From a virus (taxonomy: Duplodnaviria; Caudoviricetes), in the IMG/VR virus record IMGVR_UViG_3300010361_000007, positions 1 through 39,057 of that record: a DNA stretch of 39,057 nt; one strand, 5' to 3'. The position numbers and the translations under genes were made by a program. Shown one piece after another: positions 1 through 39,057 of this stretch. A model generated the notes under the pieces. It was not told the origin of the DNA. It saw nothing but the letters and a program-made list of their open reading frames with translations, and made no database searches. Numbering within the stretch: the stretch's first letter is position 1; the number at the start of each line of letters is the position of its first letter.

Positions 1-123
1 CATTGGACGAACCAGCGTCCGGGCTCGTGGGTGCAGGTGCGCCTTGCTCTGGCGACGGCGTCTCTGACATCGAGGGTTCTGGGAAAGTCTCAGACGCCGT
101 TACTGTACGTCAACCTGGCGTTA
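1..123. repeat. Terminal direct repeat (copy 1); circularity/assembly overlap
   Basis: 1-123 is identical to 38935-39057 and contains the 5' end of the scaffold gene. Confidence 0.95.
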
Positions 124-166
124 GCAATCTCTTGATGAGCCGGCGCTATAGTGCAGAGCACAAAGA

Positions 167-202
167 CTCCCGCGTCGCGAGTTGGCTCAAGCGACACGGG
201 AG
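167..202. terminator. Long hairpin; intrinsic terminator on - strand and/or structured leader on + strand
   Basis: CTCCCG-C-GTCGC...GCGAC-A-CGGGAG stem; followed by TCTTTGT on the - strand; TATAGT -10-like hexamer at 147-152 on +. Confidence 0.5.
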
Positions 203-233
203 CCGAACACCGAACAAGGATGTAGCTTCTTCG

Positions 234-461
234 ATGCAACAACAGACTAGCGTTTTTCTCGCCGAGGGTATCGTTATCGGTGCCGCTTTGATCCTCGTCA
301 CCGTCCTGGTGCTCGTCCTCAGTCCATTGCTATGGACTGACCATCTGTTCCACAACAGTCATCAAGTCATACCCGCCGGTTGCTCGATCACGACAGCGCT
401 CGGGAGTAGCTCCGTCGGCGTGGCGCACTGCCCGGTGTGGGCGAACTGGGCGCAGTCATGA
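234..461 (+). CDS. Small membrane protein (75 aa)
   Basis: ATG 234 (MQQQTSVFLAEGIVIGAALILVTVLVLVL); one TM segment; stop overlaps the next ATG (ATGA). Confidence 0.55.
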   Translation: MQQQTSVFLAEGIVIGAALILVTVLVLVLSPLLWTDHLFHNSHQVIPAGCSITTALGSSSVGVAHCPVWANWAQS

Positions 462-658
462 ACGCACAACCTGCGGTTGTCACGCACACTGATCTCGAGG
501 CGCTCGAAGGACGCGTCATCGACCGCATCAGCGACGCCCAGCACGCCACGACGCGTTGGATGATTGGCATCGGCTTCGGCATCGTGGCCATCATGGTCGG
601 CCTGTACGGTCCGCTCATCGCCGTGCTCCTGCAAGTGCTCACCCGGTTGCCCCGATGA
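458..658 (+). CDS. Coiled-coil plus C-terminal TM protein (DUF1640/CCDC90-like)
   Basis: VTHTDLEALEGRV...TRWMIGIGFGIVAIMV pattern; ATGA overlaps at both ends. Confidence 0.7.
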   Translation: MNAQPAVVTHTDLEALEGRVIDRISDAQHATTRWMIGIGFGIVAIMVGLYGPLIAVLLQVLTRLPR

Positions 659-819
659 ACATGCAGGTTCTGTACTGGTGGATTGGCGGAATGGCCGCCA
701 TGCTGCTCGTAAATCTGCTGCTGGCCAATTTCATGGGCGCGACGATGTTCGTGCCGTTCATCGCCTTCACCGGCTTCGCCGGCCCAACGCTCAGGCGGCG
801 CCGAGCAGTGCTTGCATGA
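655..819 (+). CDS. Small two-TM membrane protein (54 aa)
   Basis: MNMQVLYWWIGGMAAMLLVNLLLA... hydrophobic with basic tail; ATGA coupling. Confidence 0.55.
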   Translation: MNMQVLYWWIGGMAAMLLVNLLLANFMGATMFVPFIAFTGFAGPTLRRRRAVLA

Positions 820-3800
820 GCGCGCGGTGCTGGGCGGTGCGCAGCATCTGCTGCTCGAGCATGATCTGGTTGCTCGTCACATCCGGGCTATAGCTGACCA
901 CCGGCGCGAGCGCGCCCGTCGGCGTCGCGCGCGCCATGCCAGTGCCGGACTGTGCGACATCACGCAGCACCATCTGGCCCGCGGCCGTTGAGGCGACCTG
1001 GCCGATGTTCTGGAGCGCCGCGCGCTGCGCCAGGGGCGTCATCTGCTGCCACCGATCGGAGTTGACTAACGCGTCGGCCGCACGCTGAATCACCTGGCCG
1101 CGGTACTGCTCGTACGCGAGGCGTTCCTCGGGCCGCAGCCGGATCTCGTTCATCGGCCCATAGGGGATGGTGTCCGGCGTCGCCGAGGGCGCCACGCCGG
1201 CGGATTGCATGGCCGCCAGGATCGGGCTCGGCGTACCGGGGGCGGTCCGCACCGGCAGCATCTCGCCCAGGCCCAGCTGCGGATTGGCCAACGCGCGACC
1301 GAGCACGTCCTGTCTGGCCGGCAGATTCTCGCGCAGGCGGGGGATGTTCTGCATCAGGTTCTCGGCGATGCTCTGCGGCACTTGCCCCGTGGTCTGCGCG
1401 GTGAGAGCCTGCCGCTGGGTCGGGTCGGTCATCTGCGCGATCGAGCGGACAAGACCTGACTCGGGCACCAGGCCGCCGAGCATGCTCGATGCGACGTCCG
1501 TGACACCTCGCAGACCCGTGGCCGCCACACCCCCGGATTGCAGCGCGTCATACAGATTGGCAAAGGTGCGCATCGGCGTGGCTGAGGCAAGTTGCTCGCC
1601 CACCTCGGACACGAGCTGCGCGGCGGCCGTGACGCGCGGGTCCTCGATGCCGTACGCCTGTGGCCCGGCGGCCGCTTGCTTGGCGCGCGCCGCGTTGTAG
1701 GCCTGCACCGCGTCGGCATACGCGCCGGCCATCATCATCGGCCCGCGCAGTTGTGGTGGCAGTTTCTCCCAGCTGTGATAGGCGCCGTCGGGCCCGAGAA
1801 AACTGTTGGGCTGGTTGCCGTCGCCGACCCACACGCGTCGCTGGCCTGGGTCGCTCGGCCCGTTACCCGTGATCGCGCCACTGGTCGCCTTACTGGCCAG
1901 CCACACGCTGAGCGCGGTGCCGATCAGGTTGTTCGTCAGACGTTCGCTGAGCGGGCCGACCGCGCTGCCGGCCGGTGTCGAGCCGAGGCCGGCGGCGTAC
2001 GGACCGCGACCGGTCAGTCCTCGAGCCACGTCGAAGGCCGTACCAGCCAGACCCAGCGGCGTGTGCTCGACCAGCCGGCTCGCCAGGCTCATGCCCATGC
2101 GGTACACGGGGAACAGCGCGTCGCCGACCGGCCCGGCCTGGGTGACAAACCGCCCGAATGCGCTCGTGAGCGTGCCCAGATCGCCGCGGGCCGCGGCGCG
2201 GTCGCCCATCGCCTGGACTTCGCGACTGACCGGCTGCCCGAACTGGCGCTGGAACTCGGTGAACCAGGCGGGGCCACTGTGACCCGCCGCGGACGCGGCT
2301 TCGCCCGCCGCGGCGCCGTGCTCCATGGCCTGGACCAATTGCGACGTCGCGTTCTGAAAGGCTCCGTGCAGTGCGCCGGCACCCTCGAAGACGTTGGCGA
2401 GCACGCCCGGCAGACCACCCCCGGCGCGCGCGGACAACCCGGTTGGTCGCGCCAGGCTGTCGCTCAGACCCTGGAGGAAGTTGTCGGTCCAGTTGACGAG
2501 GCCCGACTGAGCGCCGAGCACGCGACCCTGGAGACGTCCGGGGGTGAAACTGGCGAGATCGCGCACGGCGCCGGTGACGCCGCTAAGCATGGGGGTCAGC
2601 GTGGCATTGAAGGCGACGTCGGCCATCGTATTGAGGCCACTGATGACGCCACCCTTGTACAGGCCCTCGAGCCACTGGCCCAGCGTCGGCGGCGCCAGTC
2701 CCGCGGCGGCACCGCTCGCGCGCGCGGCACCGACGGCACCCGGTACACCCATCGCGATATCGAGGCCAGGCCCGCCCGCGAGCGCGCCGCCGAGCGTGCC
2801 GGCGCCGACTTTGAGCCAACGGTTGGGGTCGTTCGGGTCGGTGGCCAGGTACGTGCCGTAGCCGCCGGCCGCGCCATCTCCGAGTAGACGTGCGTAGGCA
2901 CTGCTCGCTAGAGCTGATTGGCGACCAGCAAGCAAGTCTTTGAGGCCATTGAGTTCTCCTTGAATGTCGGCCTGGGCTTCGGCCTGGGGCCGCGCCGCGC
3001 CTCCCGTTTCGGTGACCTGTTGCGTCAGTTGACGCAGACGGTCGGTCAGATCTGCCGTGCGCTGATCGATCATGCCGCGCAGGCCGGTCAGCACATCGCC
3101 GGCTTCCTGGGGTGCTGCTGGCACAACCGGCTCGAAGGCACCGCCGACCGTGCGTATGAACTGGGTCGCTTCGGGGTTGGCCGCAGCTGCGGCGGCATAT
3201 TTGTTCAGCAGGCTCGGCAGGGGCACCTCCGAAGGCTGCATCTCCAGACCGGTGCGCGGGTCGATCTCGATGCCGCGCGGCGAAAAGCGCTGCATGGCCT
3301 GCGACTCGAGCGGCGCCATCTCCTGGCCGGTGAGTGGGTCGAGCAGCACGCCGCGCGCGGAGTACGTCGCTGGCGCGAGCTCCTGCCCTGGTCCTCGAGC
3401 CAGTAGCGCGGCCGTCTGGTCTGACCACGGGATCGCACGCAGCGGCAACTCCGCGGCCGGCCCCTGCTGCAACAGGCGCAGCGATTGCTCAGACCAGGGC
3501 ACCGCGCTTGCCGCCGGCGCCAGCACGTCGGCCACCGTCGCGGCACCGGCGCGCGTGGCACCACCAGGACCAGCCGCCGCACCGAGACCGGCGAGGCCCG
3601 TCTGCAAGGCGCCACCGAGGATGTCGCCCACGTTGCCGGTCTGGATGCCGCGCGCGATATTCGGTACGCCCTGCTCGACGATCTGCTGGTACGGGTCGAA
3701 CCCAAAATTTTGTCCAGGCCGGGACAAATCGACTGGGGCGAGTAATGGATTCTCGGGCAGCCCGTACTGGGCGTAGCCCGAGCGGGCAAGAGCGTTCTGC

Positions 3801-5773
3801 TGACCGATGAACTGGCCCACGTCGCCGAGGGCCTGCCCGGCCACGTTCGGGATGCCGCTCGCGGTGAGCGCGTTGGATTGCAGCAGATCGTTGACGGTGC
3901 GCGGCACCTGCGACACGCTCGACTGTGCCTGGGTGAGCAGGTCCTGCACACCCGTCGGCGGCTGACCGCCGACGTTGAGCACGGCGTTGGTGATGTCGTC
4001 GACCTTGCCCTTGAGCGCGCCCGTCGGACCACCGAGGATGTCGCCCACCAGTCGCTGGCCTTGCTCGAGCAGCGGCGTCGGGTTGAGCTGGATCGACCCC
4101 GGCGCGGGCGCGTAGGCACCCGGTGGCGTCAGCAACCCGCCCGGCCTGCCCGGCATCGGCTGCGGACTTTCTCCAGTCGCCGGCAGTGGAATCGACAGGG
4201 GCCCGACGTTGAGCGAGCGCGCGGTCGACGCCGCCTGCCCGTCGCCACCCAGTGGATGATCGGCAAACACCGCCGACCGCGCCGCGCCGCCCGACTGCGG
4301 CATGGCGTTGATCTGCTGGGGCGTCATCCACTCGCTACCACCTCGCAGATCGGTGCCACTCGTGCCCACGTGCAATTGGCCCGTCTGGGCGTTGTAGCCG
4401 TCGACGTAGTAGTAGTGGCCCGGCGTGTCGATGATGACCGGGTTGCCACCGCTCGCGTCGCGTCCCACCTGGGCCCAGTCGACGCCCTGCGTGGCGTGCG
4501 CGTCCACGCCCATCGCGTTGAGCAATTTCACCTCGGAGCCGACGCCCTGCATGCCCTCGTTGGGATTCCAGCCGACCTGCTGGGCGAGCTGCTTGGCCTC
4601 GGCCACCGACGGATTCCGCCCGTACGTCTGGGCGAAGGCGATCGCCGCGGTGGGTCCGCAGAACGCGTACGCGTCGCCCGAGCTCAAGCCCAGCCCGAAT
4701 TGTGAGGCGCGTTCGGCGATCTGCGACTTGGCGGCGTCGACGGCCGTGTTGACCGCGCTCAAGCCCTGCTGCGCGAGGTTCTGGACGGTGCCGAGGATGC
4801 CGCCACCGATGTCGTTGTAGGCCGTGGCGTAGTTCTGCCGCGCGGCCGACGTCGGCGTGTCGTAGCCCAGCGGCCGTTCGGCCTGACCGGCGACCCACGA
4901 GGCCTTGTCGGCGCCGGTGAGGCCCTGCGGCGCGTTGCGGTACGCCTGCGCGTACTGCGGCACGATCCTCGAGGCCTGCAACTCGGCGCCGCTCTGGCCG
5001 AGCAGTTGCTCCTCGGGGATGCCGGCCCCCATGCCGCCCATGTCGAACTGGAACAACCCGCGCGCACCCTTGCCGGACCCCATCTCGAAGCCCTGTTGCA
5101 CGCGGTTCGGGTCCCAGCCACTCTCGGCCTTCGCGCCGGCCGCCACGGTGCGAATGAAGTCGGGATCACCCGCCAGGTCCGCGGGCGCGTTCTTCTGAAT
5201 CAATCCCGTCAGCCAGTCGGGCACATTGCCCACCGATTGCGCTGAAATCGCACTAGGCGGGCCGCCAGACGGCGGCGGCGGTGGCGTGGGCTGTGGGAGT
5301 CCTGGCGGCGCAGGCACGCTCTGGAGCGCCGTGGAGGCCCCGCCGAGCAGGTTCTGCATCTGTTGGCCCACCCAGTCGGCGCCGGCGTTGGTCAAATCCG
5401 CGCTCGCGGTCGGCGGCGACGGTTGAGGCGTCGGCACCTGCGGGAGTGGCGCGGCGGGCGCCGGCGTCGGCGTCGGCGTCAAGTCCGTCGGCGTGGGTGG
5501 CGTCGGCGTGGGTGGCGGAGGCGCGATCGGCGTGGGCGGGGGTGCCGGCGTCGGCGTCGGGATCGGCTCGGGTGCGGGCGACACGGGTGGCGGCGCGGCC
5601 ACCGGTGGAGGTGGCTGAGGCACCAGGCTCTGGGCCTGGCGCATGAGCGCCGACATCTGCTGCTGGGCCCAGTCCTGGCCGGCCGAGATGCGCTGGTGCT
5701 GCTGCTGCATCCAGATCTGGCCCGCGCTCTGACGGTACTGGTCGTCATCGAGCCAGATGCCGCTGCCGGCCAT
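791..5773 (-). CDS. Large internal virion/ejection protein with lysozyme-like and peptidase C39-like domains
   Basis: 1660 aa; AESGWDP...ARGLFQF (lysozyme/SLT-type); FCGPTAA...GHYYYVDG (papain-like C39-type); Pro-rich N-terminus; last of a run of large virion genes. Confidence 0.8.
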   Translation of the reverse strand: MAGSGIWLDDDQYRQSAGQIWMQQQHQRISAGQDWAQQQMSALMRQAQSLVPQPPPPVAAPPPVSPAPEPIPTPTPAPPPTPIAPPPPTPTPPTPTDLTPTPTPAPAAPLPQVPTPQPSPPTASADLTNAGADWVGQQMQNLLGGASTALQSVPAPPGLPQPTPPPPPSGGPPSAISAQSVGNVPDWLTGLIQKNAPADLAGDPDFIRTVAAGAKAESGWDPNRVQQGFEMGSGKGARGLFQFDMGGMGAGIPEEQLLGQSGAELQASRIVPQYAQAYRNAPQGLTGADKASWVAGQAERPLGYDTPTSAARQNYATAYNDIGGGILGTVQNLAQQGLSAVNTAVDAAKSQIAERASQFGLGLSSGDAYAFCGPTAAIAFAQTYGRNPSVAEAKQLAQQVGWNPNEGMQGVGSEVKLLNAMGVDAHATQGVDWAQVGRDASGGNPVIIDTPGHYYYVDGYNAQTGQLHVGTSGTDLRGGSEWMTPQQINAMPQSGGAARSAVFADHPLGGDGQAASTARSLNVGPLSIPLPATGESPQPMPGRPGGLLTPPGAYAPAPGSIQLNPTPLLEQGQRLVGDILGGPTGALKGKVDDITNAVLNVGGQPPTGVQDLLTQAQSSVSQVPRTVNDLLQSNALTASGIPNVAGQALGDVGQFIGQQNALARSGYAQYGLPENPLLAPVDLSRPGQNFGFDPYQQIVEQGVPNIARGIQTGNVGDILGGALQTGLAGLGAAAGPGGATRAGAATVADVLAPAASAVPWSEQSLRLLQQGPAAELPLRAIPWSDQTAALLARGPGQELAPATYSARGVLLDPLTGQEMAPLESQAMQRFSPRGIEIDPRTGLEMQPSEVPLPSLLNKYAAAAAANPEATQFIRTVGGAFEPVVPAAPQEAGDVLTGLRGMIDQRTADLTDRLRQLTQQVTETGGAARPQAEAQADIQGELNGLKDLLAGRQSALASSAYARLLGDGAAGGYGTYLATDPNDPNRWLKVGAGTLGGALAGGPGLDIAMGVPGAVGAARASGAAAGLAPPTLGQWLEGLYKGGVISGLNTMADVAFNATLTPMLSGVTGAVRDLASFTPGRLQGRVLGAQSGLVNWTDNFLQGLSDSLARPTGLSARAGGGLPGVLANVFEGAGALHGAFQNATSQLVQAMEHGAAAGEAASAAGHSGPAWFTEFQRQFGQPVSREVQAMGDRAAARGDLGTLTSAFGRFVTQAGPVGDALFPVYRMGMSLASRLVEHTPLGLAGTAFDVARGLTGRGPYAAGLGSTPAGSAVGPLSERLTNNLIGTALSVWLASKATSGAITGNGPSDPGQRRVWVGDGNQPNSFLGPDGAYHSWEKLPPQLRGPMMMAGAYADAVQAYNAARAKQAAAGPQAYGIEDPRVTAAAQLVSEVGEQLASATPMRTFANLYDALQSGGVAATGLRGVTDVASSMLGGLVPESGLVRSIAQMTDPTQRQALTAQTTGQVPQSIAENLMQNIPRLRENLPARQDVLGRALANPQLGLGEMLPVRTAPGTPSPILAAMQSAGVAPSATPDTIPYGPMNEIRLRPEERLAYEQYRGQVIQRAADALVNSDRWQQMTPLAQRAALQNIGQVASTAAGQMVLRDVAQSGTGMARATPTGALAPVVSYSPDVTSNQIMLEQQMLRTAQHRALMQALLGAA

Positions 5774-5776
5774 CGA

Positions 5777-7294
5777 CTACGCCAGTGAGGTCTGGTAGGT
5801 GGGGGCTTGCTGCCCGACGCGGCTGGACTGGTACTGGCTCAAAAAACTCGGCAGCGTATAGCCCGCGGCACCGAGGCCCGAGCCGAAGGCCTGGAGCTCG
5901 TCCGGCGAGAGCCGCTCGAGTGAGCCCGGCGCGAGCGCCTGTGCGCCACGCGAGGCGATGCCACGAATGGCGTCGAGCGTGTTGGCGTAGTTCCAGCCCG
6001 AGGTCGCGCCACCCGTGCCCGCCGCGGCACCGGCGCCCTCGGCCTGACCACCGCCCATGCCGGCCGCAAGCCCGCCCATGCTCGCCGGCGTGGGCGCCTG
6101 CCCACCCGTGCCCGTGAAGGACGGCAGGCCCATGTTGTTCTGCAACGCCTGGAGATACACCGGCACGTTCGGGTTGGCCGCCGCGCCGCGCAGGTAGTTG
6201 GACTGCTGGAAGGTGTTCTGCGGACCCTGCAACTGCGCCGCCGTCGACAGGTACTGCTGGCCGAGTTGCCCCTGTTGCAGCGCGTTCTGCATGTTGAATT
6301 CGCGCGCCTGCTCGGTGGGTGCGCCTTGGAACGTGCCGGTCAGCGCGCCCTGCTGCAAGGCGTTCATCAGGTTGTACTCGCGCGCGGTCTCCGTCGGCGC
6401 GCCGTTGTACATCCCCGAGAGTTGCGCAGCCTGGTTGATGGACTGGAGCGTCTGCTGCGGCTGCGCGGCCGGGTTCTGGTAGCCGGTGGCTTGCAGCGCA
6501 CCATTGACGCCGCGCGCCCACTGCGCCGCGGCCAGCTGTGGGTTGTTCTGGTTGTATTGCAGCCAGTACTGCTGCTGGTCCTGGGGCAAGCTGTAGAACG
6601 ACGCGCCGTTCATGGCCAGACCCTGTTGCAGCATGACGTCCGGGTTCATATTCGGGTTAGTGAACGTGCCGGTGAGTTGCGCGCCCTGCAACGCCTGGTT
6701 GTAGGCCTGCTGCTGGGCTTGCTGGGTCTGCTGAATCGAGCCGGTCTGGGGTGGCCCCTGCGACAGTCGCTGCAAGGTGTCCCAGCTCACCGGCGCGGCG
6801 CTGGAGGTCATCGCCTGCGCGGTCGTGCCACGCTGTCGCGCGAGTTGGTCGAGCGCCTCGGTGGTGATCATCTGCACCGAGCCGTCCTGCTGCACGACGC
6901 CGAAAGCCGGACCCATGCCTGGCTGTTGGCTCGGGGCCGTCAAGACGGTGCCTGCCGCGTACGGGTTGACGCCGGGCTGGGCGAACTGCCCGGTCGCGCC
7001 GGCGATCGCCAGGGCGTTCTGCAACTGCTGGCCGAGCAGTCCCTGCTGTGCCTGCTGCTGGGCTTGTGTGGGCGTACCGGCCGGTGGTTGCGTCGGGCCG
7101 CCCGCGCCCCAGGTCATCCAGTTACCACTCGGCGCGAACCCGAACTGCGTCCCGTACGCCTGGGCCTGGGCGAGGGCGGCCTGCTGCTGCTGGAATTGCA
7201 GCGCTTGCAGGAACATCTGCATCTGCTGGTTGAGCCCAGCCGTGTAGCCGCCGGAGGTCTGGCCAAAGAACGTGCCGAGCGGGTCTGTCAGCAA
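5777..7294 (-). CDS. Gln/Ala/Gly-rich internal virion (ejection) protein; start codon non-canonical or uncertain
   Basis: 505-aa ORF with internal repeats (GAPTETAREYN/GAPTEQAREFN); in-frame TGA at 7303-7301 limits upstream extension; SD AAGGAGG at 7301-7295. Confidence 0.8.
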   Translation of the reverse strand: MLTDPLGTFFGQTSGGYTAGLNQQMQMFLQALQFQQQQAALAQAQAYGTQFGFAPSGNWMTWGAGGPTQPPAGTPTQAQQQAQQGLLGQQLQNALAIAGATGQFAQPGVNPYAAGTVLTAPSQQPGMGPAFGVVQQDGSVQMITTEALDQLARQRGTTAQAMTSSAAPVSWDTLQRLSQGPPQTGSIQQTQQAQQQAYNQALQGAQLTGTFTNPNMNPDVMLQQGLAMNGASFYSLPQDQQQYWLQYNQNNPQLAAAQWARGVNGALQATGYQNPAAQPQQTLQSINQAAQLSGMYNGAPTETAREYNLMNALQQGALTGTFQGAPTEQAREFNMQNALQQGQLGQQYLSTAAQLQGPQNTFQQSNYLRGAAANPNVPVYLQALQNNMGLPSFTGTGGQAPTPASMGGLAAGMGGGQAEGAGAAAGTGGATSGWNYANTLDAIRGIASRGAQALAPGSLERLSPDELQAFGSGLGAAGYTLPSFLSQYQSSRVGQQAPTYQTSLA

Positions 7295-7304
7295 CCTCCT
7301 TCAC

Positions 7305-7379
7305 TGGTTGCGGGGCCAGGACTCGAACCCGGCTCTGCACCTGACAGAGGTGCCATGCTACCCACTACACCACCCCGCG
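7305..7379 (-). tRNA. Atypical tRNA: initiator-like acceptor stem (C1:A72), anticodon UGU (Thr-type), encoded CCA
   Basis: Folds as CGCGGGG TG GTGT AGTGGGTA GCAT G GCACC TCTGTCA GGTGC AGAG CCGGG TTCGAGT CCTGG CCCCGCA A CCA; C33 and C37 are non-canonical. Confidence 0.85.
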
Positions 7380-7390
7380 CCATCATCGCG

Positions 7391-9448
7391 TCATCGCATG
7401 CCGATCATGTTCATGGGGTTGGCGAAGCCCATGTAGTTCTGCATCAGGTTGGGGATGGTCGGCACCGGCGCGGGCACGTACGCCGGCGCGGGCTGCGCCG
7501 GTCCGGCGGTGGCCGGCGTGGCGCTGATCGACGGCGGGTTGAAGTAGCCACCTAGCATGGCGGGCATCGGTATCGATCCGCCGGGTCCGGTGCCAATCGG
7601 CCCGCCGGTGTAGGCGCTCGAGGCCGTGGCCGGCATTGGCGTCGGTGGCCCAACACCGGCACCGGTGTACGGCATCGGTGTCAATGATGCACCAGTGCCG
7701 CCCATCGCGGAGGCCATCGCCGCGCGGCCAGCGGGGTTGTCCATGAACCCGGCCGCGTTCATCGCCGCGGTCGACGCCTGCGGGTTGAACGTCGGACCCG
7801 AGTTGGCGCCACCCGCGGGCTGGCCGTTGACGTTGACGTTGATCGTCGGCGACTGACCACCAGCCGGACCCTGCGCATTGGCTTGCTGGGTGCCCGCGGC
7901 GTGGCCCGCGGCGAACGATTGCAGCAACGCCGGCATAGGCGGACCCTGGGGCAGTTGCACGGGCGCGAACTGTGGGCCGGCCAGACGTTGCGCCATCTCA
8001 TCCATCACTTCGCGGAACGCCGCCGCGCCGGCCGTGCTCCCGCGTGGCGCGTACTGGTTCATGGAGGCCATCTGGCCGAGCGCCGCGCTGCCGAGCTGCG
8101 CGTACTGGTTGGCGCGCTGGGCCATGGCCCCTTGCAACGCGTTGACGCCGGACATCTGCTGGCCGTACTGGTTCTGCTGGTAGTTGGCCGCGGCCACGCT
8201 CGCGGCGTACGGCGTGGTGCCGGCCGTCGCGGCGCGGAAGTAGTCCGACATCGCGTCGTTGGCTTGCTTGGTCGCCTCGTCAGGACTCAGACCCGAGCCA
8301 GGCCCGAAGAACTGGTTGTGGATGTCCTTGATGGCCTGCAACTGCTGCTGCAAGCCGTACATCGGCCCGAGCGCTTTTTCCTGGATGCCCGCCAATGCGG
8401 CCGCAGCACTCGCCTGCGAGGCGGCGCCGGCACCGTACGCCTGCGCCGTCTGGCCGGCTTGCAGACCGGGCGCGCCGGGGATCAGCGAGCGCTGGTAGTC
8501 GGCCTGCGCGTCGGTGTAGCGCGTCTCCGCCGCCGCCTTGCCACTCTGCGCCTTGTAGTAGTCCGACTGCGAGTCGGTCAGTCCGACCTGGGACTGGGTG
8601 AGGCTCGTATCGGCGGCCTGCTTCTGGACGAGGCCCGGCAGCAGCGTGTCGATCTGCTTGGCCTGCGTCGCGAGCAGGTTGCTCTGGGCCTGGAGTTGCT
8701 GGACTTCGGCGGGCGTCTTGGCCTTGGTCGCGTCGGCCGCGGCTTGCAACGAGGCGGCACTGGCGCTCGCCTGCGTCGCCTCGGCGGCGGTCTTCTGCTT
8801 CTGGGTGTCGGCGCCGTCGACCAGCACCTTGGCCTGCGCGCCGGCGAGCGCGCCGTCGGCCTTGGCCTTGTCGATCTGTGATTGCGCGAGGCCGACCTGG
8901 TTGGGGTCGACCAGTTTCATGGCGTTGCCGAGCGCCGTGGAGTACGCCGCGTTGGCCGTCTCGACGCGTTGCGAGGCCTGCGACAGCGAGGTGTAGACCG
9001 CGTTCAGTTGCGTCGTGGCCGCGGTGAGCGCGGTCTGCTGCGTGACGTCGCCGGCGCTGACGCGCTGCTGCGCATCGTCGTAGGCCTTCTGCGCGGTGGT
9101 CAGCTTGTCCCAGAGTTGGGCGCGTTCGACGTTGGCGCCCTGGACCTCCCTGGCTGCGGTTTCGGTGGCCTGATCGACGGTGAACATGCCCTGCGGGCCC
9201 TGCGGCGCGCCGATGGTGGGCGCGACGGGCGGCGTGGTGCCCGTGCCAGGACTCGCCGGGCCTTGCGTCGGCCCACCGACGTCGGGTGCGCGCGAGGCGT
9301 TGGGGTCGATGTTCGCCGCCGCCGGCACCTGGTCGCTGGGTGCGACGTACGGCGTGCCCTGACCGCCCGGTTGCTGTGCCGGTTGGCCGGTGGCCGAGTC
9401 GACCCAGACCCACGACCCGTCAGGTTGCTGGCGCGGCGTGATCGGCAT
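7391..9448 (-). CDS. Internal virion/ejection protein (coiled-coil, Gln/Ala-rich)
   Basis: 685 aa, long helical Q/A-rich stretches; position among large virion genes. Confidence 0.75.
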   Translation of the reverse strand: MPITPRQQPDGSWVWVDSATGQPAQQPGGQGTPYVAPSDQVPAAANIDPNASRAPDVGGPTQGPASPGTGTTPPVAPTIGAPQGPQGMFTVDQATETAAREVQGANVERAQLWDKLTTAQKAYDDAQQRVSAGDVTQQTALTAATTQLNAVYTSLSQASQRVETANAAYSTALGNAMKLVDPNQVGLAQSQIDKAKADGALAGAQAKVLVDGADTQKQKTAAEATQASASAASLQAAADATKAKTPAEVQQLQAQSNLLATQAKQIDTLLPGLVQKQAADTSLTQSQVGLTDSQSDYYKAQSGKAAAETRYTDAQADYQRSLIPGAPGLQAGQTAQAYGAGAASQASAAAALAGIQEKALGPMYGLQQQLQAIKDIHNQFFGPGSGLSPDEATKQANDAMSDYFRAATAGTTPYAASVAAANYQQNQYGQQMSGVNALQGAMAQRANQYAQLGSAALGQMASMNQYAPRGSTAGAAAFREVMDEMAQRLAGPQFAPVQLPQGPPMPALLQSFAAGHAAGTQQANAQGPAGGQSPTINVNVNGQPAGGANSGPTFNPQASTAAMNAAGFMDNPAGRAAMASAMGGTGASLTPMPYTGAGVGPPTPMPATASSAYTGGPIGTGPGGSIPMPAMLGGYFNPPSISATPATAGPAQPAPAYVPAPVPTIPNLMQNYMGFANPMNMIGMR

Positions 9449-10009
9449 CTACATCGGTCCCGGTGGTAGCACGGGCGGTGCACCTGGCATCGGACCTGGC
9501 ATCGGAGGTGCGCCCGGTGGCGGTCCTTGCGGCAGCGGTGGCAGCGCCGGGCCCACGACCGGAGGTGGCCCCGGCGGGGGTGAGCCCGGCGCATTCATCT
9601 GCGCGAGGTGTTGCTGGGCCAGCGTGAGCGGCAGCGTCGAGCCCTCGAACGGCGGCGGCGGCTCGGTACCGGCGGCGGCGTGCGACCAGCCCTGGATCTT
9701 CTGGGCGTTGGCGATCGCCTCTTTCAGGTCGGCACCCTGATACAGCATCGCGCGCATCGGGTACACCTGCCCGAGCGCCTGACCCGGCGACATGCCCTGC
9801 GCGATCAGTTGGTGGTACTGCGCGTCGGCCGCTTGTGTGGACCCCAGTGGAGAAAAGTTCCAGCGCTGGACGACCTCGTCCTGGCTGAGCTGCTGGCCGC
9901 TCAGTGGCGAGCCGAGCCGATTGGCGATGCCCTGCGAATACTCCTGGACACGCGACGCAAAGCTGTTCACGGTCTGGCTGAGCAGGTCCTGCGAGTTCTG
10001 CCCGGCCAC
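9449..10009 (-). CDS. Hypothetical virion-associated protein, Pro-rich C-terminus
   Basis: 186 aa, GTG start, abuts the next gene (TAG ATG). Confidence 0.7.
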   Translation of the reverse strand: MAGQNSQDLLSQTVNSFASRVQEYSQGIANRLGSPLSGQQLSQDEVVQRWNFSPLGSTQAADAQYHQLIAQGMSPGQALGQVYPMRAMLYQGADLKEAIANAQKIQGWSHAAAGTEPPPPFEGSTLPLTLAQQHLAQMNAPGSPPPGPPPVVGPALPPLPQGPPPGAPPMPGPMPGAPPVLPPGPM

Positions 10010-10013
10010 GCCG

Positions 10014-10148
10014 CTACTTGCGTTTCTTGGCCTGGCGCTGGGTGTTCAGCGCAATCGCAATAGCTTGCCGCCTTGGGCGACCGGCGGCCATCTCGGTCTT
10101 GATGTTCTTGCCGACGTCGGCCTTTTTGGAACTCTTGATCAACGGCAT
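10014..10148 (-). CDS. Small basic phage protein (44 aa)
   Basis: MPLIKSSKKADVGKNIKTEMAAGRPRRQAIAIALNTQRQAKKRK; resembles the recurrent phage MPLKKG...QAVAIAL family; translated by hand, not in the ORF track. Confidence 0.8.
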   Translation of the reverse strand: MPLIKSSKKADVGKNIKTEMAAGRPRRQAIAIALNTQRQAKKRK

Positions 10149-10165
10149 GATCACTAATACCGCCA

Positions 10166-10420
10166 TCAGTATCCGTTGCCGTTCTTGGTGGGCAAGCGCT
10201 CGTGGAGAAAACCGCCGCCCCGGCCACCCGTCGGCGTCATCCCGCTATGGACGCGGCAGGGTGGGCACGGGTAGCTGTGGCGGTCGGCCTCGAGCACGCC
10301 CGGCTGGGGAGGGAGCAGCTGAGCGTTCAGTCGCGCCAGACGATCGAGCTCGGGGTAACTGTTGGGACCCGCGGGCGAGCCGGCGTTGCTGGGCCCGGAC
10401 TCGGCCTTGTTGCGCGTCAT
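10166..10420 (-). CDS. Hypothetical protein (84 aa, CxxC-H motif)
   Basis: ATGA overlap with the upstream gene; CPPCRVH. Confidence 0.55.
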   Translation of the reverse strand: MTRNKAESGPSNAGSPAGPNSYPELDRLARLNAQLLPPQPGVLEADRHSYPCPPCRVHSGMTPTGGRGGGFLHERLPTKNGNGY

Positions 10421-10587
10421 GGCTTGGGCATCCCTGGCGCTCGCGGCACGCGCGCCGCGCGTCCGACGCGTGCAGTCGTCGGCACGCCGGGTACGCCGCG
10501 ACCTGGAGCCACCGGCGCTTTGGGCATTTTCGGCAGCGCAGCGCGCGGGCTGGTCGGTTTGGGCAGTTTTGATCCACCGTTGGCCAT
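10417..10587 (-). CDS. Small Pro/Arg/Lys-rich basic protein (56 aa)
   Basis: MANGGSKLPKPTSPRAALPKMPK...; TAATG and ATGA coupling on both sides; translated by hand. Confidence 0.65.
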   Translation of the reverse strand: MANGGSKLPKPTSPRAALPKMPKAPVAPGRGVPGVPTTARVGRAARVPRAPGMPKP

Positions 10588-10829
10588 TACTTGCCTTTCT
10601 TGCCGCTCACGGCGATGCCGGGAAACTTGGCGGCCACCTTGGCGCGCACCGTCGCTTTCTCGGCACTCGAGCCGTGCTGCGATACACGCGCCAACGCGTT
10701 CCTGGCGTGCGATTCGTCTGGGATCGGGTACGACCCGGCGCCCTTGCCCTTGTGCCCCTCGCCCTTGCCGGGCAACGCGAACGACTTCGAGGGCAACGCC
10801 TGGCGTTTCTTGCTCGACAGTACAGCCAT
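10587..10829 (-). CDS. Small basic protein, DUF6582-like
   Basis: LSSKKRQALPSKSFALP...YPIPDESHARNALAR motif. Confidence 0.8.
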   Translation of the reverse strand: MAVLSSKKRQALPSKSFALPGKGEGHKGKGAGSYPIPDESHARNALARVSQHGSSAEKATVRAKVAAKFPGIAVSGKKGK

Positions 10830-10833
10830 AAAC

Positions 10834-10980
10834 CTACTTGCCCTTCTTCACGGGCACGCCCCGCTTTTTATCCAGCGCGTTGTCGCGTGTGCTGCCCTCT
10901 TTGACGCCGTGCGCCTTGTCCCAGGCCTCGTCCTTGGCCGGCGTCCACTTTGATCCCTTGCCGGGTGGCTTAGGTGGCAT
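10834..10980 (-). CDS. Small Lys-rich protein (48 aa)
   Basis: MPPKPPGKGSKWTPAKDEAWDKAHGVKEGSTRDNALDKKRGVPVKKGK; translated by hand; fills the gap exactly. Confidence 0.7.
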   Translation of the reverse strand: MPPKPPGKGSKWTPAKDEAWDKAHGVKEGSTRDNALDKKRGVPVKKGK

Positions 10981-11182
10981 TCCCCGTGTCTCCACGGTTC
11001 CAGCTATACGACTTCTTGGTCGCGGGCGAGGCGTTCAGGACCTCGGGGTCCTCGACAAAATTGTTGACGTTGCCGTTGGAGCTCACGGCTAGGCTCGAGT
11101 CGGCCGAGGCCGTGCCGCCGTTGTTGGGCTGCGGGTAGCTGGTGCCTGCGCCATTGCCAATGCTCGGCATTCTCTTGGCCAT
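10970..11182 (-). CDS. Hypothetical protein (70 aa)
   Basis: GGAGG SD upstream of ATG; immediately follows the portal. Confidence 0.65.
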   Translation of the reverse strand: MAKRMPSIGNGAGTSYPQPNNGGTASADSSLAVSSNGNVNNFVEDPEVLNASPATKKSYSWNRGDTGNAT

Positions 11183-11189
11183 CGTCTGC

Positions 11190-13247
11190 TTATCCTCCCG
11201 GAGGTGCTGCGGCCCCCGGCCCGACTAGTGCGCCCGCCTGCTGCGAGGCGAGCACGTCCTGGCGCATCGGCCCCGCGCCGAGCGCGCCCTGGACAATGCC
11301 GCCGATGGCTGAGTTTACGGGGTTGGGCGTCTGCACCCCTTGCAACTGGCCGGTAGGGCCCGGTGGCGCGCCACCACCCGGTAGCGCCGCAGTGGGCGTG
11401 CCGTCCGGCATGGCCTGACCACCCTGCACCGCGGCGAACAACTGCGCCATCTTCTCATCGTCGAGTTTCTTGCCGACGAGCTGGAAGAGATATTGCTGGC
11501 CCTGCGGTGTCTGAAAGAGAAGCTTCTCGGTCTGGATCTCGATCATCGTCTCGTCCGGGGACTCGTCGCCGAGACCCTTCTCGAGCGCCTGGCGCAACGG
11601 GATGCGGCCCTCGAGACTCCACTGCATGAGCATCTGCGCGTACGGGAGGTTCTCGCCCTCTTCGGGCGGGTACTCCGTCCAGAAGTCGTACACGCCCTGG
11701 CACATGTCCTGGGTGAGTTCTTGTGCCTGTCGCACGCTCTGGCGCATGCCCTTGGGCTGCACCGAGCAGTACACCGGCACCGTCACGTTGTAGTTGGCGG
11801 CGATGCGATCGGCGATCTCGGTGGCCATGCTGCCGACGAACGTCATGGCCTGCAAGCCGCCGTTGAGCACGTCGTCGTAGGCGTCTTGCAGCATGCTGCG
11901 AATGAGCGCCCGATCGTGGCCTGACGTCGCGCCTGGTCCGCCACCGGCAGCGCTCGAGGGCGCCTCCTCGTGAACACTGCCAAGCATGAGCCCCATCAGC
12001 TCGTCGACGTCCTTGTTGGTGCCGGGATGCGTCGCCGGCACCGGCTGGCCGGCCACGTACTGCGCCTTCATAGGCTGGATATCTATCTCGCGCGGGCGCC
12101 CATTCTCCAAGACGAGATCCGGTGAGACATCGGCATTCGCCGGGATGAACCAGCCCCCAAACGCGTGCTGCCAGGTGTGCGCCAGCTTGGCCGTGGCCAG
12201 GTTGTTCATGCCTTGAAACACGCTCAGGAACGGCCACAGGAAGGGCACACCGCGGCGGTCCGGGTCCGTTTCGCTGGCGAAATTGCAGCCCCACACCCAT
12301 GTGCCGCATAGCCGCGTGATGCCGAAGTCGCGCGCCAGGTCGACTGCTGCCAGGTTGGTGTCGCCACCGCTGGCGATGCGGTGCGCGATGGTCAGGTTGC
12401 TGCCGTCGGTGGCTGGCGCGGTCACGCCCTGGCCGATGTAGTACACGACGCTGCCTGGTCGCCACAGCTCGTAGAGCGTGAACTTGGGGTACATGCCGCG
12501 CGACTGCGACATGTAGTCCGGGTCGTAGCCCGTGCCCACGTGCCCACCGTCCGCGAAGCGCCAGCGGTAGCCGCGCGCCTCGAGCTCTTCCTGGCTGTAC
12601 TGCGAGCGCACGATCAACCCGTCCAACCGGTGACCGGGCCCCAGGATGGGCAGGCACTGGTCGACGCCGATGACGCGGATGGCGATCGGCACCTGCCGCG
12701 CGCGCCAGTCCAGCAGGTAATCCTCGTACTCGGCCTTGCTGGCCTTCACGCCCTTGTCCGACTTCCACTGGCGGTACACGCCGCCGTCCTCGTCCACGAA
12801 CGAGGGCATGTTCTCCCAGCCGGCGCTCGCCGGAAAGCACAGCACCGCGGCCGAGCCCTGGTTGAACAACATGTCCATCAAGGGGCGCCAGAACGCGCCG
12901 TGCTGCTCCTCGATGGCGCTGATCGCGCTGTTGGCCCACACCTCGAGGTCCGAGGCGTTGGTGCGCGCGGTGATGCTCTTGCCCATCGGATCGCGCCGCA
13001 GTCTGGGTCGTTTGCCGCTCAGCATCTGCACCGCGTGCAGCGGCACGGTCACCGCGTAGGGCAGCTTGATCGCCAGGTTGCCGGCCACTTGCGCAAAGTC
13101 CTTCGGCACGACCGGGTCCCAGCGGTTGTTGAGCCAGTCGCGACAGTCCCTGACCCGCAATCGCGATGTCTGGAACTCGTTATATTTCGACCACCACATC
13201 GTGGCCAGTTGGCCGCAGGTCGGAACGTCGGACTCGCGAACGGCCAT
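11190..13247 (-). CDS. Portal (head-tail connector) protein
   Basis: ~685 aa shortly downstream of terL; GVPFL...MNNL, TSG motifs and Q/P-rich tail typical of podovirus portals; ATG 13247 coupled by TGATG. Confidence 0.75.
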   Translation of the reverse strand: MAVRESDVPTCGQLATMWWSKYNEFQTSRLRVRDCRDWLNNRWDPVVPKDFAQVAGNLAIKLPYAVTVPLHAVQMLSGKRPRLRRDPMGKSITARTNASDLEVWANSAISAIEEQHGAFWRPLMDMLFNQGSAAVLCFPASAGWENMPSFVDEDGGVYRQWKSDKGVKASKAEYEDYLLDWRARQVPIAIRVIGVDQCLPILGPGHRLDGLIVRSQYSQEELEARGYRWRFADGGHVGTGYDPDYMSQSRGMYPKFTLYELWRPGSVVYYIGQGVTAPATDGSNLTIAHRIASGGDTNLAAVDLARDFGITRLCGTWVWGCNFASETDPDRRGVPFLWPFLSVFQGMNNLATAKLAHTWQHAFGGWFIPANADVSPDLVLENGRPREIDIQPMKAQYVAGQPVPATHPGTNKDVDELMGLMLGSVHEEAPSSAAGGGPGATSGHDRALIRSMLQDAYDDVLNGGLQAMTFVGSMATEIADRIAANYNVTVPVYCSVQPKGMRQSVRQAQELTQDMCQGVYDFWTEYPPEEGENLPYAQMLMQWSLEGRIPLRQALEKGLGDESPDETMIEIQTEKLLFQTPQGQQYLFQLVGKKLDDEKMAQLFAAVQGGQAMPDGTPTAALPGGGAPPGPTGQLQGVQTPNPVNSAIGGIVQGALGAGPMRQDVLASQQAGALVGPGAAAPPGG

Positions 13248-13570
13248 CAGGGTGACCGCACGCCCACCCAATAACCCACTAAGGCATCATGCTCGCACAG
13301 TCCGTAACTCACGTCGCCGCGCATGTCATGGATGGTCAAAATTCCGTCGCCCGTATGACCGATCGATGGCTTCAGGTTGGCGAGCGCGGCGTCGGTTACG
13401 CAAATGCGGTCTGGTCCATAGGTCACCACGGTACGGCCACCGCGTCGCTGTGCGAACAAGCGCCCTAGCCCCTTGGGAATCACCAACCAGTGTGTCGAGA
13501 TGAACGCATCGAGAACAGCGTCTAGCCGGCACTGGTCGTGTTCATCAACGTCAGCCTCGCGAACAGCCAC
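13247..13570 (-). CDS. Hypothetical protein (107 aa) sharing its N-terminus with the portal
   Basis: GTG start MAVREADV; TGATG-coupled to the portal. Confidence 0.6.
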   Translation of the reverse strand: MAVREADVDEHDQCRLDAVLDAFISTHWLVIPKGLGRLFAQRRGGRTVVTYGPDRICVTDAALANLKPSIGHTGDGILTIHDMRGDVSYGLCEHDALVGYWVGVRSP

Positions 13571-13579
13571 GTGTGGACT

Positions 13580-13831
13580 CTAGGCCTCCTCGGTGTCGTC
13601 TGAGGATTCCGACGCGGCGCTTGATACGGTGGCCTCGGCGACCTCCTCGTCGGTGGCCTTGCGCACCGCGTACAACTGGCGCACCTGGTCGAACTCGACG
13701 TGCAGGGGCGGGTCGCTGTCCGCGAGGACTTGCACGTCCTGGCTGATGCCAGCGATATCGACGTAGATGGTGGCAGAGCCCGAGTTGTTGAGCTGCGCGG
13801 CGAGGGTCTCGGCGACGTCGGCGGTGGTCAT
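13580..13831 (-). CDS. Acidic hypothetical protein (83 aa)
   Basis: Clean ORF with typical codon usage between terL and portal. Confidence 0.7.
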   Translation of the reverse strand: MTTADVAETLAAQLNNSGSATIYVDIAGISQDVQVLADSDPPLHVEFDQVRQLYAVRKATDEEVAEATVSSAASESSDDTEEA

Positions 13832-13855
13832 GCCTGCAAGTCTACGACCGTGTGT

Positions 13856-13957
13856 CTAGCCCGAAGAGCGCGCCACCAGCGACAGGATGGCGAACAGCAG
13901 GATGACGCCGAACAGCACGCCCAGGCCAAAGCTCACGAGGTCGAGATTCAGGCTCAT
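13856..13957 (-). CDS. Small membrane peptide (33 aa)
   Basis: MSLNLDLVSFGLGVLFGVILLFAILSLVARSSG; TGATG-coupled to terL. Confidence 0.55.
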   Translation of the reverse strand: MSLNLDLVSFGLGVLFGVILLFAILSLVARSSG

Positions 13958-15324
13958 CACACGTCCAGTGGGCTGCGCCAGGCGTCATGGCCGTTCTTGC
14001 CGCCGACCAGCACGCCGCGGTGCCGCACGGTGGCCGGCGTGCTCAGCAGGATCTCGAGCGCGCGCCGCTTGTCGAGCTGAGCAAACTTCCAGACCGCGAG
14101 CGCCAACGCGCACACGCCGTCATCGTGCATGCCCTCCGGCGCCGCGTAGTGCACGCCCGTTCTGGAGTAGCTGTACTCGAACGCCTCGAGCTCTATCTGG
14201 AGTGGGCCCTCGGGAAAGCCGACGGTGTGCGACTGGATGGCCACCGCGAGACCTTCCATCAGCAATTGCTTGCTGCGCTGGTTGAACACGTAGCCCTCGA
14301 AATTGCGATGGTTGACATTCAGCGCCTGGTCGATGGGCCCGCCGGGTCCGGTGGAGTCCACACCAGCTGGAGTGGCACCGGTGAGGTCCATGACGCGACG
14401 CAGCGTCACCTCCCAATATTCTGGATGTGAGTCCGATTCATCATTGCTGGAGTCCAACTGCGGATATTGCGACTGGTTCCAGCGTTCGCTGCGGCAGACC
14501 GCGCCGTGGTCGCACAAACCCAGGCCCCAGGTCCAGTCATTTGCACGCGCTAAATCCCACCCCCAAGCAACAGGCTTGCACTCGGAGTGCAGTGGCGTGA
14601 TGCAGTCGCGGATGGCGGCGATGCCGAACGGGTTGCCCTCGTCGTCTGATGGCTCCGCTTCGTACAGCTCGCGGAACACCGTGGACGGCAGTTGCGCTCG
14701 AGCGTCGTCGATCTCCGATTGCAGCAGCACGCCGGCTTGGATGGCGTCGTACGCGGTGATCCTGGCGTAGTGCATGTCCGGCTCGCCAGCTTCAGCGCGG
14801 CGAGCCAGACGGTACGCCCAGTTGCGGCGGCCCTTGACATTGCCGATGATGCGCACCGGGCCACGCGTCGCGGTGAGCGTGGTCCGCACGGCGTGCCAGG
14901 CGTCCTCCTTGACGCGCGTCGCCTCGTCGATGACTGCGGCGTGCACGTCCTCGCCGTACAGCGAGTCGGGGTTATCAGCGCCCTTGAATCTGAGCACGGC
15001 GCCGTTGGCCAGCGTGATGCTCGACTCGGCCTGGTTGGCGACGAACGTGCCGCGCGTCAGGCCGCGGGACAGACGGCGGAACACGATGCGCGACTGCTCG
15101 TAGATGGGGCTGACCCACCAGAACTCGTGGCCGGATTTGCCAAGCCAGGCCTGCTCGGTGAGCCAGACCATGCAGCCTACCGTTTTTCCGGATTTGGTGC
15201 TGGCTTCGATGACGGAGTAGCGCGCGCTGGAGTAGATCGCCTGGAACTGGCGCGGGTACAGCTGCGGCCGGACCCAATCAATCCGGCGGTGGGAGGGCGA
15301 TGGTGGATGAATCTTCGTTGGCAT
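13957..15324 (-). CDS. terL: Terminase large subunit
   Basis: Walker A-like STKSGKT, Walker B AVIDEA, nuclease GWDLAR...D and HDDGVCALALA. Confidence 0.95.
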   Translation of the reverse strand: MPTKIHPPSPSHRRIDWVRPQLYPRQFQAIYSSARYSVIEASTKSGKTVGCMVWLTEQAWLGKSGHEFWWVSPIYEQSRIVFRRLSRGLTRGTFVANQAESSITLANGAVLRFKGADNPDSLYGEDVHAAVIDEATRVKEDAWHAVRTTLTATRGPVRIIGNVKGRRNWAYRLARRAEAGEPDMHYARITAYDAIQAGVLLQSEIDDARAQLPSTVFRELYEAEPSDDEGNPFGIAAIRDCITPLHSECKPVAWGWDLARANDWTWGLGLCDHGAVCRSERWNQSQYPQLDSSNDESDSHPEYWEVTLRRVMDLTGATPAGVDSTGPGGPIDQALNVNHRNFEGYVFNQRSKQLLMEGLAVAIQSHTVGFPEGPLQIELEAFEYSYSRTGVHYAAPEGMHDDGVCALALAVWKFAQLDKRRALEILLSTPATVRHRGVLVGGKNGHDAWRSPLDV

Positions 15325-15643
15325 GGTCGAAGTGGACAGTGACCGTCACGGACGTGTCGGATTGCGCGACGGTTTCGGAACGGAATCCGGCCCAGTCGAG
15401 CACGTATTTGACGGCGGAGAATTCGTCTTTGTTGATTTGACGTGACAGCGAGCTGAGCGCCGGATGGACAAGACCGCGCATGCGGTCTTCGGCCTTGGCC
15501 AGTGCCTGCGGACTTGAGCCGCCGTGCATGCGGCACACGAGCTGACCCCGCACTGGCCGGAGTTTGCACGCGTAACCACCACGGGTCCGGCGCCCACAGC
15601 GGTTGTCCATGGGGTCGGCATTATGCATGGGGTACGGCTTCAC
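15278..15643 (-). CDS. terS: Terminase small subunit candidate (HGGxSTG-type Zn motif)
   Basis: CGRRTRGGYAC...CRMHGGSS; directly upstream of and overlapping terL. Confidence 0.7.
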   Translation of the reverse strand: MKPYPMHNADPMDNRCGRRTRGGYACKLRPVRGQLVCRMHGGSSPQALAKAEDRMRGLVHPALSSLSRQINKDEFSAVKYVLDWAGFRSETVAQSDTSVTVTVHFDHANEDSSTIALPPPD

Positions 15644-15836
15644 GCTGGTGCTCGAGGTGCCAGAGGGCGCGCAGCAACCAGGAGCGCTCGGCCTGGACGG
15701 TTTCGCGCTGGGTGTGCAGCTCGCCTTCCCGCGAGTAGTTGCCGCGGTCGTGGGCGGCTCGGGCCCAGTGGTCGAGCGTGAGCATTTCGACGGCGAGCCG
15801 ATCGATCTCGGTGCGCAACTGCCAGTCGCTGGTCAT
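15621..15836 (-). CDS. Hypothetical helical protein (71 aa)
   Basis: ATGA-coupled ORF in the operon. Confidence 0.6.
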   Translation of the reverse strand: MTSDWQLRTEIDRLAVEMLTLDHWARAAHDRGNYSREGELHTQRETVQAERSWLLRALWHLEHQREAVPHA

Positions 15837-16372
15837 GCGAGTGTTGAGCCGAGATGGTGCCAGCCCGGAGGTGGCGTAGGGCGAGGCAGGTTCATATTTG
15901 GCAGATGCCAGCTCGGATTCGTGCAGGATTCACCGGCAGATTCGTCCTCAAACCGGCGACAATGCCAGCACTGATTGCGCTCGGGATTGTCGCGCTGAAC
16001 CGCGGCAAAAGCCGTGCATTTTGCGCAATGCTGCGCGGTGTCATTCTGATTGCGACACACAGGACAGACGCGCGCCCTACCGAAATCGGAGTGGCCTGCG
16101 TCGACGTCAAGACGCACGTAGCCGCGGCCGTAGCAGTGATAGCAGTCGTTGAGGTCGTAACGACTAGGGCCGATGAGGGTGTTTTCGGGATCGCCGAGAG
16201 CGGCGAGCTCTTGGTCGCGGACGTGATCGCGCTGGACCCAGGCATCGGCGCGCTGGTCATCGTAGGCGTAGGAGCTCTTGAGATACTTGTCGATTGAAGC
16301 TTCGAGGGCGTGGCGACTGGCGAAGCGAGCCAGCCATCGGGCGAGCAGAGCATCGCGCCCGGTCCATGGCAT
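15833..16372 (-). CDS. Multi-Zn-finger protein resembling the N-terminus of DnaC/IstB-type helicase loaders
   Basis: CYHCYGRGYVRLDVDAGHSDFGRARVCPVC plus further CxxC pairs; follows the replication initiator; no Walker A visible. Confidence 0.65.
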   Translation of the reverse strand: MPWTGRDALLARWLARFASRHALEASIDKYLKSSYAYDDQRADAWVQRDHVRDQELAALGDPENTLIGPSRYDLNDCYHCYGRGYVRLDVDAGHSDFGRARVCPVCRNQNDTAQHCAKCTAFAAVQRDNPERNQCWHCRRFEDESAGESCTNPSWHLPNMNLPRPTPPPGWHHLGSTLA

Positions 16373-16373
16373 G

Positions 16374-16937
16374 TCACGAGGCCACCGGACGCAAGGGTTG
16401 ACGGCTCAAAGTGGCGCGCACTTCGTCTGGCAAATTTTCTAAATTTTTGTCGTCGTCGGTCGGTCTCGCGCGCGCGGATAGCCCGGGAGATAGACCGACA
16501 GACGACGACGTAGTTAACTCTCGTACTCCGGGACCGGGTGTAGCTTTTTGCTTGAGCATCTGCTGGCCGTTTGCTAGAGCAGATGCTGTAGCATCCGCTG
16601 TAGCATCTGGGCTAGCACGTGCTAGAGCTTTTGCTAGACCACCTGCTCGCCCGGCTTCGCGTTTCGCGCGCATGTAATCGTCGATCCGGGCGCGCGAGCG
16701 GTTGTACTGGAGGTAGTCATGCAGGTAGTAGCCGCCAGGGCAGCGTTCCCACATACCCGACCGTTCGAGCTCGCTCACGGCTTGTCGAAACCGCGCCGGC
16801 CACGCGTCCTGAGCAATGAACCCGTCCGAGCGCGCGGCGTCACAGTAACTGATCGACCAGGCATGCAGGGCCATACCTTTATCGCTCAGGCGGAGGACTT
16901 TCGGATTGTTGTGCCAACCTGTATCAAGTCGCGCCAT
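16374..16937 (-). CDS. Phage replication initiator (replisome organiser-like)
   Basis: MARLDTGWHNNPK...SDGFI...GMWE...GYYLHDYLQYN...AGRAGG pattern; internal DNA repeats; AAAGGA SD. Confidence 0.75.
   Translation of the reverse strand: MARLDTGWHNNPKVLRLSDKGMALHAWSISYCDAARSDGFIAQDAWPARFRQAVSELERSGMWERCPGGYYLHDYLQYNRSRARIDDYMRAKREAGRAGGLAKALARASPDATADATASALANGQQMLKQKATPGPGVRELTTSSSVGLSPGLSARARPTDDDKNLENLPDEVRATLSRQPLRPVAS
16545..16640. repeat. Iteron-like repeats, putative replication origin inside the initiator gene
   Basis: TGCTAGA x3 (16572, 16620, 16632) and GCTGTAGCATC x2 (16585, 16597). Confidence 0.6.
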
Positions 16938-17136
16938 TGTCCTTTCGTTTCTTCTGCGGAGCAGATACGAGCGACAGTTGCCGCGGCAGCATCCACTGCT
17001 CGTACGTCTGCGGACTGATGTCCTCCATATCCGTAATGCAGTGGACGGCGGGCCCCAACATGATCCAATCCCAAGCCGCTTGCCGTGCCTCTCGATCCAC
17101 ATCAGTTTCGAGTTCAACCAGTAACCGTCCGCTCAC
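16924..17136 (-). CDS. Hypothetical protein (70 aa)
   Basis: GTG start coupled to the RecT-like stop. Confidence 0.55.
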   Translation of the reverse strand: MSGRLLVELETDVDREARQAAWDWIMLGPAVHCITDMEDISPQTYEQWMLPRQLSLVSAPQKKRKDNGAT

Positions 17137-17837
17137 TAGCTGATCAAACCCTCCTCTCGACGTTGTCGGTCAATTTCTTGCAGGTCCATCTCGCGCTGGC
17201 GTGCGGCCGATTGGGCCTTGTCGACGATCGGCTGCGCCTGATTGGGCGCCGGCTCTTCGTCTGGGTCAGAGAAAATCTCGTCGTAGCGCTGAGCTAACCG
17301 CGCCTGCTCCTTCGGGTCGACGTCCTGCTCGAGGTCGTCATCGTCGAGATAGGCCGACTGCCCGAATGCGAGCCGTGAGGTGCGCGCGATCGCACGCTTC
17401 TCGGCCATCTCCTGCGGGTTGGTGCCCAGTGGTGAGTTCTTCTGCCGCTCGAGCGCCGAGACTTTGCCGCGCGAGGTGATGTCGCCCCACGACTTTGTGC
17501 TGATGGTACATTCGACTACCAGATCATCCGGCCGATAGTCCCAGGCAGCTTTCTCGTCCTTGGTGAGTGGGCGCGTGCGAAAGCCGCGGTACTCCGGGTG
17601 GCGCTTGGCGAGCTCGATGCGTCCGTCGATCGTGGTGAACGGGCGGTCACGATAGAGCGTGATATGGATCAGCGGGTCCAGTCGGTAGCGCTGGCATAAC
17701 TGATAGATCACGTTGAGCTGGTCGCGTGTGGCGTGCTCGAGCCCATAGCCGGCACCCTTGGCCGTCTCTAATCGTGTGCGGATCTGCTTGTCGGTGAGCG
17801 CCGGTACGGCCAGCGCGGTGCCATTCGAGTGTTCCAC
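17136..17837 (-). CDS. RecT/Bet-like single-strand annealing protein
   Basis: CQRYRLDP...TTIDGRIELAKRHPEYRG...PQEMAEKRAIAR..RLAF; acidic tail; GGAGG SD before GTG 17837. Confidence 0.85.
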   Translation of the reverse strand: MEHSNGTALAVPALTDKQIRTRLETAKGAGYGLEHATRDQLNVIYQLCQRYRLDPLIHITLYRDRPFTTIDGRIELAKRHPEYRGFRTRPLTKDEKAAWDYRPDDLVVECTISTKSWGDITSRGKVSALERQKNSPLGTNPQEMAEKRAIARTSRLAFGQSAYLDDDDLEQDVDPKEQARLAQRYDEIFSDPDEEPAPNQAQPIVDKAQSAARQREMDLQEIDRQRREEGLIS

Positions 17838-18346
17838 TAACAACCTCCAACCGTCCATTGACTACGTCGTCCGAGCGCCAGGTCGTGCGCCGCCACCGCG
17901 CGCGCCTGGACCGGATTCCAGAGCGACCATTCAGGATGCCCCAGTTCTGCGGCGCCGCGCGCGAAGGTGGACGGCATATATTGCAGCACTCCACCGGCAC
18001 CGGAGCCGCGCGCGTTGCTGACGTTGGCACCACCGGATTCCTTCGATTCGATGCACGCCACGCGTGCCGACACCGCCGGTGGGGCGGGGGAGACCATCAC
18101 CACCGGCGGCCTGGCTGTCTGCTCGGGGGCATGTTCGAGCAGACCTTCGCTGCGTAAGTAGACGTACGGGTCGACGTGCACCGAGTTGACCGCGCCCTGG
18201 AGTTGGATGGGGTCCACGCCGGCGTCCGTCGCGGCGTGCTTGACCTGCTCCGATGCCTCGGGATCAGCGGCGTGGCAGCCGAGCGCCGCTGCGCCGACGA
18301 CGCCCACCACCAGGCCGAACACCGCGCCCACGATAAAGCGGCTCAT
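17837..18346 (-). CDS. Secreted Rpf/SLT-like lytic transglycosylase
   Basis: N-terminal hydrophobic signal; CIESKESGG.N...GAGGVLQYMPSTF...QW...C catalytic pattern. Confidence 0.75.
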   Translation of the reverse strand: MSRFIVGAVFGLVVGVVGAAALGCHAADPEASEQVKHAATDAGVDPIQLQGAVNSVHVDPYVYLRSEGLLEHAPEQTARPPVVMVSPAPPAVSARVACIESKESGGANVSNARGSGAGGVLQYMPSTFARGAAELGHPEWSLWNPVQARAVAAHDLALGRRSQWTVGGC

Positions 18347-18972
18347 AGGTGCTTCCAACGACGGCGAATATTGATATCGCTGATCGTGCAACGGGCAACG
18401 CCGTATTCCTCGGCGAGCGCGGCTTGCACGCTCCCTGCCGCAAGTGATCGCCGGATTTCCAAGACATCCTCTGTCGTGAGCTTGTGCCGTCCGTGTCCCT
18501 CGCCTCTGACTTTTTCGCTGACGAGGCGATATTTCCCTAATCGATGCTCCTCGCCCGCATGACATGCCCGACACAGTGCTACGCATACGTCGATCTCGCG
18601 CTGGATCGCTTCGGGTGAATACCCCTCTTTCGTGAGATTCGCGATTCTGAAGCCTTCCCGGCCTTCCGCATGCGAGGGGTTGTGCCACTCGATTGGTGTC
18701 TGACCACACCAGGCGCAGACCGTCTGAGCGCGAAGTTGCTCAACAAATTCTCGTGCTCTGTGACGGGCGTTTAGATGATTACGCTTCCGCTTCGCCGCGA
18801 GTTTCCTCAAGTCATAGCCAGTGCCATAGATGCTCCGCGTCGACGCGGGCCTCACTTCAGCAGCGTGGCAGTCACACAGGCACGGGCCTGCGTATCGAGT
18901 CCCTCCCCGACAGTCCCCATGATGATCGCGGCGACAACGTCTAGACCTAGCCACCCTGGCTCCGCGTGGCAA
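18343..18972 (-). CDS. HNH endonuclease with C-terminal HTH (start uncertain)
   Basis: CAWCG..IEWH...EIDVCVALCRACH; GEGHGRHKLT...LAEEYGVARCTISDI homing-endonuclease-type HTH. Confidence 0.75.
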   Translation of the reverse strand: MPRGARVARSRRCRRDHHGDCRGGTRYAGPCLCDCHAAEVRPASTRSIYGTGYDLRKLAAKRKRNHLNARHRAREFVEQLRAQTVCAWCGQTPIEWHNPSHAEGREGFRIANLTKEGYSPEAIQREIDVCVALCRACHAGEEHRLGKYRLVSEKVRGEGHGRHKLTTEDVLEIRRSLAAGSVQAALAEEYGVARCTISDINIRRRWKHL

Positions 18973-19036
18973 GAATCACCACCAGCAGCACCAGCGCCGC
19001 AAACAACAGAAAGATGTGTATCTGATCATCACTCAT
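18947..19036 (-). CDS. Small membrane peptide (29 aa)
   Basis: MSDDQIHIFLLFAALVLLVVILATRSQGG with GGAGG upstream. Confidence 0.4.
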   Translation of the reverse strand: MSDDQIHIFLLFAALVLLVVILATRSQGG

Positions 19037-19045
19037 CCTCCGCGC

Positions 19046-19327
19046 TCACAGTGGCAGGTCCTCCGGGTCGGCGGGCTCGGGCCCAGCCTCGGGCAACTCC
19101 GACGGCGTCACGGCATCCCTGACGCGCCACGCCGGCGATTTTCTCAACTCGTCATGCACCAGGCGGCGCGCCTCGACGAGCAGTGCCGCCGCGTTCTTCA
19201 AGGTGTCCTCGACATCGTCGATGCCGGAGTCCCATTCCAGCGACACCTCCGCCGCTTCAGTCCCATAATTGCCATCCGATACTTGTTTCCTGAAGGTCAC
19301 GCGCGCACGCGACTCGAGTTCATTCAT
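19046..19327 (-). CDS. Hypothetical protein (93 aa)
   Basis: MNELESRARVTFRKQVSDGNYGTEAAEV; GAGG SD. Confidence 0.7.
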   Translation of the reverse strand: MNELESRARVTFRKQVSDGNYGTEAAEVSLEWDSGIDDVEDTLKNAAALLVEARRLVHDELRKSPAWRVRDAVTPSELPEAGPEPADPEDLPL

Positions 19328-19511
19328 CGGCTTTGCCTCGCAAGCAGTCGTGCATGCGCCGCGGGTAGAGCTCGTCATGCAGGTCGCAGAAGAACGCGCG
19401 ACAGAGGGGGCACCAGGTCGCGACGGGCCGCTGGCACGCCCACTGCTGGCAGCGATCGGGCACATCGTCCCACTTCTGCCACACGTCGGTGATCTGATCG
19501 GTGAGGCTCAC
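19320..19511 (-). CDS. Small Zn-finger protein (B-box-like)
   Basis: C..WAC...WCPLC...FCDLH...HDC; GGAG SD, GTGA overlap. Confidence 0.65.
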   Translation of the reverse strand: MSLTDQITDVWQKWDDVPDRCQQWACQRPVATWCPLCRAFFCDLHDELYPRRMHDCLRGKADE

Positions 19512-19921
19512 AGTGGTCTCCGCGCCAAGATGCGTTCGATCTCCAACCAGTTTCGGGGGCGGAACACATAGAACTCGACCCCAGGACAGCGCAGCAGCTC
19601 GTGCATCCACAATCGCTGCGCAAACGGCAGCTCTTTCGGCGCGCCGTCGGTCTTGCACTCGGCAAAAATCACCCGCGGCGCGCGCACTAGCACCAGGTCC
19701 GGGAAGCCGGGCGCCGACTTGCGCGAGTCGAACGTGTGGTACCTGAGCGACCAGCCCATGAGCCGCGCGAACTCAAGCACACGGTGGAGAAAACTTTCTT
19801 CGGACTCCGGCGGCAGCATCCGGTACGCCTGCGGTTTTCTCCAGGCAGGCCGGCGCGCGCGCTCGAGCACCGCTAGTCGCGTAACCACCTGAACCACCGC
19901 GCGCACGCCGCGCCGAGACAC
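19508..19921 (-). CDS. VRR-NUC (PD-(D/E)xK) nuclease / Holliday junction resolvase-like; start uncertain
   Basis: SEESF...YHTFDSRKSAPGFPDLVL...FAECKT...Q..W...L motif. Confidence 0.85.
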   Translation of the reverse strand: MSRRGVRAVVQVVTRLAVLERARRPAWRKPQAYRMLPPESEESFLHRVLEFARLMGWSLRYHTFDSRKSAPGFPDLVLVRAPRVIFAECKTDGAPKELPFAQRLWMHELLRCPGVEFYVFRPRNWLEIERILARRPL

Positions 19922-19968
19922 AGGCTAGCCATGAACCAGCCGACGACGAGCCACACGTACCACTCCAT
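19873..19968 (-). CDS. Small membrane peptide (31 aa)
   Basis: MEWYVWLVVGWFMASLCLGAACARWFRWLRD; TGATG-coupled. Confidence 0.45.
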   Translation of the reverse strand: MEWYVWLVVGWFMASLCLGAACARWFRWLRD

Positions 19969-20279
19969 CAGAACGGCAACTGTTCCAATTCATCGACTGG
20001 TTGTCTCGCCCAGTACGTAGAACCCTGCTCGGCCTCGCGCTCGACGTCGGCCGAGCGGTACAGGTCGGCGAGTTCCTCGAGCCGCTGGACGATCTGCGCC
20101 AGGCTCAGGCCCAGGTCGGTGTTGCGTTTGATGGCGTCCCACGAGCCGGCCTGCCAGGCGTCCACCCACAGGCGCGAGAGCACGTCGGGCGCGACGTCGG
20201 TGAGCATGGCCGCCTCGCTGGGGTGGCGATTGAGCCACACGAAGTAGCTCTTGCGCTGGGCGTCCGCAGTCGTCGTCAC
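19968..20279 (-). CDS. Hypothetical protein (103 aa)
   Basis: GAGG SD, GTGA overlap; similar to 24201-24479. Confidence 0.7.
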   Translation of the reverse strand: MTTTADAQRKSYFVWLNRHPSEAAMLTDVAPDVLSRLWVDAWQAGSWDAIKRNTDLGLSLAQIVQRLEELADLYRSADVEREAEQGSTYWARQPVDELEQLPF

Positions 20280-20446
20280 GCGACCTCGGCCACCGGTGCG
20301 GTTCGCGAGGCGAGGAGCTTCGCGTACTCCTCGCGGACTTTCAGCAGGAGGTAATAGCGTCCCTGCTCACGGAATGAGCGCGAGTCATGGAGCGCGAGTT
20401 CGCGAAGTCGGTCCTCGTCCTCCTGATCGAGATTGGCGAGGTACAT
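20276..20446 (-). CDS. Small Arc/ribbon-helix-helix-like regulator (56 aa)
   Basis: MYLANLDQEDEDRLRELALHDSRSFREQGRYYL; translated by hand; GTGA-coupled to the next gene. Confidence 0.55.
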   Translation of the reverse strand: MYLANLDQEDEDRLRELALHDSRSFREQGRYYLLLKVREEYAKLLASRTAPVAEVA

Positions 20447-20503
20447 GCCCTATAGCGTGCATCCCCGTCAAGGGCTCTGACACGACATCAGACCGCGTAT
20501 AAG

Positions 20504-21004
20504 CTAAGTGCCCGATTTCTGCTCGCGAGGCGACCTGTAGACCCGCGGTTCATCGGGGTTCCACGTCGAGGGCGGCCAGTCCATGGCCTGCACCCCGTAC
20601 CCCTTCATCGCCCGCGAAATGGTCTCTGCCGTGTCGGGTCCGAGCATGGCCAGGTTGCCCCTGGTCACACGTTGCTCTGGTAGCAGCAGACCCTGGAGAC
20701 GCTGCAAATCGAGCACGAACCCGCGCCAGGTGTGCCATTTCGTATTGGCCGGTAGCCGATGGCGCACGTTTTTACGCGCCTGCTTGCGGGTCGCCTTGGC
20801 CTGCTCGCGTTGCAATTTCAAGCGCTGGGCTTCGACCTGAAGTTTGGCGTACTCGACGAGTTTGTCGAGCTCAGGCAGCATGGGTTGCTGACCATCCTCA
20901 CGCATGCCGGCACGCCCCGGCACGACAACATGCGACACATTGCTTATGTGCCCGATTGCCGGCAGTCTCACCACGCGCCATGCCCGAACATCCCCCATGA
21001 GCAA
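20504..21004 (-). CDS. SOS-box-preceded hypothetical protein (candidate antirepressor/activator); start uncertain
   Basis: ORF directly downstream of TATACT and a LexA-type box; basic coiled-coil then a possible HTH-like end. Confidence 0.6.
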   Translation of the reverse strand: MLMGDVRAWRVVRLPAIGHISNVSHVVVPGRAGMREDGQQPMLPELDKLVEYAKLQVEAQRLKLQREQAKATRKQARKNVRHRLPANTKWHTWRGFVLDLQRLQGLLLPEQRVTRGNLAMLGPDTAETISRAMKGYGVQAMDWPPSTWNPDEPRVYRSPREQKSGT

Positions 21005-21009
21005 GCTAG

Positions 21010-21029
21010 AGTATAGAACAGAAGTTCTA
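21010..21029 (-). promoter_or_regulatory. LexA (SOS) box overlapping a -10 element
   Basis: Inverted repeat TAGAAC-AGAA-GTTCTA (21014-21029) matches GAAC-N4-GTTC; TATACT on - strand at 21015-21010. Confidence 0.75.
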
Positions 21030-21202
21030 CGCTTTAGGGCTCGCGGTGTCCGGCGCTTCTCTCGTCGGGCCAGCGCAACTGCCCTTGTGCGCCAGACCGT
21101 TTAGCTTTTCTTTACCTGCCGATAACCTTAGCGCGTCCTGCGCGAGACGTAAACGGCACTACCGCGCGCAACACAAGGCGCTACCATCTCAGCACACGGG
21201 CA

Positions 21203-21448
21203 ATGCCAGCGCAAAGCAAGAGTGAGTCTGTTCATTCTGTGTCGCCTCAGCGACTACCTGAGGACGTGCGAGTGCCGCGCCTACGTGACGTCCGCCACCG
21301 CATGGCGCTGAGCCAGGAGGAGCTGGCCGACAAGTCTGGCGTAGCCCGCAGCACCATCATCAAGCTCGAGGCCGGCCGCGACGCCTGGCCGTCGACCGTC
21401 AGAAAGCTGGCCGCTGCGCTGGGCGTCAAGCCCGCCGACCTGCAATAA
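21203..21448 (+). CDS. XRE-family HTH regulator
   Basis: LRDVRHRMALSQEELADKSGVARSTIIKLEAG...TVRKLAAALGV; TACCAT -10-like at 21182. Confidence 0.9.
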   Translation: MPAQSKSESVHSVSPQRLPEDVRVPRLRDVRHRMALSQEELADKSGVARSTIIKLEAGRDAWPSTVRKLAAALGVKPADLQ

Positions 21449-21518
21449 ATTCGGCACATACGCTATACACCGTGTCGTGCCGTGTCACTGGGCAGCGTGA
21501 CGCCGCAGACTGGAGGGC

Positions 21519-21713
21519 GTGCCGCAGCCCGAGCCGAGACCAACGCCACGACGCCGCAAGCGACCCGACAGCTACAAACTCCGAGTCGAGAGCGTCACGT
21601 ATCAAGGTGACGATGCGGCCGCAGCGCGGGCCATTGAGGAGTTTCTACGCCTACGCCGGCTTGCTCAGCGAGCGGAACAACTCCAACCGGACGACCCCGG
21701 CACTGTCGCCTGA
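21519..21713 (+). CDS. Small basic protein, candidate recombination directionality factor
   Basis: GGAGG SD plus GTG; converges on and overlaps the recombinase 3' end; function inferred from context only. Confidence 0.5.
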   Translation: MPQPEPRPTPRRRKRPDSYKLRVESVTYQGDDAAAARAIEEFLRLRRLAQRAEQLQPDDPGTVA

Positions 21714-23414
21714 TTCGGTGCGCCAAAGGTGCTTGTAGTGCGATTGGCTGCTTTCGAGCGCCGAAGGCGAGCTGAACGCGAAGGCCATCCGCACCTCGCC
21801 ATCGGGTGACAGGTACATCTCCTGGAGCGTGCGCTGCACCATGGCTCGCAGGGCAACGCGATCATTGTCGGCACGCGCGCGGGCCCACTCGCCCTGGAGC
21901 TCCTGCAGAACTCTCACAGATTCGAGCAACCGGGTTTCGATGACCGTGCTGAGCGCGTCCTGGGCCTCGAGCAGCTCGAGGTCATGCCGCACCGCGGTAG
22001 CCTCGTCAGCGGCGGCCTGGGTCTCGTGCAGGTACTCCTCCTGCGTAATCTGCCCACGTCGCACCAGCGCGAGCAGCGACCCCTTGCCGCGCTCGTAATC
22101 GGCGAGCCGCTCCCGCAGGACCTTCACCCGTTGTTCCTGCTCCGCGCTCGTCCCGCGGCGCGAGCGCGCTTGCTCGCGCAGAATCTTCAGCGCCGCCTCG
22201 GGTTTGGCGACGTACTCGTCGATCGCTTCCAACACGAAGCCTTCCAGGGCCCAGCCGTCGTGGTTTCGACCAGCTGTGCAGGGATTCGTGCTGCGGCGCG
22301 CGCGCCCGGCTTTGGCTGACGAGCAGCGGTAGTACAGTCGCTCCTTCTTATCCCAACGGGGATGTGGCCCACGATAATTGCCGACCATGCGCCAACCGCA
22401 TTCGGTGCAGAAGATCTTGCCGGACAGTAGGTACACGTAGCCGTCGTTCTGGCCAGCATTGAACTTGCTGATTCGTCCCGACACGTAGGCGTTGGCCTGG
22501 TCCCAGATCTCGCGAGTGACCAGTGGCGGGACATCCTGGTGAAGCACGCTGCCTGAGTAGTTCAGTTGACGGTCGCCGTAGTACGTCGGGGAGTGGATGA
22601 CATCCTGAACGCGTCCTGCATTCCAAGACGACTTGACGGTTTCTCTCTCCATACCGTCGCGACGGATGAAGCGTTTCGTAGATGGGACCCCGTGGGCACG
22701 TAGCCAGACTGTCAGGCCGGCGGCGCTTTCGCCAACCGCGGCGCGTTCGAAGAGTTGGCGCACCATGTCCGACTCGGTGCAATCCAGTTCGGCGATCGGA
22801 CGCAGCGAAGGAACGAGGCGGTCATCGGCAATGTCATAGCCGATGGGCACCGGTCCATTGATGAACTTGCCATCGCGCGCGCTGCGATCACGCCCGAGCG
22901 TGAAGCGCTCGACGATCGTGGAACGTTCGAGTTCGGCAATGGAGCCGAGCAACTGGAACACGAACTGGCCGATGGGCGTCCGCGTGTCGAACGGCTCGGT
23001 GGCACTGAGAATCGCCACGTCGTATTGCTGGAACTCCTCGTGGATATCCAAGAGCACGCCCAGACGACGACCGAGTCGGTCTAGGCGGTAAGAAATAACG
23101 ACGTCGACACCGCCGGCGCGGACCAGGTCGAGCAACCGCTTGCCATCGGGTCGATCCTCGAGTGACAACGCACCGCTATAGCCATCGTCGACGAATTGGC
23201 CGACGAACTGCATCGGCTCGAGTGAGTCGGGATCGAAATTGGCCTGATACTTCTTCCGCAGGAAGTCAATCTGATTATTCGCCGTCGCGCGCTCTGTCTG
23301 CTCTTCGCTCGACACTCGCACGTAGAACGCAACGCGAATCATGGCGCCGAGGGCGGCGATTTCTCGCGGGTTCGCGTGACGGCTGCGGGTCTTGGCGCGT
23401 GTTACGCTAGTCAT
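21651..23414 (-). CDS. Large serine recombinase (integrase)
   Basis: YVRVSS catalytic Ser, DDGYSG, RP, YRLDRLGR, recombinase domain, LLSGKIFCTECG...YYRC Zn ribbon, coiled coil; start 23414 or 23342. Confidence 0.95.
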   Translation of the reverse strand: MTSVTRAKTRSRHANPREIAALGAMIRVAFYVRVSSEEQTERATANNQIDFLRKKYQANFDPDSLEPMQFVGQFVDDGYSGALSLEDRPDGKRLLDLVRAGGVDVVISYRLDRLGRRLGVLLDIHEEFQQYDVAILSATEPFDTRTPIGQFVFQLLGSIAELERSTIVERFTLGRDRSARDGKFINGPVPIGYDIADDRLVPSLRPIAELDCTESDMVRQLFERAAVGESAAGLTVWLRAHGVPSTKRFIRRDGMERETVKSSWNAGRVQDVIHSPTYYGDRQLNYSGSVLHQDVPPLVTREIWDQANAYVSGRISKFNAGQNDGYVYLLSGKIFCTECGWRMVGNYRGPHPRWDKKERLYYRCSSAKAGRARRSTNPCTAGRNHDGWALEGFVLEAIDEYVAKPEAALKILREQARSRRGTSAEQEQRVKVLRERLADYERGKGSLLALVRRGQITQEEYLHETQAAADEATAVRHDLELLEAQDALSTVIETRLLESVRVLQELQGEWARARADNDRVALRAMVQRTLQEMYLSPDGEVRMAFAFSSPSALESSQSHYKHLWRTESGDSAGVVRLELFRSLSKPA

Positions 23415-23455
23415 TGCAGGTCGGTTCGTCCTTTCCAAAGTTCTCTGATCTGCCA

Positions 23456-23488
23456 GCCCCGCCCGCAGCCAACACCGCGGTGCGGGGC
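23456..23488 (-). promoter_or_regulatory. Hairpin in the integrase leader (attenuator/structured leader)
   Basis: GCCCCGC-A-CCGCGG-TGTTGG-CTGCGG-GCGGGGC between the repressor stop and GAAAGGA. Confidence 0.5.
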
Positions 23489-23492
23489 ACTT

Positions 23493-23711
23493 CTATGCAT
23501 CGGTGCCGATGGTAAGCCGCTGGGGCACCACGCCGAGCGCGCGCGCGACCTTTCGGATGGTCAAAGGCCTGGCGGGGCGGGAGTTCTGTTCGAGCTCAAC
23601 GAGCGTGTTGCGGCTGATGCCGGCGCGCTCGGCCAGCTCCTGCTGGGTAAGGGCGTGCTGCAAGCGCAGGACGCGTACGCGTAGCCCCATCGGGTCACTT
23701 GTGTCTCGCAT
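23493..23711 (-). CDS. XRE-family HTH regulator, probable immunity repressor
   Basis: LRLQHALTQQELAERAGISRNTLVELE...TIRKVARALGV; co-oriented upstream of the integrase; no S24 peptidase domain. Confidence 0.9.
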   Translation of the reverse strand: MRDTSDPMGLRVRVLRLQHALTQQELAERAGISRNTLVELEQNSRPARPLTIRKVARALGVVPQRLTIGTDA

Positions 23712-23717
23712 GCGAGC

Positions 23718-23754
23718 ATTCTATGTTGCGCGTACGTCGCGCGTCCAGTATACT
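23718..23754. promoter_or_regulatory. Overlapping divergent sigma70-type promoters with palindromic operator
   Basis: + strand TTGCGC-17-TATACT (23726-23754); - strand TGGACG-18-TAGAAT (23747-23718), 6 nt before ATG 23711; GCGCG-TACGT-CGCGC at 23728-23742. Confidence 0.7.
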
Positions 23755-23838
23755 AGCAGCGTGACCAACAAAGAGCGGGCCAGCAGCGCAACTACCGACC
23801 CGCTCGTGGTCAACACCTGGATTCGGCAGGTATCAACC

Positions 23839-24201
23839 GTGACCACGTTATCCGCTTTCCCCGCCACCGACCCGCGCGGCGCCAAGGCCGTCGCCATCGC
23901 CGCAGACGCTGGCCAGTGGGCCAAGGTCACCACCCGCGACGGCCGCAAGTTCTACGGCATCCGCTCAGCCGACGGCAGCCACTACTACCTCGTCAACCGC
24001 CACAGCTGCACCTGCCAGGGCTTCGCGTTCGCGAACGAATGCAAGCATCGGCTCGCGGTCGAACTGCACTGCGAGATGATCGCCGAGCAAACGAACGCCG
24101 CCAAGTACGACGACGTTTTCAAGCGCTTCGACTACGACGAGGACCGCGCGCTCACCCGCATCCTCGGCCGGCCACTGCCGAAGACCGAGCGGGAAGACTG
24201 A
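23839..24201 (+). CDS. SWIM Zn-finger protein
   Basis: YLVNRHSCTCQGF...CKHRLAV (CxC...CxH); first gene after the rightward promoter. Confidence 0.8.
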   Translation: MTTLSAFPATDPRGAKAVAIAADAGQWAKVTTRDGRKFYGIRSADGSHYYLVNRHSCTCQGFAFANECKHRLAVELHCEMIAEQTNAAKYDDVFKRFDYDEDRALTRILGRPLPKTERED

Positions 24202-24479
24202 TGCCAGCACCGCTTCAACTCACCACCGCTGCCAGCCAGTTTTTCGCCTGGAAACACCACCACCCGCGCGAGTCCGAGGACCCCGCCGCGGTGTGGGGTG
24301 CTGCTTGGCGGGCAGGCGGACGCGCGGCGCTGCAGGACAGTGCGCGCCTGGTCGACCTAGTCCCAGTGTTGCGCGAGCTCCTGTGCCTGCTCGAGGACGG
24401 CCGCGTGGAAGACGTCCTGCGCCGCACGGACCGCCGACCAGCCCCAGTGTGGGATGACGAGGCGGAGGTCGCTTTCTGA
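24201..24479 (+). CDS. Hypothetical protein (92 aa)
   Basis: TGATG-coupled on both sides. Confidence 0.7.
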   Translation: MPAPLQLTTAASQFFAWKHHHPRESEDPAAVWGAAWRAGGRAALQDSARLVDLVPVLRELLCLLEDGRVEDVLRRTDRRPAPVWDDEAEVAF

Positions 24480-24838
24480 TGAACGGGCGCGTACCGCCGA
24501 CCGAAGAAGTGGAGGGCGTCGTCGAAGGCGTCAACGCGACGGGGCTCAAGCTCGGCGGCGCGTGGGTCAACGTCTCGCGCTTTCACCCGGTTGACTTACC
24601 TGAGACTGGCGCGCATATCCGCATGAAGGTTGACTCGAAGGGGTACATCGTGTCACTTGAGAATCTCTCACCGAAAACTCCCGCAGTTCTGAGTGACAAG
24701 GACGAGCGCATCACGCGTCTCGCCGTGCTGAAAGCCGCGGCGGAGTTTGTTGGCCGCTACGCGCAGATGCGCGAAGACGTCAAGAGCGAGCACGTGCTCA
24801 TCCTGGCGGACAAGTGGCTCGAATGGGTCGGTCGATGA
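24479..24838 (+). CDS. Hypothetical protein, possible OB-fold ssDNA-binding
   Basis: Beta-rich N-terminus then ITRLAVLKAA...ADKWLEWV helical end; GGAGG SD. Confidence 0.7.
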   Translation: MNGRVPPTEEVEGVVEGVNATGLKLGGAWVNVSRFHPVDLPETGAHIRMKVDSKGYIVSLENLSPKTPAVLSDKDERITRLAVLKAAAEFVGRYAQMREDVKSEHVLILADKWLEWVGR

Positions 24839-24924
24839 CTGACCCCTACGCTGCCATCCTTGAATGGGCCGGGCTTGCCATCATGGGATTGCTGACCATC
24901 ATCGTGTTGTTCGGCCGTGACTGA
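24835..24924 (+). CDS. Small membrane peptide (29 aa)
   Basis: MTDPYAAILEWAGLAIMGLLTIIVLFGRD; ATGA overlap. Confidence 0.45.
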   Translation: MTDPYAAILEWAGLAIMGLLTIIVLFGRD

Positions 24925-25090
24925 CGACGAGAGCGCCCTAGTTCAGAGACTGAGCGATCTGATCGATCAGGTCCGCGAGGTGGTGGCTGAGCGCGACCAA
25001 CTGCGGACGTGGGTCAAAGAACTGCAAGAACTGACCATCGACCAGCAAGTAGAGATCGGCCAACTCAAACGCCGGCTCGGGGAACTTTGA
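24917..25090 (+). CDS. Small coiled-coil protein (57 aa)
   Basis: MTDDESALVQRLSDLIDQVREVVAERDQLRTWVKELQ; translated by hand. Confidence 0.6.
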   Translation: MTDDESALVQRLSDLIDQVREVVAERDQLRTWVKELQELTIDQQVEIGQLKRRLGEL

Positions 25091-25211
25091 TAGCGATAGT
25101 GGTGGATAAAGTGAGCAAATTGTTGTCCCGTGCTGCCAGCAGTGCAACCGCCGCAAGGAATGCCAAACCTACGAGGTCGCCTATCGCAAGATCCGCGGCG
25201 TAGGTCCTTGA
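25083..25211 (+). pseudogene. HNH endonuclease C-terminal remnant
   Basis: DSGG*SEQIVVPCCQQCNRRKECQTYE with in-frame TAA and no start codon. Confidence 0.4.
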
Positions 25212-25278
25212 TGTTTGGCGAAGGGTCGGACCAATTTTGCCCCTAGTTCTGACGGCCCAGAACTGCTTAACTTCTCGG

Positions 25279-25794
25279 GTGCGTGTCGCGTACGCCGATC
25301 CACCTTACGTTGGGAATGCCGCTCGCCATTATCGTCATCATCCCGACTACGCTGGCGAGGTCGATCACACTGCATTGATTCAGCGACTCGTCAACGAATT
25401 CCCTGATGGGTGGGCGCTCAGCTGCCACTCGCCATCGCTGCGCGATCTTCTGCCCCTGTGCCCGCCCGACGTGCGAGTCAGCGCATGGGTGAAACCGTGG
25501 GCTGTTTTCAAGCCCGGCGTCTCGGTGGCGTATGCCTGGGAGCCGGTGCTCTGGCGTGGCGGTCGCAAGCGACCACGGACGAAAGGCACTTGGCGTGATT
25601 GGGTTAGCGCTCGAGCGGTCATGAGTACGCCCGGTCGCGTCCAGACCAAAGGTCAGAAGCCTGAGACGTTCTGCTTCTGGCTGTTCGGTCTGTTCAACCT
25701 TGAACCAGGCGACGAACTCGTGGATCTGTTCCCTGGCTCAGGCGCCGTCACGCGCGCCTGGGAGCGCTGGCAGCGGCAGCTCTGGGCGGCTTGA
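25279..25794 (+). CDS. Short amino-DNA methyltransferase (N6A/N4C)
   Basis: AYADPPY, AWVKP, WEPV, KP and DLFPGSG motifs in beta-class order; GTG 25279 is the likely start. Confidence 0.8.
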   Translation: MRVAYADPPYVGNAARHYRHHPDYAGEVDHTALIQRLVNEFPDGWALSCHSPSLRDLLPLCPPDVRVSAWVKPWAVFKPGVSVAYAWEPVLWRGGRKRPRTKGTWRDWVSARAVMSTPGRVQTKGQKPETFCFWLFGLFNLEPGDELVDLFPGSGAVTRAWERWQRQLWAA

Positions 25795-26057
25795 TGTCTA
25801 GCCAAGACGACGACGAACCACTGGTGCCGTGGAAGGAAATCGCCGCCCAGTCCATAGACCGCACCGAGGCGTTAGAAGCCGAGCGTGACGGGTTTCGTGC
25901 TGAGGTCGGATTGCTCTTGCTGTCAGTGCAAACGTTCGAGGCCGAACGTAACGACCTCCGCGCCGAGAACGCGCGGCTTCGAGAACTGCACGACCGTCAT
26001 TGTGCCTTCAAAGACTGTCGCGAGCGGACGACGCCCCACACGTCCATCGCTTGCTAG
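25794..26057 (+). CDS. Coiled-coil hypothetical protein
   Basis: EAERD/EAERN repeats; TGATG coupling. Confidence 0.6.
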   Translation: MSSQDDDEPLVPWKEIAAQSIDRTEALEAERDGFRAEVGLLLLSVQTFEAERNDLRAENARLRELHDRHCAFKDCRERTTPHTSIAC

Positions 26058-26063
26058 AGATAA

Positions 26064-26270
26064 GTGCCGAAGGATCTAGTAAACCCGCCGTGCTGGTGCG
26101 GAGTTCGCAACCCTTATGTCGCGCCCCTAGACGGCCTCTGCGGCGGCACTGGGATGCTGTACTGCATCTGTGGGGGCGACTTTTGCGTCTGCCACAACCA
26201 CGGCGAGGTCGAGTGCGACGGTTGCGAGGACTGCGAGGATGACGCAGAACGAATGTTTGATAGCAAATAA
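26064..26270 (+). CDS. Cys-rich small protein (10 Cys in 68 aa)
   Basis: CWC, CGGTG, CICGGDFCVCHNH, CDGCEDC. Confidence 0.65.
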   Translation: MPKDLVNPPCWCGVRNPYVAPLDGLCGGTGMLYCICGGDFCVCHNHGEVECDGCEDCEDDAERMFDSK

Positions 26271-26278
26271 GTGCCGTT

Positions 26279-26569
26279 ATGACTAGCAAGTACGACGGAC
26301 TGCCAGCGACTGACGATGTCGTTGTCAAAGACCCGCCCCATCGGTCGGTATGCCGCTATTGCTGTCCGGCCCATGACGAACTCCGCGCCGAGGTTGAGCG
26401 GCTGCATCAACAGCGCATCCGGCTATTCGATGAGCGCGACTCGCTTGAGGCCGAGGTCGAGCGGCTGCGGGCGGCGCTAGAGAAGATCGCCAATACCGAA
26501 GCCAACATCCACTGCTCCTGGCTTATCGGCGATGCACGTCAGGCGCTTGGCAACGATAAGGAGTGTTAG
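26279..26569 (+). CDS. Coiled-coil hypothetical protein
   Basis: LRAEVERL/LEAEVERLRAALEKIA pattern common in phage early genes. Confidence 0.6.
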   Translation: MTSKYDGLPATDDVVVKDPPHRSVCRYCCPAHDELRAEVERLHQQRIRLFDERDSLEAEVERLRAALEKIANTEANIHCSWLIGDARQALGNDKEC

Positions 26570-26581
26570 CGTTACCAAGCC

Positions 26582-27223
26582 GTGCGGCCGTATTACGAGC
26601 GCGATGGGATCGTGATCTACCACGGTGATTGTCGCGAGGTGATGCCGTCCTTGATTGGTGTCGATGTCACCATCACCGATCCGCCGTACAACGTCGGCTT
26701 GGATTACAGCCAGGGCGACCGACGCACTGATTACTCGGAATGGACTTGTGACTGGTTCAGGCTTACGCCGCAACCGCTGATCGTCACACCCGGCACGCGA
26801 AACCTCGGTATGTGGCTAGCATTCGCGCAACCGCGGTGGATCTGCGCCTGGTTCAAGCCGAATCAGAACAGTCCTTCGGGCCTCAATGGTTACAACGTCT
26901 GGGAGCCTGTTCTCGTCTATGGGAAACACCCGAAGCCAGTAGGTCACGACGCTTGGCTGAGTTACATCGGCACTGGCCAACGCATTCACGTAGGTGCCGA
27001 AGTGCTCGACCATCCTTGTCCGAAGTGGCTACCCTTCTGGTGTCAGCTCGTGGAAGCCTTTTCTGAACCAGGCCAGACTGTGCTTGATCCGTTTATGGGC
27101 AGCGGCACTGGCGCGCGGGCATGCGCCAACCTCGGCAGGAAATACGTGGGCATCGAGATCGAGGAGCGCTATTGCGAGGTCGCGGCCGACCGGCTCGCCC
27201 AGGGTGTCTTGGCCCTTTGGTAG
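26582..27223 (+). CDS. DNA methyltransferase, N4C/N6A beta class
   Basis: IYHGDCREV, TDPPYN, HPCPK, VLDPFMGSGT, GIEIEERYC. Confidence 0.93.
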   Translation: MRPYYERDGIVIYHGDCREVMPSLIGVDVTITDPPYNVGLDYSQGDRRTDYSEWTCDWFRLTPQPLIVTPGTRNLGMWLAFAQPRWICAWFKPNQNSPSGLNGYNVWEPVLVYGKHPKPVGHDAWLSYIGTGQRIHVGAEVLDHPCPKWLPFWCQLVEAFSEPGQTVLDPFMGSGTGARACANLGRKYVGIEIEERYCEVAADRLAQGVLALW

Positions 27224-27245
27224 AGATAAGAACTATTCTGACTAG

Positions 27246-27467
27246 CTAGCGGTGCTCCGGCGGGTGGCGCCTGAGCCACCACTCTTCGTAGTCGGGCATC
27301 CGCTGACCGCCAGCGATCGCCGCGTCGCGGTAGTAGTCGCGTTCGTCCACCAGGTCACCGATGCGCTCGTCCTTGCTGGCCACCAGCAGCTTGATGGCAA
27401 AGGTGAGCGCGCCAGCCAGGCTGCCGATCAGCGCACCAACCGCCGCAAAGTCCTCGACATTCGTCAT
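27246..27467 (-). CDS. Membrane protein in the lysis cassette (73 aa)
   Basis: N-terminal TM then coiled coil; ATGA overlap. Confidence 0.65.
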   Translation of the reverse strand: MTNVEDFAAVGALIGSLAGALTFAIKLLVASKDERIGDLVDERDYYRDAAIAGGQRMPDYEEWWLRRHPPEHR

Positions 27468-27721
27468 GCGCGTGCAATGGGCGTGACCGCGATCGGGAAG
27501 CGGGCATTCGCATCCGTTCCACCGTTCGGTGTCCGCGAGGGCTGGGGCGTAGGCCCGTACGTCGGCACCGGCGCGGGCAGCGCAGCGGCCACCTGAAGCA
27601 CCGTGTCGTACAGCTGCACGCCCATCCAGGCGCCCACCACGCCGCCGCCGGCGGTAAACAGGAAGCACTGCACCAGCGTCGACTGGCCGGCCATCACGAG
27701 CACCAGCAGCAGACGGCGCAC
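27464..27721 (-). CDS. Membrane protein in the lysis cassette (85 aa)
   Basis: GAGG SD plus GTG; hydrophobic N-half, Pro/Thr tail. Confidence 0.55.
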   Translation of the reverse strand: MRRLLLVLVMAGQSTLVQCFLFTAGGGVVGAWMGVQLYDTVLQVAAALPAPVPTYGPTPQPSRTPNGGTDANARFPIAVTPIARA

Positions 27722-27729
27722 GCATTACC

Positions 27730-27918
27730 TCACGCCCGCGTCTCGCGCCCAAACAGAAAGCCCACGGCGCTGCCCACCACCAGCAGCGCCGCCTTAGAAG
27801 CCGATTCGTCCGTCGATGGCGAGAGCACGATCCACGTCATGGCCACAATCAGCACGATCGCGACCACCACCGTGGCCAGCATCTTGGCCAGGGCCAACTG
27901 CTCGGGATCGAGACTCAT
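27730..27918 (-). CDS. Holin candidate (two TM segments, 62 aa)
   Basis: MLATVVVAIVLIVAMTWIVL...ALLVVGSAVGFLFG; TGATG-coupled to the endolysin. Confidence 0.7.
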   Translation of the reverse strand: MSLDPEQLALAKMLATVVVAIVLIVAMTWIVLSPSTDESASKAALLVVGSAVGFLFGRETRA

Positions 27919-28661
27919 CACTCGTACGCGGCGAGGCCCAGATCCGCGGCGAGCTGCGCGAAGCGGCCAGAATCCCACCAGCGGTTGCCGCAGCACTGCG
28001 ACCGCGAGCTCGGGGAAATGATGTTGTGGCCCATCAGAGATTTGATGCTCGGGTAGGTCTGCATCGCCAGCCGCGCCACGGCGAGCGTGCTCGCGTACTG
28101 CTGATCCGTCACCGGCGTGGCGCCGGAGCCGTTGTCCTCCGTCTCGATCGACACCGTCTGATAGTTCGGATTCGCCGAGTTGCCCACGATCGCGACCCAC
28201 TGGTTGCCAGGCTCGAGGATGCCGTTGGCCCACGAGCCGTCGGCCAACTTCACATACTGGTGCTGCTCGCCTTTGAGCCCGATGCCGAAGTGCGAGCTGA
28301 CCTGAGAGGCCGGGTTCTGGAACCACGAGTCGCACGAGCTGAGCGTGCCGGCCATGGTGTGCACCACGATGGCGACCACCGGCCAGCCGGCGCGCCCGTT
28401 GTAGTGGTTCGGTGATCCGATCCAGACGACGTCGACCTGGGGCGGCTCGGGCGGCAGCACGTACAGCGGCTCTTTGGCTGAGACGTTGCCCTGCCACGTG
28501 GGATTCAGGCCGTACAGAATCGCCTCGAGCGAGTTGGCACCGAAGTCCGCGGCCAGCCAGCGGCCCTCGTTCATGGCGTTCAATCCAGCCGAGATAGCCG
28601 CCTGCTGGTCCTGGAGCTGCCCGAGCTGCTGCTCGAGCGTAGGCCCTTCAGCCGGTGGCAT
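27918..28661 (-). CDS. Endolysin, N-acetylmuramoyl-L-alanine amidase (Amidase_2)
   Basis: SPNH, IVVHTMAG, SSHF, SIETE, GH...CCG Zn-amidase motifs. Confidence 0.92.
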   Translation of the reverse strand: MPPAEGPTLEQQLGQLQDQQAAISAGLNAMNEGRWLAADFGANSLEAILYGLNPTWQGNVSAKEPLYVLPPEPPQVDVVWIGSPNHYNGRAGWPVVAIVVHTMAGTLSSCDSWFQNPASQVSSHFGIGLKGEQHQYVKLADGSWANGILEPGNQWVAIVGNSANPNYQTVSIETEDNGSGATPVTDQQYASTLAVARLAMQTYPSIKSLMGHNIISPSSRSQCCGNRWWDSGRFAQLAADLGLAAYE

Positions 28662-28836
28662 ATAACGGTGTCTCGGGCTGCGTCTGAATGCCCGGCGTCA
28701 GTGCCTGAACATAGCCGTCAACTGTGTCAGCCCCCCCTGACCAGCGCGCCTCGAGCGCGGCCTTCAGCGCCGCAGACTGGAGCGATTGCTGTTGCTGGAG
28801 AGTCTGAATGGCTGCCTGGATCTCGTCGTCGTTCAT
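28648..28836 (-). CDS. Small protein homologous to the endolysin N-terminal extension
   Basis: 62 aa; aligns by eye with residues ~8-68 of the amidase. Confidence 0.7.
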   Translation of the reverse strand: MNDDEIQAAIQTLQQQQSLQSAALKAALEARWSGGADTVDGYVQALTPGIQTQPETPLYATG

Positions 28837-28839
28837 CGC

Positions 28840-29202
28840 TCAACCTAACTCCTGCAAGAGTTTTTCTTCATCGACCTGCCAGCGACCAGGTCCGTCGGTC
28901 GCCTCGACGCGGGCCTTCACGTCATCAATGGCCTGCTGCGGCGGTACGCCCAGGCTGACTTCTTTGCGCACGAACATCTCCTGCACCGTCGCCGGATGCG
29001 AGCCGCCGCCCACTGGATGCGTCGAGGTGACTTCTCCGCACCCATCCGGACAATCCATCAGCAGACTGTTCTTATTGTCCGTGTCATCGAAGTTCTTGGC
29101 GTACGGGATCTGGTCCATCGTCAGCGTGCCGGTGTGCCCCATCTCATCGCACACCGCATTCGCCGAATTGTCAGTGTTGAATGACGTGGGATAGACGCTC
29201 AT
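28840..29202 (-). CDS. Hypothetical protein (120 aa, CPDGC...HP)
   Basis: ATGA overlap with the tail protein; position typical of a fibre chaperone. Confidence 0.65.
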   Translation of the reverse strand: MSVYPTSFNTDNSANAVCDEMGHTGTLTMDQIPYAKNFDDTDNKNSLLMDCPDGCGEVTSTHPVGGGSHPATVQEMFVRKEVSLGVPPQQAIDDVKARVEATDGPGRWQVDEEKLLQELG

Positions 29203-30419
29203 GGATTCCCTTCCGCCACCAGGCTCGCTCCAGCTTGCGGGGCGAGCACCGAGGCATTGCCGGCAACCAGGCCGCTCGCTGTCGTGATCTGCATCGCACC
29301 TCCATCGAGCGACACGCTGCCAAGTGCTGCGGTGACAGCGGTCGCGGCCACCCCGGCACCATTGGCCGCCATCCCCTGCCAAGTGCTCGGCGCCGAAGCC
29401 GTCATTGTCGGAGTCACCGCTTTGCGGACTTTGAACAGATACGGATAAAAGGCCTGGGTCGTGCTAGTGCACTGACCAGCAAAGGGGAAACCGGCCAGAG
29501 CCATCGCCTCGTAGTAGCGCAGGCAGCGCGCCAGGTCGTCGGCCGGGTGCAGCGGCACGTAAGTGGCGGCCTGCGAGCCGACCACCAGGCAGGCATTGTC
29601 GAGGTACGCCGTGCACGACGCCGCAAAGAACACGCCCCACTGGAGCACCGTCGGCGCTGGACTGAGCGTAGCGGTGACAGTGAGCGTCTGGTACGCGCCA
29701 CTACCTGAGTGGTACCCGGAATAGGTGAAATGTGACGTCGAGGAATAGTAGTTGTTGATGCCGATGCGGACGGCATTCGCGACGCTGGTCCTGACGCGCA
29801 TCGACAGACTGACCGTCACGCCGTTCAGCGAGCCGACCATGTCGCCCAGGTTGCCCTGGTAGAGCACGGTCGCCCCGGCCCCGGTACCGAGCGTGAACGA
29901 CACCGCGGCACACGCCCCCGAACCGGTGTCCACGTTGGCCGTATCTCGCGACAGGCTGTAGGTGTCACTGCCCGCGAGCTGCATTTTCCACATGTCGGGC
30001 CCGATCGCGTTGTTCGCCGTGTAGGGGCCGTTCCCACGCTGCCACCATTCAAAACCGGGGTTGACCAGTAGATTCGCGCGCGCGACATCTGGACCCAGTT
30101 TGGCGTTGGTGATCGACCCGTCGGCCACCGCCGTGCCGCCGTTGATGCTGTTGGCCGGTAGGTTGACTGGCGCGCCTAGCGTCACGCCCGTGGCGTCAGC
30201 CACGACGAGCGGCGTGCCGTCGGCCTTCAGCACGCTCAGCGCCTTGGAGTTGGTCGGGTCGTCGTTCTGCACGGTAAGCGCGTAGTTGTTGGGATCGTTC
30301 AGAGAAACGAGGGCGACCGGCACGCCCTTGTTGGGTGTGCCTTTCAAGGCATCGATGATCTGCTGCACCTGGACGGCTTGCGCCAAACTGCCGGCCAGGA
30401 CGTCGTTCAGGGTGGGCAC
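29199..30419 (-). CDS. Tail fibre/receptor-binding protein with CBM-like jelly-roll domain
   Basis: NLLVNPGFEWWQRG...PDMW...DDLARCLRYYE motif set common in phage tail proteins; GGAGG upstream. Confidence 0.75.
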   Translation of the reverse strand: MPTLNDVLAGSLAQAVQVQQIIDALKGTPNKGVPVALVSLNDPNNYALTVQNDDPTNSKALSVLKADGTPLVVADATGVTLGAPVNLPANSINGGTAVADGSITNAKLGPDVARANLLVNPGFEWWQRGNGPYTANNAIGPDMWKMQLAGSDTYSLSRDTANVDTGSGACAAVSFTLGTGAGATVLYQGNLGDMVGSLNGVTVSLSMRVRTSVANAVRIGINNYYSSTSHFTYSGYHSGSGAYQTLTVTATLSPAPTVLQWGVFFAASCTAYLDNACLVVGSQAATYVPLHPADDLARCLRYYEAMALAGFPFAGQCTSTTQAFYPYLFKVRKAVTPTMTASAPSTWQGMAANGAGVAATAVTAALGSVSLDGGAMQITTASGLVAGNASVLAPQAGASLVAEGNP

Positions 30420-30439
30420 TTACCGATACCTCCGATGCG

Positions 30440-32482
30440 TCAGTTCCACACGCGGGCCGTGTCCCAGCGCGTGCCGTCGTCCCAGTACCACGGCACCATC
30501 GTGCCGGGGTCCGGGCCTGGCTCCAGAATCTTCAGGCGCAGCGTCACCTGGAGCACCGGCTCGGCGGTGCCCTTGCCCGACTCGCCGCGGACGTGGACGA
30601 GCTGCCGATCGATGGGCGGCACCACCAGCGCGTACCAGTATTCGCCGAACTCGTCGCGCAGGTTGACCGTGGTGCCGGTCACCAGCGCCGCGAGGGCGCG
30701 GTACTGCACGATGGCGCGGCCAATGTCGCGACCGCCGAAGCGGTCCTGGTTGCCCTCGCCAAGCACCAACTGGTAGGTCCGCAGCATGCGCACCGCGGTA
30801 CGCACCTGGGCGCGCGGCATGAGCGTGCGTAAGATCGCCGGCGTCGTCGAGGTGCCCTGGCCGTCGAGGCGGAAGCCGACGCGTCGCCCGACGTACCACG
30901 TCTGACGGTCCATGTAGATCTGGCTCTGGGGCGAGACATTCGCGGTGCCGACCAGACTGTACGCGCCAGCGTCGGCGTTCAGGTTGACCGCGACCGAGGT
31001 GCCGGCGCCCAGGTTGTCGCCCTCGACGTCGATCTGAAGCACCTGTTTGGGTGTCGCCGGGTGGCCCCAGTCCTGGCCCGGCACGTAGAAGGTCCAACTG
31101 TTGGCGTAGCGGTACTCGGCATCCTGCAACGGATTCTCGGTGCGGGCCAGCACGCACCATTGCAGGTTATTGCCGACACCCACCCACAACCGCGGCGGCG
31201 AGGTCAGTCCTGAGACGTACAGCAAATAGCAGCGCTGCCCTGGGAGAAAAATGTAGCCGGGGTGCCACAGCATGGGCGACGGACCGATGGCCGACGGCGA
31301 GGGCCCGTAGCCGTACCCATAGCCGAGCGGCGAGACGCCCGCGTCGCCCTGCATGATGTCGCGGCCGAGCGTGATGTACGTGTCGACGCCGTTGTACTGC
31401 GCCACCATCTGCCACGGACCGTACGACGTCGAGGCCAGCATCTTTCCCCGCACCGGCGTTTCATTGGGCAGACCGTGACCGGGCGTGACCGTCACCAGGC
31501 GCGAGCTCGCCGCCCCGCTCACGTCGAGCCGGAACAGCCCGCTCAGGTGCGCGGAGTAGATCTGGCCACCGCTCGAGTGGCCGGCAATGCCGTTTTCGTC
31601 GTCCAGCGCCTGAGCAAAGAACGGCATCAGGTTCGGCGCGTAGCCCGTCACGCCGTCGAGGTCATGCAGGCCGTTGATCTTGCTGATGTAGACGTGCGTC
31701 TGGTCGCCGATCAGCCGGTTGATGCCGTAGGTGCGGTCACCGACGGGGATGCTGGCGCCCCAGTTGGCAGGCGTGAGCGGGGCCGCGGCGACGTTGCTGA
31801 CCGAGCTGGCCGTGTCCTGGCCGATCATCTGGAAGGCGCCCACGGTGCCGAGCGCGCCGCTGGTCTGGAACCACGCCGTCGCCAGCGATTTTCTCAAGAC
31901 GCCGGCGTTGTTGGTCCAACCCCCGGCCCCGCCGGCGCTCTTTTGCCAGAGCAGACCCGGCGCGCTCGCGCTGGTCGCGCCGACGCTGGTACCGCAGTAC
32001 AGACTGCCGTTGAAGGTGGTCATGCTCCAGGCCACGTTGCCAGCGCCGAGGTCCTGGTCGATGGCCGCCGCGCCCGTGCCGCCGGGGATGCGGTAAATGT
32101 ACTGGCCCGCGCCGACGTACAGGTCGCCGAGGAAATCCTGGGCGCAGCGTGGCGGACCGTTGGTGCTCGGCAGACTGACCGCGTTCATGAACGGACCGGG
32201 CAGCACCAGCCGCGGAAAGCGCGCGTCGGCGTTGACCGCCCAGGCGTAGGTACCGCCGAGCAATCGCCACGAGTACAGGCCACCCAGGTGAAAGGTGTCC
32301 ATGACCAACGGCTCTTCGGAGTTTTCGACGGGCTCGCCGGTGAGCTGAGGGATGCTGGTCGAGCCGTCGCCACCGCCACCACCAGCTCCGGCGCGCGCGG
32401 CGGCACCGGTCGCTGAGTACTGGAACAGGGTGTAATCGATCCCGTCGATCGACACTGAGTCTCTGAGCGGAAAAGTTGGCAC
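30440..32482 (-). CDS. Tail nozzle / tubular protein B-like (beta-propeller)
   Basis: 680 aa, beta-rich repeats (DLYVG, SLYCG); follows the adaptor-like gene. Confidence 0.65.
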   Translation of the reverse strand: MPTFPLRDSVSIDGIDYTLFQYSATGAAARAGAGGGGGDGSTSIPQLTGEPVENSEEPLVMDTFHLGGLYSWRLLGGTYAWAVNADARFPRLVLPGPFMNAVSLPSTNGPPRCAQDFLGDLYVGAGQYIYRIPGGTGAAAIDQDLGAGNVAWSMTTFNGSLYCGTSVGATSASAPGLLWQKSAGGAGGWTNNAGVLRKSLATAWFQTSGALGTVGAFQMIGQDTASSVSNVAAAPLTPANWGASIPVGDRTYGINRLIGDQTHVYISKINGLHDLDGVTGYAPNLMPFFAQALDDENGIAGHSSGGQIYSAHLSGLFRLDVSGAASSRLVTVTPGHGLPNETPVRGKMLASTSYGPWQMVAQYNGVDTYITLGRDIMQGDAGVSPLGYGYGYGPSPSAIGPSPMLWHPGYIFLPGQRCYLLYVSGLTSPPRLWVGVGNNLQWCVLARTENPLQDAEYRYANSWTFYVPGQDWGHPATPKQVLQIDVEGDNLGAGTSVAVNLNADAGAYSLVGTANVSPQSQIYMDRQTWYVGRRVGFRLDGQGTSTTPAILRTLMPRAQVRTAVRMLRTYQLVLGEGNQDRFGGRDIGRAIVQYRALAALVTGTTVNLRDEFGEYWYALVVPPIDRQLVHVRGESGKGTAEPVLQVTLRLKILEPGPDPGTMVPWYWDDGTRWDTARVWN

Positions 32483-32483
32483 G

Positions 32484-33485
32484 TCAGCCTGGCGTCAGCA
32501 CCGTGTAGCCGTAGCCATAATTGTCCCGACTGCGCACGGTGAGCACCGACGGCCAGTGTTTCTTCCTGACCTGCGGATGCTCGAGCGTGAGTCGCTTCCA
32601 CTGGTTGGCCGCCGCGCGGGCAGAAGCGCGCAACTGGCGAAACACCACCTGATCTTCGGGCAGCCCCCACTTGCTCTGCTCGAGGAACACGTAGGCCGCG
32701 CCGATGACCTCCATGCCCATGATCGGCAGGATGCCCTGGTCGGTCTCAGCGCGCAGGCCCTCGCCACTCGAGACGCCGAAGCCTGAGCCGGTGTTGATCC
32801 ACCACGACATGGGCACGTAGACCTGCGGCAGCAGCGTGTCGCCGGTGTTCAGCGTCTGGGCGATCTCGATGCCGGGGTTGTCGCCGCCGGGCACCCAGCG
32901 CCAGTTGATCATCAACTGGTCGTCGTCGTTGGGCTGCTGGTTGGCGGCGCGGTAGTAGACCTCGACGAGCTGGTCCTCGGCCATCAGCCACGGGTAGGTG
33001 GTGCCGATGGGGTACACGCGTTGGTCCTGCACCGCGGCTAAGGGAAGTTTCTGGATGGTCCAGCACTCGGCGAGCACCTTGTTGACCAGGTCGTTCAGGC
33101 CCAGCCTGCCCTCGCGTCGCACGGGCGGCAGTTTGCCGTAGAACTCGACCGCGGTGCTCGCCGGGGTGGCCACGCCGTGGTTGGCCTCGAGGGTGACGAC
33201 ACCCGAGCCGTTTTGCAGACCGCCGTACACCACGCGCCGCACCTGGCCGGCGTTCGGGCCGGTAGGCTGGTACTCCCACGTATTGCCCAGGAACGTCGTT
33301 TCGAGCTCGGTGCTGAGAAAGTCGGCGACCACGACCTGATTGCTTGCTGAGGCGAGCGCGGTGGTGGTGGTGATGATGTTGAAGCCGGCCGCGTCGGCCA
33401 GGCGGTGACGGTAGTCGGCCAGGCTGGGGTACAGCGACGAGCCGGGCGAGGGCGTCGGAGCGATCGGGTCAAGGACGATCGGCAC
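32484..33485 (-). CDS. Head-tail adaptor / tubular protein A-like
   Basis: 333 aa; LNDLVNKVL...RVYP pattern; position. Confidence 0.6.
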   Translation of the reverse strand: MPIVLDPIAPTPSPGSSLYPSLADYRHRLADAAGFNIITTTTALASASNQVVVADFLSTELETTFLGNTWEYQPTGPNAGQVRRVVYGGLQNGSGVVTLEANHGVATPASTAVEFYGKLPPVRREGRLGLNDLVNKVLAECWTIQKLPLAAVQDQRVYPIGTTYPWLMAEDQLVEVYYRAANQQPNDDDQLMINWRWVPGGDNPGIEIAQTLNTGDTLLPQVYVPMSWWINTGSGFGVSSGEGLRAETDQGILPIMGMEVIGAAYVFLEQSKWGLPEDQVVFRQLRASARAAANQWKRLTLEHPQVRKKHWPSVLTVRSRDNYGYGYTVLTPG

Positions 33486-33660
33486 GCGCGACCTCCGCCA
33501 GATCGGTGGTGCCGTTGGGCGACGGCTCGAGTTCGGCCAGGCGCTGCTGAAGACGCGCGACCTCGCCGCGCAAATAGGCCAGGTCGACGGTGGATTGACC
33601 GAGCAGGACGAGCAGATCGGAGATCGTGTACGGATAGTTCTGGGGTTGCAGCGTGATCAT
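33469..33660 (-). CDS. Small coiled-coil protein, possible fibre chaperone
   Basis: LRGEVARLQQRLAEL; ATGA overlap with the fibre gene. Confidence 0.6.
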   Translation of the reverse strand: MITLQPQNYPYTISDLLVLLGQSTVDLAYLRGEVARLQQRLAELEPSPNGTTDLAEVARADRP

Positions 33661-35000
33661 GTCAGTGCGGCGTAGTGCCAGGCCCCGCCGTAGCGGGCGT
33701 ACATGCGTCCGTTGGTACTGTCAATGCGAATCATGCCGTCAGTTGGATTGATGACATCGCCATCAATGGCAGCACCGGCCTTCACTCCAGTGGCCACGGC
33801 TCCAGCAAAGAATCCGTTTCTCGGTCGGTTGGCCCCGCTCGCGCCGATGTCGTAGGCGTTGTCGGCGACGGCGATCAGATGCCCGGTGCCTGGGATCTGC
33901 CAACGACCGGTGCCTGCACTATTGAATTGAAGCGCCGCGCCTGCGCCCTGAGTTCCGATGAAGAGATGGCTGACCGGTCCTGTCCCGGCCTGCTCCTGAT
34001 AGATGGTCGTGGTCGCACCACAGGTAATGGTGAGGCGGGCGTAGTTGCTAGCGTCCGTAAAGGTTTGATAGATCCTCAGCGTCTGCGGATTGGTGGCGTT
34101 GCGCTGCTCGATGACGTTGTTGGTGGGTATCCAGGCGGCGTTGGTATCCAGTTTCAGAATCGCCGTGCCGCTATAGGCTCCGCCTGCGGCCCAGGTGAAG
34201 AAGTTCGCGCCGGTCGGAATAAACGACACGAGCTGACTGGTTGCCAGACCCATCCCATAGGCTGCGCCTGCACCTGGGTCGTAGATCCGAATCTTGTCGC
34301 CGACACCGGTCGTCAAAAACGTCAGGTAGCCACCACCACTCATCGCGGCGACCTGCGTACCGTTGACCGCGCCGCCCTTGGCCCAATAGAACGCGGCGGT
34401 GTCCGGCATATACGCCGTCCAGGCGTTGCTCAGAATGCCCATGCCATATGAGCCGGTGTACAGCGAGATCTTGTTTCCGACACTGGTGCCGAAGTCAGCG
34501 ATGCCGCCCACGTACACATTCCGAGGTCTGGTCGTCCCTCCGGAGTCACCGATGTCGTAGGTTGTATCCGGGCTGAACGTGAGGTTCTGGGTGAGCGGCA
34601 GCGCGAGGACCCCGCTCGACGGCGTCTGCCAGCTCGTCGCGTAGTCCGTCGACGACGTCTTGGTGAGCACTTGGCCGCTGGTGCCACCGGCGGGCAGTCC
34701 CGAGGTCGCCCCGTCGGTGGTCACCGTCGTCCGCACCGGGGTATACCCCGCGCACGTCACGTACAGGTCCAGCTCGCGTTCGCTGGCGAGCCAGAAGTTG
34801 ACCAGGCCGTCGGCGCCCACCATCAGAGGGTTCGGCAGCGTGGTCCCGCTCGTGTTGTCGGCGTACACCGTGTCAGCTATCGGCGTGCTGGTACCGACGT
34901 TGTAGAGCGCGGCAGTGGCCGTCGCGGTCGAGGGTGGCATGCCCACCGCGCCGTTCGGCCAACGCAACTGCACCGTATCGCGGAACTGGGCCCTCGCCAT
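33657..35000 (-). CDS. Tail fibre protein
   Basis: LPAGGTSGQVLTKTSSTDYATSW, two YDIG...RPRN motifs, GMIRIDSTNGRMYARYGGAW end. Confidence 0.8.
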   Translation of the reverse strand: MARAQFRDTVQLRWPNGAVGMPPSTATATAALYNVGTSTPIADTVYADNTSGTTLPNPLMVGADGLVNFWLASERELDLYVTCAGYTPVRTTVTTDGATSGLPAGGTSGQVLTKTSSTDYATSWQTPSSGVLALPLTQNLTFSPDTTYDIGDSGGTTRPRNVYVGGIADFGTSVGNKISLYTGSYGMGILSNAWTAYMPDTAAFYWAKGGAVNGTQVAAMSGGGYLTFLTTGVGDKIRIYDPGAGAAYGMGLATSQLVSFIPTGANFFTWAAGGAYSGTAILKLDTNAAWIPTNNVIEQRNATNPQTLRIYQTFTDASNYARLTITCGATTTIYQEQAGTGPVSHLFIGTQGAGAALQFNSAGTGRWQIPGTGHLIAVADNAYDIGASGANRPRNGFFAGAVATGVKAGAAIDGDVINPTDGMIRIDSTNGRMYARYGGAWHYAALT

Positions 35001-35005
35001 CGGAG

Positions 35006-35386
35006 CTAGGCGTTGCCTTCGATGGCCACGCTCGCCGACAACCGTGCCGGGCCCGTCGTCGTGACGCTGTTGATCTGCACCGTGACACGGTCACCGGGCC
35101 GCACGCCGACCTTGTTCGGATCGCCCGGTGCGTTGGTAAATTCGCCGGTGCCCGAGGCGAGTGTGGGCTTGCTGCCGGCCGTGGCCCAGATGCTGGTGCC
35201 ATTGACGAGCACGTCGCCGACGCACGCGCCGCCGCCGGCCGTCGCGGCGTAGAACTTGATGCCGGTGATGCGGCCGAAGCAGACGATCACGTACTCGTTC
35301 AGGATCTGGGCGGCCGTGACCGCGGCGTTCGAATAGCCGGCGACGGTGTCGACGATGTTCTTGGCTTGCGCGCGTGTACCTGGCAT
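35006..35386 (-). CDS. Virion structural protein (126 aa, beta-sandwich-like)
   Basis: DVLVNGTSI...GDRVTVQI pattern; GGAGG upstream. Confidence 0.65.
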   Translation of the reverse strand: MPGTRAQAKNIVDTVAGYSNAAVTAAQILNEYVIVCFGRITGIKFYAATAGGGACVGDVLVNGTSIWATAGSKPTLASGTGEFTNAPGDPNKVGVRPGDRVTVQINSVTTTGPARLSASVAIEGNA

Positions 35387-35407
35387 CGGGGGAAAGCCTC
35401 CTGCCTC

Positions 35408-36211
35408 CTAACGATGGCGCCTGCCAGCGGCAGGCTCGGGCTGGGGTTCGGGTTCCGGTTGTGGCTCGGGTTCAGGTTCCGAGGGTTGCGGTGCTTCGGT
35501 GTCGTCATCCTCGTCTTCGGGCTCCGGATTGGGATCGGGCTGCGGGGGTGTCCCATACCCGAGCGCGCGCAGGGTGCTAGCGACCGCGGCGGCGATCGAC
35601 TCGGCGCCGGCGGTATTGCCCCCGTTGATCACGCCCGTGCGCTGCAAGCCGGCCACGATCGCGTCGCCCAATTCCTGCTGCTGGCGGCGGTCGCCGTGCA
35701 TCACCGACTGGTGCTGCTTGAGCGCGCGCACGGTGGCGAAGTCGTCGCGGCCGCAGTACTCGCACTCGTCGGGCGCCGGCGGCACGGCGATGCCCGCGAG
35801 CTGCGGGAAGTGCGCCGGCCGCGCCCCGCGCCAGCAGCCCTGCGCTTTGGCTGAGCCGGCACCGGGCGCGCCCGAGTGGGTGAGGTGGTCCTTGGCGTCG
35901 CCCACGTGCCGCTCGCACGTCGGCACCAGCGGCGGCCGCAGGTGGTAGCCCAGGTCGATGACCTGCTCGGGGCTGAGCTCGCGTGCGCCACCGGCCTGGA
36001 ACAGCGCCTCGAACGGGTGGTCCATGTAGTACGCGCTCGAGCCGAACTGCCCGTAGTCGGCGAGCACGACCACGCCGCGGTTGATCTTTTTCATGAGCTC
36101 CATCGGGCTCGCATCGACGGCCTGGACCTCGCCCGAGGTAAACCGGACGTAGACCATGCCCTGGTCGGCGATGACCGCGTTGGGCGCGTCAGTGGTCAGT
36201 GCTTCAGCCAC
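35408..36211 (-). CDS. Hypothetical protein with C2H2-like Zn finger and acidic PE-repeat tail
   Basis: AGGAGG plus GTG 36211; CEYCGRDDF.....LKQHQSVMH. Confidence 0.75.
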   Translation of the reverse strand: MAEALTTDAPNAVIADQGMVYVRFTSGEVQAVDASPMELMKKINRGVVVLADYGQFGSSAYYMDHPFEALFQAGGARELSPEQVIDLGYHLRPPLVPTCERHVGDAKDHLTHSGAPGAGSAKAQGCWRGARPAHFPQLAGIAVPPAPDECEYCGRDDFATVRALKQHQSVMHGDRRQQQELGDAIVAGLQRTGVINGGNTAGAESIAAAVASTLRALGYGTPPQPDPNPEPEDEDDDTEAPQPSEPEPEPQPEPEPQPEPAAGRRHR

Positions 36212-36636
36212 GTTGCTGGTGCCTCCTCCTCGACTTCTAAAAACTCGGTGGCGATGGCGGGACGATGGAAAATCGCGGCGTACTCCCAGTCGACCTCGTC
36301 GGTCATCAGGTGCGCCGCCTTGGGGCCAAACGTCGGTAGGGTGCTCACCCGCCACAGCGCGTCGTCGGTCTTGCCCAGCGGCGTGCCTTTGTTGCCGCCC
36401 GGTGGCCGTTTGGGGAAACCCTTGATCGGGACAACGGGCAGTGGGCCGCGCGGCGGGCGGCCGCTCAGGCGCACGAAAGTCCAGCCGGCCCGCGCTAGCC
36501 GGGCCGTCATACGCTCGAGCGACCAGGCCAGGCGCGCCTGGAGCAGGTCGGGGTCCGGGCGCGCCGGCACGCGCACGTGGAACAGCACGGTGTACGCCTG
36601 CTGCTCGGGCTCGGGTCGGGTGATGACGTGCGGCAT
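36196..36636 (-). CDS. Hypothetical protein (146 aa)
   Basis: ATG 36636 TGATG-coupled (MPHVITRPEP). Confidence 0.65.
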   Translation of the reverse strand: MPHVITRPEPEQQAYTVLFHVRVPARPDPDLLQARLAWSLERMTARLARAGWTFVRLSGRPPRGPLPVVPIKGFPKRPPGGNKGTPLGKTDDALWRVSTLPTFGPKAAHLMTDEVDWEYAAIFHRPAIATEFLEVEEEAPATWLKH

Positions 36637-36899
36637 CAGGAGTACGACAGGACGATCGAGCCGCTCGTGAGATTGAGAATGATGCTCGTGCGACACGGGA
36701 TGTCGATGTCGACCATGGTGCCCACTGGTAGGGATGCCTGGCTGCCATAGACGGGCTGCCCGGCGTCGTAGAGCACCAGGCCACTGGTCGCGCCCGTCAC
36801 CAGCATTTTCGCGATGCGGCCAGGCCGGTTCTTGACAACCTGGCCGTTGCCCGTGCCAAGCGTGGCCGTGGTCTGGCCCTTGAAGGTTTCGACGGCCAT
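36636..36899 (-). CDS. Capsid decoration-like protein, paralog B (87 aa)
   Basis: MAVETFKGQT...; TGATG-coupled; similar to 36899-37183. Confidence 0.7.
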   Translation of the reverse strand: MAVETFKGQTTATLGTGNGQVVKNRPGRIAKMLVTGATSGLVLYDAGQPVYGSQASLPVGTMVDIDIPCRTSIILNLTSGSIVLSYS

Positions 36900-37183
36900 C
36901 AGGAATAGGTCACGATGCCGGCTCCGTCGGTGGGCGTCACCAGGTAGATCCCCGTCCGCGCGGGCATGTCGACGGGGTAAATCGTGCCCGAGGTCGGCGC
37001 GGCCGCCGACTGAAACAGGATGGTGCCACTGGCCGCGCTCGGGTTGTCGTACACGGTCAGCGTCCCGGACGTGACGTTGAGATTGACGAAGACCTTGGCC
37101 ACGCGTCCCGCGCGCGCCTTGATGACCTGATTGGTACCGCCATTCCACACCGCGTACGTCTGGCCGCTAAAGGCTTCTTCCAC
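36899..37183 (-). CDS. Capsid decoration-like protein, paralog A (94 aa)
   Basis: IKARAGRVAKV...LTVYDN...GTI beta-rich pattern, directly after the capsid gene. Confidence 0.7.
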   Translation of the reverse strand: MEEAFSGQTYAVWNGGTNQVIKARAGRVAKVFVNLNVTSGTLTVYDNPSAASGTILFQSAAAPTSGTIYPVDMPARTGIYLVTPTDGAGIVTYS

Positions 37184-37189
37184 GGGGTA

Positions 37190-38071
37190 TCACTTCACAC
37201 AGAGCGTTTTGACACTCCAGTTGCTCGAGTTCGTCGTCGCCGCCGCGGCCTCGTCGGCTTCGAGGCGCTCGAACATACCATAAATAGTATCCATCGAGAC
37301 TACCCAGCTGAGGTCTAATGGGCTGTACCAAGTATGGGTAGTTGGTTGTCTTTGAATTGCCTTGAAATAGTGCGTCTTTGACCAGAACGCGCCCGTGGCG
37401 TTGGGAGCCGTGCCCGACAACAACTGCGACTCGTAGACGTCGGCGCCGTAGATCTTGCCCACGCGCGCCTCTTCCACCGCGGTGCCGCCCTCGTCCTGGC
37501 CGACGTACAGCATGTTGGTGAATTTCTCCAACTTGAGAAAGCCCGAGTAGGTGGCGGGCGGGACGACGATGTACCACGGCCGTGGCGCGGCGTTGTTGCG
37601 GAGCAAGGTGCGCGCCTGGATCAGGTTGTCGTCGGTCAGCTCGGCGCCGTTGGTGCCCACCGAGTTGGTCGCGGCTGAGAACAGACCCGCGGCGTCGACG
37701 TCCATCTGGCGCGCAAGCGCGTAGGCGCCGGCGATCGTCGTCTCCGAACGGATGTCGTATCGGCTCTGGATCTCAGCGATGTCCTCAATCATCTGCGCGA
37801 TGGCGCGGTGACCGTTGGTCATCGGCAACACGAACTGCTGCTGCGTCTCGGTGATGGCCTGCGGCGTGAGCGCGGCACCCGCGGCCTTGGCGGACGCGGT
37901 CAGGTTGTGTCGGCTCGGCAGGTTGATCGTGTTGGCGTGCTGGTCGACGAGCGCGGACTTATCGTCGAAGAGCGCGGCGACGACGACGTCGTACTGAATC
38001 GCACGGTTGAGCTCTGGCGACCACACCTGATCGATAAATACGGCACTTGTGCTGATCGTGACGTTGGCCAA
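37190..38071 (-). CDS. Major capsid protein (HK97 fold, P22/T7-like)
   Basis: FIDQVWS, TINLP, AYALARQMD, VGKIYGADVYES, DTIYG motifs; TTG start. Confidence 0.9.
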   Translation of the reverse strand: MANVTISTSAVFIDQVWSPELNRAIQYDVVVAALFDDKSALVDQHANTINLPSRHNLTASAKAAGAALTPQAITETQQQFVLPMTNGHRAIAQMIEDIAEIQSRYDIRSETTIAGAYALARQMDVDAAGLFSAATNSVGTNGAELTDDNLIQARTLLRNNAAPRPWYIVVPPATYSGFLKLEKFTNMLYVGQDEGGTAVEEARVGKIYGADVYESQLLSGTAPNATGAFWSKTHYFKAIQRQPTTHTWYSPLDLSWVVSMDTIYGMFERLEADEAAAATTNSSNWSVKTLCVK

Positions 38072-38116
38072 GGTGTTCTGAAGCCCCCGAAGAGGGCGTT
38101 GTTAGCGGGGTTCTAA

Positions 38117-39004
38117 CTAGCCCTGGTTGCGGCCATTCGCGGCATCGGACGCCATCTGGGCTGTCAACGCGTCGATCACGGCGCTCGGCAGTTTGGCGGC
38201 GTCCTTGGGCGACATGGCCAGATATTCCTCAAGTCCAATGGTGCCTGAGAGATTGGGCGCGCCGGCGCCGTTGGTGCGCTCGGGTGTCGCACGCGAGCCG
38301 ACCAGACGGCCTCGCAGACCGGTGAGCTCGGCTTCGAGTTTGGCGACCTGATCGTCCCGGCTCTTCTTGCCCAGGTCGAACGCGCGTTTGGCGAGCTCGG
38401 CCGCGGAGGGTGCCGTGTGCAGGCTCTGGTACCCGTCCTGATCAATGCCGTCCATGTGGCCGATCGTGAGAAAATCGGCGGCCATCTCCTGCAAGATCTG
38501 CTGACGGGTGCTCTGCATCAGCGCGGCGGCCTGGCGATTGCCCGAATACAGTTGCAGGATGCCCTGACGGGCACGATCCTGGGTGGCGTAGTCCGGCGAG
38601 GCCAGGTCGTTGAACAAGGACTCGATCCGCGTGTTGGCCTCGCGCTGAGTTTGCAGGAACGTGTCCCGCTGTTGTCGTTCGGCCTGCTCGCGCTCAAGCG
38701 CGGCGCGCCCTTCGGCCAGACCCCGCTGGTACGCATCGTCGCCGCGCTGGCGTCGGGAGCTCTGAGGTTCACCTTCTTTTCCGAGGGGTGATGACTCAGA
38801 TCCAGCAACGTCGGGTGCGGGAGGCGATACGGTCGCTTCGGCAGGTTCCGGTGCAGGCGCGGGCGGTGCGGCTGGTTCGGCGGGTCTCAGTGACTCTGGG
38901 TACAGATTGAGGTCTGGACCGAGTTGCACATCGACATTGGACGAACCAGCGTCCGGGCTCGTGGGTGCAGGTGCGCCTTGCTCTGGCGACGGCGTCTCTG
39001 ACAT
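38117..39004 (-). CDS. Capsid scaffolding protein
   Basis: Pro/acidic N-terminus, coiled coil, LAMSPKD C-terminal helix; directly upstream of the capsid gene. Confidence 0.75.
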   Translation of the reverse strand: MSETPSPEQGAPAPTSPDAGSSNVDVQLGPDLNLYPESLRPAEPAAPPAPAPEPAEATVSPPAPDVAGSESSPLGKEGEPQSSRRQRGDDAYQRGLAEGRAALEREQAERQQRDTFLQTQREANTRIESLFNDLASPDYATQDRARQGILQLYSGNRQAAALMQSTRQQILQEMAADFLTIGHMDGIDQDGYQSLHTAPSAAELAKRAFDLGKKSRDDQVAKLEAELTGLRGRLVGSRATPERTNGAGAPNLSGTIGLEEYLAMSPKDAAKLPSAVIDALTAQMASDAANGRNQG

Positions 39005-39057
39005 CGAGGGTTCTGGGAAAGTCTCAGACGCCGTTACTGTACGTCAACCTGGCGTTA
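38935..39057. repeat. Terminal direct repeat (copy 2)
   Basis: Identical to 1-123. Confidence 0.95.

Follow-up and report, generated by a model that had tools for sequence, protein, structure and literature searches.

Formyl-methionine on a single initiator tRNA is regarded as the first residue of bacterial proteins, and the locus described here raises the question of how a gene is started when a strong Shine-Dalgarno (SD) sequence precedes it, no usable AUG follows, and the tRNA encoded immediately upstream resembles an initiator with the anticodon UGU. The locus lies in a window of 39,057 nucleotides (the whole stretch of DNA that was analysed), which is a tailed-phage contig of 66% GC with a terminal repeat, and in which a serine integrase, a terminase and a major head gene were identified. 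The best-matching DNA sources for the window were soil metagenomes; no RNA source was listed, which carries no information on expression. The capsid protein was 96% identical to one labelled as belonging to a Chloroflexota MAG, which is the sole hint of a host.

The gene in question, read from ACA, has 503 codons (5777..7288, minus strand) and a Q/G/A-rich product, and lies between a gene of 685 aa upstream (7391..9448, minus strand) and one of 1660 aa downstream (791..5773, minus strand). The 1660-aa product showed weak matches to an internal virion protein family (phrog_6651, E 1.3e-8 over 57 residues) and to a peptidase C39-like domain (PF13529, E 1.3e-5). The product of the 503-codon gene itself matched no PHROG and no Pfam family, its matches in the ESM Atlas were all below 0.9, and its AlphaFold model (pTM 0.29) gave no Foldseek fold match at E<=0.001. 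The label of ejection protein attached to it in the original prediction was therefore not confirmed by family or fold; the weak match of the neighbour, gene order and composition are what speak for the label, and by gene order the product is probably a virion (ejection-type) protein. Both the tRNA pattern and the protein family were absent from the 185,579 GTDB genomes searched.

The tRNA gene and the start region in the window

ARAGORN reported a tRNA-Thr(UGU) at 7379-7305 on the minus strand, and a local scan with the Rfam tRNA model gave 43.4 bits (E 3e-8); a whole-window Rfam scan at the gathering threshold did not list it. The gene (7305..7379) has the anticodon UGU at 7346-7344, C37 at 7343 and an encoded CCA, and its stems are shared by the 14 loci described below. 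Each base of the fMet-type acceptor stem named in the original prediction was verified on the minus strand: the stem CGCGGGG/CCCCGCA has a C1:A72 mismatch, G2-C71 and C3-G70, and is followed by A73 and CCA, as in bacterial tRNA-fMet (E. coli metZWV/metY type) and its phage copies. Differences from tRNA-fMet were seen elsewhere in the molecule. The loop UCUGUCA carries C33 and C37, positions 29-31 of the anticodon stem form A-U/C-G/C-G, and the D stem has U11-A24, which confirmed that the three anticodon-stem G-C pairs (3GC) and A11-U24 are missing.

The SD sequence AAGGAGGT (7294..7301, minus strand) begins 3 nt after the CCA. An in-frame TGA at 7303-7301 is followed by TTG at 7294, CTG at 7291 and ACA at 7288, and the first in-frame ATG is codon 23 (7222). 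The distance to the SD sequence is 0 nt for the TTG and 3 nt for the CTG, and leaky initiation at these codons is possible. The putative start is ACA at 7288-7286 in the context CTG-ACA-GA (7284..7291, minus strand), where G(-1) at 7289 pairs with C37. All of these positions agreed with those predicted on the minus strand, as did the exact complementarity of CTGACAGA (7291-7284) to tRNA bases 32-39, that is, to the anticodon loop plus one stem base, G39 (UCUGUCAG, 7341..7348, minus strand). CTGACAGA was found once on the minus strand in the 39 kb, with about 0.8 copies expected window-wide, and the chance of its occurrence within 40 nt is about 4e-4. Of 24 further starts checked in the window, only five have an SD-like motif, so that the strong SD sequence before ACA stands out. 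No further SD plus ACA site in the window opened a long frame that lacked an alternative start. The sequencing error that could have hidden an ATG or GTG, raised as a concern in the original prediction, is very unlikely, because the 13 other loci also have ACA and no ATG, and because a contig from a second study showed 0 differences to the window over 7100-7320.

Another feature of the region, absent from the earlier description, is an open reading frame of 31 codons that runs stop-free through the whole tRNA (7288..7386, minus strand). It opens at ATG 7386 or 7383, 4 nt before the tRNA and 4-7 nt after the stop of the 685-aa gene, and closes at TGA 7290-7288, a stop which overlaps the ACA by one base (TGACA).

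Conservation and covariation across fourteen loci

Related loci were collected by protein and DNA scans. From 55 scanned loci, 11 distinct tRNA-bearing contigs were obtained and a further scan added three; duplicate loci of one contig were removed before counting, and the resulting 14 distinct contigs include the window. The tRNA, 78-97% identical, lay in every case directly before a homologue of the 503-codon gene, the encoded proteins being 28-75% identical to that of the window (blastp). GGAGG was found in 14/14 loci, with the reading frame opening at ACA 6-9 nt after it; codon 1 was thus ACA in all 14, as compared to 23 of 578 (4%) among the other Thr codons of these genes. Between the in-frame stop and the ACA, no near-cognate start was present in 8 of the 14 loci, TTG was present in three and CTG in six, the CTG occurring exactly where C37 forces G at position -1. 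In eight alignable loci, codons 2-22 varied mainly at third positions (19 of 21, against six first and eight second positions), which indicates that they are translated as protein, and three loci had TGG in place of ATG 7222. Relatives that do not carry the tRNA had ATG or GTG at the N-terminus in 14 of 15 cases (the remaining one was truncated at the end of its locus), in most cases only a few bases from the upstream stop. Loci with and without the tRNA were interspersed on the protein tree, with at least five changes on what was a quick tree. An anticodon fitting a non-AUG codon at SD spacing, with no usable AUG, was therefore found in 14/14 loci, and tRNA and start codon probably form a natural orthogonal start-codon system.

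The frame running through the tRNA was the only one that was stop-free in all 14 loci. An ATG or GTG stood just before the tRNA in 13 of them, and in 12 the frame ended on TRACA across spacers of 19, 22, 25 and 31 nt, never in frame with the 503-codon gene. At L036 and L059 it ran in a different register and stopped 5 and 11 nt past the ACA, and the match between tRNA base 37 and mRNA base -1 was kept. This frame is probably a coupling device that delivers ribosomes to the ACA, as its layout suggests. It resembles TGATG-type coupling and the re-initiation between genes V and VII of M13 in that the stop and the following start share one base downstream of an SD sequence (12/14 loci). What sets it apart is a start at ACA and an upstream frame that coincides with the tRNA gene, so that a single stretch of DNA gives either a tRNA or a translated leader.

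With respect to initiator tRNA-fMet, G2-C71 and C3-G70 were present in 14/14 loci and 1:72 was never a strong pair, being mismatched in 13 loci and U-A in one. In contrast, the anticodon was UGU and not CAU, the three G-C pairs 29-31/39-41 were replaced by A-U, C-G and C-G (or U-R at 31:39) with C at position 30, and the pair of purine 11 and pyrimidine 24 was replaced by U11-A24, each in 14/14 loci. U11-A24 was also seen in phage tRNAs with CAU, where the search pattern itself required U11. Elongator tRNA-Thr has a paired G1-C72 with C2-G71, U33 and a purine at 37, whereas the loci showed the 1:72 mismatch, G2-C71, C33 in 7/14 and a pyrimidine at 37 in 14/14. Judged by these bases, the tRNA is neither a tRNA-fMet (anticodon, 3GC and 11:24) nor an ordinary elongator tRNA-Thr (1:72, 33 and 37). 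Among 55 distinct viral tRNAs with a matching acceptor and D-arm pattern, 41 carried CAU, and the likely parent is therefore a phage tRNA-fMet. As ACA accounted for only 22 of 487 Thr codons across 14 window genes, there would be little elongator demand for a tRNA(UGU). The anticodon bases G35 and U36, which carry weight in Thr identity, were present in 14/14 loci, and base 73 was A in eight and U in six. Since the acceptor stem is unlike the E. coli tRNA-Thr type, which has C2-G71, charging with Thr is regarded as putative. Base 73 is reported to be of little importance in Thr identity, and E. coli MetRS to be able to mischarge tRNA-Thr(CGU) (PMC9976931); the initiator features are reported to include G2-C71 and C3-G70, with A11-U24 assisting formylation (PMC7949028).

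The anticodon loop and the start region were found to covary. Base 37 matched base -1 in 14/14 loci, as C:G in six and as U:A in eight, with no exception. Of the extended complementarity originally described, the invariant core of four bases from -1 to +3 held in 14/14 loci; the full complement of 8 nt did not, and was perfect in 5/14 only. Outside the core, 38/-2 paired in 13 of 14 loci, 33/+4 in 10 and 32/+5 in 11 (U:A in seven, G:C in four). Compensatory changes were observed in the anticodon and T stems of the cloverleaf across the 14 loci, and the whole-structure score was exceeded in none of 500 shuffles. In a phylogeny from which base -1 was omitted and in which base 37 was masked, the best tree required five changes of the 37/-1 state, at least three of them on well-supported branches. 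Independent pairs agreed in 3/3 cases, a number too small for significance (sign test p 0.25). Base 37 of the E. coli initiator has been reported to pair with base -1 of the mRNA, as shown by compensatory mutants (PMC10018350), so that the 37/-1 match is what an initiator in the P site would be expected to form and is a further likeness to bacterial tRNA-fMet. A shifted reading of the loop as GUC/GUU (Asp/Asn) was rejected, the corresponding GAC/AAC being out of frame, and five-base decoding of UGACA was rejected on L036 and L059 and on the kept 31:39 pair.

Filamentous phages and a lead in Bacteroidota-type phages

A BLAST search with the window tRNA matched filamentous phages, and 21 whole inovirus records were examined, 13 of them picked for a similar tRNA and eight for a similar coat-like protein. 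Of the 21, 19 had a tRNA of initiator type whose anticodon was not CAU. In 18/18 tabulated inoviruses, the exact complement of tRNA bases 34-37 opened a gene of some 60 codons whose size and hydrophobic pattern resemble those of a coat gene (no family matched above E 0.008), and the nineteenth tRNA-bearing inovirus matched too (19/19). The start codon lay 6-9 nt after an SD sequence, and the anticodon/start pairs were UGU/ACA, CGU/ACG, AGU/ACU, CUG/CAG and UUG/CAA, in nine four-base combinations. When the pairs were permuted, a mean of 2.8 matches was obtained and 0 of 200,000 permutations reached 18, a figure which is optimistic because the starts had been chosen by eye at the aligned N-terminus and the kinship of these related genomes was left uncorrected. 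The rule also worked as a forecast. The start words C-ACA and G-ACA of L356 and L357 were predicted before looking and both held, and coat genes opening with T-CAG and T-CAA led to the prediction of CUG/A37 and UUG/A37 tRNAs in L367 and L369, which held as well.

Since the coat-like gene lies kilobases from the tRNA in most inoviruses, the tRNA must act there in trans, and the consistent match is limited to positions -1 to +3. A second gene with the same start word was seen in four inovirus genomes. Of the two inoviruses with no tRNA, one has a coat-like gene starting with ATG and the other a gene that carries an upstream extension. An ATG, GTG or TTG was found 0-4 nt after the SD sequence in 5 of 19 inovirus coat genes. 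These genes have no overlapping upstream stop, and two of the inoviruses show a fusion of the following gene to the frame that crosses the tRNA.

An initiator-like tRNA with AGU/G37 was also carried by Bacteroidota-type gut phages, and their large-terminase frame opens with C-ACT two codons past a stop. The position is Met in homologues and no ATG follows for 17 codons (two near-identical contigs). Fused small-plus-large terminase homologues exist, and the case therefore stays a lead. Two other SD plus ACA sites were present on the L055 contig, neither with a matching -1 base.

Proposed mechanism, competing readings and known systems

We consider it very probable, from the sequence comparisons above, that the phage tRNA(UGU) is a dedicated start tRNA which begins the adjacent 503-codon gene at ACA. 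This was the first of two alternatives in the original prediction, and both the 37/-1 match in 14/14 loci and the inoviruses support it. In the mechanism that we propose, host RNase P and a 3' nuclease would free the tRNA from some of the late transcripts, with CCA added where it is not encoded, and host ThrRS would charge it through G35/U36. The weak 1:72 pair together with G2-C71 and C3-G70 would lead to formylation and to handover to IF2, and not to EF-Tu. In the P site the tRNA would pair with ACA plus base -1, the strong SD sequence and the 37/-1 pair making up for the missing three G-C pairs. On uncut transcripts, ribosomes coming from the upstream gene would read through the tRNA, stop on TGACA and re-initiate at ACA. 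Such an arrangement would form an AND gate, in which the protein is made only once the mRNA and the mature phage tRNA have both accumulated, and which would set timing or copy number. As output would need both components, we hypothesize that the cassette curbs leaky expression and delays or limits the protein. Thr is likelier than Met as the amino acid on the tRNA, because anticodons for three Thr codons occur among the inoviruses and base 73 varies between A and U.

One paper reportedly describes rescue of 3GC mutants by an extended SD sequence. In the ViennaRNA predictions the cloverleaf was not favoured in the uncut precursor, and a predicted misfold covered the SD sequence, which could reflect either regulation or a limit of the model. 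Anticodon-mutant initiators are reported to start and re-start translation at UAG, and re-initiation in E. coli to work with such tRNAs and to need the same tRNA features (PMC2268962). Counting against the proposed mechanism, C30G40 and 3GC mutants were described there as initiating and re-initiating poorly in E. coli, and 3GC mutants were reported to be poor initiators in E. coli by another study as well (PMC6393288). G30 was found to be critical in a further report, in which a middle C-G pair still enters the 70S ribosome (PMC5389676). The pair U11-A24, in place of the A11-U24 that assists formylation, also speaks against the mechanism.

The second alternative in the original prediction was a cis gate, in which the unprocessed tRNA covers the SD sequence and start until processing, or ribosomes on the upstream frame, release them, and the host initiator then uses a near-cognate codon. 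Pairing does exceed four bases, given 38/-2 in 13/14 loci and 32/+5 as U:A in seven and G:C in four, and the precursor fold hides the SD sequence of the window (unpaired probability 0.01) via tRNA bases 29-33. However, the alternative fold was no better than shuffles (z -1.33) and varied between loci, 32/+5 was unpaired in 3/14 and 33/+4 in 4/14, and in 8/14 loci there is no near-cognate start to be released. The gate is not needed to account for the window and fails on the inoviruses, where tRNA and target are mostly separated by kilobases and a consistent match is confined to -1 to +3. We regard it as improbable as the main explanation, although pairing in cis may contribute in the window as an add-on that keeps the tRNA on its own mRNA.

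A recoding event, in which the tRNA reads the TGA or TAA with bases 36-38 (UCA/UUA) and a +2 shift yields a tRNA-peptide fusion, would draw on the complementarity of bases 36-38 to the stop codon, on the overlap of stop and ACA in 12/14 loci and on the fused frames in two inoviruses. It is very improbable, since at L036 and L059 the upstream stop lies 5 and 11 nt past the ACA in another register while 37/-1 is kept, and since a stop that overlaps the start is absent from the coat genes of the inoviruses. In addition, the mismatched 1:72 is a feature of initiators and not of elongators, the SD spacing suits initiation, the codon before the stop varies (TGC, GGC, GAC, AGC) and there is no slippery site. 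An ordinary start at TTG 7294, CTG 7291 or ATG 7222, with the tRNA being a decayed initiator, an elongator tRNA-Thr or a mark for RNA processing, is equally hard to reconcile with the data and is given very little probability. It would leave the covariation unexplained, TTG and CTG occur in only 3 and 6 of the 14 loci (the CTG only where C37 forces G at -1), coding selection acts on the codons ahead of ATG 7222, a position at which three loci have TGG, and the scarcity of ACA leaves little work for an elongator. What speaks for it is that the window has TTG and CTG in frame, that gene callers pick the TTG, and that phage initiator-like tRNAs often adjoin ATG genes.

Returning to the dedicated start tRNA, we think it likely that initiator tRNAs were repeatedly made into private Thr or Gln start tRNAs, in at least three unrelated groups of phages (tailed phages from soil, inoviruses from the gut and possibly Bacteroidota tailed phages). 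On selected virion or packaging genes such a tRNA would recognize a start word of four bases (-1 to +3), and it would serve as a translation switch under phage control; in the lineage of the window, the tRNA gene would double as a translated leader that brings ribosomes to its own start codon. Unlike bacterial tRNA-fMet, which serves all genes, the window tRNA would serve one gene in its genome, and it differs in having UGU for CAU, no 3GC, U11-A24, C33 and C37. A study of phages with an alternative genetic code (code 15) reportedly describes phage-encoded suppressor tRNAs. These are alike in that a phage tRNA allows phage genes to be read by a rule foreign to the host, but there a stop codon is reassigned in elongation across many genes, whereas here the start signal of single genes is concerned. 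Closer are the engineered anticodon-mutant initiators (CUA/UAG, GAC/GUC), in which the body of an initiator tRNA is given another anticodon and then begins a gene at the matching non-AUG codon; one bioRxiv study reportedly describes such a case. Published examples report initiation of a gene at the matching non-AUG codon (PMC11744186) and activity in both de novo initiation and re-initiation (PMC2268962). These tRNAs, including those used for amber-initiator phage biocontainment, are laboratory constructs, whereas the phage pair occurs in nature, lies next to its target, is tuned at base 37, and recurs with five anticodons in unrelated phages. In the literature searched, which covered few subscription journals, so that a prior description may exist, non-Met initiator/start-codon pairs were engineered tools only, and a natural dedicated pair of an initiator and a non-AUG codon was not found.

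If this reading is true, it gives some phage tRNAs a concrete, gene-specific role, a long-open question, and provides evolved orthogonal parts that are ready for testing in laboratory strains. A sequence rule for finding such genes follows, in which the anticodon plus base 37 predicts the start word. It would also account for some phage genes that are truncated or missing in annotations; the coat-like inovirus gene was unannotated in 21 of 32 matched records, many of these being sparsely annotated.

Initiator-type tRNAs in inoviruses and gut phages

Initiator-type tRNAs with anticodon UGU, CGU, AGU, CUG or UUG were found in the inovirus records L263-L266 and L356-L370 (for example MT135303.1, PQ006126.1, PQ006173.1, MT135287.1 and MT135298.1). 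Each of these tRNAs matches the start word, mRNA bases -1 to +3, of a coat-like gene, which is unannotated in most of the records. Several of them carry a U.U mismatch at 31:39. In two records, the tRNA (L356:3046-3126 and L357:2953-3027) lies within the annotated N-terminal coding region of a large adsorption-type gene, whose ATG-opened frame reads in frame through it, indicating that the same stretch encodes both tRNA and protein.

The gut phages L373/L374 (G002) and L375/L376 (G001) have an initiator-like tRNA with an AGU anticodon and G37, a family that also includes L139, L144 and others. The three anticodon-stem G-C pairs of initiator tRNA (29-31/39-41) are retained by this tRNA, at about 80 of 119 loci. 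In the two gut-phage contigs read, the large-terminase frame starts with C-ACT where homologues show Met.

Other initiator-bodied and tRNA-Met genes

Further initiator-bodied phage tRNAs were present on the minus strand at L274:800 (8 contigs) and at L267:800, one having anticodon CCU and the other an 8-base loop. Phage tRNA-Met(CAU) genes with U11-A24 were found at L081/L094:2500, L118, L061, L062 and L112; several of these are without the three G-C pairs, that of L081 has C33, and some immediately precede a Shine-Dalgarno sequence (SD) and a gene. At L055, a locus outside the window, the tRNA's first 15 bases (1837-1851) encode the final residues and stop codon of the upstream gene.

The window tRNA and its genome

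Bases 28-33 of the window tRNA (CACCUC, 7352-7347) are similar to the anti-SD core of 16S rRNA, and modelling predicts that they base-pair with the SD of the uncut precursor. The exact stretch was found in 6 of the 14 loci with a window-type tRNA directly before the same gene family.

An SD was present at 5 of the 24 window starts checked, and the majority of this phage's genes are without one, including the major head gene (37190-38071), which has a TTG start. The two ends of the window share a direct repeat of about 87 bases (1-90 and about 38940-39027), as would fit a complete genome assembled as a circle. A series of short Lys/Arg/Pro-rich open frames (9449-11182) separates the 693-aa gene from the putative ejection genes; of these frames, the 186-aa one alone was covered by the family-library search.
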